A stretch of 64,000 nucleotides of DNA from Anthoceros angustus (lineage: Eukaryota > Plantae > Anthocerotophyta): positions 117,728 to 181,727 of the forward strand of contig VJWM01000265.1 in the NCBI GenBank assembly GCA_010909165.1, written 5' to 3'. The notes below the pieces were generated by a model that saw only the letters and a program-made list of their open reading frames with translations, did no database searches and was not told where the DNA came from. Every line of letters begins with the position of its first letter. Position 1 is the first letter of the stretch. Shown here piece by piece: positions 1 to 64,000 of this stretch. The position numbers and the translations under genes were made by a program.

Positions 1-179
1 GAGAACCAAGTTGCAAGAGGGAGACGCGAGGAAGAGGCCGCAAACTGGATTTGGGACTCTTTCGAGCAAGGTATGGGCGAGAAGCATCGAGGATGGAAGC
101 TTGGTAATTGACCCCGAGAAAGAAGACCCCGAGAGCCGCAGCCGCGCCATGAAGCCTGGGAAGTGAGAGTGAACAATGG

Positions 180-2420
180 ATGGGTGACTCGCCAACTCGT
201 GTCTCAAGGCATGGTGGGATTAGCCAAGTGGATTTTGTGTTTCGCAATCGAAGTTGGATCATATGGCGCACTACTCGGTCTTTCTTCATGAGGTGGTTAA
301 AGGTACACAATCGATTGGGGCGGATGATCTTTGAAAGAGCCTGTGAGGAGAGGGCGAATTTGCTCTCCCCTTCCCCTCGACCCTCCTTGATTTCACCTTT
401 TCTAATTCATGTGTTCGCGCATTCCGGGTGTCTAACGGAGTTGGAAGCTGTGTCTGCCCTTCATAGCTGGAAACCGGTCAGGGAACTCAAGGTAGAGGAG
501 GAGGAGTGTAAGGAAGATTCCGGAAGGATTCCAGTTGGGAATCGCTCCCTAGAAGATTCGGATGAAGGTGGGGAGGTTTCAAGGGCAAGAAGCGAGGGCG
601 CGACGGCCGAACGGGGTCGAAGAAGGGAAGGACCAAGAAGAGGAACCCACACACACCTAGGGTCACCAGTCGAAATCGGCAGCAGAACGCGAGTGAAGGA
701 GGAGAAAATAAAAGGGAACGACAAGTTGTGCCCTCTGTGGGGAGGAGTCGCCGCTAGGAGAGATTGGAGCGGATGAGGAGATTGTGGCAAACCAACCCCT
801 AGAAGAAGAGGGGTTAGTTCGATAGCCAAGTCCGCGGAGCTCGAACATTTTGGCGACATTTCACCGACCGTCCATCAAGTGGAGGCAGTGACACCGTCAA
901 GGCAGAATTGTTGTGGAAGGGAATGGGCACGGGACAGCCCAATTCGAATCTGCAGGACTTGACACGCCATGGCTCGACGCAGCGGATCTCCTCGACCAGC
1001 CCATGGCTCTCACCGGCCGAGTGTGCAGGCCAGGAAAAGTTGCTCAAGGAGAAGTTGGAGAGCCCGAAGGCGAGAACAAGGTGGCGAGGAGCGCAGACGG
1101 AATGCGAGGCGGCCCTATGCAAGGCATGTGAGCGCTAAAGGCCATGTCCACCCAACAGAGGCCTTAGTGAATCAGTCAAGGGGCGATGCCACAATCGAGG
1201 AGCTTCAAGATGAGGTCTCATGAGCCTGTGAACAAATGGAAACAATGGCGCCCGAGAAATTCAAGAAGTCATGAGAGATATAAGCGAGAGAGATGAAGCT
1301 AGGGCCGAGTCAAGAGAGAGGTGGCCAAACCAAGAAGGCGAGCCACAAAGAACCGCAGAGTCAAGCCACCACCGGGGAAACTACCACCACGGTGGCTAAA
1401 CCGCCACCGCCGCGAAGGAGGAACCGAGGTGGGGAAGTCACCGATGAGCGCCGCAGTGGGGATACGATCCTCGAACCGGCCCCGCCTGTGATTGTCCACG
1501 GAGGAGAGGGTAAGAACCTCAGTCAAGAGCGACAGTTACGGCCCGGATGAGGATGCTCATGTCCTCGGCCGCCGCATGGTGAGCGGTGCTCACTCTAAAT
1601 GTGTATGTGGTTGTTGGGACAGAGGGGCGTAAACTATTGGTCGACATCTTGACCGCCACGGCGCTACTGGTTCTTCCGAACGGGAGCGGGGCCTACCCCC
1701 AAGTGGTGATCGAGGAAATGAGCGGCGTGCATGGAGGGAGGAGCACACGGTGGCTGTCCAAATGATGAGGAGCGGAATAACAGGCCTAGGGCCTATAGAC
1801 GAACGACGCCCATGGGAAGACGCCAAGAAACCGCAGTGCGATGCCGAGGTGGAGGTTTTGGGGAGAATCGCTCGGATCGGGCGTGGCGGGAGGCGAGAGC
1901 GACGGAACCCCACCGCAGGGCTAGGCAAAGAATCATGACGCGCTACCGATTTTAGGAGAGCGACATCATAGGCCGAGGCTTCTTTTGGGTAGGGGATAGG
2001 ATGTTTTGAGGACCCGTGGCTGTAGTTTCTGAATTGGTAGGAGCGCCGTGGTAGTGGGCCATATTTTCTAGACACCGGTAGGAGTGAGTGGAAATCCATA
2101 CCGAATGTATAAGAGACCCTTGAGAGTCTCTCCTAATGACAATTTCGTGTGAACTTCCGTGTTGAAGCTATGCGCGAGGTTGATTGGAGACGCGATCAAG
2201 ATCAAACTCGTTCGATGCACCGCCTTCTCGTCACAAGAAGGCCGGAAGATCCTGGATGGTCGAGAGCGAGTGGCCAAGCTCCACTGGGTGACGGAAGGTG
2301 CGCTACCGAAAAGAGGTAGGAATTGCCGCGGAAGGCCGAGGCGGAACTGCCGGAAGGCGGATCGCCCAAGCACTGACCGGGGTTTTCTTTCCTGATCCCC
2401 TTTCCCGACTGCTGCCACCA
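180..2420 (-). mobile_element. Degenerate retroelement-like ORF region, possibly the extra ORF (Transposase_28-like) of a Tat/Ogre-type Ty3/gypsy element
   Basis: GC-rich, frameshifted minus-strand ORF pieces (e.g. YIRYGFPL..., RKYGPLP...YQFRNY) lie downstream of a minus-strand TATA box and a 21-bp tandem array. The resemblance to the family is weak and from memory only. Confidence 0.3.
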
Positions 2421-2439
2421 GGTGTGTTTATTCCACTAG

Positions 2440-2566
2440 AGGGGGGTCTGTGTGGCCCAAGGAGGGGTCTGTGTGGCCCAAGGAGGGGTCTGTGTGGCCC
2501 AAGGAGGGGTCTGTGTGGCCCAAGGAGGGGTCTGTGTGGCCCGAGAGGGGGGTCTGTGTGGCCCGT
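2440..2566. repeat. 21-bp minisatellite (GGAGGGGTCTGTGTGGCCCAA) x ~6
   Basis: Read directly from the sequence; four copies are essentially identical and the terminal copies are diverged. Confidence 0.95.
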
Positions 2567-2810
2567 GAGGCGAAAGAAAGTGCATTAGGAAGAGAAAGGT
2601 TCCCGAAGGGGTAGATGAGTGCGCGCTGTGAGGGATTGTGAGAGTGTGTGAGGGAAAATCGGAAATGCGTAAGAGGGTGGAAGCGCGGAATCAGAAATTC
2701 CTAGAGGTAGAGTGAGGTGTATATAGGTGTTTGTATGCCCATAGCCCCCAAGGTCTGCGCCAGAGAAGCCGGTGACAAATAGACCGCGACAAAGGCGCTG
2801 GTGGGACCCG

Positions 2811-2855
2811 CCACGTGGTGGCCGAATCTACCACGTGGTGGCCGAATCTACCACG
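2811..2855. repeat. 20-bp tandem repeat CCACGTGGTGGCCGAATCTA x2 plus a partial copy, each full copy with a palindromic G-box (CCACGTGG)
   Basis: Read directly from the sequence. Confidence 0.9.
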
Positions 2856-4929
2856 GTGGTGGGTTTGGGTAGGGTAGCTGGAGAAGGTGGGGTAGTGAGC
2901 GACGGGGTAGGTCCAGAATCCATAGATTCGAACACCTTGACACAAAACTATTCCCTTGGGATCGAATCCTAGGACTATAACGACATAGAGGGTAAATGTG
3001 GCCTCTTTGCGTCTTCGGATGCAAAAACCCATTCCACATTCGGTCTAAAGAGGGACAAGACTGTCCAAGCTGAGTTGAGGTGGGTTTGGAAGCCATAACA
3101 TGGGCTAGTGTAGAAGAAGAGCCTTCCTTCAAATTTCTTGGCCGAATGCAGAATACTAGGGTGTGATCAATAGTGTTCAAATGACGCATAGAGATAATCC
3201 TATTAAGCAAAAAGAAGGAGTCCATTTTAATTTTTTCTTTTTTCTTGTACAATTTAAATTTTTTCCTAACCTTGATTGAAAAAATATTTTTGCAAACTAA
3301 GTTTTTGCGTTGCTGCCATTCATGTATGTTTTTTACATCACACATCCGCACCGCTCTTTTTAGTGGTTCCTCTGCTTCACTATATATTCTCCCGTATCTG
3401 CCTCCCCTCCTTTGTGCTTACTACACACAATGTGGTTGTCTTCTTACCTTTCATCAAGCTTGCATGTTCTAGTTTCTTGTTTTAAGTTAGTTATTTTTTC
3501 TTGTAGTGAGCACATTTGTTACATTATTTGTTTAATTGCTATTGTGTCGAGGTTGGCTATAGTTTTTGTCATGTCAAACTTATAGATGTTGTTGTTTTGT
3601 CGGTCTTTAACAACTTAATGCACAAGGCAGAGTCTGTATTTATTTTTCCTACACAAGCTTCACCGTTAACCCCCCATCATTAGTACATTACTCACTAGGT
3701 TTACTGTCAAACCTGCTACCTATTTTCTATCTTTTTTATTTACAAAGTTGTACTTGCTGTATAGGAACCAACCTGTGCTTTGGGTGTAATCACTTCGCTA
3801 GCAACTTGGCCAGACAGTCTGCATCTTGGCTAGCCATTTTGTATGTGCAGGTCTGCTTCATGTTCTTCTTTGTCATGCCTTGTTAGCTATCTTAGGTTTT
3901 ATGTCTCCATGTTACGTCCTATTCGAAACTTTTGATTGATTGATATTGAGTTTGTTACACGGTGCAAGTCTCTACCTAGGAAAACTTGACCAACCAGTCT
4001 GTATGTGCAAGTCTACCTCATGTTATTCTTTGCTGCTAATAATTAGGTTTCACTTTGTGTATTATATTGTTGCTGGTACATCGCTACTGAGTAATTGTAC
4101 TGTCTTGGTTATGCCAAGTTCTCCTTTTTCACGCGAAGTCTTTACCGAATCAAGGATTCTCTATCTATAAATGTAGTCACTCTAAGTTTGTGTATGGGTT
4201 AACGCCAATTTGTTTAATCTGATTACTAAAGGAAATGTAGAGCTCTTCACCTAGTTAGCTACTGGGTGAATTTTTTTTCTACAACTTGCTTGGTAGTTCT
4301 TGTTAGCAACTTATTTTACCCACATGTTCTGATTTCCACCCACTAGTTTTGGTTATTACTTGTTATTGTTACCCATATGTTCTAATTTCTACCTACGATA
4401 TTTGGGAGTTTACCTATATGAGTGAAAATTTGAACATTCTCTCTTTACTTTCTATCCACTTTTATCCGGTCTAGAGGCGAGCGAGCGGGTCGAACCTCCT
4501 ACCGAGGCAGCGGTTTTACGAACCGATGTTGTTGAAGCACAATATTATCTAGATCCGCATTCCTGTCAATGAAGGATTGTTGGCATATTTATCCTTCGTT
4601 GCTTCAACTCTAGTACCTCCATATCTTCAACCTCCATTTTGTAATCTGCTTTACTTCACATCAAAGTTGCAAATAGAGAGTAAATCTTCAAACTTTTAGA
4701 CCTGGATGTTCGATAACTATGTTTCTTCCATCCTTTGTACAAGATAAACAACAATAAATAATCTCAATCGTACTATTAGCAATTATCGCATAAGTATTAA
4801 CAACACCAAGAAACCAATATGTGCAATTGTACATAAATAAAATCAATGGTCATTGCTAATAAATTAACATGAAAGTACAATGTAACAACAAAAAGAAACT
4901 AAATACTTAGATGTCATGTTCTCAAAGGC

Positions 4930-5475
4930 CGAGGAGAGCGGATTTCTTCCGCACAGGGAGTGCCCATACACCCCCCACAATGGCGTGTCGCTAAGGGCAG
5001 AACTATTTCTGACCAGGAGGAATTAAATCTCTATTGCGAATGTCATCCTAACGGATCCTACTTGGACATCATTTGTGAGCACGTCATCATCAACCCTTCG
5101 GGTTGGGCGACTGAGGGATGCGCGACATCCAAAGTAAACAAGTACACGCCTATGCAGGACGGCCATGCCTTCATCCTACTCGCCATCAAGACCCACGAGG
5201 CCATGAGCAAGGATTTTGGATGGCTCACAAAGGATTGTGCTAAACCCTACCACAGTCGACGAAATGGGGTGGGTCTTCTCCTTTCCTCTGTGGTGGCTTT
5301 CTTTCGACAACGGGTTTCCATCGCCCTGTGGAGGGCGTTGGTCAACGCTGTTTACAAGACAAGCGCAGGAGACACGGCATTAGTGACACCGGTCGTAGGT
5401 AAGCCTTTTCTCAAGTCTGACCACGATATACTTGGGGCGGTTGGTAGTTTCAGGATCGACATTTGGGGGGGCTAG
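4930..5475 (+). mobile_element. 3' fragment of a CRE-clade non-LTR retrotransposon (restriction-like endonuclease domain), frameshifted
   Basis: One frame reads ESGFLPHRE...RAELFLTR...ANVILTDPT. A shifted frame continues KVNKY...AFILLAIKTHE...AFFRQRVSIALWRAL. This matches the RLE signature (RxD..D..K..KY..F.P.A.E..QRxSxALQR). Confidence 0.75.
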
Positions 5476-5868
5476 GCCCCCCCTCTCCCTCCCCCTCCTC
5501 CTCCTGGCCCTTGTCCCTTTAATGGCTTGTTCCTCATCCACTCGGGGTAAATGGTTTTCCCATCCCTTCTTTTTTATAAAGTCTCCATTTCTCGTAATAC
5601 TTATGAAATTAAGTAATAATAAATTAAATACTAAGTAAATATTACAAGCAGGTACAATAGACAAACTAAAACAATTTCAAAACACATACACAAGGGTAGA
5701 CAAACTAGATTTTACTCTAGGATTACACCTTAACTCGGGGTTCGGGTCGGCTTCTTGGGAACCAGGCAGACTATGTAGGTATTTTGGTGTCCCTTTCGGT
5801 CTCCTTTCTTTCCCCTCGTGTTTGTCCTTCACGAAGTCGGCGGCTGCCGGGAGTTGCAGGCGGCAGCG

Positions 5869-6737
<869 letters not shown>

Positions 6738-7100
6738 GGACTACAATTTTGAGTAATTTTGGAGTAGGTTTTTGGGTATCAGCGGAGGACGAATTGCTCT
6801 GTACTTTTTCTGACTGCGGAGTATATATGCAACATTAATTGCATCCTGCAGCCTAAAGGTTGTGCTTTGTCCTCCCGAGAAGGTGATTCTTTTGTCAATG
6901 TTTCTGATCAATGCACAATTATGCTACAGGGCACCTGTATGTTGCTTCGATTGAATTCGTTAGTTTGTCGTCTCAGTTTCCATCACGCAGTAAGCTTAAC
7001 AATTTACATGTATACGAAGAGTTGCCGACCAACTGAACTGCATCAGCCATGCATCCGCAGATTCTCCGTGTTTGCCTTGCTCGCCTGCCAAGACCAGCCC

Positions 7101-7382
7101 GGTTAGGCACGTCAGATAAACTGAAACTCTCACGACACAAGCAAAGTGAACCGAAAGCTTATGAGGTGGGGTTTCACATATCTATCCTTTGAGCTGAAGA
7201 CTTCCTTTTTGTTCTGTTGTCCTCGAGACGGTGCTTTTGCAGTCTTCAGGATGGCTTGGCAAAATCATAACAGCAGCTCGGTTAGACACATCAGATTAAC
7301 TGGAACTCTCACGACACAAGCAATGTGAACCGAAAGCTTGTGAGGTGGGGTTTCACATATCGATCTTTGGAGCTGGAGACTT
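7101..7382. repeat. Two ~103-bp direct copies (7101-7203 and 7280-7382, ~90% identical) separated by unrelated spacer
   Basis: Manual alignment gives about 10 substitutions and no indels. Confidence 0.9.
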
Positions 7383-8023
7383 AAGGCCGATCTTGTCAAT
7401 ATGAACATACATGTACCTCCCTTGGACCATTTGCCAGGTATTTGAACGTCCCTGCAAGTTCACCACGACGAAGGTGCAGATGGAAAACCAATCCGTTGTA
7501 TTTCATGAAGGGGTCGTTGTTCGCTGGAGGGGAAACAAGCGATGTCCATAGTTCACAAGAAAACAAGAAAGCTCTTTTCTCAGAGTCCTCGACTCAAATG
7601 GGGACCATGATGTTGCTGTTTCTTCCAGTAGCCAGCGTTGGGTCCATCTTTGGACTCAACACCATCTCTACTCGGCTGTTTCCACCTCACCTGGCACAAG
7701 TATGCCAGAGACAAGTGCATGAGCACCCATAGCCCCTTCACCGGTATTCTACCCAAACAAAGGATCTTATGGGCCTGTTCTTAAGAAGAGCTTAGAAGGA
7801 GGAGAGTGCCTCGTCGATACAGGCTAAAAGAGAGCAGATGTGGCAACTTGACTCTGGATCCTGTGTAGGCGATAAACCTACGAAGCCCAGGGATACCTTG
7901 GTCCTCAAGTGTCCTGGCCTGGAAGGACAGATCCATGGCAAGGCCAGCGTCTCAGACAGGGAGAGATGAAAGCATGCAGCGAGTGAATGACCCTGGCTGT
8001 CATGTCGGGGGAGTGATGCAGTC

Positions 8024-8948
8024 CTAGTCAACCCAGGGTATGCCTGATGGAACTTTCCTGGAGTACTCCACGTAGCTTAAACCGAAAAATCGACGCAGCA
8101 ACCATTCCTCGTATCTGACGTTCTTGTCAAGAACACTCTTGCTGTGAACACACACAAATCAGTCTATATTGCACATGCATCACCCTGAGTAATATCGAAG
8201 CACGGAAAGGATACCGAATCCGATCTGCAAAGAAGCGCCATGTGACTGCCGTGTATGCCACCACACACACAGGATTAACCAGCATCACCTGAGTTGCAAT
8301 CGACCAGAGGAAGAACCCGAGGTACCCTGGATGACGAACAAACCTATAATACGCAGAGTTGTAAGGAACAGCTCCAAAACTGCTGCAGGCTATCGTTGCC
8401 GAGTGCTCTGTTGATGATACAACCAGTCCACAGGTGCAGGATGTCAGAGTAATTGCCTGTATATACCAGAAGTGACAAGCTCATGGTCATGTCGTCGGTG
8501 CTGCTTTATGTCGTGGGTGAAGTTGCTCTGGGCAGTAAGGATCGCAGCCTTCCGAATCACCTCTCCCGTGAGCACCAAAGCCAGCCCCAAGTAGCTCACC
8601 CAGGCGAGATGCTTCAACCTCGGAAAGAAGAAGCCTTCCAACCCATGCTCAACCAGCGCGCACACGATGGCAACCAAATACTCCCGGCTAATAAGCAGTG
8701 CTGCAATTCCAGAGGCAAACGCCGCTCAGCGTCCCTTCAAGCCCCCACACCCAACTCTCAAAGTTGCAGCACGACAAGGGGGCAGCAGAACAGAGTAACC
8801 TACAGCCCATGGTCACCTGGCGACCGTGAAAGGCGAACGCCAACAGGAACTCGGAGCTGTGGAACAGCACAACTGTGCCCAAGAACCACCAGAGCTGGAG
8901 CCCTGCACACTCGTCCAGGAATTGGAGCAGATGGCAGATGGACGCCAT
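8024..8948 (-). CDS. ICMT: Protein-S-isoprenylcysteine O-methyltransferase (multi-exon)
   Basis: Exons encode FHSSEFLLA...HG, GEVIRKAAILTAQSNFTH, HELVTSGIY, VRHPGYLGFFLWSIATQVMLVNP and YEEWLLRRFFG..Y.EYSRKVPSGIPW, all STE14/ICMT motifs. The stop is at 8024-8026. Confidence 0.93.
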
Positions 8949-9347
8949 GGCTGATGAGGCTGTTGAAAAACTACTAAGGCTCAATACATTATGTAGTCAC
9001 CGTTTTGTGGACAAGGCGCTCGTGTTCCGTTGAGAATCAAAGCAACCTAATGTTGGTGAACCTAATTTGCAGTGGAACCTAATTTGCAGTAGAACCGCAC
9101 TCCTGGATGGAAGACGAAGAATGACAGTTTGCCGATCTTCCCACCGTGCTCCTGTGAATGGACGCTCTCAAAGGCTTTGGGATCGGACTGTTTTGCGATT
9201 AGTTCACGAAGACAGTTAACGACGTTTTCATTGATCTTCTACAATGTTAACTAGAGCTTTCTCTAACGGCTGGTGCATTTCTTGGAGACGAGCAACATCA
9301 CGGCGTCAGTCACACAGAAGCTCCCTCGGTTCAGTTTAAATGGGTCG

Positions 9348-11294
9348 TTAATGCCGATCCCCACAGGAACAACAACCGTTCACAAAATGGTGAACACGGT
9401 GTGCATCTCTGACTATAATCTGTCTCTGTTCAATCCTTGACATGCTCTTTGTGCCGTTATGGCAGTCATTGCACATGCGAAGATTTTTGGTGACTATCAA
9501 AGTTGTGCCGTCTTTGGTGTTCAGAAGACCATACGCCAGGGCTAGCTTCTCAGCATGTCCACAAAGGGCATCGTCCTTGTCTCTGATAGAAGCCTCCTTC
9601 AGTTCCGGGAAGGAGTTAAGCACTCGGCCGTTTTCCTTCAAGCACAGATTCAAGCTCCTTAGCTTGGAAGAAGTATCGTCCCTTTCCTCCCCCACCACAA
9701 ATGCATGAACCCTGTTATTGACCTCAATCCAGGCCCTTGCCGGCTTCTTGGAGGCACCTGCAACCTTTCTTAGCCTCTCTATCCTTTCTACATCTTGCCA
9801 CTTATTGGCACTGGCATACATACTTGCCAAGAGCACATATGCAGCTGAGTACTGAGGTTCTAGTTGAGTAAGACGGTCAAAACATCGCCTTGCACGGTCA
9901 ATATCACTGAAGCTTTTGCAGGCATTCAGCAAAGATGTCCAACCTACGACCTCGTTTTCAGATGGCAGACTTTGTAACATTGTTTCTGCCTCATGGAGGT
10001 GGCCTGATCGTCCTAGTAGATCAACCATGCAGGCATAGTGATGTCCGGTAGGCACAATGTTGTACTCTTCCACCATCATCTTGAAGTACCCTTGGCCCTC
10101 ATCTACCAGGCCCTCATGACTGCATGCCATGAGGAGACAAACAAAGGTAGCTTCATTGGGCTCCACTCCATTCTCCTGCATCTGCTCAAAAAATTGAATT
10201 GCCATTTGGCCGTCATTATGTTGACAGCAGCCATTTAGCAGAGCATTCCACGTTACGACATTCCTTTTGGGCAACCTGTCAAAGACTTTCCAAGCATCCT
10301 CCAGGCTGCCACATTTGGAGTACATGTCCACAAGGCTGCTGCCAACCACCACATCAGCTTCCAACCCTACTTCCTGAATGTGGGAGTGAAGTTGTCTCCC
10401 CTGGTCCAAGGCTCCAACAGTGCTACATGCTTTCAAAAGGGATACAAATGTGACACGATTAGCATGGATGACACCTTCTTGCTGCATACTTGCGTACAGC
10501 GCAAGTGCTTCTTGACCAAGCCCATGTTGAGCATAACCAGAAATCAATGCGTTCCATGTCACCACATCCTTCATCTGCAGGCTGTCAAACACCTTCCGTG
10601 CATCGTCTAGGCTCCCACATGTAGCATACATGTCCACCAAGCAATTGCTTACAAATATATCTGGCTTAACTACATTACCTAAGATATCAGCGTGCACCTC
10701 TTTCCCTGAGGCTAGATCTGGTGCATTGGCACACGCCTTAAGAACTGCAACGTAGATGTAGTTGTTGGGCTTCACAGTCGACCCGAGCATCTGTCTATAC
10801 AGCTCGATGGCTGTCACAGGCTGTTTATGTTCAGAATGAGCTAAAATAATAGAAAACCACATGTGAGTGCTTGGTGCACTCAGCCTCATAAACACCTGGG
10901 TTGCTTCCTGCAACCTTCCATGAGAAGCATACATGCGCATGATATGGTTGGCCAAGTATGGGTTTGACTCATACCCACATTTCATGGTAACACCATCAAG
11001 ACGCCTTCCACCAATAAGATCTTTCTGTGCAGTGCATCTCCTCAGGATGTAGTAAAGGAGAGAGGCAGGAACATAAGAGCCTTGCTGGACCAGAAGGTCT
11101 AACGTTTCCACACCCTCACTATTCTGAACCTCCTCAACTGATTTGTTGCCTGATCCAACCTTCACAGCCCCTTCACACCTAACTACCCTTGTCGTGCTGT
11201 GCACCCAGTCCGAAAAGCTCTGCTTTCTTTGCGACGTTGCGATGTGTAAATGTCCCGCCAACACCTGCCCAGTTCTGTTCATTGACCACCGCAT
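9348..11294 (-). CDS. PLS-class PPR protein with a DYW:KP-type deaminase-like domain ending in DRH (candidate organellar RNA editing factor)
   Basis: Intronless 648-aa ORF with P-L-S repeats, P2-L2-S2 and E1/E2. KPARAWIE replaces the PG box, followed by CGHAEKLA, MCNDCH and C-terminal CSCGDRH. The true start is uncertain. Confidence 0.93.
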   Translation of the reverse strand: MRWSMNRTGQVLAGHLHIATSQRKQSFSDWVHSTTRVVRCEGAVKVGSGNKSVEEVQNSEGVETLDLLVQQGSYVPASLLYYILRRCTAQKDLIGGRRLDGVTMKCGYESNPYLANHIMRMYASHGRLQEATQVFMRLSAPSTHMWFSIILAHSEHKQPVTAIELYRQMLGSTVKPNNYIYVAVLKACANAPDLASGKEVHADILGNVVKPDIFVSNCLVDMYATCGSLDDARKVFDSLQMKDVVTWNALISGYAQHGLGQEALALYASMQQEGVIHANRVTFVSLLKACSTVGALDQGRQLHSHIQEVGLEADVVVGSSLVDMYSKCGSLEDAWKVFDRLPKRNVVTWNALLNGCCQHNDGQMAIQFFEQMQENGVEPNEATFVCLLMACSHEGLVDEGQGYFKMMVEEYNIVPTGHHYACMVDLLGRSGHLHEAETMLQSLPSENEVVGWTSLLNACKSFSDIDRARRCFDRLTQLEPQYSAAYVLLASMYASANKWQDVERIERLRKVAGASKKPARAWIEVNNRVHAFVVGEERDDTSSKLRSLNLCLKENGRVLNSFPELKEASIRDKDDALCGHAEKLALAYGLLNTKDGTTLIVTKNLRMCNDCHNGTKSMSRIEQRQIIVRDAHRVHHFVNGCCSCGDRH

Positions 11295-12621
11295 AAGCCA
11301 AACAGCATTGACCGCTATCTAGCTCAATCTGGCAGATCTGCCAGAAATCACCCTTCCAACAAAGCTCGCCCTGCACTTGGCTGCAGCCCAATCACGATTT
11401 ACCCCTGGGCTAGAGAGGACCCGCAGCAACACCCGCCGCCGCTGCCGGGGGGTGGCAGCGGCAGGGAGCATTCAGGCCCTTTCAGAACTGCAACTTCCCA
11501 ATCTGAAAACAGACCAGCTGAGTAATCCCGGTGGGTTGGAACACATGACAGAGTGGCAGCGAAACCCCTGTGACCAAATCCCGCTTCCATTGGCATCTCT
11601 CAGATGCAAAGCAGCTTCAGCGATTCTTTGTCATCCTGAAATTCAACTATACCATCCCCCGAAATTCCAGCCTCGTAATGTCTGCCAAATGCCAGCACCC
11701 GGTTTCTTCCACCATCAACTGGCAGGTAAAGTGACTATCCGCTGGTAGGTTAAGCCCCACTGAATGGAAAACGGTCCCGGAGCGTTACAAGAACCTGGTC
11801 AGACATGGCCGCCGCCAGTCTCCACAAGTTGACAGTGAGAACGAGAACATAGAAATCGGCACATTCGGCTTTCGACAGAGACTTGATGAATCTCATGGCT
11901 GTACACACACTTGCACATTTACATAGCTCGAAGAATAAGCATGCCCCTGTTCAAATTCATCACTTTCACTTCCAGCCTATGTTTCAAGTTCCTTAGAAAC
12001 TCTGCAGTCGGTGAGTTAGATCACTGCTGGGATGGGGGACACAGCCTGCCTGTTGTAAGGCTCGGTTTGCTAAATGACAGGGAGTCGCTGGCGATACCTT
12101 CATGGATCGTCAAATACACCGATAACCGTGTAGACTCATATATGGTGAGTATGTATGGTAGATGCCATGAATATGCTGAGAGTCGGCCACATGGCAAGCC
12201 CTACCGAATTTTTCTCACTGCCAGCGACAATTTGATGCCGCGACACGCAAGTGTGTGTCTGTTGCTGCTCCAAGCTCAAAGCTTGTCTCGCCTAGCTCTC
12301 AGATATTTTCCCCAACGTGCCACGGCCTTGCAAGCTGCTGATTCTTGACCGGGCAGCTCAGATTGCAGCCATTGATGACGCGCGCATCGCCGCCTGCTTC
12401 TCGCCACTTATTGTTGCAGCTCCATTCGGCCTGCTGTTAACTGCTTGCGAATGGCGTGGTGATCTGCTGTCTCTTTGCCAGGTGCTGCTCTGCGTGAGCA
12501 CCGATCCCTAACCTTGGGGTCTCTTCAGAGCCAGATCTGCTGTGATCCAACGCCAGTGTCAGATTGCTCCATTTCCGGCTGAGGGGGGCTTGTGGATGTT
12601 GTGAGGAAGGGGGCTTCTCCT

Positions 12622-15600
12622 ATGGCGTCAACCGAGGGCCTTGTGCCAATTACGCGCCCGTATCTGGCCAAGTATTACGAAAAGTATCCGATCCCGCAAC
12701 CGGAATTCGACATTGCACAGATCTCCAGGTCCTTGAAGGAGAAGTATGGAGAATTGGATGCGGATAGACCAAAGGAGTCAGGTGCCATTTCAACTTTGTC
12801 GCAGCTTCATGTTGCTGGAAAAAGGTGCCAGCTCGTGCATTCATTGTCGTCGTGCGGTTATGAAATCAGTTGGCATCTAACATTCTCTTGTGGCCAGATG
12901 ACCAGTTTGTTGCCAACTTGGAGTTCGAGCCTCCTCACAAGATGGACGAGAATCTGTGGAAAAACCGCGAGAAGATTGAAGAGGTTCTGTATTTGCTGGA
13001 TAGGCGACAATGGCCGGGGAAAGTGAGTAGTGCCAGTCACATGCACTGTCATGATTGTCAGATGTGCGGGGTGGCCCGTTTGATGAGGAATCTGGTGATA
13101 GGTTCATGAGCTTTCATGGGTTGTATGTGAAGCCTACGTGAGGAATCTAAAGCATATGCCTTCTTTTCAATTTTAGGTGTCAGAGCTAGACCCGCAAAAC
13201 CTTGGTGGTTCGCAATCTGGGGAACAGGTCCTAGGACGTCTGGAGCAGGATATGAGACAGTTGCTGAAAGTGATTGAAACGTTTCAGGCCACTAGCAGCG
13301 AGAGGGTTGCCAACATGGGTATAGTTTTCTGCTACACAAAGAGAGCACTGGAAATACTAGCTCAGTGCTGGGATATACGCTTGACCTATGTTTCCTTTCT
13401 GGTTGCAGTCTACACGTACATGCCTCAGGATTTTCGTGGAACAGTCCTCAGAATGCAGCGTGAGCGCTCTGAAAAACGGCGCCAAGCTGAAGTCGAAGCT
13501 CTCGTAAACGCAGGAGGAAGTATTCATGACAGATTTGCTCTTCTCTGGAAGCAGCAGATGGAAAGGTACAGAGCATAGCCTGCTTTCTGACCTTGTCTTT
13601 TTATCAGTTTTAGTGCCTGAGCCTGCTTCCTTCATTCAACATACAAGAGTTTGAGGTTTTCCCAGGTCCTTAGTTACTCTTATCGTCATTCCAACATGTG
13701 AAAGTACTCAGAGCTGAGAACTTGGACAAAGTTCGTGAGGTGCTCATCACAAGCCGAATAGTAAATTTCGAGTCAAAGCATGGTCCAAACGTCTTTCGAG
13801 TTTGTCTTGTTGTGCATTGGACAGTCTCAGAGCGTACCGATTGAACAAAATGTGCCGCTGTGTCTCATTGTGAGCCACATATTAAGTCACAGTTTTCATT
13901 CTATTCTTGTCTCAGAGCGTACCGATTGAACAAAATGTGCTGCTGTGTCTCATTGTGAGTCACGTATCAAGTCACAGTTTTCATTCTATTCTTGTCTACT
14001 GTGCAGGCGGAAACAACTAGCAGGTCTTGGTTCAGCAACAGGAGTGTACAAAACTCTTGTGAAGTATCTCGTGGGAGTTCCTCAGGTGAGAACTGTCTGC
14101 AAAGAATTCATATTCTGACTCTGTGGTATCCTATTTGCTCACCTTGGCTTGCTCACTTGATGCAGGTGCTTCTTGATTTTGTGCGCCAGATAAACGATCA
14201 CAATGGGTATGCTAATTCAGCCTCTTGATTGTAATTTTTCTAAAGGTTGGAAGAGTTTGACGTGTTCTCTCAGTTGTCATTTATGAAAACCTAAATGTTA
14301 AGTTGTGTGAGTTGAGAGAATTATAGTAATTTGGAATGTGGATTTGCACAGGCCTATGGAGGAGCAGCGACAAAGATATGGCCCCCCTCTTTACCAGCTG
14401 ACAACTTGTGTGGCGTCCATCCATATTTTCTTGGCGTTGTGGTGGACCACATACGAGCAACAGATTGGGTAACGTCTTTTTGTTGACGTCTTGTTCTCCT
14501 ATCAGCAGATGGTTTTTGGGAATTGGGTCATCAGCTTGCACATACTTGCTTTTGATGCTTAACCAATTGCTCTATCATCGGTGGAAAGCAGGCAGTCAAC
14601 GGAGCTACTCTCTCTACTTGACCAAGCAGTTAAGGCTTACACAACTGAATCTCAGCGGTTTCTAATATTTCTGGGGTATGCATTTGAGGCTTATCTTCAT
14701 AGCTGTGCATGCCGATGCGTGGCTTCTTCTTATTCTCAATCGTTGCTTTGTGCTTCAGGGAAGTTTTTGAGAACTCCCCTTTTCTAATATCAGCAGAAGA
14801 AGCAGGCATTGCCGAAAAGTGAGAATCCCTCATTACTTTCTAGTCTGAAATATGTTTTCCTCAAGAACACACGACCAAGCTGAAACACAAATCCCTTTTT
14901 GCGATCTGTTTCAGGGAGGTGGATGACTACAAAGAGACAGTGATTGCAAATGGGAAGACACATGAGGTATGTTCCACAGTGATGATATGGGCCTGCTGCT
15001 GTCTTTCGTGAGTGCAGATAGATTGACTCGGAAGATTGTCTCGCAGGTCCTTTTGACTGTGGAAATTGAAGGGTCTCTTGTTGCCTGGGATTTCCGATTG
15101 ACGTCTGGGAAAGTAAGGTCTACGCGGCATACAATGGCTTTGATGCACATATAACTTGGTGATGGCTACAAGTCTCTTTGTGTGCAGCTGCTTTCCATAA
15201 TGTGTTTATTTGGCTCCATGATATGGTTATGCAGGATGTTGGGTTCAGTGTTGAGTTTGTTGATCCATCTGGAGATAGAAGGGTACATCCATTACTCTTA
15301 ACCAACTATATATTGCCTGTTGCATTCACTGAGTTGCAAGGTTCTGGCAGTAATAAGCTTGTTATGTGAGCATTATTTGCTTCTTTGCTAGCTTGCCATT
15401 GCTCATGTTACAGTCGCTCATGCAGCCAATGCTTCCTTACAAACGATATGATGCTGACCAGGCATGTGACTCTCATCCCTACTGCTTTCCTTCGTACCAT
15501 TTTGCCAGAAGATTTCGCTTTTAGCATGGCTGATCAGATTGGTTTTGAGGACTTTCAACTGGCTCTTGCAGGGCAATTTCTACTCCCCCTCCACTGGTTG

Positions 15601-15844
15601 TTACAAACTTATCTGGGATAACAGCTACTCAACTTTTTACCGGAAGGTATGGCGGATGATGTGAAGTAATTGTGCTTTTTGGTTGGTTCGTTGGTGGTCT
15701 CAATCATAACGGATCTAGTTGTCAATCCTGACGGGTCCCGTTGTCTGCACGTAGGCTCTGCGCTACAAGGTGGATGCCATACCCCCTGTTGCTGATGCTC
15801 CGCCGAATGATGTCATCGAAGCACCAGTGGGAGGATCTGTGTGA
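12622..15844 (+). CDS. GOLD-domain protein of the At5g01010 ('retinal-binding') family, many exons
   Basis: Starts MASTEGLVPITRPYLAKYYEKYP. Internal exons include PPHKMDENLWKNRE, YTYMPQDFRGT and KYLVGVPQ. GOLD-like exons include GSLVAWDF, DVGFSVEF and LRYKVDAIPP. The stop is at 15842-15844. Not all exon boundaries were resolved. Confidence 0.85.
13824..13993. repeat. 85-bp intronic tandem duplication (2 copies)
   Basis: GTCTCAGAGCGTACCGATTGAACAAAATGTG... starts at 13824 and at 13909. Confidence 0.9.
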
Positions 15845-16318
15845 CCTCCAGTCCTTGCCTACAGCGATACCTGTGTCATTGAAAGGCAGAAATTTTGCAC
15901 TATTGCTTTGGACAGCTGGGGATTGTGGGCATGCTGGCCTGGCAGCCTGATTAGTAGAACATTTGTGGCGTTAATTTGGACATGGAAGGGAGATCCTGAT
16001 TCCTTCGCTGGAGGCCAGCGTCCCCACAATGTTCACAGCTCGACCACTCTTCTGGGGATGAATTTGGGAAAGGCTTGAACCTCAGGCTGTCCCTCTGCTC
16101 TGGAATAGATGTGTTGTATTTCTACTGCAAATGCGTCGCGTGATTCAACTCCAGACTGAGCACTCGTAGTTTTCCGTTTGGATGATAATGGGGTTTCCTT
16201 TCGGTGTATTTAAAATATTGATAATTAAATAATAAATCTGACAGAATTTGTGGCACCCTGGACTGCGCAGCCACGGACAGTTGAAATTATGACGTGTGGA
16301 GGCAGCACAATTGCCCCC

Positions 16319-16438
16319 ATCAGCCGCAGTGGCTCCGACTCCATCCGCCGCAATGGCTCCAACTCCATCCGCCGTAGTGGCTCCGACTCCATCCGCCGCA
16401 ACGGCTCCAACTCCATCCGCCGCAGTGGCTCCGACTCG
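16319..16438. repeat. 24-bp minisatellite (CCGCCGCAGTGGCTCCGACTCCAT) x ~5
   Basis: Read directly from the sequence; it translates as AAVAPTPS repeats. Confidence 0.9.
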
Positions 16439-16439
16439 G

Positions 16440-17150
16440 GAAAGGCCCCCTCTTCAACATCTAAGACGAAGGCATCCAAGATGGGGGAATCCCGGATTAA
16501 GAACTGAGAGGCCAAGACGAGGGCAGAGAGGGCCCAGCTCCCAAGGAAGGCCGCCGGCGCCAAGGCCACCATGGCCAGCAGACCAGTGCCCCCTATGGCG
16601 ACAGGTAGGGACACTCGCCGCCTCACCAGACCCCCTGCGGCACACTCGAACGTGCCTAGCCCAATGATGTCCCCAAGCACCTGCAATATTTGTTTATCAA
16701 ACTTCCCCAAGCTTGATAGAAAAACTGGGACGGGAGTAACTGTTCTCGTGAGGTACCCTGGCTGACTCGAGAAGCAGGAAGAAGGATGCCAAATGCCATA
16801 TGAGGGCCCCTAACTTAGAGAGAAAGCCGACGTGAGTCAAGTTCTCCTCCAAAGCAGCCTCGACAAAACCCTGAATAATGTCTTGGGGTCCCACCCGGTA
16901 CCTCCAGGATGCGAAGTCCCTACGCAGAAACAATGTTCCCCCTAGGATATTGAAGAGAGGTTGGCTAGGGATTCCTCATCCTTGGAGGCTAGGGCGGCCA
17001 TGTCTCTTTTTTCCACACTCTCTATGGACGGGTTGTGCGGCCTTCAAGCCTCTCTCCAAGAGAAGCAATTCGGGCAGGCGTAGAGGGCTCTTCTTCTGGA
17101 TTCTACTATTCCCCAACCTGCTTAGGCTCGCTTGCGCTCTTGCTCGGGGA
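16440..17150 (-). mobile_element. Degenerate CRE-clade non-LTR retrotransposon, RT/thumb region
   Basis: Frameshifted pieces read GLRILEVP.G, IIQGFVEAALEE and RRRVSLPVAIGGTGL...APAAFLGSWAL. These match the CRE-type QAxLP..GGLG..APAAFxGSWA motif. Confidence 0.7.
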
Positions 17151-19299
17151 AGGAAGCAGGCACCAATTCACTCCTATGGGTGGTTTGCAACTTACAAAGC
17201 TCAAGGGTAAGGGTGCTTTTGCCTAAGACCCAATTCAGTCCTACGGATGGCTTTGCAACTTACAAAGCTCAATTGAAGCGCAACTTAGGGTCACTTGCAT
17301 GTAAACTCGTCATGCATATGACAAAATTTAATGAATACCACTACCTATTTATTCACCCAAGTCGGCCAAAACCACTAAGCCCATTTTTAGTGGCACATCA
17401 AAACAACCAAGTACTTGGTAATTCGATGACCGGTGCCACATCGGCATGGTCTTTACTCGGCCAATAGGTATATGTAGGTGTGAACCAACAATCCTCCAAT
17501 GAACCGGACATACTAAAGTAAAATTTAACCCCATAATGACGAATCTACACAAAATGAGCCATTGATGATAGTATCAGTGCATATATTTATTTTTACCCAT
17601 ATTTTAAACTTACCAACCTTCAGCATATATTTCAATGGCGTGATCCTTCAATATCATGTTTTAAAAACATAGAAAACCTCAAAATCCGACCTCTACCTTG
17701 AATATTCCAATAGATGCTTTGTGACTTTTTGACTCCGTTTCTTTGCACACGCCTTGAGGACAATGCTACATGTTGATGGAAATGTTTGCTCTCAAGGAAG
17801 TGTGGAGTGTAGCATTATAAGCAGCAAAAGATTCCACTCGAAAACCAATAAACGAGGCTCTCAAAAAATTACATGGATTTTGGTGCAAAAATGTACATGC
17901 AACATAATCTTGAGTGGCTACATCATTTTGAAGGAAATGACCCGTTCATATTATGGGTGTTGGTAAAAAAATTTTGTAAAACAAATGCATATGCCCTCCA
18001 AAAAAATACAATAAATATTTTAGGAGAAAATTTGCAGAAAAGCCCCTCGCCATTATAGGGTTAAGGATGACCGGCTAGGTGGCGGTCGCTTTCGACGAAA
18101 TGTTCACAACCAAATTTCACATACGAATGCGCACGCCAAAACCTTGTCCGACTTTACCGGCTTAAGTCAGCCTACATGCGAAGTGGCCCTTATAAAGCTC
18201 TCTTCCTCTCCACACCATATAAGGCTTCGAGCAGCTCGCCATCCTTGATGACTCGCATGCCACCTCACAGGCTGAAGCTAAAAATCAGCCCATTGGACGT
18301 GGGCCTTGCCACCACCATGGCATGGTAGGCATGGCCCTCCCTCTCTCCCATCACTCTCTCCCCTCCACAAATGCTTTTCTTGGCCGGATACATCATAGAC
18401 TACCCGTGGTGTTTTATAGTCTACTTTGTTAAATCCGTCACCTTGAACCCACGAATGGCAAAAAGATTGTGAATTGCCCCGCCTGAACGAGCACGACCGA
18501 CATGAAGCGCCTTTTGCGGAAATGGCTGACTTTGAGCTCTTTGGGACATTCTAGGCTAAATACAATAGTGATAGTGAAAGTTATTCTATCATTCTTAACT
18601 CACTCGTGTCTACTTAAGGTTTTTGTGTAATATGCCTTCATGACATCCAATTTAGATTCCAAACTTTTGATATTCTCATCTCCATTGAAAAACTTAGTAT
18701 CAATTGATTTATGGCCATTGAGTAATTTACATTAGAGCATACCATATTTGAAAACCCAGCCTCAAGAGTGCAAACCTAGTTTCAAGAACTGTCAATGCAT
18801 CTCACCATGACATGTCCAAAATCCAAATCCACAACATTCCACCACTTTGTCTTTTGTACAATGAGAAGAGAAAATTACATTTTGCATATCAAGGAAATTG
18901 AATTACATAATTTAAACTTCAGGAGTAACTTTAGTGTAAAGTTACTTGCAACTTACAAGGTGGGATTAAAGAAGCACACGATCATAGAGTTGAGGCAATG
19001 GAGGAAAAGAACATGCTAATGATCTTCATCCAATGGACTTATGGACCCGGGTGATGCCATGCTTCTACATTGGCTCATACAATTGGTAAATAATAGAAAT
19101 GAATAAATTTTTTTTCAAAGGAAATATGAAAGGCCTTGCAGATTTCATGTGGAAGATCCTCACGCTCAACGATATGAGCTTGCAAGAATCCTATTGTCAA
19201 GGTCTGCTTTGTATAGGTCAAGTGCAATAGAATCATGTAGGTCATCAAATACTCCATCTATGGAGATGTTTACTTAGGACATCCTTTCACTTTGGGAAC

Positions 19300-19660
19300 A
19301 TGGGGCCTTACTTAGTTCTAAAATGATCTCTCACTTATCAGCACATAAGATGCTATAATTTGAAAGTATATTTCTTGGGAACTGAGCAATACTTAGAAAA
19401 ATTGAATGCGAAATGATATTTGTGCAAATTATGTAAGAGAACCTTGGCAAAGCACGATGGTACACAAATGGATTGGTTTTGTACCAAATCTATACCATTT
19501 GCTTCATCAAGGCTCTATTGCATTTATAATTTATACAAATATTGTTTGTCATTTGGTTTTCCAACTATTGCTTAGTTCCCAAAAGAAATATACCTTCAAA
19601 TTATTGAATGGAGAGATCATATTTTCAGTAGTAAGCAAGGTCTCAATTTCCAGAAAGTTC
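19300..19660. repeat. AT-rich dispersed repeat, copy 1 (copy 2 at ~27270-27665, same orientation); decayed coding-like sequence
   Basis: Shared blocks such as CTTACTTA.TTCTAAAATGATCT and CAAATTATTGAAT.GAGA occur at both sites. Confidence 0.75.
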
Positions 19661-21729
19661 AATGATATATGTCCTGTATACACATCTTCATGGATCAAGA
19701 TATCTGATGACCTGCATGTAATCTTTAACTTCACCGTCTTTTCCACGATATCTGCTAGGCATGAATCCTTTACAGCCCTAATTGGACAAACTTCACTTCA
19801 GTTATTCACACATTGTATGAGCTAATAGCGCAATATTACCTGAATCTACATTTTTTTCGGATGAACTGCTCAATAGATACAAGTGCAAATATGTTGGGCT
19901 ACTACTCACATATATAGACTACTAGCTTGGACTCTCTTCGATGCCTTTCGAACTATGCATGTGGCTTTGCAAACTCTTTCTTATAATGTTTATTACATTC
20001 AAATGAGCATACCCCTAATGATCTCGCTTGAGAGTGAAGAAGGTTATTTGAAGCAACATTATTTAGAACAAGATCATTATTGGTCGATGTTACTCTATGA
20101 ACTTTATAATTTCTTTGTTTTTTATGAATCTTGTGAAATACCCAATTATGGAACACCACATGCAAATCTTCAGCATGATTATCAAAAGTGGTAGACCTTT
20201 TTTAGCTAAAAATTAACCTGTCCAAGTTTAGTTTGTATCTAGTGGCACCGCAAGTAATATAAATAATAAAGTGTTTGCTACATCATATCCCAATGGTAAT
20301 GTCATCAGCGACTCTAAAAATGCCTAATTGTAGACATTTTCTTCTACTAGAAGCGGCGGAAAACGATCAATGATCATATATGAATCAAACTTGTTGATGG
20401 CAGAGTTTGTCAGGTTGCAAAACATTTTCTCACTTTGGTTGTTAATAACATAAGAAGATAATATCTAGTAGCTTCTTCTTTATTAATAATGGATAAGGTA
20501 AACGTTGTAGCCTCCTTTATTATTTTAGGGATAGAGATCTCCAAGCAAGCTAACCTTGAACGTTCTACCCGTGACACCAATCATACTAACCGTGATCTCC
20601 GATCATGCTAACTGTGACCTCCAATTAGGCTTATCTCGAATGTACTATGGTAAATATTTTCTCAGCAATTCCTTGGTTTTTGTTTCATAGTTTATGGGTT
20701 CTAATACTAGCTAAAACGCTTAATATACTTCAACAACTTTTAAGACTTTTGAGCTTGCGACCGGGTATCACCAAAGAGAATACTTTAAAAATCAACTAAA
20801 GAAGATAACATATAACCTATGGGCAAAAAAATCACATAGGACAAGATCCTGAAACAAGAAAATTTAGTACCATTATAATGTATGAAAAAATATGTATCAT
20901 AAATTATATTTATTAACCTCATACGAAAGAACTCTCACATAAGAGTTTGGCACACCCATATAATTCCATATAACGAGATACATCCTCTTTGGACCTGCCC
21001 ATTCAACTTTCATTTGTAGCTCTAAATATTAAACAATTTTTTGTTGTTATGACACTAGAAGGGGCTTCTCATCCTAGTATGTGTATCCAAACGCAGATAC
21101 TAGCATGAGATATCGTCACACATTTATAAGAACGTCCTTATTAAGCATCCTGCGGTTAGCTCAGTACTTAGATGGGGTGCTTAAAGGGAGTGGATGTCCT
21201 TGGTGCAAGTAGCTTAGACACACATATCCGGTTAATCCCAAGACGACGGAATGACTCAAATCGAATTGTTCCGCCTAAAAACATTTCTTCCTGCCTAATT
21301 TTTAGACAGAAAAATCAGTGAAAAATCATATCTACACCACCTCCTCCGACTGCATATTCCCATGCTTTGCACATCTCAAGCAGCCTAGGAAAATCTCCAT
21401 TCCCCTGAATTCCCCATAGAAACGGCGAGAAACCTCTCAAACCAGAGAGGTCGACCGTTTGGAGACGTGAAACGCGTCTCAAAATTCGTCATGCTGGCGG
21501 CGGCTCCGGAGGTCTAGGCCGGTGAGGTAACCGTGAGGTAGTCATGGCGGTGCCAGGGCGTTGAGTGGGGGCGAATGGGAGTGGAGCTTCGCCGTGGAGC
21601 CCTGCACTACGTTGGCCACCTTTGCACAAATGTAAGACGCGTTAGAGGTAGGAAGAAACTCTAGTTTTTCGACGTTTTGATTGTTATTTTCCGCCCAAAA
21701 AATACTCCGGAAGGGTCCGTCTCAATTCA

Positions 21730-22095
21730 ATGAGAATTGATGTCTCGAGGCAGAGGAGATCGCTCCACAGAAAGCTTGGGGACATGAGAATTTCTGTCTC
21801 GAAGCATAGGAGAACGCTCCACTCAAAGCTTGGGAATATGGAAAGGAAGGATGCTGGATCGAGTAGGAAAATGCTCCTCCTGTGAAGAAGCAGTCACGGC
21901 CCAACCTGCAACTCTGCCCCAGCAATGGAACATCCTGTGCGACTTGCCAAAGTTTGCAGTGCTCTCGAGTGGTACAACCTGCCTGAGCAAGTCCCGTGTT
22001 GGAACTGACTTTTTCGCGAGACGCGAGCAGTGCAGAACTTGCTGAAGCCTGAAGGACGCTGCGTAGCTTCACCAAGGGCTCTAACTCTGCATGGC
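21730..22095. repeat. Dispersed ~0.4-kb element with internal 53-54-bp units, copy 1 (copy 2 at ~29070-29520)
   Basis: Shared GCTGGATCGAGTAGGA.AATGCTCCTCCTG.GAAGAAGCAGTCACGGCC...GTGTTGGAACTGACT...GCTGAAGCCTGAAGG. Confidence 0.9.
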
Positions 22096-22142
22096 ATGTT
22101 GTGACGAGAAGTAGCACATTAATCTGTAGCTACGACCGGAGT

Positions 22143-24620
22143 ATGGCCACAGTATGGCAACCGGACCCGTTGTGGATGCAACAACTTGGTGTGTGTACAG
22201 GGATTTCACGAGGAGCTCCCGCTCACCTCATGTTGGGGATTCAACCCCCGGCAAACAAAGCCTCCAGGTGCAGCGGTGTAAGTAGCCCAGGTCATCCGAG
22301 GAAATGTGTGGGTGGGGACGGGTTTTCCAGAGATGGTCGTTGCCAGGAGCAGGAGCACTTGTGGCAACAATTTTTTCTGGACCCTACCATGTGGTGGGAC
22401 AACAGACGAGGTAAGAAGAGCTCCCGTTCGCCTGACTTCCGGCGTAAGGGGTCCGGCGAGGTGCTGTGGTTAAACAACAAGTTTAAGCCAGCTTGGGTTG
22501 ACGAGCAGCTTGTTTCCTTGGATATGAAGATGGGTCATGGTGCCTCTCGTTCCGAGTCCAGCACTCCGGATGAGCCTGAACCTGGCAGGCTTGCAAGTTC
22601 GGTAATGGGTGTCGTTACGGCTGTAACCGTGAGCACATTATGTCAGCAGGGGAAGCTTTCTCAGGCCGTGGGAGCCCTGGAATCTATGGCGCAGACAGGC
22701 TCTGCTATTTCTCAGTCTCTGTTGTACACTGTGGTAAAACTGTGTGCAGCTCAGAAGGATTTGGTTGTGGGGCGACGAGTTCATGATCTTACTGTCAAAC
22801 TTGGGTACGAGTCGAATGCATACTTGGGGAACCATATCCTGCGCATGTATGCATGTGGAGGTAGGCTAGAGGAGGCCATGGATGTGTTCACCAGGGTGGG
22901 CAAACCAGATGCCTTCATGTGGTCTTCCATAATTTCTGCCCATGCTAAGCATGGGAAACCTACTGAGGCCGTACAATTGTACCATAAAATGCGCAGATCA
23001 GGAGTGAAGGCGGATGCTCACGTCTTTGTAGCTGCCCTTCAAGCTTGTGCATTTGCTGCTGACTTGGAATCTGGCAGAAAAGTGCACTGTGATGTGGTGC
23101 AGAGTGGCATTTCTACTGACTTGTTTGTTGGCAACTGCCTGGTGGACATGTATGCAAAATGTGGGGAACTCAAAGATGCACTCCAGGTTTTTGACAGCAT
23201 GACCACCAAGGATGTGGTGACATGGAATGCCCTCATTGCTGGGTACGCAAAATGTGGTGAACTGAAGGATGCACGCCAGGTTTTTGACAGCATGGCCACA
23301 AAGGATGTGGTGACATGGAATGCCCTTATTGCTGGGTATGCAAAATGTGGTGAACTAAAAGATGCACGCCAGATTTTTGACAGCATGAACACAAAGAATG
23401 TGGTCACATGGACTGCCCTGATAGCTGGGTATGCCCAGCAAGGGCTCGGCCAAGAAGCGCTTGTTCTGTATGAGCGAATGGAGCAGGAGGGCCTGATATT
23501 GGCTAACCACGTTACTTTTGCTTGCCTTCTGAAGGCCTGTGCAAGCACTGGTGCCTTACAGAAGGGCAGGCAGCTGCACTTACAGATTGTGGGAAGAGGA
23601 CTGCTGGATGATGTAATGTTGGGCAACTGCCTCGTGGACATGTATGCGAAATGTGGTGAACTGGAAGATGCACGCCAGGTTTTTGACAGGATGAACACGA
23701 AGGATGTGGTGACATGGACTGCCCTGATATCTGGGTATGGTACTTGTGATGAAGGTCACAAGGCTCTAGCTTGTTTTGAGGAGATGTTAGTTGCTGGTAT
23801 TCAGCCTAATGATGCTACTTTTACTTGCCTTCTAGCAGCATGCAGTCATGAGGGACTGGTCCACGAGGGTCGCAAGCACTTTGATTCCATGGCTGAACAG
23901 CATGGCATCAAACCTACTATTGAGCATTACACCTGCATGATTGATCTTCTTGGGCGTGCAGGCCATTTAGATGAAGCAGAGAAGATGCTATTGTCATGTG
24001 AGGGCCAAAATGATGTTGTGGGATTGATAACTTTGTTGAATGCCTGCAAAAGTCACGGGGATATAGAGAGGGCAAGGTGGTGTTTTGAAAACATTGTTAG
24101 GCTGGACCCCCAGCAGGCGCATTCCTATGTGCTCATGGCCAATGCCTACGCAGATGCAGGGAGGTGGACTGATGTAGACCGGATTGAAACACAAAGAAGG
24201 GTGGCAGGAGCTAACAAGAAACCTGCAGTGGCGACCATTGAGGTGAATAAGCGGGTGCATAGGTTTGTGGTGGGAGAAAGGAGAGAGGATATTGTGCTTA
24301 AGGTAGAGAGCATGAATGCACGTGTGAAGCAGGAAGGAGGCCACGTACCTCACACAAAGTTGGTGTTGAAGCCAATGTGTGAGAAGGCAAAGGAAGACTC
24401 GCTTTGTGGGCATGCTGAGAAGCTAGCTCTGGCTTTTGGTCTCTTGAACACTCCGAGTGGGACACCTCTGGTGGTAACTAAGAATCTACGCATGTGCAGT
24501 GACTGCCACAGTTCCACGGAGATCATGTCAAGGCTTGAACAGAGAGACATTATTGTGAGGGATGGGTACCGGGTGCATCGATTTGCAGCTGGTTGTTGCA
24601 GTTGTAAGGGTCGACCGTGA
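22143..24620 (+). CDS. PDF-motif + PLS-class PPR + DYW:KP protein ending in GRP (candidate U-to-C editing factor)
   Basis: Intronless ORF of 825 aa from the ATG at 22143. It has an N-terminal WWDNR...PDF...GEVLWL motif, 13 PLS motifs and E1/E2. The C-terminal domain shows KPAVATIE, CGHAEKLA, MCSDCH and CSCKGRP. Confidence 0.95.
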   Translation: MATVWQPDPLWMQQLGVCTGISRGAPAHLMLGIQPPANKASRCSGVSSPGHPRKCVGGDGFSRDGRCQEQEHLWQQFFLDPTMWWDNRRGKKSSRSPDFRRKGSGEVLWLNNKFKPAWVDEQLVSLDMKMGHGASRSESSTPDEPEPGRLASSVMGVVTAVTVSTLCQQGKLSQAVGALESMAQTGSAISQSLLYTVVKLCAAQKDLVVGRRVHDLTVKLGYESNAYLGNHILRMYACGGRLEEAMDVFTRVGKPDAFMWSSIISAHAKHGKPTEAVQLYHKMRRSGVKADAHVFVAALQACAFAADLESGRKVHCDVVQSGISTDLFVGNCLVDMYAKCGELKDALQVFDSMTTKDVVTWNALIAGYAKCGELKDARQVFDSMATKDVVTWNALIAGYAKCGELKDARQIFDSMNTKNVVTWTALIAGYAQQGLGQEALVLYERMEQEGLILANHVTFACLLKACASTGALQKGRQLHLQIVGRGLLDDVMLGNCLVDMYAKCGELEDARQVFDRMNTKDVVTWTALISGYGTCDEGHKALACFEEMLVAGIQPNDATFTCLLAACSHEGLVHEGRKHFDSMAEQHGIKPTIEHYTCMIDLLGRAGHLDEAEKMLLSCEGQNDVVGLITLLNACKSHGDIERARWCFENIVRLDPQQAHSYVLMANAYADAGRWTDVDRIETQRRVAGANKKPAVATIEVNKRVHRFVVGERREDIVLKVESMNARVKQEGGHVPHTKLVLKPMCEKAKEDSLCGHAEKLALAFGLLNTPSGTPLVVTKNLRMCSDCHSSTEIMSRLEQRDIIVRDGYRVHRFAAGCCSCKGRP

Positions 24621-27269
24621 GAAGAATGAAGAAGTAGCCAGTGCTCAAGTCAGTACGCCAGAGAATATGGCTTTCTGTCTTATGCTAAATGTGCTTGCTT
24701 AACTCCATCCCTGTCCCATGGCTAACTCGTCTGGAGGCTTGCGAACTGGCTGGATCATGGAGTCGGGCAAGCTCTCCTACGAAGGACGGGCAGCTGTACC
24801 AGAAGAGGGATCGGGGGTGCAGGCCTGGAATTTGGCTCAAATCCGGTGGAATCGGGGCTGCAGTTGCCGGACTGAGCTGCAAGAAACAGGTAGATGAACG
24901 GGAGATGATGGCAGTGGCAGTGGTGCAGCAAGGAACAGGTGGATCGTTACCTGGCTGGAAGTACAAGACCATGACATGACAAGCACCCCTGGGCAGCTGT
25001 TGTCTAGTTTACTGCCAGCAGCACCACACTGTTTGGTTGAGATTAAGCTCAGACTCTTCAACGCATCAGCAGACGTGGAGGGAGTGGCTGCAGCAATGGC
25101 AACCTATATGAGTGCTGATCCGTTGTCAGGAGGTGGGAGCCCCGGATCAACATGTGTTCTGGTAGCACATCACTGATGAACCGTTACACCCTGTGATCTG
25201 CCAACCACGAGACTTATCAGGTGAAAAGGCACATGACGAAGTGTCCTCCAGCAGTAGTACATGCACGCCGATATACTGCCACTCGATCTTACCAGTCGGA
25301 GGCCTGCTATGCCGTGGACACCCCATCCTTGATAAATGCACCCTGCAAACCAAGAGGCAAGAGGATTTCACAGCTTACGAGATGGCCTACTGACGTGATC
25401 ATGTCAGCACCACGCCTACTCCAGAGACCCGAATGCCATCTTTCTTGCAGCACATGAACTGGAGGTGAGTCTTCGTCACACCTCAGAGGCAGGATCCCTG
25501 CGCCACACACTTGAAGTATATGGATTCCTGGGCCACACACATGAGGAATACAGATTTTTAGACTATCTAGGGGACTAGACGACGACCGGCACATTCACAA
25601 GAACCCCAAGTGACTCGACCATGCCGGCCTCCTGCAGCATTGTGGAATTGCTGCAACTCCCGATTAACACTAGAAGAGGTCAGGCTCTCTTGGACACTCT
25701 CAAACGTTGAGTCATCCCCACCTACCGTGACTAGCCCACGTCAAAAGCGATTATTTTCTGCCACTGCTCAGATGGGTAACCTATGGCAGATTCCCGCAAT
25801 TCCTCCTACTCTCCGAGCAGACACACTTGGATGACAGGTGCGCACACCACTTAACAGCAAACTCGGCCCTGAACGTAACCTTTACACATCTGGACTAACA
25901 AGGTCCTGTCCTTGAATACGCTCACCGGCACAACAATTTGAAGCAGCTGATAACGTAGGAGAGCCGTCTGTACCATGGAATGAACTTACTTGAACCCACA
26001 GACTGGTATTTAGCAGCCAACCATCATGCGACCACCGACACACGTTAGAAAGGATGAATGGAACAAAGCACATTACTGACTCCGCTCGGTAGGAGTTACC
26101 TCGATAGAATTGCTTAAATTTACTTTAACTGTTAGGTAGACTAATATTCCCTAGGATAAATGTTGTTTATTACTTTTTGGCTTTTTTTTGGTGAATTTGA
26201 TCGAGTATTTACATTCCATATATTGTAGAGGATCCGAAGGGCTTTACATCAGAGACCATATATCCGGCGGCCCACCTCACAACATCAGCTCTGTTTGCGA
26301 GCGAGACAACAGAGATCATATATGTATCAGGAATGGCTTCGGAATGCAATCTTGGTTATCTGAGTTAACTCTGGAACCTGAAATTAGCCAACTAGTTCTT
26401 CGAATCACCGGAACAATAGACGAACTCCGCATCATATCTCCACACATAAGATGTAATCCCCTTAGCTTCAGAATGGAGGCAGACCACCAAGGACCAGAGT
26501 ACTTGGGGGTAAAAGGTACCCCATTCCAAGTAATTCCTTAAACACAGAGTTCCAATGAATTCCTCAAGGGAGGACAAAATATTAATCGAAGGAAAAATAT
26601 TAGTCGAGTCTTATCATATGGGAAAGTGCGCAACCAGGGTGTCACTCCTCAATGGACGTCAAAATATTAACAGAAAACAAAATCTTACCCGAAACTTACC
26701 ATCTAGGGATGTGCGCAACTAAAGAATTGAACCAGGTCAGTATTGTGGGAGAAGAAGAAGATGTCTATTATAGTCCATTTGGACGGAATTTTCTTGTCAT
26801 GGGACTTGGTACTTATTGACTTATACCATGGTGTGCCTAAGCTACTTGCGCGATTGGCATCCACTCCCTCTTCCCCAACTAAGTACCGATCTACGTGCAG
26901 GATGCTTAATAACGGTGTTGTTATAAATGTTTGTCCTTGGGAGAGTACTATGATACCACTACACCAGCTACGTCGATGTCTTTTTGAAGCTTTGGATAGG
27001 TGCTCCCACACATAATTCGACAAATTTATCCTACTAAAGTTTATATAATATGATATAAGATAAGCAGCTACACATGTTTAGCTCTAATCTATCAAGGGAT
27101 ATAAAAATATGATAGCTCAGATGGCTTGCAATAAAAATATATGAATAAAAAAGAGAAGTCACATGCGTTTAAGGTTGTCTGTGCTCCAGGTCGAGTAGCT
27201 TTTCTTTTTGTGGTGATGTATTGGTTGTTTTTAATCCTCGTCTTCACAATATACCTTATGGAATAAATT

Positions 27270-27665
27270 CTTTAACGTTAGGAAAATGAGGCCTTACTTA
27301 ATTCTAAAATGATCTTACATTTATCAACACCGAAGATGCTATAATTTGAAGGTATCTTTTCTGGGAACCGAGCAGTACTTAGAAAAAATGAATGTGAACT
27401 GACATTTGTGCAAATTATGTAAGAGAAACTTCGCAAAGCAAGATGGTACACAAATGGCTTGGTTTTGTAATAAACCAAGACGTTTGTATTCCATTTGCTG
27501 TATCAAGGTTTTGTTACATTTATAATTTAGACAAATATTGATAATCATTTAGTTTTCCAACTATTGCATAGCCTCCAAAAAAGATACACCTTCAAATTAT
27601 TGAATCGAGAAACCAATATTTTCAGCAGTATGCAATGCCTCAAATTTCCAAAAAGTCCAATGACA
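27270..27665. repeat. AT-rich dispersed repeat, copy 2 (copy 1 at ~19300-19660)
   Basis: Manual alignment with 19300-19660. Confidence 0.75.
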
Positions 27666-27747
27666 TGTCATCAATATTTGTATAAATTATAAATGTAACA
27701 AAAACTCAGCTTTTCCAAAAAGTCCCAGCTCCATGGCCCTGTGGGGC

Positions 27748-28235
27748 CACCTATTATAAATTGTGCCCTCGTCTCCTCACGGGGCCGCTAGTTGTCATTG
27801 TCTTACGGGGCTACTTCATATTAATCTCCCACCTATTATAAATTGTGCCCTCGTCTCCTCGCGGGGCCGCTAGTTGTCATTGTCTTACGGGCTACTCCAT
27901 ATTAAACTCCCACCTATTATAAATTGTGCCCTCGTCTCCTCGCGGGGCTGCTAGTTGTCATTGTCTTACGGGGCTACTCCATATTAAACTCCACCTATTA
28001 TAAATTGTGCCCTCGTCTCCTCACGGGGCCGCTAGTTGTCATTGTCTTACGGGGCTACTTCATATTAATCTCCCACCTATTATAAATTGTGCCCTCGTCT
28101 CCTCGCGGGGCGCTAGTTGTCATTGTCTTACGGGCTACTCCATATTAAACTCCCACCTATTATAAATTGTGCCCTCGTCTCCTCGCGGGGCTGCTAGTTG
28201 TCATTGTCTTACGGGGCTACTCCATATTAAACTCC
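27748..28235. repeat. ~82-bp tandem repeat x6, arranged as a 3-unit higher-order repeat x2
   Basis: Unit CACCTATTATAAATTGTGCCCTCGTCTCCTC(A/G)CGGGGC...ATATTAA(T/A)CTCC; variants run in the order ABC-ABC. Confidence 0.95.
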
Positions 28236-28489
28236 CAGAACGGACTTCAATGTATACTTTGAAATATCTGCATAAAGTCTCCAAATTCTCTGAAAAACAC
28301 CATTGGCTCAAGCTTTAACCAAAGTCTTCACAATCCGCTTTCCTAACATAACCTTTGCGTTCAAGTTCCATGTATCCCTTTCAAATATTTAATCAGTTTT
28401 TATTTTTAGGACAATGAGGAGGGCTTCCCATTTTAAACTACCCCTCAACATTTAACCAGTTTTCATTTTTATGACACAAGGTCAGGGCT

Positions 28490-28700
28490 GCAAACGGGGA
28501 GAAAACTTTGTCAGATAAGATCTCCAGCTTCGCTGACGCATTGCTTGACCGAGAATTTGTGATCAGCTTAAAGCAGTTACTTGCGGTAAGTTCGAGATCC
28601 CGCAAGATTGTAAAGGAAGCACTCAGGGGGGTCCCTGAAGCTGTGGGAACAGGAAGACGGCCAGTGGAGGTAAATGTGGTCGAACTCGAGGGCTTCCCAT
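28490..28700 (+). mobile_element. Short Ty3/gypsy gag-pol-like fragment
   Basis: ADALLDREFVISLKQLLAVSSRSRKIVKEAL resembles the pre-protease region of plant gypsy polyproteins. GAGGGCTTCCCATTT occurs three times around it. Confidence 0.35.
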
Positions 28701-29069
28701 TTTTATGACCCTCGGAGGGCTTCCCATTTCAGTAGTGATTCGCCTCAAAATACGTAACCGTGAACTTTCTGGTTAGGGGTTTGTATTTCCTGGGACGTCG
28801 TCTTGGCTAGTGTGTAGCCGGCGTCCCTCTGGTCTGGTCGTTTCTCGCTCTCGGGGATGGTCGTTTACTCCCCTACGGTTTCCTCCGGTTGTGAGCTCGC
28901 TCCTTCTTCTTCCAATTAATAAAGCTCAGTTTCTCTAAAGAAAAACTGTAGACTGCCTTTCGTTTTCTGCTCATGTTTGTTCATTGGACTGTTGGTTTGG
29001 TACAGTCGAACAAAGCTTGCGTATGATCCCACAAGGCTATGTTCGGGCATCTGGATAACACAAAGAGGA

Positions 29070-29520
29070 GAAAGCTTGGGAAGATGAGAATTGCTGCCTC
29101 GAGCAGAGGAGAACGCACCGCAGAAAGCTCGGGGATATGAAAATTGCTGTCTCGAGGCATGGAAGAACGCTCCGCGGAAAGCTTGGGAATATGAAAATTG
29201 CTGTCTCGAGGCATAGGAGACACTGCACAGAAAGCTCGGGGATATGGAACGAGATGAAGTTTGCTGGATCGAGTAGGAGAATGCTCCTCCTGCGAAGAAG
29301 CAGTCACGGCCAACCTGCAATTCTGCCTCGGCATTACGACATCCTGCTGAGACTTGCCAAAGTTTGTAACGCTCTCTAGTGGTACAACCTACGTAAGCAA
29401 GTCTCGTGTTGGAACTGACTTCTGGGAAACGCGAGCAGTGCAGAACTCGCTGAAGCCTGAAGGAAGCGGAGGATTGCGAACACTCCGAGTAGCTTCACCA
29501 AGTGCTCTAACTCTGCATAC
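29070..29520. repeat. Dispersed element copy 2 with three-plus 53-54-bp units (copy 1 at 21730-22095)
   Basis: GAAAGCT(T/C)GGG(G/A)ATATGAAAATTGCTGTCTCGAGGCAT... units followed by the shared unique body. Confidence 0.9.
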
Positions 29521-30074
29521 ATGCGAGCCCTTGGCACAGTAGCTGGCAGACTCATGGAGCGTAAGTACGGCGCGGTGGCTTGCCAACTCTTTCCATAGCG
29601 GACACGGATGTGGTCAGGGTTGTTTCGTCATGATCCTGCAGCCCAAGGCTGTGAACAGACACGACTCGGCTTGGTCCGAGTAGGAGGAGAGCTCCTGGAT
29701 GCAAGGGTGTGGCCTCTCAAGGACTGGTGAGTTCCAAGGACCACGCTGCCTGACTAAAGCCGGAAATCATACCGGATACTCCCTTCCCGATCACCAAGGG
29801 TTTCCGTCTTTTTGACTGCTGCCGTTCGAGCTACATGGCCAGCTGCCAACGCGCCCGCCTTCTAAGCTCAAGCTCCGATCTGAGCCATCCAGGTACGGGC
29901 AGCTGGTGTCCAGCCGTGCGTTCAACATCCTGACAAGACCCCGATTTTGCAACAGAGAGGAGGAAGTTCTCAAGAGAAGCAGATATGGCGTCGCAGTCGG
30001 CACCTTGGAGAGAAGGCGCCAGCCTGGAAAGGTATATACAGTTGGTGAGCAGTGTAGCCGACTGCGGGCTATCC

Positions 30075-30130
30075 CCTGGGTTGGGCTGGGCCGGGCTGGG
30101 CCGGGCTGGCATGGCATGGCATGGCCTGGC
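30075..30130. repeat. Pentanucleotide microsatellites (CTGGG/CCGGG)n followed by (ATGGC)n
   Basis: Read directly from the sequence. Confidence 0.85.
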
Positions 30131-30576
30131 CCACACACGAAAGCCTGCTTACTTTTTTCCGCAGTGCAACCGTGCCCCCCACTTCCGCCCTGCGCAGTGC
30201 TCTCTACCTTGGCCTCAGCTTTCGGCCCGGCCCGGCCCGGTAAGATTATGTGAGACGTGCTTTCGGGTGTTGTTTAGACCACGGCCCGCCCTGTCGGTAG
30301 GCGCGGCTGGCTGCCTGCCTGCCCCTGGTGATGGGAAGCAAGGCAGAGTAGGGGAAGGGAGGGAAGGAAAAGCGAAGGAAGGAAAGGAAAGGAAGAGGAA
30401 GGATAGGTTGGGTTTGCCAGAGCAAGGCAGGGGCGTGCAGCAGGAACATGAAGGGCAGCGGGTCGTCGTGATGGAGATCGAGCAGGCCCTGAAGGGCAGC
30501 GGCAGCACCTGAGGACCCAGGTTGTTTTGCTTGGATTGGAGTGTGTGGGTTTTGGGTGTGGATTTGTCGGGTGAAG

Positions 30577-32502
30577 ATGAGCTCCGATGGATTCCGCGAG
30601 AGAAAGCGGGATGCGGGGACGGAGACGGAGCCGCTGGAGAGGGAGGCAGAGGACGGGCCTCTGCATCCCCGGGGGCCCTCCAGGCACTGGAGGCTGCTGG
30701 ATCTTGTGACGGGAGCGATCATTGCGTCGGTTGTGATCGTGTTCGTGCTCATCTTCACGCCCATGGGGGATTCCACAGCTGCGGCGGGCCGGCGTGCGCT
30801 GGCTCAGCTGGCGTCGGATCCGCAGAACCGGGACAAAATTTTGAGGTGGGTGCAGGAGAAGGGGCTGCCTGTGGAGCCGTGTGATCAGGGGCTCACTGAT
30901 CACATTCCGTGCCACGACCCTAGGCGGGCTGCGCGCTTCAGCAAGGAGAGGAACGAGTACAGGGAGAGGCACTGCCCTCCGCCCAGGGAGAAGCTTGCAT
31001 GCCTCGTTCCTCCCCCCGAGGGGTACCAGATCCCAATCCGGTGGCCGCAGAGCTTGCATGAGGTGTGGTATGCCAACATGCCGCACAAGAAGATCGCGGA
31101 GAAGAAGGGGAATCAGAATTGGATGAGGCTGGAGGGTGAGAAATTCGTGTTTCCAGGGGGAGGCACCATGTTTCCTGATGGGGCTATCAAGTACATTCAG
31201 AAGCTGGCAGGGTGGATCCCGCTGGAGACCGGGGAGATCCGCACGGCGCTCGATGTTGGGTGTGGGGTGGCCTCCTTCGGGGCTTATCTACTGCGGAAGG
31301 AGGTGCTTACTGTGTCCTTCGCACCCAGGGATTCTCACAAGGCTCAGATTCAGTTTGCTCTGGAGAGAGGGATTCCCGCGTTTGTGGGAATGCTGGGCAC
31401 CAAGAGGCTGCCCTTCCCGTCCAGAGCATTCGATCTGGTGCACTGTTCCAGGTGCTTGATCCCCTTCACGGCCTACAATGGCTCCTACCTTCTGGAGATG
31501 GACAGACTGCTACGGCCAGGAGGGTACTTTGTGCTCTCTGGCCCCCCTGTCAAGTGGGCTGGCCAGGAGGCAGAGTGGAATGATTTGCAGATTCTGGCCA
31601 AAGGAATGTGTTACCAAAAGCTGGTGGTGCAGGACAGCACTGCCATCTTCCAGAAGTCATTGAACCATTCCTGCTTTGCCGGCAGACGGAAGCCATATCC
31701 TCCTCTCTGCAGCAAAAGAGAGGACCCTGATGCAGCATGGTACGTTCCTCTCTCGTCGTGTGTCACCAGGTTGCCTCCACTGGAGGACGACGATGAGGCA
31801 TGGGCAGGAGGCAGGATCCCGCGCTGGCCACTCCGGCTGGAGGAACCTCCGAGGAGGATGGTGGAGCTGGCATCCCTCCCGTCTGGAGTGGGCTCTGCTG
31901 CCGGCAGTAGGAGGTCAGATCTTGCCTTTGCTAACAAAGATGGGTCATCTTCACCCACCACCGACTTCAAGGCTGATTCACGGCGATGGAGGCAGCGTGT
32001 GGCGCGGTATGAAGAGATTCTGTTGGGCCAGTTTCATGAGGTAGGTGTGAGGAACGTGCTGGACATGAATGCAGGGTACGGAGGATTTGCAGCGGCCCTG
32101 GTTCCCGAGCCCTTGTGGGTCATGAACGTGGTTCCAATAGGAAGTGACTCGCTACCCGACACGCTACCTGTCATTTACGATCGTGGGCTCATAGGGATGT
32201 ATCACGACTGGTGTGAAGCATTCTCCACCTACCCTCGGACCTACGACCTCATCCATGTCGTGAACGTCAGAGCCTTCACCACGGACCTGAAGAGGTGCAG
32301 CCTGGTGGAGGTCATGCTGGAGATGGACCGCATTTTGAGGCCCGAGGGAACAGTTATATTTAGGGACGGGCCCAAGATGTTGGAGAGCATCGCCAAACTC
32401 TCCAAGGCAATCAGATGGGACACAGCGCTCTTTGACCCTGAAACCAGCTCTGGAGGGAACAAGAGACTGCTGGTGGCGAAGAAACGGTTTTGGAAGGCTT
32501 AG
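30577..32502 (+). CDS. QUA3: Golgi SAM-dependent (pectin) methyltransferase of the PMT13/QUASIMODO3 type (DUF248), intronless
   Basis: N-terminal WRLLDLVT..TM..FTPMGDSTAAAGR, then IPCHDPRR, FPGGGTMFP, ALDVGCGVASFG, FAPRDSHKAQIQFALERG, RNVLDMNAGYGGFAA and YHDWCEAFSTYPRTYDLIH. It closely resembles Arabidopsis PMT13 as I recall it. Confidence 0.88.
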   Translation: MSSDGFRERKRDAGTETEPLEREAEDGPLHPRGPSRHWRLLDLVTGAIIASVVIVFVLIFTPMGDSTAAAGRRALAQLASDPQNRDKILRWVQEKGLPVEPCDQGLTDHIPCHDPRRAARFSKERNEYRERHCPPPREKLACLVPPPEGYQIPIRWPQSLHEVWYANMPHKKIAEKKGNQNWMRLEGEKFVFPGGGTMFPDGAIKYIQKLAGWIPLETGEIRTALDVGCGVASFGAYLLRKEVLTVSFAPRDSHKAQIQFALERGIPAFVGMLGTKRLPFPSRAFDLVHCSRCLIPFTAYNGSYLLEMDRLLRPGGYFVLSGPPVKWAGQEAEWNDLQILAKGMCYQKLVVQDSTAIFQKSLNHSCFAGRRKPYPPLCSKREDPDAAWYVPLSSCVTRLPPLEDDDEAWAGGRIPRWPLRLEEPPRRMVELASLPSGVGSAAGSRRSDLAFANKDGSSSPTTDFKADSRRWRQRVARYEEILLGQFHEVGVRNVLDMNAGYGGFAAALVPEPLWVMNVVPIGSDSLPDTLPVIYDRGLIGMYHDWCEAFSTYPRTYDLIHVVNVRAFTTDLKRCSLVEVMLEMDRILRPEGTVIFRDGPKMLESIAKLSKAIRWDTALFDPETSSGGNKRLLVAKKRFWKA

Positions 32503-32957
32503 GATGTTTGTTGCACCAGGAAGCCCCACCATCCTGTGTTTGTGCCAGCAAGCAATAACAGTGCACATGAGCAAGTCGCTGCTTCCACAGTGCTCAGCTC
32601 TCTTTTCGAAGCACATCATCCCAACTCTAATCAGCCATCCCGGCGGCTTCGATTCTCCAGTCATGGGCAGCACCCATGGGAGTCACACGGCAAGCAAGGC
32701 AATGCTGAGAGACCTCCAGTCAGGAGGTGAAGGTGTGGCCCCTCTGCTTCTTCAAGGTCAACTAACTTGTCACTCCTGAGTTCGATTCTTTCTACACATC
32801 ATTTGTCCATCGGAAATTTGTTTCACAGAGGGTTTAGTTGTGGCCCTCCATATTGAAACTCTGGGGGGCGTCGACCCCTCCATTTTGAAATCTGCTTGCA
32901 AGTCTCTGCAGCGATTGTGAAGGCGCCACTTCCTTGCAGTCCCCTTGCGCTACTCTA

Positions 32958-33114
32958 AAGTGAGCGCTACTCGAACTAGTCACAGTTGTGGACCTCTGAA
33001 GTGAGCGCTACTTGGACTAGTTGCAGTTGTGGACCTCTGAAGTGAGCGCTACTTGGACTAGATGCAGTTGTGGACCTCTAAAGTGAGCGCTACTCTTTGT
33101 AGTTGTAGACCTCT
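32958..33114. repeat. 41-bp minisatellite (AAGTGAGCGCTACTTGGACTAGTTGCAGTTGTGGACCTCTG) x ~3.7
   Basis: Read directly from the sequence. Confidence 0.9.
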
Positions 33115-34851
33115 ACACTGAACTACTAGTCTATCGGGATCGACTAACTGATCTGACAGTCAGACAACATCCACCAAACATTGGTTTTCGCAAGGGGTTC
33201 AGATATGGTCCGTGCCCTGGTGTAACAAGGAAACTTGGGGCGGGCAGGGCTCACGCAGACGCGAGCAGGATCCACTCATCATGCTTGCAAAACCTTAGTT
33301 TTGGAAGGATCGGACTTTAAGGTGGTGGCAGTGAATAGAAGTAGCCGTTCCGTGGGTGCGCACTTTGTCTCCCCGCCATGGGTTATATGGACGTATGCCT
33401 TTGGTCATTTATTCTGTAGCAGGCATCCTGGTTGCGTACGTGATTTATGGACAATATAACTCCAATTTCACAGCAATATAGCTGCAGTTCGTCATTAAAT
33501 AAAATTCTTGTTATGGTGTTTGTCACCATTGAGATTTATTCATACACCAGATATTATTGACAAGTTTGATTTGGTTCACTTGTACCTTTTTATGAAGCAC
33601 CCGAAGGGTCTTACAACAACAAAGTTTGATTTGGTTTATTAATACCTTGCAAAGCCTCGACAACCCAATTATGGAATACCGATCTGGTCACACGGCAGAG
33701 TGTATGTTACTTTGTTTTTTTTTTTTGGGTGTACACTACGGAAATATGCCACAGCATCTTTCAGATACTTTCGTACAATACACGTATAACACATACCACA
33801 TCAGCTTATGTAGGTTTGTATGCGGAGCAAAAAACTTCTATGACACGATCATAGGCTTGGTGTTCCGATTGTCATGCAAATGTTTTTCTTTAGGGTTTTA
33901 GGATTCCGATCACCACACATACATGTTAAACAGGCAGCCAAAACACATACTGCAGCCCCATAGGCAGCAGGCCTAGGAAACGTTGCAGCCCTGTATGCAG
34001 CCAGTGCCAAACACTGCAGCCTTGCACATAAGGGCAAACGCACTCAGCCGCGACGCAAACACGGACGACGAGTGCAGCACAAATGCAATTGCAAACGGTG
34101 AGGGCAGCGCGAACGCAACCACTAACATGTGGAGCCCCGTGCCGTAATGGCGCGGCAACGCAAATGACCTACACCCAACCCTAAACCCAAGAGAAGAAAA
34201 GTCTCTGTGTATCGTGAAATCTTTTCGTGCATCATGGGGTAGGTTGACGACATCGGTACATCAGGGGGCCGCAGCCCCGACTGATGTGGTCATATGTGAC
34301 ATACCGAAATAGTGCCGCCGTATGTGGTGGGACTATTTCTTTCTGTCCACAACCCTAAAAAAATGTGGATGCAACGTGACCAGATCGGTATTCCGTAACC
34401 AATACCACCTTAGTGAGAAAAAGAGTAGAACGAATATGGACTGTCATCTATATGCAAGCTTGCCAAGCTTGCTGAACTCAAGATTATGAGATGAGTTGCC
34501 AGTGAAGAGGCATAGTAAACCCAGAATAGTATGAGTTTACTATGTACCATCACGAGCGGAACGACACGTTAGAAAAACAAGCTGACCCGTCATAGTATAC
34601 AAGCAATTCGCTCTCAAATCCCGACAGAGCATAACTGGCCTATATGTAGGTATGTACCATACCATACACGTATAAAATTCTAGTGCGTGTGTGACTTCTG
34701 CTAATAAAAGCCATTAAAAGCTAGGTTGCTACTGAGGAGAGCCGGGAGCTGAAGTAGACTACTCCAGTCTCCGCAAACCTAAGGATTCGGTGCTGTCGGC
34801 ACCGGGTTGTTCTGCTGATCAGTCTGCGGGTCACCATATCCGCGCTGAACC

Positions 34852-36735
34852 ATGGCGCATTTCGATCTCACCGCCAAGGTGGCTCCCTACCTGGACCGTC
34901 ATCTTGTGTTCCCACTCCTGGAATTTCTGCAAGACAAGCAACTGTATGCGGAAGAGCAGATTTTGAAGGCTAAGATCGAGCTTCTGTCCAAGACAAACAT
35001 GGTAGACTATGCCATGGACATCCACAAGAACCTCTATCACACAGAGGATGTTCCCCAAGGTTAGCCACTGCCATTTCCTGGTTGCTGCTGAACTAGGGCT
35101 AGTAGAGTGATTCCCTCATGTTGCCGTGCTTGTAACTGGACAGATATGGTGGAGAGGCGTGTCGAGGTTGTAGGGAGGCTGAAGTCTCTCGAGGATGCTG
35201 CTGCGCCGCTTGTCAGCTTCCTCCAAAACCCGGCCTACGTGTCGGACCTTCGCTCTGACAAGCAGTATAATTTGCAGATGCTGCATGAGCGATATCAGAT
35301 TGGGGGCGAGCAAATAGAGGCTCTGTATCACTTTGCCAAGTTTCAGTTTGAGTGTGGAAACTATTCTGGAGCATCGGACTACTTATTTCAGTACCGTATG
35401 CTCTGCAATAACACCGAGAGAAGCATTAGTGCTTTGTGGGGGAAGCTGGCTGCGGAGGTGTTGATGCAGAATTGGGATGTGGCTGTCGAGGAGTTGAACC
35501 GCCTGAAGGAGATCGTGGATTCAAAGGTATGGGCTAGTCTTTCCCATGCCGCTAGCCCCGTGTTGATTGTTACGTCTACCCACTTGATTTTAACTCGTTA
35601 TTTTGTCGATTGATGCAGAGTTTCTCCTCACCGCTGAACCAGCTGCAACAGCGCACGTGGCTGATGCATTGGAGTTTGTTCATATTTTTCAACCACGAGA
35701 ATGGTCGGAATGCCATCATCGATTTGTTCTTTCAGGAAAGGTAGTGATATCTAATCTATTTTGACAAATCTACGTTGTGTGGCAGATACTGTAGAGAGAA
35801 TTGTTGTTCGGTACGTAACCTGTGTGAGATTTTCTAGGTACTTGAATGCGATCCAGACCAATGCACATCATCTTCTACGGTACCTTGCAGCTGCATGCAT
35901 TGTGAACAAAAGGAGGCGGAACATGTTGAAAGAGCTCATCAAAGTGATTCAGCAGGAGCATTACACCTATAAGGACCCTATCACAGAGTTTCTTGAGTGT
36001 CTATATGTGAACTATGACTTCGAGGGGGCACAGAAAAAATTACGCGAGTGTGAGGAGGCAAGGGTTTTTCTTCCAGTAACTGTTCTTCTATTGAAGTCCA
36101 AGTCTCCAGCATGTATTACTCACTTAGGGATGATTGCTGTGCTCACCCGAAAACCTGGAATTGTTGCAGCTTATTGTGAATGACTTCTTCCTTGGAAAGC
36201 AAGCACAGGAGAATGGTTTTGTATCTATTCCACTTAGGGATGAGTTCCTTGAGAATGCCCGTTTATTCGTCTTCGAGACTTATTGTCGGATTCACCAATG
36301 CATCGACATAGGGTAAATCCCGCACAACCTCACATGGGTGAAGTAAGTGTAGTTAGTGCCTCGATGCTTTTTTCTACAAGTGCCTGAGTAGGTGGGTTTG
36401 GACTGTGCAGTATGTTGTCGCAAAAGCTCAACATGAACTACGATGATGCTGAACGATGGATAGTGAATCTCATTCGAAATGCAAGGCTGGATGCGAAGAT
36501 CGATTCAAGGATGGGGACAGTTGTGATGGGAACGCAGCATCCCAATGTGTCAGTATTCCCTCAGGAGGTTCTTTTGTTGCCCATGTTTATCAGAGGGAAG
36601 CTGAAAGTTTTCCTGTCGCTTTTTGGTTGCAGGTATGAGCAGATAATTGAGAAGACAAAACAGTTGTCTGTCCGGAGCTATTTGCTGGCAAACAACGTTC
36701 TAGGTCTTGTGTATCCAGCTGGTGCTGCACGTTAG
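34852..36735 (+). CDS. EIF3E: Translation initiation factor eIF3 subunit E (INT6), 7 exons
   Basis: Motifs include [68 protein letters not shown] and [20 protein letters not shown]. Confidence 0.96.
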
Positions 36736-37174
36736 CTTACAGACCTTTTGACAGCTCTGAAATTGGTCGCTGTCAGAGTTTCCAGCGGAGGAAGTGCGCC
36801 TTGTAATTCTTTAGTGTCTTAGCTCCATGCCCTAGGCACTTACGGTCGTAGGTTTTGTTTGAGAAGAGAGAGGTGACCGCAGGGTCAGTAAAACCGGCCA
36901 TGTTCACGTGTTCAAGTTTTGTTGTTTTAGTCTCGTCGAGGTCAGTTGCCCTTCGACGAGTTAGTCTACAAACCCAGGCATTGTTCAGTGAAGCTTCTGG
37001 CATTCAGGTTTCACTGGTCGTCGTTGTTTACTGGTACAGTGGCTGGACTTAAGTGAAATGGATCATCAGGCGCGGAGAGCTTCATATAGTAGATAACGGC
37101 TTTACGGTACTGCGCAACAAGGGTGTCTCATTGAATTAGGTCGCAGATAACGAGAAGACTGCAAATTTGCAGTA

Positions 37175-40100
37175 TTAAATTTCGGGCTCGAGAACCAGGA
37201 TAATGGATGAGTAGCTTAACATCGGATACATATAGTTGTTGAGAAAGCTGGCGTACTGTGCCAGAGCTGTGGCCCTGTCAGGGACATCCTCTGCCAAAAA
37301 GTCGTAAGGGGTCACCTTGCTGGTATCCACAAGCGCTTGCCACTTAAAACCTGGCCTCTCGGGAAGCGTCACCACAACAGGCAAATGTCCTGCATTAAAT
37401 GCAATGTACAGCTCCTTCCTCTGCGCATCAACCTACAGACGTTGACACGTAAGGGTTGATGAGGGTTCGTTTCACAGTCCTGTCAGCTGACAGGAAATTA
37501 CACAAAACGTCTCCTTACCAGAGTGAAGGCAACGAACCGACTTGTCTCCGACCAATCTGGGGAATGTGGCGAGACACCGTGCCACTCAAGCCGCTCAGAA
37601 TTTGGGAAGTCCTTCAATCCCAGCGATTCACAACTCCTGTTTGACTGACACGGTTATACTTGGGGGTATAGATTTCAAACAAATCAGAGACATGCTTCAG
37701 AAAGTCTACCTTCGGAACTGTGTGATCTGCCTGGCAAATCTGTAAAATCCATGAGGATCAGCACTCTTTTTGTCCCACCGGAAATAGTTGATCTGTCCAA
37801 ATAGCAACACCACAGGTTACAAGAAGCATCTCAAGAAAATGTGAACTTCCAGGCTGAGGAGAAGGGAGCTCACAGCATTGTCATGACAGTAAGTGTTATT
37901 GTTGCCTCCCTTAGTATGGCCGTATTCGTCACCCATTGTGATCATGGGAACCCCCTGAGCACACTACCGCTGTGAGCATGCGCTGGTATTACCTTAACGA
38001 CGAACAACTCACTCTGCACTTATCTGCTACCTGAGCAACCATCAAAGCAAGTAGGAAATTTCGGAGCTGTCTTTGCCGTAGGCGCTGTACAGGCAAACTG
38101 ACCAGCTCTCCTTCCTGCATTTATCACATTTGAACCAGATTAGTCAACATCCTGCGACTGAAGAACCCTGCAAGCCCAAGATGTGAAGTCAATCTCACCT
38201 CTCCGCAGTTCCAGCTATTATTGTGAGACTCCCCATCATTATTACCCTCTCCATTCGCTACGTTGTGTTTTTTATTGTAAGACACCAAATCAGCTAAGGA
38301 GAATCCATCATGAGCTGTGACAAAGTTAACACTATGCCAGGGCTTTCTTCCACCTTCCTGCACACCCAACCTCCGGTTTGTAAACAGCTCAAGGCAGTAG
38401 AACTCCAACCGGAGGGAACAACGGTATCGTGATTCCAGGATGAGAATGAAGCATACTTGGTATAGATGAGGTGAACCGCAAAGGCACTGAGCAAAAGAGC
38501 CGACAGTTCCATCTGTTCCCTTTATAAATAAACGTACAGTGTCTCGAAACTGAAAGAATTATCCAGACAGCCAACAAATTAGGAATGATGAGTTTGTACG
38601 TACCAGTGAGACGTTTGCCTGCTAAACATCTTGGGCACAGAAAACGAAGAGGTGAAGCGAAGAAAGTACCTGCCCATTCCACTCTGACCAAATACCCCAA
38701 TGTGGGAAACTACCGACTTGATAAAGGCCGCCAGTGTCCCAAGCTTCAGCAATAAGCTGTTTTAACAAGGACTTCTCAGACGGAACAAGGGAATGAAGAT
38801 AACAGGATGGTACAGAATCTGCTGAACGTCTAATGAGAAATGAGAAACTGACAGGTGCCACCAAGTTCATTAGCGATAATTTACCTTCACCCCCCTAAGT
38901 AAAGGGTCATTGCTCATCATATCAATCAAAGGTGGCTCAGTGAGAGGTGTGCCAGTTGTAACGTTATCGCCCTCAGCTCCATCAGAGTGTCCAAAGACAT
39001 TAGATCTGTCCCAAAGACTGCAAAAGAAACGAGTCCACATATAAGGGTAAAACTTGCATGTGAACACAATCTAGACACCTCTGAACCATACCTACCAATC
39101 TTTGACAAAGGATACTCACCTGCTTGCACGGGTCATAATTGAGGCCAGATCGAAACGGAACCCATCAACATGCATCTCTGTCACCCAATACCTGAGAAAA
39201 AGCATCACTAGATCAGAAAAAATGTGCAGAAAGATGACTGACGAGGTATTTGAAGATCTGAGACGCCTACGTCAACAGCAGGTAAGAGGCGCAGTGTACC
39301 TCAAACAATCGACTATGAATTGGCGCACTATAGGGTGATTGCAGTTGAATGTATTACCACAACCTGAATAGTTGTAGAACTCACCCTGTGACTACACCTG
39401 TTAGTACCTTTAAGAACCAAAAGTTGGCCCAGCATACTGCAGTGGAAATGGAAGACGAAGCTGAGCAGAAGCACCAAAGCCTTTGTTACCTTCGGTGCTA
39501 TCATGTAGTACACTCGATTATCAAAACCCCTGAAAGAGATCGTCGGGCCCATCTCATTACCTTCAGCAGTGTGGTTGAAGACAACATCCATGAGAACCTA
39601 AGTCACCCAATCAAGATCTGCCATGTGTCAGTAAAAACCTGAGTCACCAGCACCTTATTGTGGGCAAGAAACATAAACTTTCGCTTCAACTTAAGGTAGT
39701 ACCTCCATGCCTAGCTTGTGTGCTTCCTTCACAAGAGTCTTGAACTCTTTAATTGCATCACGCCCACAATTTTGAATCCCAGATGCAGCATACCTCGTCA
39801 TAGGAGAGAAGTAGTTGATTGTAGAGTAACCCCAGAAATTCATCCTGCAGTTCATCAAAGCCTTAGAACTTATAACCCTGTCCTCTATAGTTTAGATTGT
39901 ATTCACGAACAAACTGATCAGACGTATACTTGTAGTTTCCCATAACGGGATTGTATGTGTAATATTCCAGTTCGTTGAATTCATGGCTTGGCATAAGCTC
40001 AATTGCATTGATTCCCAGTTCCTGCATATAGTTTCGCAAAACTTTCAGCAGCTGAACTGCAGGCTTCTAGCAAGAGTCGCTGCTCATAAGGATGACAGCT

Positions 40101-41296
40101 GCTATTCGTGTTAGGAGAAAGCACTATGACGTAACCTTCAGATGTTGAAGCTTTTCCACTAATCCAAGATAAGTTCCAGGATAACCAACTTTGCTTGACT
40201 GATGTTGAGTGAAACCGCGAACATGCATCTCATATATTATCAAGTCTTTCTGATGAAGACCTGGCGAAGAATCTCCTTCCCAGTCAAACTGCACACACAC
40301 AGCAAGCTTCATCTTTAAGGCACCACTTTCGCACAACCAACCTGAGCAGGGAGGAGAAGGATAATGATCCTGCTTTACCTCATCGTCCAAATCTGGAATC
40401 ATTCCAGCCATTTGAGGCCAACAATTGCCATTCAGCCCGACAGCTCCGTAAGTGCCTCTGCTGATCACTGCCTACATCACACACAGGAGAGTAGACATTC
40501 AGCTTGCTCCTGGCCATCGGTGCTGATGGCACCAGATGCTACTGGAGTGCCTCCACGGCTCATACCTTAGCATACGGATCCACCAAAACTCGTTTGGAGT
40601 CGAAGCAATTACCCTCTTCCAAAGAAAATTGCCCATCAACACGGTACCCATACAAAAGGTTCTTCCCCACGTCCTGGAGGAAGACATGCCACACATCCCC
40701 AGTCCTGTTGAGTACTGGGTCCAAAGGGATCTCCATGGAGACACGCCCCTGCACCGTGTCCCAGACCCAGTTAATCCAGCAGCTGTGACTAACCACGATT
40801 CATTCACAAAGTTCAGTGCAGGTACAGTGGCCGAAGTGAACAGTAAGGCAAGCTTCCCGCCGTTTACAACTGTACGCACCTCCTGCAAATCCGATTCGGT
40901 AAATATACAGAGCGAGACAGAAGAAGCACCGCCAGAATGCACGGCAAAATTCACCCCACCGTCTTTCGCAGTTGCACCGTACGGGAGCGGCCTTCCTCTC
41001 ATAGGCTTGCCAAGCAAAGGACCGGCCCTCTCAGCTATCCTAGCACCAGAACTGCGCGCTTCAGACGAGCTCGTCTCCACCACCTCGCATCTTATCAACT
41101 GCTGAGCCGTTGGAAGGTGCACAGTTGCTTCCAGCAGCGCAATTCTCCCACATCCCCTCTGCAACACCTCACCACCACCTCCCACTCCTCTCCGCTCAGG
41201 TCTGTGAGGCCTCCCCACCCAGAAGCTCTCTCTTCTGGCCAACCTGTGCTCCAAGTGCACATTCCCGGACGCCCTGGCCTGGTGAACAGGCTGCAT
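37175..41296 (-). CDS. ISA1: Isoamylase 1 (starch debranching enzyme, GH13), many exons, plastid transit peptide; start uncertain (in-frame ATGs up to ~41.5 kb)
   Basis: Motifs include [80 protein letters not shown] and NFVTAHDGF. The C-terminus reads [13 protein letters not shown]. Confidence 0.95.
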
Positions 41297-42397
41297 GGAG
41301 CCCGAAATTTCAGAGGTGAAAAGCGCCTTCCCCACTCGCTCCTCCACGAATGCGTCCCCCCGGGACCCAGCGTGGTGACCACATTGCGGGGAGCCTCGGA
41401 ACGAAAGCGAGACCTGAGCAGACGGAGGAACCACAACAGCTGGCATCCCCATTCCCAGGCAGCCAGCCAGGACCTCTGCCTGATTCAATGGAACTGATGC
41501 TTTGCCTGTACGTTCCTTCTCTCCCACTCAGCAATTTCCTTCCTGCATTGGCCCGAGTCTGCCAGACCAGCGCTCACCCGCTAATGCATTTCATGATCAG
41601 TCATGCAGCGATTACACCGACTCTCTGTCGATTCTTGCTCACAGCGCGGATAGCAAGCCTGTGGAGGGAGCAGCGCAGGATGGGCATCCCAGACTACAAC
41701 CATTTCCAGCATGCAATCCTCCGGTCCCATCAAGCACGCAGCAACTGCAGCGGGCCCCGCGCATTCCGAACCGCACAACCCTGAGGGAGGAGCACATACT
41801 TGGGAGACAATGCAGGCTGGCAAGCAGGCGACGATGACCTGTCACGGCCAGAGGCAGAGCACATTCAGAGGCATCTCCACGGACGCTGACGAGCAATGCA
41901 AATTGAAAGCTCGCAATCTGCCCACGCACAAAGCAAAGCGCTCTTCCAGATTACTCATCGAATGGCAGGACGCCACCTGCTTCCCACTTTCGCCAGCGCT
42001 AGAACTCCCTGGGAACTCCCTGGACCACCACTGCCAACGAGGGAAGTATTACGCCTGCCGCAAACTCTAACAAAACGTGAAAGTTCTGCTCACACATCAC
42101 AACACTTACTCACGGAAACAGCATAACAAGTAGGATGAAGATCGGACGGTGGACATGAATGGCTCCAACAAACGCGGCCGAGCCTGGAAGTTGAACCAAC
42201 AAGTTCACTCAAGTTCATATCCGGGCCAATGGACTCCCCTTCATATGTATATGGGATAAGTGGACTCAAACTCATGTTCATATCCAGGATAACTTGGCTC
42301 AAGTACATATCCGAGATAATAAATGAGCTGAAGTTCATATCCTGATTCCTGCCTGAATGGCAGAGGAGGCTTTTGAATCCTTTGCTGGGAACACGAG

Positions 42398-42500
42398 CGT
42401 TTCTTACATCCTAAGCCTGGCACAGGAGGCGTTTCTTACACCCTATGCTTAGCTCAGGAGGTGTTTCTTACATCCTACGCTTAGGACAGGCGGCTTTCTT
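42398..42500. repeat. 32-bp minisatellite (CGTTTCTTACATCCTAAGCCTGGCACAGGAGG) x ~3.3, just 3' of the third PPR gene
   Basis: Read directly from the sequence. Confidence 0.85.
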
Positions 42501-42619
42501 CCAGCCACCTCCAAATGGGACCAACTGCTGATTCGGGAAACCAACTGCAGATTCTCCCCTCAATCCCACATGCAACAGTTCACCCGCCGAGCTGAGCACC
42601 GGCAAGTGTTTCTTTATTC

Positions 42620-45526
42620 TCACGGTCGACCCTGACAACTACAATTACCAGCTGCGAATCGATGCACACGATACCCATCCCTTACAACAATGTCTCTCTT
42701 TTCAACCCTTGACATTACCTCGGTGGAACTGTGGCAGTCGCTGCACATGCGCAGGTTCTTGGTTACCAGCAGAGGTGTGCCACTCGGAGTGTTCAAAAGG
42801 CCATAAGCCAGAGCTAGCTTCTCGGCATGCCCACAAAGCAAATCTTCCTTTTCCTTCTCGCTCAGTGGCTTCAACACCAGCTTTGTGTCTGGTACGTGGC
42901 CCCCTTCCTGCTTCAGACGTGCATTTGTGCTCTCTACCTTCAGGGCGATATCATCTCTGTTTTCTCCCACCACAAATGTATGTACCTGCTTCATCACCTC
43001 GATGCCTGCGACTGCAGGTTTCTTGTTAGCTCCTGCTAGTATTCTCTGTATTTGAATCCTCTCTACATCCTCCCACCTACCTGCATCTGCATAGGTATTG
43101 GCCATGAGCACGTATGCGGAGGCACCCTGAGGGTCCAGTCTAACAAGACTTTCAAAACACCGCCTCGCCCTTCCTATGTCCCCGTGGATTTTGCAGGAAT
43201 TAAGCAAAGATGTCAACCCCACAACATTGCTTTGGCTTTCACATGATAACAGCATGTTCTGTGCCTCAAGTAAACGGCCTGTACGCCCGAAAAGATCAAT
43301 CATGCAATTGTAATGCTCAACAGTAGGTTTGATGCCATGCCGTTCAACCATGGAATCGAAGTACTTGCGACCCTCGTTCACCAGTCCCTCGTGACTGCAT
43401 GCTGCTAAAAGACAAGTAAAAGTAACATCATTGGGCTGAATTCCGGCAGCTAACATCTCCTCGAAACAAGCTAGAGCGTTGTGACCATTGTCACAGGAAC
43501 CGCATCCAGCTATTAGCGCATTCCAAGTCACCACATTCTTCGTGGCCAGGCTGTCAAAGACCGCCCATGCATCTTCCAGTTCACCACATTTAGCATACAT
43601 GTCCACCAGACCGGTGCCCAGCACTATGTTATCTAACTCCCCTCTTTCCACAATTTGTGAGTGCAGCTGCCTGCCCATCTGTAGGGCACCAGCGCTTGCA
43701 CATGCCTTCAGGAGGCAAGCAAAAGTAAGCTGGTCAGCGACAACCATACCCTGCTGCACCATTTGTCCATACAGAACAAGTGACTCATGACCCAGCTCAT
43801 GAATTGCATACCCAGCAATCAGGGCTGTCCACGTCACTACAGTTTTTGTGGTCAAGCTGTCAAACACCCTGCGAGCATCTTCCAGTTCGCCACATTTTGC
43901 ATACATGTCCACCAAGCAGTTGCCCACAAGTACGTCACCTAGCAGACCTCTATCCACAATCTTTGCATGCAGCTGCCTGCCCTCCTGTATGGAACGAGCG
44001 CTCGCACAGGCCTTCAGAAGACAGGCAAAAGTAAAATGGTCAGCCAAAATCAGGCCCTCGTGCTCCATTTTTCCATACAGAAGGAGAGCGTCTTGACTGA
44101 GCCCATGATTAGCATACCCAGCAATCAGAGCCGTCCATGTAACCACATTTTTTGTGGCCAAGCTGTCAAAAACTGCACGCGCATCTTCCAGTTCACCGCA
44201 TTTTGCATACATGTCCACCAGGGAGGTGCCCACCAGTATGTCATCTAGCAGTCCTCCTTTGACAATCTGTGAGTGCAGCTGCCTGCCCTTCTGTAAGGCA
44301 CCAGCGCTTGCACAGGCCTTCAGGAGGCAAGCGAAAGTGACCTGGTCAGCCAAAATCAAGCCCTCCTGCTCCATTTCTCCATGCAGAACAAGCGCCTCTT
44401 CATTGTACCCATGATTTGCATACCCAGCAATCAGGGCCGTCCATGTCACAACATTTTTTGTGGCCAAGCTGTCAAAGACCCGGCGTGCCTCTCCCAGTTC
44501 GCCACATTTTGCATACATGTCCACGACGCAGGTGCCAACAAACAAATCAGGAGCAATGCCACTGTGCAACATATCAGAGTGAACTATTCTCCCAGATTCC
44601 AAATCAGCCGCAAATGCACAAGCTTGAATCGCAGCTAGAAAGACGTGAGCATCCGCCTTCACCCCATCGCAACGCACCTTGAGGTACAGTTGTATGGCCT
44701 CCTTGGGTTTCCCATGTTTGTTGTGTGCCGAGATTATGGAAGACCACATGAAGGCGTCTGGTTTTTGCACCCTGGTGAACACATCCATGGCCTCCTGTAG
44801 CATACCTCCACCTGCATACATGCGCAAAATATGGTTTCCCATGTATGTATTTGACTCGTACCCAAGTTGGACGGCGAGATCATGTACTCGTCGCCCAACA
44901 ACCATATCCTTCTTAGCTGCACACAGTTTTAGCACAGAACAGAACAGAGCCTGAGAAATAGGACTGCCTGCCTCCGCGCGAGATTCCAGAACTTCAACGG
45001 CCTCAGTGAGTTTCCCCTGCTCGCAAAACGTGCTCACGGTTACAGCCGATACGACATCCATACCCGATTCTGCAACCCTGCCAAGCTCAGGCATATCCGG
45101 GGAGCTCGACTTGGAAAGAGAGGCACCATGACTTATCTGCATATCCAGGGAAACGAGCTGCTCATCCACCCAAGCTGGCTTGCAGAAACTGTTTAACCAA
45201 AGGACCTCGCCAGACCCCTTATGCCGGAAGTCAGGCGAACGGGAGCTCTTCTTATCTAGCCTGTTATCCCACCACATGGTCGGGTCGAAAAAAAAATGCT
45301 GCCACAAGAACTCCTGCTCCTGGCGACGCACGTCGCTGGAAAACCTTTCCCCAGCCATGCATTTCCTCGGAAGTGCTGGGCTCCTTACACTGCTGCAACT
45401 AAAGGCTTGGTTGTTTGCCAGCGGTTGACTCCCAGAACTGAGGTGAGAGGGAGGTCCTCGGAAAACTCCTTTACAACCACCAATTTGTTCGGTCCACAAC
45501 GGATCTGGTTGCCACGCAGTGGCCAT
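42620..45526 (-). CDS. PDF-motif + PLS-class PPR + DYW:KP protein ending in GRP; paralog of 22143-24620
   Basis: Intronless ORF of 968 aa from the ATG at 45526 (MATAWQPDPLW). It has the WWDNR...PDFRHKGSGEVLWL motif and 17 PLS motifs. The C-terminal domain shows KPAVAGIE, CGHAEKLA, MCSDCH and CSCQGRP. Confidence 0.95.
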   Translation of the reverse strand: MATAWQPDPLWTEQIGGCKGVFRGPPSHLSSGSQPLANNQAFSCSSVRSPALPRKCMAGERFSSDVRRQEQEFLWQHFFFDPTMWWDNRLDKKSSRSPDFRHKGSGEVLWLNSFCKPAWVDEQLVSLDMQISHGASLSKSSSPDMPELGRVAESGMDVVSAVTVSTFCEQGKLTEAVEVLESRAEAGSPISQALFCSVLKLCAAKKDMVVGRRVHDLAVQLGYESNTYMGNHILRMYAGGGMLQEAMDVFTRVQKPDAFMWSSIISAHNKHGKPKEAIQLYLKVRCDGVKADAHVFLAAIQACAFAADLESGRIVHSDMLHSGIAPDLFVGTCVVDMYAKCGELGEARRVFDSLATKNVVTWTALIAGYANHGYNEEALVLHGEMEQEGLILADQVTFACLLKACASAGALQKGRQLHSQIVKGGLLDDILVGTSLVDMYAKCGELEDARAVFDSLATKNVVTWTALIAGYANHGLSQDALLLYGKMEHEGLILADHFTFACLLKACASARSIQEGRQLHAKIVDRGLLGDVLVGNCLVDMYAKCGELEDARRVFDSLTTKTVVTWTALIAGYAIHELGHESLVLYGQMVQQGMVVADQLTFACLLKACASAGALQMGRQLHSQIVERGELDNIVLGTGLVDMYAKCGELEDAWAVFDSLATKNVVTWNALIAGCGSCDNGHNALACFEEMLAAGIQPNDVTFTCLLAACSHEGLVNEGRKYFDSMVERHGIKPTVEHYNCMIDLFGRTGRLLEAQNMLLSCESQSNVVGLTSLLNSCKIHGDIGRARRCFESLVRLDPQGASAYVLMANTYADAGRWEDVERIQIQRILAGANKKPAVAGIEVMKQVHTFVVGENRDDIALKVESTNARLKQEGGHVPDTKLVLKPLSEKEKEDLLCGHAEKLALAYGLLNTPSGTPLLVTKNLRMCSDCHSSTEVMSRVEKRDIVVRDGYRVHRFAAGNCSCQGRP

Positions 45527-46749
45527 CCTACAGGCACCGCTTTGTCGGAGAACATAATCGAAGAACTTCAAAATCCGCAAACGCCTGGAGGAAGACGCGT
45601 AAGGCGAATGTTTTCTGTTCTCCGTCGTCCTCCCGAGGATCTTGCCTTCTCCATCGCTCTCCAACTAGGTACGGTTGGGACAGGGTTCCTTTCACCTTTC
45701 TTGGAGCCTGGACAAGCCATGAATGTTCAAGCATACGAAGACCGGGCATTAAGGGGATTGTGGGATACGATGTGTAACATAAGTGGAGTCAGAACCCTCG
45801 CTGAAGGTTTCTCGCCCGAGGTTGTTTTGATTTATTTTCAAAATACCAAATTTAAAAAAATCAAGGGGATTGTGTGCCAACTCGGGGAAGTGTGGACTTT
45901 TACAAGTTACGAGGCAGTAGGGATGCCTTAGTCACCCCTATATATTAGTTTTCTATTCAATATGCAATGGCAATCCATTCGGAGCAAGCCAAGCGCTTGT
46001 CCTCAGCCCACCTCTCCGGTGATTACTACCAATGTATCCACCTATCCTGTGATTAGTACCAATGGATTTCCTCAACGATCGTACAACAGCTCTCGGTTGT
46101 GTGCACAGATGTGTGTGTAGGGCCAGCTAATGTGGAGGACGCTGATGCTTGTCTTGGTCTCTTGCTTTGTGCAGCTGTAGCATAGCCCACGACGTTGTGA
46201 GAAATTGTACCATATGCCTGAGAGATTGACTGTAGAATAGCCCATGAGCATGTGAGCACATGTCCTTTTGTATTGAGTCCTCACAAACGGATAGCACATT
46301 CATCAAGCGCGCGTGTTTGAGATGCATATATTATAGGCCATTTACCATACCTTGAGTAAGAGCATGTGTATCAAATATAAATGTCTCGAGGTAGGCACTA
46401 ACCGTTATGTGAACATGAGTGTGTAACTGAGTGACAATTCCATTAAAGTAGAGCGATGGCAATTTAATGGGACCTCGCTTCGTGACAAGGAGGACCGCAT
46501 TCCAATGACTTCAATATTGTTGCTCAAAGATTTTAAATTGTCTGCCTCTCTATCCATCGTGATCAGGCTCCACTTACCCCAAGCTCCCTAGATTAGCATC
46601 GTAGAAGAAAATGGTAGTTTTCTCCCAACCCTTGTCTTTCCTCTATTGTTCTTGTGGCTTGCTAGTTGAACCCCTTAGAATCAAGCCAAGCCCTCTTATG
46701 CCGTTTGGGCTTGCCAATGCATCTCGCCTTATTCAAGCTTTTTCCTGGG

Positions 46750-46860
46750 CAGTCCATACCAAGAATCTCAAGTAGCAACGAGTCTGGTAGGGTCACGTTA
46801 GACAAGTCCATTCCAAGAATCTCAAGCTGCAATGAGTCTGGTAGGGCCACGTCAGATATT
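46750..46860. repeat. ~54-bp tandem duplication
   Basis: AGTCCAT(A/T)CCAAGAATCTCAAG...GAGTCTGGTAGGG(T/C)CACGT occurs twice. Confidence 0.8.
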
Positions 46861-46949
46861 GACAAAAATTGCCATAGGAAAACACCATGCCTTTAACCGA
46901 CTCTTTTGGTCATAGGAAAATAGGAGATGAAAACATCTTACCCTCATTC

Positions 46950-49200
46950 TTCGGATCCCCCTCAAAAGACCCAAATGAACACTTATAGCTATCCCATAAG
47001 ATCATGAAAGCCCGAATGCTTGGTGCTGAAAAACAGTTCATCAAGTTCTTCCCCGCTTCTTTACAATGTGAGGCGGAGGCTTGGTTTGCAACTCTTGAGG
47101 ATGCCTGCAGATTATATTGGCCTGGCCTTTGCTTTGCTTTCCTTTGCGATGACAAACCTCGCAGAAAAGCAGCAAAGAAGATACCACGTTTGCCGGACCG
47201 GAGGTCGAGATGCATGATGCATCTACTGTTAACAAACCAAAGAAGAGAAGAAAGAAAGGTGTTACCTTGCTGCCCGTTGCTCGTGACACACCTGTAAGCC
47301 ACTTGTTGAGGACATTGCGCATCAAAAGGTAAAGATGACTCGCTTGTTTGAATTTTACCGTCATGAGATGACATATGCTTTGAGTACCAAAGGAGCAAAG
47401 CCTAAGAAGGCCAAAGGGAGGACAAAAGTAGAAGGTGCCAGTGCTCTAAAGGTTGCTGGTGGATCGGAATCTGCTGCTTGCCCCATTGGGTGGCTGAGGA
47501 AGCATGTTGTGTCGATAGTTACTGCATATGTGAACGACGTCAAAGCCATGGATGTCATGGTGGATAGTGGGCCTTCACCAACCTTATCAACATGCAATGG
47601 TTAGACATCTTTGGCCTTGGATCTGCCAAAACGATTGCCTGCCCACAAGTTTTCAAAGATGAATCAAACACCCTGTTGCATGTCCTTCGAGAACGTGAAG
47701 GTGGTTGTGCATGGGATCAAAGTGAGAATCGGGTTCACTATTGTTGAAGTCCTCGACTTCAACCATAACCCGATCCTCGCAGCTCGTTGAGATGGCTACA
47801 AACATTGGGATTCCAGAATCTAAAAAATCGGTCCAACGGGAAGAGGGTGCAGATCATGGTATGGCAACCAAGGAGATATGTGACAATAACGAACGTTCTT
47901 TGATGAAGAAGCCTGTTGTTCTACATCCATCTACACCGATGAAGAAGAGGATGTGGAAGTTGATTTCTCAGATGATAGCTTCAACAGTGAACATAAAGCC
48001 CTACATATTCTCTTTGTACGGATGGCGCAAGATAGGTTAAAGCCTGTTTTTGGCCTAGAGCACCCCACCGTTCAGGAGCTGAAGTTTTCCTGCTGCTGGA
48101 GGGCTAGAAAAAATGGCACCTCTAGGGAGAGGAATTGGAGAAGTACCGCCAGCTTTTCTCAAAGTATGAACACCTCTTCGTCACTAGGCACAAGGAGATG
48201 CCAGCTACAAACATCTGCAAGTTCAAGATTGACATCCCAAAGAACACCAAACCAAAGATTCATAAGCTTAGAAGACTCTCCCTCAAACATGTTCAGGAAG
48301 TGAAAGAAGAAGTAGAGCGCATGCAAGCTGCTGGGTGTATCGTGCTTATGGAGTATCTAAAGTGGGTATCTCCGATTGTTATTTCTATGAAGAAGAACGG
48401 CAAGATATGAATGTGTATGGATTTCTGTGAGCTCAACAAAGCCACCAAGAAAGATAAGTTTCCCTTGCCAATAGTGGATGAGATTTTGGATGAAGTATTT
48501 GGCCATGAGATGTACTCATATTGTGACGGCTATTTTGGGTTTCATCAAGTTGCAATTGCAGAAGAGGATCAGCCGAAAGAAAATGGCATTTCTGACTCCA
48601 TGGGGTGTTTTTATGTATAAAGTCATGTCATCCGGCCTTGCAATGCACCCTCATGTTTTCAACGCGTTATGATGATGGCTTGGGGCTCCACAGTTGAAAA
48701 GCTCCTTAGGGTCTTCTTTGATGATTTTGCTGTATATGGGAGCAAGCAAGATCATGTTGACCACTTGGAGCAAGTGTTTATCAAGTAGTTGACTGCTGCC
48801 AACATCGGACTAAACCCTCTCAAGTGCATCTTTGTTGTTACTAAGGGTGAGCTTTTGGGCTTCATGGTAGACAAAGAGGGTATCCATGCTGAACCAAGTA
48901 TGCTGAGAAAATTCAAAGGCCCCCCACCGCTACCACGTAAGCGTGTCGCTTTGTGGCCATTATTTCAAGATTGATGCCCACATTTACGGAGGTAGCTCCA
49001 CCGCTTTACAAAATAATTAGCAAGGGTATGGAGTCTAAGTGGGATGACATGGCTCTTGCTGCTTATCAAAAATTGAAGAAGATAATGGCTTCTGCCTTCG
49101 AAGGAGATGATGGCTACCTATCGCTTGAAGGAGATGATGGCTATTTATCGCTTATCATGCTTTGGAATAAGGTAGGGCCTACTAACCGCAGGAGCTAAAG
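46950..49200 (+). mobile_element. Decayed Ty3/gypsy LTR retrotransposon: gag, protease and RT, with stops and frameshifts
   Basis: Gag-like FFPASLQCEAEAWF; protease VMVDSG; RT WVSPIVISMKKNGKI*MCMDFCELNKATKKDKFPLP, YCDGYFGFHQV, FFDDFAVY and KCIF...ELLGFMV. Confidence 0.9.
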
Positions 49201-49626
49201 ATGCTATGTTTCCCATGTTCAAAGCTGTCCTGAAAATTGTATTTGCGTTTGCGTTTGCGTTTGTGAACGCCTTTACGGAGTGATAGATACTCGTAGCCGG
49301 AAGAAAGCCACCACACACGAAAGAGAGAGACCTATCTTGTTCTTGTGGATGTGGTATGCTTTGGCACAAAGTTAAAGTTCATTGCAATAAAAAATATCAT
49401 ATATATATAATATTAAATAAACTCTTTATTTTCTATCTTTTACATAATATCTAATATATAGTATAATAATGAGTATATATATGAATATATATCACTTTAT
49501 AAGTCTATTTTTATCATTTGCCTAAGGCGTTTACAGGCCTTTAACCTTCAACGACAACCTTTGTAGATGTAATCCACATAATCCAGCCCTCAGGGTGGAG
49601 ATGTACCTTGCTCTAGCTCTTTGGTT

Positions 49627-52600
49627 TTCTATTCCCTGTAGAATTAGTTATGACATTGAAATAGTCACTAGTGAGTATCATTCTAGGTAGAATGAGCTTA
49701 TTCTAAATGGCGACAAAAAAAACAAAGCTCATTCTTTCCAAGAATCACTAGCAAAATAAGAATGATGGAAGATATTAATTTCAAGAATGTATATATACAT
49801 ATGTATATGCAATACGCTTTGTAACCTAAATGTTACATATACTCATATCATTTTAAATAAAATTTGCATATACACGCATACACGCTACCTACAAGCAAGC
49901 TTCCACCTTTAACTCAAAGCGCTTACAATTGTTTTTCAATGATAACCTCCGTATCAATTCCACACAATCTAGCTACGGAGATGGAGAGGGTGCAAGACAT
50001 ATTGTTAATCATGGAGTCTTGGCAGCACTTCCCATTGCACTCTACATGATCCGCGGACATACTACAAATGGAGCGACATGATCCGGAGGTGGAGATGGAG
50101 GGTGAACCACACAATGTTCCCTCATGGTCTCCGGTTGGAAATATTCCCGAGTACATAACATAGATGGGGCATCTCCTTCGGCTCACTTGGCATGAATTCA
50201 AATGCAAACTCATGATCCAGTGGGGTGGAGCAAGTGCAGCACATGGTGTCAACCACGGATCTCGGCATGAGTTCCCAATCCAAGTGATCTTGCGGACAAT
50301 CCACGATGGAGCTTCCACTTTCACAAATCTCCCAAGCTATGCGCACCTTGACGCAACATCCGAATCCGTGATGGAGCCTACATCACATTTTACAATCAAG
50401 GTACGCGTGATAGCCCTATAGATTTGAAGTAAAAATAAAAAACAATTAACTCACTATTCTAATCCGCTGCAATCTATCTCTAGATGTCATACCATCAGAT
50501 GCCCACTCGCCACAATTGCCGCAATCCATAGGAAACATAACAAGATACACAAGGATGTCTTCATTGGAATGAAAGAAAGAGCCAAACAACAAGATAAAAA
50601 TATATATATGGAACCTTCCAAGGAAGCTTAGGGAGACCTCATCACCTCACATATATAGGCTCGAGCAACCGATCTCTCGATCACAAGAAATCAAAACAAT
50701 TTATATTGTCGATTATAAAATAAAAATAGATTTCTAATCTAAATTTAAATCCAAGTAAATAAAAATATTCAATATATGTACATAGATAGCTTAAGAGAGG
50801 TGTATGGACATGGGGTCTCTATGCTAAGGTCATATGATGAAAATTGAGAAGAAGCTTTAGGTGTTGCAATTACAAGCGTTGATTTATAACATAAGTACGA
50901 TCAGAGGGTGTTTGGTGTTCGAGTCTTATGACTTATGACCGTATGTATGAAAAAGTCCGTGAGTTGAGGGCACGGACTGCAGGCATGCATCGGATCGAAG
51001 GTCGAAATGCCCGCCGATGGCAAAGGCCGAGCCGTGGCACTGCTTTGTGCTTGCATGCCGTGTGAGATTGAAGTCCGCTATCTACTGGACGGAGGAGGGA
51101 TTTTACCGTGGCACCAAGAGCTGAACTGTGAGCTTCAAGGCGCTTTCGTGGCCTTCTTCCTCCCACTTGCTTTGGCCGAGGCAAGCTTTGCCACTTCCTC
51201 CGCTTCCTCCCGCCTGCAGCACACATTGCACATACAAACCAGCATGGTCATGAGTTATCCAGCAATGGGTTTCCACAGAAGGTCCATTTGCCTTACCTTC
51301 CTCCCTCCTCTTTCTTCCCCTTCTTGCGACATTTTCCTCTTCCGTCCTCCTTCTTCCTCTGTCGCGGCCTCCACTTTACTCTGTGGCGTTGCCTCAACTG
51401 GGCTCCACTATGTGTGTCCATGCTCAGATCCGAGGTCGCAAGGTATGTGTCGCACGAAATTAGGCACATCCCCCTTCACACCGCCTCCTCTGCTGCATCC
51501 ATGTTCTCGCACCCCCACGTCCCCCCCTCGCCTCCATCTGCGGCATTGGCCGATATCAAGCACTGCATGTTGCCCTCTTAGTCCTCCTTCATTCTCTCTC
51601 CTCGACATCCGCCTCATGTTCACGCGCCTTTTGCCCTCGCCCACCATGGCGCCGCTGGGTGATCCACTGCCCTCCGCCACCCGCCTCCTAGTCCCCCGCG
51701 ATTTTTGTCCATAGTGCACACAAGTGTGTTTCTTCCAGTGACGGCCTGCCTCCGTGCTCCACCACCACTCCCCGCCTCCACACACCTTGTTCCCGCCTCC
51801 ATCGCACTCCATCCGATCCCAACGGCCTCCACCTCCCCATACATGGCCCGCGGTGGGCACCCTCCACCTCTTTTCCATTATTTGCTTGCTGCCACCGAGC
51901 CTCGCCCGTCCATTGACCCCAATCCGGTGCATGCCTTCCACCAACCCTAGGCAATCGTGGTGTCGCGGCACCACATCGTCCACACTGCCACTGCTTTCCC
52001 CTCTCCGCCTCCTCCGCATGCTTCCTCAAGACCGCCTCGCCTCCACTTCCCGCTCCTTGTTCATCGTCACCTTTCCCCATTCCAAGTCTGTCCCTCGCCC
52101 TCCGGCCTCCTTCCTCCCAAGCCCCTTCCGCCATCTCGCATTCCTTGATAGCCGTCCCATGTCACCACCTGCACCATCGTTGCCTCCCACCCTTCCTTCC
52201 GTCGTCTCGAAGGCCACCATGATCCATCTTCAATTCAATTCAAATTTGTTGTGGCAAGAGGTGGCGGTGGAGAAGCTTGCTCTGCCCTCGTTGAGGTGGA
52301 TTGGGAGGCGTACGGCCATGCCAAGGATGTGTATACTATTGGGCACCGCCCCACTTTCTCGAACGCCTTGTTGCCGCTAGGAAGGCCCTCGCGCGATCTC
52401 CTCATGACAAGAAAACCTCGCAGGCCTCGATCCTAATTTCGCCGATGAACATTGTATCGCCGCCCTTCCTTCCTCGTTGATAAGCTATAGCAACGTTTGG
52501 ACAGCTCTTCGCAGAGGTGCGGATGATGGATGGACCCATTCATGGCTCCTTCTAAGATGTCGGGTCCAGATTCACGCCAAGAACGCGCCTCCTTAGTTAG

Positions 52601-55600
52601 CTCGTTGGTATAGTTTTTCTACTGTTAATTCCACCGCTTTGACTAAAGGGCGTATGCATACTGAACTCACAATACAACTGATTTATTTTTCTCAAAAACA
52701 TGCTAAGATCACTTAGAGAGGCTATTAAATTTATTGTTCTCTAGTCGCAGTTCTATTCCCTAGAATTAGTTATGACATTGAAATAGTCACTAGTGAGTAT
52801 CATTCTAGGTAGAATGAGCTTATTCTAAATGGCATACAAAAACAAAGCTCATTCTTTCCAAGAATCACTAGCAAAATAAGAATGATGGAAGATATTAATT
52901 TCAAGAATGTATATATACATATGTATATGCACGCTTGTAACCTAAATGTTACATATACTCATATCATTTTAAATAAAATTTGCATATACACGCATACACG
53001 CTACCTACAAGCAAGCTTCACCTCCATACCCCCATCCGCGAACTGTCCACCACCTTCGTGCTTTGTCAAGGCAATGGCTTCCTCTCGTGAAAGGTGCGTG
53101 CCATGAGTCCCAGCCGAATTCAAGGCTGCTATTTTGAAAAGCTTTGTTTGCAAAGGCCCTGGTTGTCATTTACTCCTCTTGGCGGAAGCGACTGCAGTAC
53201 ATGCTACTTGCCCATAATCAATTTTCCGACCACAACCTCGGACTTGGAGCAAGTTTCATGTCCCATTGTCCGTTACTCATGATCCAAATAGTGGAGCAAG
53301 TGCAAGACATGGTGTCAACCACGGATCTCCTGCATGAGTTCCCAATCCAAGTGATCTTGCAGACAATCCACGATGGAGCTTCCACTTTCACGCTGACTCG
53401 TAGCGTGCAGGTGACTTGTCATGTCAACGGTATGGACGGGCACCAAACCATACCCATCCATTCCGCCAAGCAAGAGGTCATCGAGTTTTATTGCATGGGA
53501 AGTACAAGTAGTGATCAAGGATGAAGGACTTCCCATCCCAATGTTTAATTACTAAGCATATGTCCCCACATTGTGAGGTATAAACCGTCCCCGCTACACG
53601 ACATGCCCGAGACGGCAGAGCCAAGGGACGATGGCCCTCCATACCAGTCCTTGATGGCCGAGCGAGGAGAGCAACCTCCCATCCATCATCCTCGATGGCC
53701 ATCGCCATTGACATGTGGAATTGCAGCCCTTGTCCCATCGTCGGTTTCCACCACTGTGCAACAATAATGTGCACACTTCGCAATGATCCACAAAGCACAT
53801 GTGTCAGCAAGGGGCGGTTTTGACTTATGCGGATTCCACAAACACTTTAGCGCATGGACTTGTAGGTAGGCGAATAGGGCCAAAAAGTGTTCACATCCGG
53901 CCCTCCAACCCCCAGCCATACCGTGTGTGGTCACGAACACCATGCCCGCACCATGTGGAAGGAACCACCGCCACCGAACGCAAGTCCCCACGAGGGATAG
54001 CCACGAGAGCCTGCTCGCCATGAGGGGCGGTGACACCGCCTCCAACCTTTGCAAAGGATCCTTGATGGCCATCAAGATTTCTAGTTGTGCACCGAAGATG
54101 GAGACATGAACACACGCCTCGTGGTGCGAACTACCACTCCACGCCCATTTAGGTTTCCGACTAAGCTAGCTCCATACGCCAACATGTCCGTCATACATGG
54201 AGGGGAGGAGACAATAGACTATAGACCGCAAAACCAATCACCATACATGATTTATTTTTCTCGCAAAACATGCTAAGATCACTTAGAGAGGCTTGCTATT
54301 AAATTTATTGTTCTCTAGTCGAGTTCTATTCCGAGAATTAGTTATGACATTGAAATAGTCACTAGTGAGTATCATTCTAGGTAGAATGAGCTTATTCTAA
54401 ATGGCGACATAAAAACAAAGCTCATTCTTTCCAAGAATCACTAGCAAAAATAAGAATGATGGAAGATATTAATTTCAAGAATGTATATATACATATGTAT
54501 ATGCAATACGCTTTGTAACCTAAATGTTACATATACTCATATCATTTTAAATAAAATTTTCATATACACGCACACGCTACCTACAAGCAAGCTTCCACCT
54601 TTAACTCAAAGCGCTTACAATTGTTTTTCAATGATAACCTCCGTATATCAATTCCACACAATCTAGCTACGGAGATGGAGAGGGTGCACATATTGTTAAC
54701 CATGGAGTCTTGCACTTCCCATTGCACTCTACATGATCCTACGGACATACTACAAATGGAGCGACATGATCCGAGGTGGAGATGGAGCAGTGAACCACAC
54801 AATGTTCCCATGGTCTCCGTTGGAAATATTCACGAGTACATAACATAGATGGGGCATCTCCTTCGGCTCACTTGGCATGAATTCAAATGCAAACTCATGA
54901 TCCAGCGTGGGTGGAGCAAGACATGGTGTCAACCACGGATCTCCGGGCATGAGTTCCCAATCCAAGTGATCTTGCACAATCCATGATGGAGCTTCCACTT
55001 TCACGCTGACTCGTAGCGTGCAGGTGACTTGTCATGTCAACGGTATGGACGGGCACCAAACCATACCCATCCATTCCGCCAAGCAAGAGGTCATCGAGTT
55101 TTATTGCATGGGAAGTACAAGTAGTGATCAAGGATGAAGGACTTTCCCATCCCAATGTTTAATTACTAAGCATATGTCCCCACATTGTGAGGTATAAACC
55201 GTCCCCGCTACACGACATGCCCGAGACGGCAGAGCCAAGGGACGATGGCCCTCCATACCAGTCCTTGATGGCCGAGCGAGGAGAGCAACCTCCCATCCAT
55301 CATCCTCGATGGCCATCGCCATTGACATGTGGAATTGCAGCCCTTGTCCCATCGTCGGTTTCCACCACTGTGCAACAATAATGTGCACACTTCGCAATGA
55401 TCCACAAAGCACATGTGTCAGCAAGGGGCGGTTTTGACTTATGCGGATTCCACAAACACTTTAGCGCATGGACTTGTAGGTAGGCGAATAGGGCCAAAAA
55501 GTGTTCACATCCGGCCCTCCAACCCCCAGCCATACCGTGTGTGGTCACGAACACCATGCCCGCACCATGTGGAAGGAACCACCGCCACCGAACGCAAGTC

Positions 55601-58600
55601 CCCACGAGGGATAGCCACGAGAGCCTGCTCGCCATGAGGGGCGGTGACACCGCCTCCAACCTTTGCAAAGGATCCTTGATGGCCATCAAGATTTCTAGTT
55701 GTGCACCGAAGATGGAGACATGAACACACGCCTCGTGGTGCGAACTACCACTCCACGCCCATTTAGGTTTCCGACTAAGCTAGCTCCATACGCCAACATG
55801 TCCGTCATACATGGCATAAGGTACGACAAGTGACCGTGTTTGGTGTTCGAGTCTTATGACTTATGACCGTATGTATGAAAAGTCGCCGAGTTGAGGGCAC
55901 GGACCGTGGTAAGCATGCACGGATCGGAAGGTCGAAATGCCCGCCGATGGCAAAGGCTGAGTCGTGGCAATCGCTTTGTGCTGCGTGTGAGATTGAAGTC
56001 CCCTGCTATCTACTGGAGGAGGAGGGATTTTACCTGGGCGTACTCAAGAGCCGAACTCGTGAGCTTCCAAGGCGCTTTCTCGCCTTCTTCCTCCTCATGG
56101 ATGTTTGCATGCTCGTTGAAGAAATGGATCATGCATCTTCGCTGTTGGGATTGATCCCCGCTTTGCGCCTCCTTTTGTGAGACCCGCAGGTGGAACAAAA
56201 TTTCTTTCAATTCAATTCAAATTCTGTGGCGAGAGGTGGCGGTGGAGAAGCTTCGTGCTCTTGCCTCGCTTGAGGTGGATTGGGAGCGTTGGCCATGCCA
56301 AGGATGTGTATACTATTGGGCACGCCCACCCTCTCGTAACGCCTCCTTGTTGTAGGAAGGCTCGGCGATCTCCGCGACAAGAAAACCTCGCAGGCCTCCG
56401 ATCCTAATTTCGCCGATGAACATTGTGTACGCCTGACCGTCCTTCCTCGTTGATAAGCTATAGCAACGCTTGACGAGCTCTTCTCGCAGAGTGCGGATGA
56501 TGGGATGGACCCATTCATGGCTCCTTCTAAGATGTCGGGTCCAGATTCACGCCAAGAACGCCTCCTTAGTTAGCTCGTTGGTATAGTTTTTCTAATTAAT
56601 TCCACCGCCTTTGACTAAAGGGCGATGCATACCGAACTCACAATATGATTTATTTTTCTCAAAAACATGCTAAGATCACTTAGAGAGGCTTGCTATTAAA
56701 TTTATTGTTCTCTAGCCGCAGAGTTCTATTCCTCAGAATTAGTTATGACATTGAAATAGTCACTAGTGAGTATCATTCTAGGTAGAATGAGCTTATTCTA
56801 AATGGCGAAAAAACAAAGCTCATTCTTTCCAAGAATCACTAGCAAAAATAAGAATGATGGAAGATATTAATTTCAAGAATGTATATATACATATGTATAT
56901 GCAATACGCTTGTAACCTAAATGTTACATATACTCATATCATTTTAAATAAAATTTTCATATACACGCATACACGCTACCTACAAGCAAGCTTCCACCTT
57001 TAACTCAAAGCGCTACATTGTTTTTCAATGATAACCTCCGTATATCAATTCCACACAATCTAGCTACGGAGATGGAGAGGGTGCAGACATATTGTTAATC
57101 ATGGAGTCTTGGCAAAGACTTCCCATTGCACTCTACATGATCCGCCGGACATACTACAAATGGAGCGACATGATCCGGAGGTGGAGATGGAGCAGTGAAC
57201 CACACAATGTTCCCTGCTGGTCTCCGGTTGGAAATATTCCCGAGTACATAACATAGATGGGGCATCTCCTTCGGCTCACTTGGCATGAATTCAAATGCAA
57301 ACTCATGATCCAGTTGGGGTGGAGCAAGTGCAGCACATGGTGTCAACCACGGATCTCCGGGCATGAGTTCCCAATCCAAGTGATCTGGCACAATCCATGA
57401 TGGAGCTTCCACTTTCACAAATCTCCCAAGCTATGCGCACCTTGACGCCGCAACATCCGAATCCGTGATGGAGCCTACATCACATTTTACAATCAAGGTA
57501 CGTGATAGCCGGCCCATAGATTTGAAGTAAAAATAAAAAAAACAATTAACTCACTATTCTAATCCGTAATCTATCTCTAGATGTCATACCATCGATGCCC
57601 ACTCGCCACAATTGCCGCAATCCATAGGAAACATAACAAGATACACAAGGATGTCTTCATTGGAATGAAAGAAAGAGCCAAACAACAAGATAAAATATAT
57701 ATATGGAACCTTCCAAGGAAGCTTAGGGAGACCTCATCAGCCTCACATATATATAGGCTCGAGCAACCGATCTCTCGATCACAAGAAATCAAAACAATTT
57801 ATATTGTCGATTATAAAATAAAAATAGATTTCTAATCTAAATTTAAATCCAAGTAAATAAAATATTCAATATATGTACATAGATAGCTTAAGAGAGGTGT
57901 AGCGGACATGGGGTCTCTATGCTAAGGTCATATGATGAAAATTGAGAAGAAGCTTTAGGTGTTGCAATTACAAGCGCTGACGATAACATAAGGTACGATC
58001 AAGTACCGTGGACCGTGTTTGGTGTTCGAGTCTTATGACTTATGACCGTATGTATGAAAAGTCGCCGTAGTTGAGGGCACGGACCGTGGTAAGCATGCAC
58101 CGGACCGGAAGGTCGAAATGCCCGCCGATGGCAAAGGCTGAGTCGTGGCAATCGCTTTGTGCTGCGTGTGAGATTGAAGTCCCCTGCTATCTACTGGAGG
58201 AGGAGGGATTTTACCTGGGCGTACTCAAGAGCCGAACTCGTGAGCTTCCAAGGCGCTTTCTCGCCTTCTTCCTCCTCATGGATGTTTGCATGCTCGTTGA
58301 AGAAATGGATCATGCATCTTCGCTGTTGGGATTGATCCCCGCTTTGCGCCTCCTTTTGTGAGACCCGCAGGTGGAACAAAATTTCTTTCAATTCAATTCA
58401 AATTCTGTGGCGAGAGGTGGCGGTGGAGAAGCTTCGTGCTCTTGCCTCGCTTGAGGTGGATTGGGAGCGTTGGCCATGCCAAGGATGTGTATACTATTGG
58501 GCACGCCCACCCTCTCGTAACGCCTCCTTGTTGTAGGAAGGCTCGGCGATCTCCGCGACAAGAAAACCTCGCAGGCCTCCGATCCTAATTTCGCCGATGA

Positions 58601-61600
58601 ACATTGTGTACGCCTGACCGTCCTTCCTCGTTGATAAGCTATAGCAACGCTTGACGAGCTCTTCTCGCAGAGTGCGGATGATGGGATGGACCCATTCATG
58701 GCTCCTAAGATGTCGGGTCCGATTCACGCCAAGAACGCGCTCTCCTTAGTTAGCTCGGTTGGTATAGTTTTTCTACCGTTAATTCCACCCCGCCTTTGAC
58801 TAAAGGGCGCATACTCGAACTCACAATATAATATGATTTATTTTTCTCGCAAAACATGCTAAGATCACTTAGAGAGGCTTGCTATTAAATTTATTGTTCT
58901 CTAGTCGAGTTCTATTCCGAGAATTAGTTATGACATTGAAATAGTCACTAGTGAGTATCATTCTAGGTAGAATGAGCTTATTCTAAATGGCGAAAAAACA
59001 AAGCTCATTCTTTCCAAGAATCACTAGCAAAAATAAGAATGATGGAAGATATTAATTTCAAGAATGTATATATACATATGTATATGCAATACGCTTGTAA
59101 CCTAAATGTTACATATACTCATATCATTTTAAATAAAATTTTCATATACACGCATACACGCTACCTACAAGCAAGCTTCCACCTTTAACTCAAAGCGCTA
59201 CATTGTTTTTCAATGATAACCTCCGTATATCAATTCCACACAATCTAGCTACGGAGATGGAGAGGGTGCAGACATATTGTTAATCATGGAGTCTTGGCAA
59301 AGACTTCCCATTGCACTCTACATGATCCGCCGGACATACTACAAATGGAGCGACATGATCCGGAGGTGGAGATGGAGCAGTGAACCACACAATGTTCCCT
59401 GCTGGTCTCCGGTTGGAAATATTCCCGAGTACATAACATAGATGGGGCATCTCCTTCGGCTCACTTGGCATGAATTCAAATGCAAACTCATGATCCAGTT
59501 GGGGTGGAGCAAGTGCAGCACATGGTGTCAACCACGGATCTCCGGGCATGAGTTCCCAATCCAAGTGATCTGGCACAATCCATGATGGAGCTTCCACTTT
59601 CACAAATCTCCCAAGCTATGCGCACCTTGACGCCGCAACATCCGAATCCGTGATGGAGCCTACATCACATTTTACAATCAAGGTACGTGATAGCCGGCCC
59701 ATAGATTTGAAGTAAAAATAAAAAAAACAATTAACTCACTATTCTAATGGCTTGCACCCACCTTCCTTGGACCATGGTGGAGGGAGAATTTTATTTGAGA
59801 GAAAGGGAACCATTGTCCTTGGTTCATGGCGTTGTAAGATGGCCATGACCTTGTCATGGCATGGCACTTCCTTGGTCATCGGCCACTCGAAATCGCATTG
59901 CAAACACTTGTCCTTGGGTCACGAAATGGTCATAAAAAGCGGGGACTATATATGGCATGCATGGAGGAATGGCATACGTGGACAAGGAAGGTTTCGTTTT
60001 GTGCACTTCGTGCACAAACATGAAGTAGCTGGGGAAGGTGACGCCATAGTGACGCCGAGCCGTCACCCTAGCATGGTGCCGATGGCGTGAATACATTATA
60101 CGTCGCCATGTGACGCATGATTGGTGGAGAGCGAATGGGAGTCTCGAACGATGGACATCATTATCTAGGAGAACGGAATTGGCATATATGGCAAATTCAC
60201 ATACGGTCCTTCATTCATGGCATAATGAAAGGGGCATTTAGTTTGCTTGAATGGCTCTCACGTGCCACCCACCGTCCTTGCACAATGGTGTAGATGTTGA
60301 TATAGATTATTAAAGCGTTGGAGCAGGTGCCGTTCAAACCTTCGATGGCGTGGCATGTTTTCTTCCATGCCATGAGTTTTCAATTATTCTAATCCGTAAT
60401 CTATCTCTAGATGTCATACCATCGATGCCCACTCGCCACAATTGCCGCAATCCATAGGAAACATAACAAGATACACAAGGATGTCTTCATTGGAATGAAA
60501 GAAAGAGCCAAACAACAAGATAAAATATATATATGGAACCTTCCAAGGAAGCTTAGGGAGACCTCATCAGCCTCACATATATATAGGCTCGAGCAACCGA
60601 TCTCTCGATCACAAGAAATCAAAACAATTTATATTGTCGATTATAAAATAAAAATAGATTTCTAATCTAAATTTAAATCCAAGTAAATAAAATATTCAAT
60701 ATATGTACATAGATAGCTTAAGAGAGGTGTCGGGTGGAGGGGAGCAACTTCCAACGCAGTGGAGTCTCACGCCAAAGAGGAGGACGATTGAGAGAAAGCG
60801 GCCGCAAGGGAGTGGGTGTCTCTAATAGGTGGGAGCTAACTGGAGCGCTGTGGAGAGAATCCAAAACTTTCGAGGAGGAATTGCCAGGCCGTGACATCGG
60901 AGGGGAGGAGGAATTTGGCGTGAGTCAGGAGAAAGAGGACTGGTGATCGGGAGGAGCATGGTGCCCAAGAGGCCGACCGTGGTGGCGAGAGAGAGGCCAT
61001 TGGTCTTGTGGACCTTCTGCGTGGCGATGGATAACCCCAACAACGTGGGAGGAGGATGCTGGAGGGGAGGAAACCGCCTGGGAGTGAGACGGTCTCTGGA
61101 GGAGGCGGCGGAGGCGGGCCAAGGAACGCGTGCATATGATGGTCAGGAGGACGGTGAGGAGAAGGACACCAGCGGCAATGATGGGGAAAGCGCGAGCAAG
61201 GAGGCAGATGTGGAGATGGCGGATGATGAGGTGGAGACGGACATACCGACTACATTGCCACTACCTGAAATTGGAGAATTGATGGAGCGTTGGTAAGCAC
61301 TGACCACGCTATTGCCGTGTTGTGCAGCCGCATGGGCGTGGTGGAGTGTACATGGGAGCCTTATGCGATGGAGGTGGAGAATGAGGAGTTGATGGTTGGT
61401 GCGACGTGGTGATATGTAGGACGTGAGCTCTAAGTGATGTGTGTGCATGACCGCAGGAAGAAGGGAAGGGAAAGCTGGTGGAAGGTGAAGGCCATGTCGA
61501 AGGAAGGGATACTAGTGGAGAGAAGGAAGATGGAGGAAAGGTGGCAACAAGGCCACCGCCAAGTGATGCCGGAGGCAAGATGGTGGGGAACCGGATGTGG

Positions 61601-63247
61601 GAGCGGAGCACCGGAGAGATGGTGGGGAACTGGATGGATGAGAGAATGCGGAGCGCATGCACGTAACTGGAAAACAACCGGGTGGTGGGCCGTTTGTGGA
61701 GGGGAATGTGAATGTTGAGCCATTTTCTTGCAGAGGAGTCGCCAAGATGGGTGGACCGGTGATGGTCAATCAAAACAACAGATGGAATTGGTATTCCCAC
61801 CTTTAACTCAAAGCGCTTACAATTGTTTTTTCAATGATAACCTCCGATATCAATGCCACACAATCTAGCTACGGAGATGGAGAGGGTGCAAGACATATTG
61901 TTAATCATGGAGTCTTGGCAAGACTTCCCATTGCACTCTACATGATCCGCCGGACATACTACAAATGGAGCGACATGATCCGGAGGTGGAGATGGAGTGA
62001 ACCACACAATGTTCATGGGGTCTCCGGTTGGAAATATTCCCGAGTACATAACATAGATGGGGCATCTCCTTTCGGCTCACTTGGCATGAATTCAAATGCA
62101 AACTCATGATCCGTTGGGGTGGAGCAAGTGCGACATGGTGTCAACCACGGATCTCCGCATGAGTTCCCAATCCAAGTGATCTTGCATAATCCACGATGGA
62201 GCTTCCACTTTCACAAATCTCCCAAGCTATGCACCTTGACGCCGCAACATCCGAATCCGTGATGGAGCCTACATCACATTTTACAATCAAGGCACGTGAT
62301 AGCCGCCTATAGATTTGAAGTAAAAATAAAAAAAACAATTAACTCACTATTCTAATCCGCAATCTATCTCTAGATGTCATACCATCGGGATGCCCACTCG
62401 CCACAATTGCCGCAATCCATAGGAAACATAACAAGATACACAAGGATGTCTTCATTGGAATGAAAGAAAGAGCCAAACAACAAGATAAAAATATATATAT
62501 GTACATATATACGCACACACTTTATGCCCTCTTGCCTCGTTGAGGTGGATTGGGAGCCCGCTGCCAAGGGGATACTTGGGCACCGCCCAATTCTCTCTAA
62601 CGCCTCCTTGTTGCCGCTAGGAAGGCCCCGCCATCTCCGCGACAAGAAAACCTCGCAGGCCTCCGATAATTTCTCAAGCCGATGAACATTGTGTACGCAC
62701 GCCCTTCCTCGTTGATAAGCTATAGCAACGCTGACGAGCTCTTCTGAGTGCGGATGATGGATGGACCCATTCATGGCTCCTTCTAAGATGTCGGGTCCAG
62801 ATTCACGCCAAGAACGCGCCTCCTTAGTTAGCTCGTTGGTATAGTTTTTCTACTGTTAATTCCACCGCTTTGACTAAAGGGCGTATGCATACTGAACTCA
62901 CAATACAACTGATTTATTTTTCTCAAAAACATGCTAAGATCACTTAGAGAGGCTATTAAATTTATTGTTCTCTAGTCGCAGTTCTATTCCCTAGAATTAG
63001 TTATGACATTGAAATAGTCACTAGTGAGTATCATTCTAGGTAGAATGAGCTTATTCTAAATGGCATACAAAAACAAAGCTCATTCTTTCCAAGAATCACT
63101 AGCAAAAATAAGAATGATGGAAGATATTAATTTCAATGTATATATACATATGTATATGTAACACGCTTGTAACCTAAATGTTACATATACTCATATCATT
63201 TTAAATAAAATTTTCATATACACGCATACACGCTACCTACAAGCAAG
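49627..63247. repeat. Large modular macro-repeat: ~2.18-kb core unit (modules A-E), an 810-bp duplicated module F, and unique insertions
   Basis: Identical ORFs recur at offsets 2181-2185 (56010/58191; 57095/59280), 1614 (53573/55187) and 2830 (57577/60407). Module A (GAATTAGTTATGACATTGAAATAGTCACTAGTGAG...) occurs six times. Confidence 0.92.
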
Positions 63248-64000
63248 CACACGCACTTACTGCGTTATGTAGCCTCGCAAGGCGAGAGCGCCACCTGCCT
63301 CGATCAGCTGCTGCAATTTCGGGACTCCGCACATGCTGGCCTGGACTGGAGGAAAGCCCTACGGAATCTTCCAGAACCCAGCGCCTCAAAGTGTGCGGAA
63401 GAAAACCTGTGATTGCGGGAGGTGGGCGCCATGGCGGCGAGGCAAAGGACGCCAATTCATGGGCGATGGAGATGGCAGTGAAGCTCCGCGTGCAAGACGC
63501 TTCTGTACCATCGCTGAAACACATGCACGCAGGCTTCACGCTTGCAACAACGACTGACAGCATAGCATGTAGCTCAAATGATGTTTACTTCTTTGTCTGC
63601 GTAAGTTCAGGCAACCCAAGTAAGAGGCCTGGTGTTTCAGTACAGGTAGGTGCACAGCATGGCCAGGAAAGGATGCACTGTTGTGCGCTACAAAGAATTG
63701 TTTGGAGAAGACACTGCTGCCGCTACTCATTTCTTCATTGTGGAACCAAAATTGAATCATCCCGCTTGGAGCACAGGAGAGTGAGCTAGATCCGGCTGGG
63801 GTACAAGAAAACCCTGACTCGGCCACCCTGCACAGGGGTTGCACTGGTTGAGTGAGGAGGGTGTTGAGACTGATTTGAGTTGCAGCAAAGGTGATATGCA
63901 AAGGAAACCACAGGACACGGAATAGAAGACGACTTGTACCAGAGATGCAGGCGGCAGGTTCTTCCTGAACTTGGCTCGGACTACACCACTGTTACCGTGT

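Follow-up and report, generated by a model that had tools for sequence, protein, structure and literature searches.

Gene A of the hornwort Anthoceros angustus, located at 22143..24620 on the forward strand of the window (the whole stretch of DNA analysed, 64,000 nucleotides), is an intact and intronless coding sequence of 825 aa plus stop with a PDF-PLS-E-DYW:KP (GRP) architecture. The segment that precedes its PPR repeats is, almost beyond doubt, a true PDF domain: in both sequence and predicted fold it is homologous to the PDF repeats that plant OSB proteins carry. The broader statement, which joins this identity to a modular, old and selected domain and to a helper mechanism, lies just on the probable side when taken as a whole; its mechanistic part, the helper action of the PDF, is a serious candidate that falls slightly short of being probable.

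Architecture of gene A

Gene A lies within a single open frame, 22101-24620 (+), of 839 aa. The likely start is the ATG at 22143, since the paralogue, gene B, has the same N-terminus (MATxWQPDPLW) and the similarity of the two genes stops about 20 nt upstream of this ATG; the stop is at 24620. The divergence of family contigs from gene A falls exactly at 22143 and 24622. The 5′ flank of gene A is unlike the usual upstream sequence of the family.

Pfam analysis of the 839-aa frame found PPR repeats, an E_motif (2.6e-15) and a DYW_deaminase domain (9.4e-31), so the product has the PLS array, E motif and deaminase-like domain of a PLS-class editing factor. The first 200 aa of the frame gave zero Pfam matches, and no SSB or OB-fold family was found by Pfam anywhere in it; because the OB fold is missing and true OSB matches show PF00436, the product of gene A is not an OSB protein. 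The PLS-type PPR array and E motif occupy 22596..24218 (+), with matches to Pfam PPR, PPR_1, PPR_2 and PPR_3 and with the E_motif at ORF residues 652-714. The PPR helices are modelled by AlphaFold2 with a pLDDT above 90 (330-aa model). The array includes an in-frame tandem repeat detected by Tandem Repeats Finder at 23150..23434 (+), with 3.1 copies of 93 bp (90% matches, score 458) that encode three 31-aa hybrid P1/L1-like units. In the paralogue alignment, no such repeat is present at the corresponding place of gene B.

The leader (residues 1-60, 22143..22322 (+)) is a possible organelle targeting peptide and is predicted to be disordered (pLDDT 33-39 in the 330-aa AlphaFold2 model). The sequence-only reading had described it as S/R-rich and transit-peptide-like; a targeting function is possible, but in a leader stretch of 69 aa (net charge +3) the commonest residues are G (10), P (7) and S (6), and R occurs 5 times, so that an S/R-rich character is not clear. 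The flexible linker that joins the PDF to the first PPR helix (residues 133-151, 22539..22595 (+)) has a pLDDT of about 43, and the lowest read-family depth within gene A coincides with it. If transit-peptide cleavage came after the PDF, the mature protein would be without this domain.

Identity and predicted fold of the PDF domain

The PDF domain of gene A, a helix, two short strands and a helix, occupies 22344..22532 (+) as an HMM envelope. It contains 22359-22511 (+), of which the 51 residues quoted in the sequence-only reading are the exact translation, letter for letter. This reading had placed an OSB-type PDF N-terminal to the first PPR repeat and suggested profile and AlphaFold comparisons with OSB proteins; the OSB-only HMM, the fold match and the signature residues all agree with the assignment.

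The OSB-only HMM, built from 23 PDF motifs of nine OSB-type proteins, all OB-fold-bearing, aligns with the segment from HMM position 3 to 62 of 64 and scores 66.2 bits (independent E 5e-22 in the six-frame translation of the window), and the best of 2000 composition-preserving shuffles reached 11.3 bits with the same profile. In the other direction, a profile of PPR-borne motifs recovers 1078 representative proteins; examples that also carry an SSB/OB domain are Amborella OSB3 (E 8.5e-65) and an OSB1-like protein of Drosera (E 3.5e-20). In a 131-sequence alignment the gene A PDF agrees with each of the 7 invariant columns and each of the 7 nearly invariant ones, and the consensus of PPR-borne PDFs is nearly identical to that of other PDFs. 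The domain has 9 aromatic residues and a net charge of +2 in 59 aa.

The AlphaFold2 model of the isolated PDF has a pLDDT of 93.2 and a pTM of 0.80. A Foldseek search of Swiss-Prot with this model placed the PDF regions of Arabidopsis OSB1-4 in the top four positions (E 5.7e-6 to 7.3e-4), with TM by query of 0.69-0.86 between structures that are predicted on both sides; the highest value, 0.86, belongs to OSB1 residues 183-246. No other Swiss-Prot fold was significant, the next match lying at E 8.9, and the matches among AFDB clusters are OSB-named proteins. In the 330-aa AlphaFold2 model the pLDDT stays below 50 in the leader and linker and rises to about 90 or higher in the PDF and PPR parts. 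These predicted structures show the gene A PDF as a module that folds independently, about 70 aa long, between a disordered leader and a flexible linker of about 19 aa.

There is no Pfam model for the PDF domain. Among solved structures, a sequence search with the gene A PDF gave only insignificant CP29 N-terminal matches, Foldseek against the PDB gave nothing at E ≤ 0.001, and the best hit of a VIA wide search had Z 4.1; since no solved structure resembles this fold, a binding surface cannot be inferred. An ESM Atlas feature search with the PDF returned only phage proteins at 0.65, below the useful level, and a word-indexed protein search with the PDF region, a method too insensitive for such a motif, returned a single relative.

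Paralogues in the window and selection

Two further genes of the window have a DYW:KP end. Gene B, an intact PDF-PLS-E-DYW:KP (GRP) paralogue of 968 aa from the shared ATG, lies at 42620..45526 (-) in an open frame spanning 42620-45664 (-) and is 59-62% identical to gene A along its length. Its PDF domain (45137..45322 (-), HMM envelope) scores 65.2 bits with the OSB-only HMM and 73.7 bits with an A2-derived HMM, and is 80% identical to that of gene A. Gene C, at 9348..11294 (-), is an intact PLS-E-DYW:KP gene of the DRH variant without a PDF; its open frame of 648 aa has Pfam PPR, E and DYW matches, with KP, HAE and K88 present and a DRH end. A six-frame PDF scan of the 64-kb window found no further PDFs beyond those of genes A and B.

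Genes A and B differ overall by a dS of about 0.4. Their dN/dS is 0.146 in the PDF (two sequences and 59 codons), 0.227 in the DYW domain, 0.349 in the PPR part, 0.60 in the leader (residues 1-69) and 1.01 in the linker (residues 129-160). Between these two copies, the PDF is under the strongest purifying selection of any part of the genes.

These values bear on the view that gene A is a non-functional copy of recent origin, belonging to a large family in decay, with the PDF an inherited passenger. The 93-bp triplication, unusual inside a PPR array, and the divergent 5′ flank would fit such a copy, but frames of 825 and 968 codons remain open at this dS, the ratio stays low in the PDF (0.15) and the DYW domain (0.23), and all catalytic marks are intact in both genes.

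Transcription and splicing

Family contigs extend from 22049 to about 24950 and take in the copy-specific linker; the flanks are empty. The set comprises thousands of family pieces, all 100 nt or shorter, from runs that are only guessed to be RNA, and gene A is not separable from its paralogues in it with certainty. Contigs of at least 97% identity lie over the copy-specific linker and 3′ flank of gene A, and the neighbouring DNA has zero depth. No reads from the single raw-read RNA run aligned to the gene A region, and according to PMC9478123 transcriptomes contain fewer GRP-type genes than expected. There is thus only a suggestion that this copy is transcribed. The missing reads and the scarcity of GRP genes agree with a non-functional copy, against which stand the near-identical contigs beside empty DNA; together with the open frames and the selection described above, they leave this explanation quite improbable.

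The sequence-only reading had allowed for the PDF-coding segment being spliced out; the contig joints in gene A include no intron-like one. A recurrent joint, 22406>22458, was rejected as splicing, having CG..GC ends and three inserted letters, and is read as a paralogue with a 16-codon deletion. An upstream exon was likewise rejected: the loose ends at 22143 resemble the 5′ flank of gene B itself and represent paralogue flanks.

The DYW:KP C-terminus

The DYW:KP type is defined by a Lys-Pro pair instead of Pro-Gly in the N-terminal box of the DYW domain (PMC11845758). Its further marks are an HxE...CxxC pattern with Ala (or Cys) for the Ser of HSE and a conserved Lys88 (PMC9478123, PMC11845758), and the variant names GRP and DRH follow PMC9478123. 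In gene A the deaminase-like domain occupies 24219..24617 (+), comprises 133 aa (Pfam DYW_deaminase E 9.4e-31), begins with KP and ends with GRP. It opens KPAVATIEV, with Lys-Pro replacing Pro-Gly. In both genes A and B, HAE is found at 65-67, K at 88 (VTKNLRMC) and CSDC at 93-96; the last residues are ...KGRP in gene A and ...QGRP in gene B, corresponding to the hornwort GRP variant. The C-terminus of gene A therefore has every sequence feature of the DYW:KP type, GRP variant, and the gene is a candidate U-to-C editor. Assays of U-to-C activity have so far used designer KP proteins only, and none has used natural ones (PMC11845758).

Comparison with known systems

OSB proteins share with gene A the same domain of about 60 aa; the signature LW..FF..P..WWDNR..K...PDF.HK....LWL...P.WV is kept, at 35-43% sequence identity between the gene A PDF and OSB PDFs. 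The surroundings differ. In OSB proteins, which act on organelle DNA, one to four PDFs lie C-terminal to an OB-fold (SSB-like) domain, whereas gene A has no OB fold and its single PDF is N-terminal, ahead of the PPR repeats and the deaminase-like domain.

The GRP variant of hornwort DYW:KP PPR proteins was reportedly described in Gerke 2020 and Gutmann 2020. Such proteins, and the designers KP2 and KP3, have a PLS array, an E motif and a DYW domain of 133 aa with KP, HAE, Lys88, CxxC and a GRP end, as gene A does. KP2 and KP3 are designer U-to-C editors made from the C-terminal consensus of GRP DYW:KP proteins; the designs and descriptions in PMC9478123 and PMC11845758 deal only with the P2-to-DYW region and a synthetic PLS tract, and in them an N-terminal PDF is unmentioned.

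Seedless plants have unannotated PDF-PLS proteins of similar architecture, all of which entered the databases as hypothetical or generic PPR proteins. These have an N-terminal PDF, a short linker and a PLS-type array, and their PDFs cluster with those of the window; examples are KAJ7568880 and KAJ7570437 of Diphasiastrum, KAI5076972 of Adiantum, and gene models of Sphagnum and Calypogeia. They carry one to three N-terminal PDFs, with up to three in Diphasiastrum. In contrast to gene A, most of them stop after a short E motif and have no DYW domain, and some have the PG-box/HSE/DYW form.

The likeness to MORF/RIP proteins is a functional analogy only, these being accessory elements that help PLS-type PPR proteins to bind RNA. 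A MORF protein is a polypeptide of its own, with an unrelated fold, and contacts L motifs, whereas the PDF is fused in cis at the N-terminus.

In the full-text literature covered, of which Zaegel 2006, Gerke 2020 and Gutmann 2020 are not part, no publication linking PDF or OSB to PPR proteins was found. The sequence-only reading knew of no functional characterisation of this architecture, and the search found none either. The pairing of PDF and PPR is apparently undescribed.

Distribution of the PDF-PLS fusion

The sequence-only reading had connected a PDF-DYW:KP chimera with U-to-C editing. This connection is not supported, the same PDF being present on DYW-less and canonical-DYW PLS proteins. 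An N-terminal PDF occurs on E-ending PLS proteins without DYW in Diphasiastrum, Adiantum, Ceratopteris and Sphagnum, on canonical proteins (PG-box, HSE, ...DYW) in Diphasiastrum and the liverwort Calypogeia, and also on Sphagnum DYW proteins; gene C, a DYW:KP gene of the DRH variant, lacks it. The fusion is therefore not tied to U-to-C editing. No excess of PDF on KP proteins was found in the sample examined, which is biased, and none of 15 matches to seed-plant PLS proteins had a PDF.

In the window, both GRP genes have a PDF and the DRH gene does not, an observation that prompted the idea of the PDF as a GRP-specific mark. The idea was rejected: the DRH-ending Logan protein P0256 has a PDF, and two GRP-ending Logan proteins, P0200 and P0201 (possibly truncated), are without it.

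On the tree of PDF domains, a single cluster holds 47 of the 49 PDFs that are PPR-borne, the PPR-borne label requires 4 changes (43.8 for shuffled labels), and a single clade of PPR-borne PDFs is not rejected (p-AU 0.889). This clustering makes a single old fusion compatible with the data. The gene A PDF is shown to belong to an old PPR-borne group that extends over a liverwort, mosses, lycophytes, ferns and hornwort-type genomes and includes any C-terminal class. Other contexts of the PDF are arrays of 9-13 repeats, with no other significant Pfam family (gathering score) where checked, and one kinesin-domain protein of Coptis, a single gene model that could be an annotation fusion.

Possible functions of the PDF domain

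PPR tracts bind RNA with the N-terminal repeat toward the 5′ end of the target. Since this repeat sits at the 5′ end of the target, the PDF would be positioned just upstream of the recognised RNA sequence. There it would most likely act as a sequence-independent binder of single-stranded nucleic acid, adding affinity, or keeping the site unfolded, for the editing enzyme. It may thus represent a built-in helper in plants without the MORF/RIP helpers of seed plants. The two may be distributed in a complementary way, MORF in seed plants and PDF-PLS in seedless plants, as far as the sample of 15 seed-plant matches goes.

What has been reported of OSB proteins can also be read in another way, with the PDF binding ssDNA and parking the editor on the nucleoid or non-template strand, which would lead to editing of nascent transcripts. 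Reviews citing Zaegel 2006 state that the OSB1 PDF motif on its own suffices to bind ssDNA (PMC6963530, PMC6451138). OSB1 and OSB2 are reported to prefer ssDNA over dsDNA or RNA (PMC4166229), a preference that favours DNA tethering over RNA binding. The conserved residues are virtually the same in PPR-borne and OSB-borne PDFs, so no ligand shift is visible, but the old cluster that PPR-borne PDFs form on their own has left ample time for one. Nothing in this analysis points to co-transcriptional editing in these plants, and a single flexibly tethered PDF would give weak anchoring only, though Diphasiastrum proteins have up to three. Tethering to DNA is considered unlikely.

A role as a protein-protein contact module, joining PPR factors, OSB proteins or other partners and not nucleic acid, is less likely again. 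It would agree with the reported OSB2 tetramer (PMC6963530) and with the PDFs of repeat arrays and of the Coptis kinesin-domain protein, but the latter could be an artefact, and ssDNA binding is the sole experimental property reported for the PDF (PMC6963530). Added single-strand affinity, nucleoid tethering and an interaction module are also the three roles that the sequence-only reading had put forward, as hypotheses.

The proposal of a single-strand helper can be extended to the whole family. The PDF might be an ancestral, non-specific single-strand clamp of land-plant PLS editors, increasing their affinity for RNA or keeping the site open. It would have had one origin in early land plants and have persisted in hornworts, liverworts, mosses, lycophytes and ferns, whereas seed plants would have lost it and use MORF/RIP proteins instead; this extension is speculative and improbable as it stands. 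If it is true, designer PPR editors of the C-to-U or U-to-C type should work better with a PDF added.

Significance

A 2026 survey of OSB evolution retained only proteins with both an OB fold and a PDF, so that PDF-PPR proteins were filtered out by design (PMC13393729). The published descriptions found regard the N-terminus of PLS proteins as nothing more than a targeting peptide.

In plant organelle RNA editing, PLS-class PPR proteins both recognise the site and provide the catalysis, and programmable RNA base editors are built on them as a chassis. The fusion described here widens the known range of the PDF domain beyond OSB proteins and poses a testable question: whether the PDF provides added affinity, a DNA tether or partner recruitment. 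The two intact copies, genes A and B, are natural full-length sequences for testing it. A conserved, selected and self-folding relative of an ssDNA binder, placed before RNA-reading repeats, would be a working part that has so far gone unrecognised in these editors.

Architecture of genes A and B

The sequence-only reading had assigned 51 residues to a PDF motif, the ~60-aa domain of plant OSB organellar proteins; these residues are the exact translation of window positions 22359-22511(+), where the reverse strand is interrupted by a stop. The segment lies inside one open frame, 22101-24620(+), of a PPR gene (gene A). The frame of its paralogue, gene B (42620-45664(-)), has the N-terminus MATxWQPDPLW in common with gene A. 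Because of this shared N-terminus, and because DNA similarity between the genes stops ~20 nt upstream of the shared ATG, the start was taken to be ATG 22143(+), giving a protein of 825 aa; gene B, from ATG 45526(-), encodes 968 aa. Pfam recognised PPR repeats, an E motif and DYW_deaminase in gene A, with zero matches in residues 1-200. Contigs of the gene A family diverge exactly at the ATG (window 22100-22142(+) versus 45527-45560(-)), and their upstream consensus is like the 5′ flank of gene B, unlike that of gene A; the 5′ untranslated or promoter-proximal sequence usual for the family may have been lost from gene A.

Gene A also contains an in-frame tandem repeat, 23150-23434(+) (93 bp, 3.1 copies, 90% matches), from which three hybrid units of 31 aa follow one another, each joining a P1 end to an L1 start (...AKCGELKDA.QVFDSM.TKDVVTWNALIAGY...). 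At the matching place, gene B has ordinary P1-L1-S1 triplets; the repeat may reflect recent slippage or unequal crossover, shifting the RNA-reading register.

The last 133 residues of gene A satisfy all sequence criteria for DYW:KP, the DYW subclass of candidate U-to-C editors (PMC9478123, PMC11845758): KP at the domain start, HAE rather than HSE, Lys at position 88, CxxC and a terminal GRP. Designer proteins need this Lys for U-to-C activity, and the terminal GRP names one of two hornwort DYW:KP variants (PMC9478123, PMC11845758). The other variant, DRH, is represented by gene C (9348-11294(-)), an intact 648-aa PLS-E-DYW:KP gene with the KP box, HAE and K88 of gene A, a GDRH end and a short N-terminus. 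A six-frame scan of the 64 kb found exactly two PDFs and three DYW domains, and no PDF in gene C; all three PPR genes of the window are intronless and open. A further intronless frame of 653 aa, 30541-32502(+), matches Pfam Methyltransf_29, a plant PMT/QUA-type putative methyltransferase, over its full length (E 1.5e-203); the 270-aa G+C-rich ORF overlapping it on the other strand is probably spurious.

Identity and fold of the PDF module

The starting profile combined the window motif and three motifs resembling it from P0001, a Logan-assembled PPR protein with three N-terminal copies and the sole relative from a word-indexed search. Among 1.84 billion representative proteins, this profile matched 1078 at E≤0.001 and 478 at E≤1e-10, mostly proteins of 250-500 aa with the motif close to the C-terminus. 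An SSB/OB domain was present in the matches checked, P0127 (8.5e-20) and P0141 (3.5e-17); SSB/OB-bearing matches include proteins named by NCBI as OSB3 (Amborella; E 8.5e-65, four motifs) and OSB1-like (Drosera; E 3.5e-20). To avoid circularity, an OSB-only HMM was made from 23 motifs of nine OB-fold proteins alone. It scored the gene A motif at 66.2 bits and that of gene B at 65.2 bits, over positions 3-62 of 64, and the top score among 2000 shuffles of the motif was 11.3 bits. The window sequence keeps every invariant and nearly invariant column of a 131-sequence alignment, and conserved positions are practically identical in PPR-borne and other PDFs.

A confident AlphaFold2 model from the same alignment places two short strands between two helices (pLDDT 93.2, pTM 0.80). 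In a Foldseek search of Swiss-Prot models, the only significant matches were Arabidopsis OSB1, OSB2, OSB3 and OSB4, all aligned on their PDF regions (TM by query 0.86-0.69; next-best E 8.9). The AFDB cluster matches, too, were OSB-named proteins; nothing similar was found among solved structures. Since the sequence and structure evidence agree, the identification as an OSB-type PDF is correct. The gene A protein is nevertheless not an OSB, as Pfam finds no OB fold in it.

A 330-residue model of the N-terminal part, built from 15 PDF-PPR sequences, predicts a disordered leader (residues 1-60, pLDDT 33-39; G/P/S-rich, net charge +3), a folded PDF (residues ~61-133, pLDDT ~90), a disordered linker (133-151) and PPR helices from residue 152 onward (pLDDT >90). 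With disorder modelled on both sides, the PDF is predicted to fold as an autonomous unit, held by a short flexible tether.

Spread and origin of the fusion

The search of representative proteins, together with a second, region-based search, retrieved PDF-PLS proteins from Diphasiastrum (lycophyte), Adiantum and Ceratopteris (ferns), Sphagnum (moss) and several transcriptome assemblies; these end in the E motif and have no DYW domain. Searching with full-length gene A gave 119 further PLS proteins, a sample biased by search words from the first 500 residues of gene A; scanned locally with the OSB-only HMM, 22 contained a PDF. Thirteen of these have no DYW domain. Four are of canonical type, combining a PG-like box with HSE and ending in DYW or YYW; two come from Diphasiastrum (P0224, P0301) and two from the liverwort Calypogeia (P0240, P0236). 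The remainder are two Sphagnum-type DYW proteins (P0249, P0215), two of GRP type (P0193, P0294) and one of DRH type (P0256). No PDF was found in the 15 Cryptomeria or Ginkgo matches of this search. Even in this biased sample, the fusion is plainly not tied to DYW:KP or U-to-C editing, contrary to the framing of the sequence-only reading. Three Diphasiastrum PLS proteins (P0188, P0189, P0231) have three tandem N-terminal PDFs, paralleling the one-to-four-copy expansion at the C-terminus of seed-plant OSBs.

A tree built from 192 PDF domains places 47/49 PPR-borne PDFs in one cluster; two short fragments join them there, one running at its end into the beginning of a PPR motif. The PPR-borne label requires 4 changes on the tree versus 43.8 with shuffled labels, and the window PDFs group with GRP-type PDFs (SH-aLRT 89). 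Given this clustering, and since a tree uniting all PPR-borne PDFs is not rejected (p-AU 0.889), the data, from an alignment of just 69 columns, are compatible with a single old fusion but do not prove it.

Transcription and selection

Logan contigs of three runs guessed to be RNA (X1-X3) span 22049 to ~24950; they reach a depth of 300-500 over the copy-specific linker and take in some 3′ flank. Across 1.4 kb upstream and past ~25270 downstream the depth is zero, which disfavours DNA carry-over. These data suggest, but do not show, that the gene A copy is transcribed, with the serious qualification that the aligned contigs are all ≤100 nt and belong to a very large family, of which 3,473 to 7,073 contigs aligned per run. 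The single raw-read RNA run yielded zero matching reads; GRP genes are under-represented in transcriptomes (PMC9478123).

No intron-like joint removing the PDF, as splicing would produce, occurs in the contigs of these presumed RNA runs. A recurrent joint, 22406>22458(+), is present in all three; it carries an inserted GGT and a net loss of 16 codons, so that the basic loop is missing along with the P-D-F tripeptide. An intron was rejected here: the CG..GC ends and the three inserted letters indicate that the joint is probably a paralogue with a 16-codon deletion of the PDF core.

A rival reading takes the PDF as a putative passenger in a decaying copy. The long frames of both genes are open, and between them (dS ~0.4-0.6) Nei-Gojobori dN/dS, from two sequences and small counts, is 0.146 for the PDF (59 codons), 0.227 for the DYW domain, 0.349 for the first PPRs, 0.60 for the leader and 1.01 for the linker. 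By this two-sequence estimate, constraint is strongest on the PDF.

Possible roles of the PDF

PPR proteins bind with their N-to-C direction along RNA 5′-to-3′, so the tether to the first repeat would hold a PDF just 5′ of the recognised sequence. The preferred reading is that the PDF may act as an auxiliary that binds single-stranded nucleic acid irrespective of sequence and helps the editing factor. Passages in reviews citing Zaegel 2006 state that the OSB1 PDF motif alone is enough for ssDNA binding (PMC6963530, PMC6451138) and that OSB1 and OSB2 prefer ssDNA over dsDNA or RNA (PMC4166229). Rival readings are putative tethering of the editing factor to single-stranded organelle DNA and a putative protein-contact role.

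An incomplete full-text literature search found no paper joining PDF or OSB with PPR proteins, and an earlier mention is possible. A 2026 survey of OSB evolution demanded the OB fold and PDF together (PMC13393729), so PDF-PPR proteins would have been dropped. Among proteins P0002-P0010 and P0038, PDFs are also found in other contexts. One is long arrays of 9-13 PDFs (e.g. Kingdonia uniflora, 1160 aa); P0003, the sole array protein scanned, gave weak sub-threshold Pfam matches and no supported domain stretch. In a Coptis chinensis gene model, which could be a gene-model fusion, a PDF adjoins a kinesin motor domain. From these contexts, the PDF seems more mobile as a module than the OSB literature implies.
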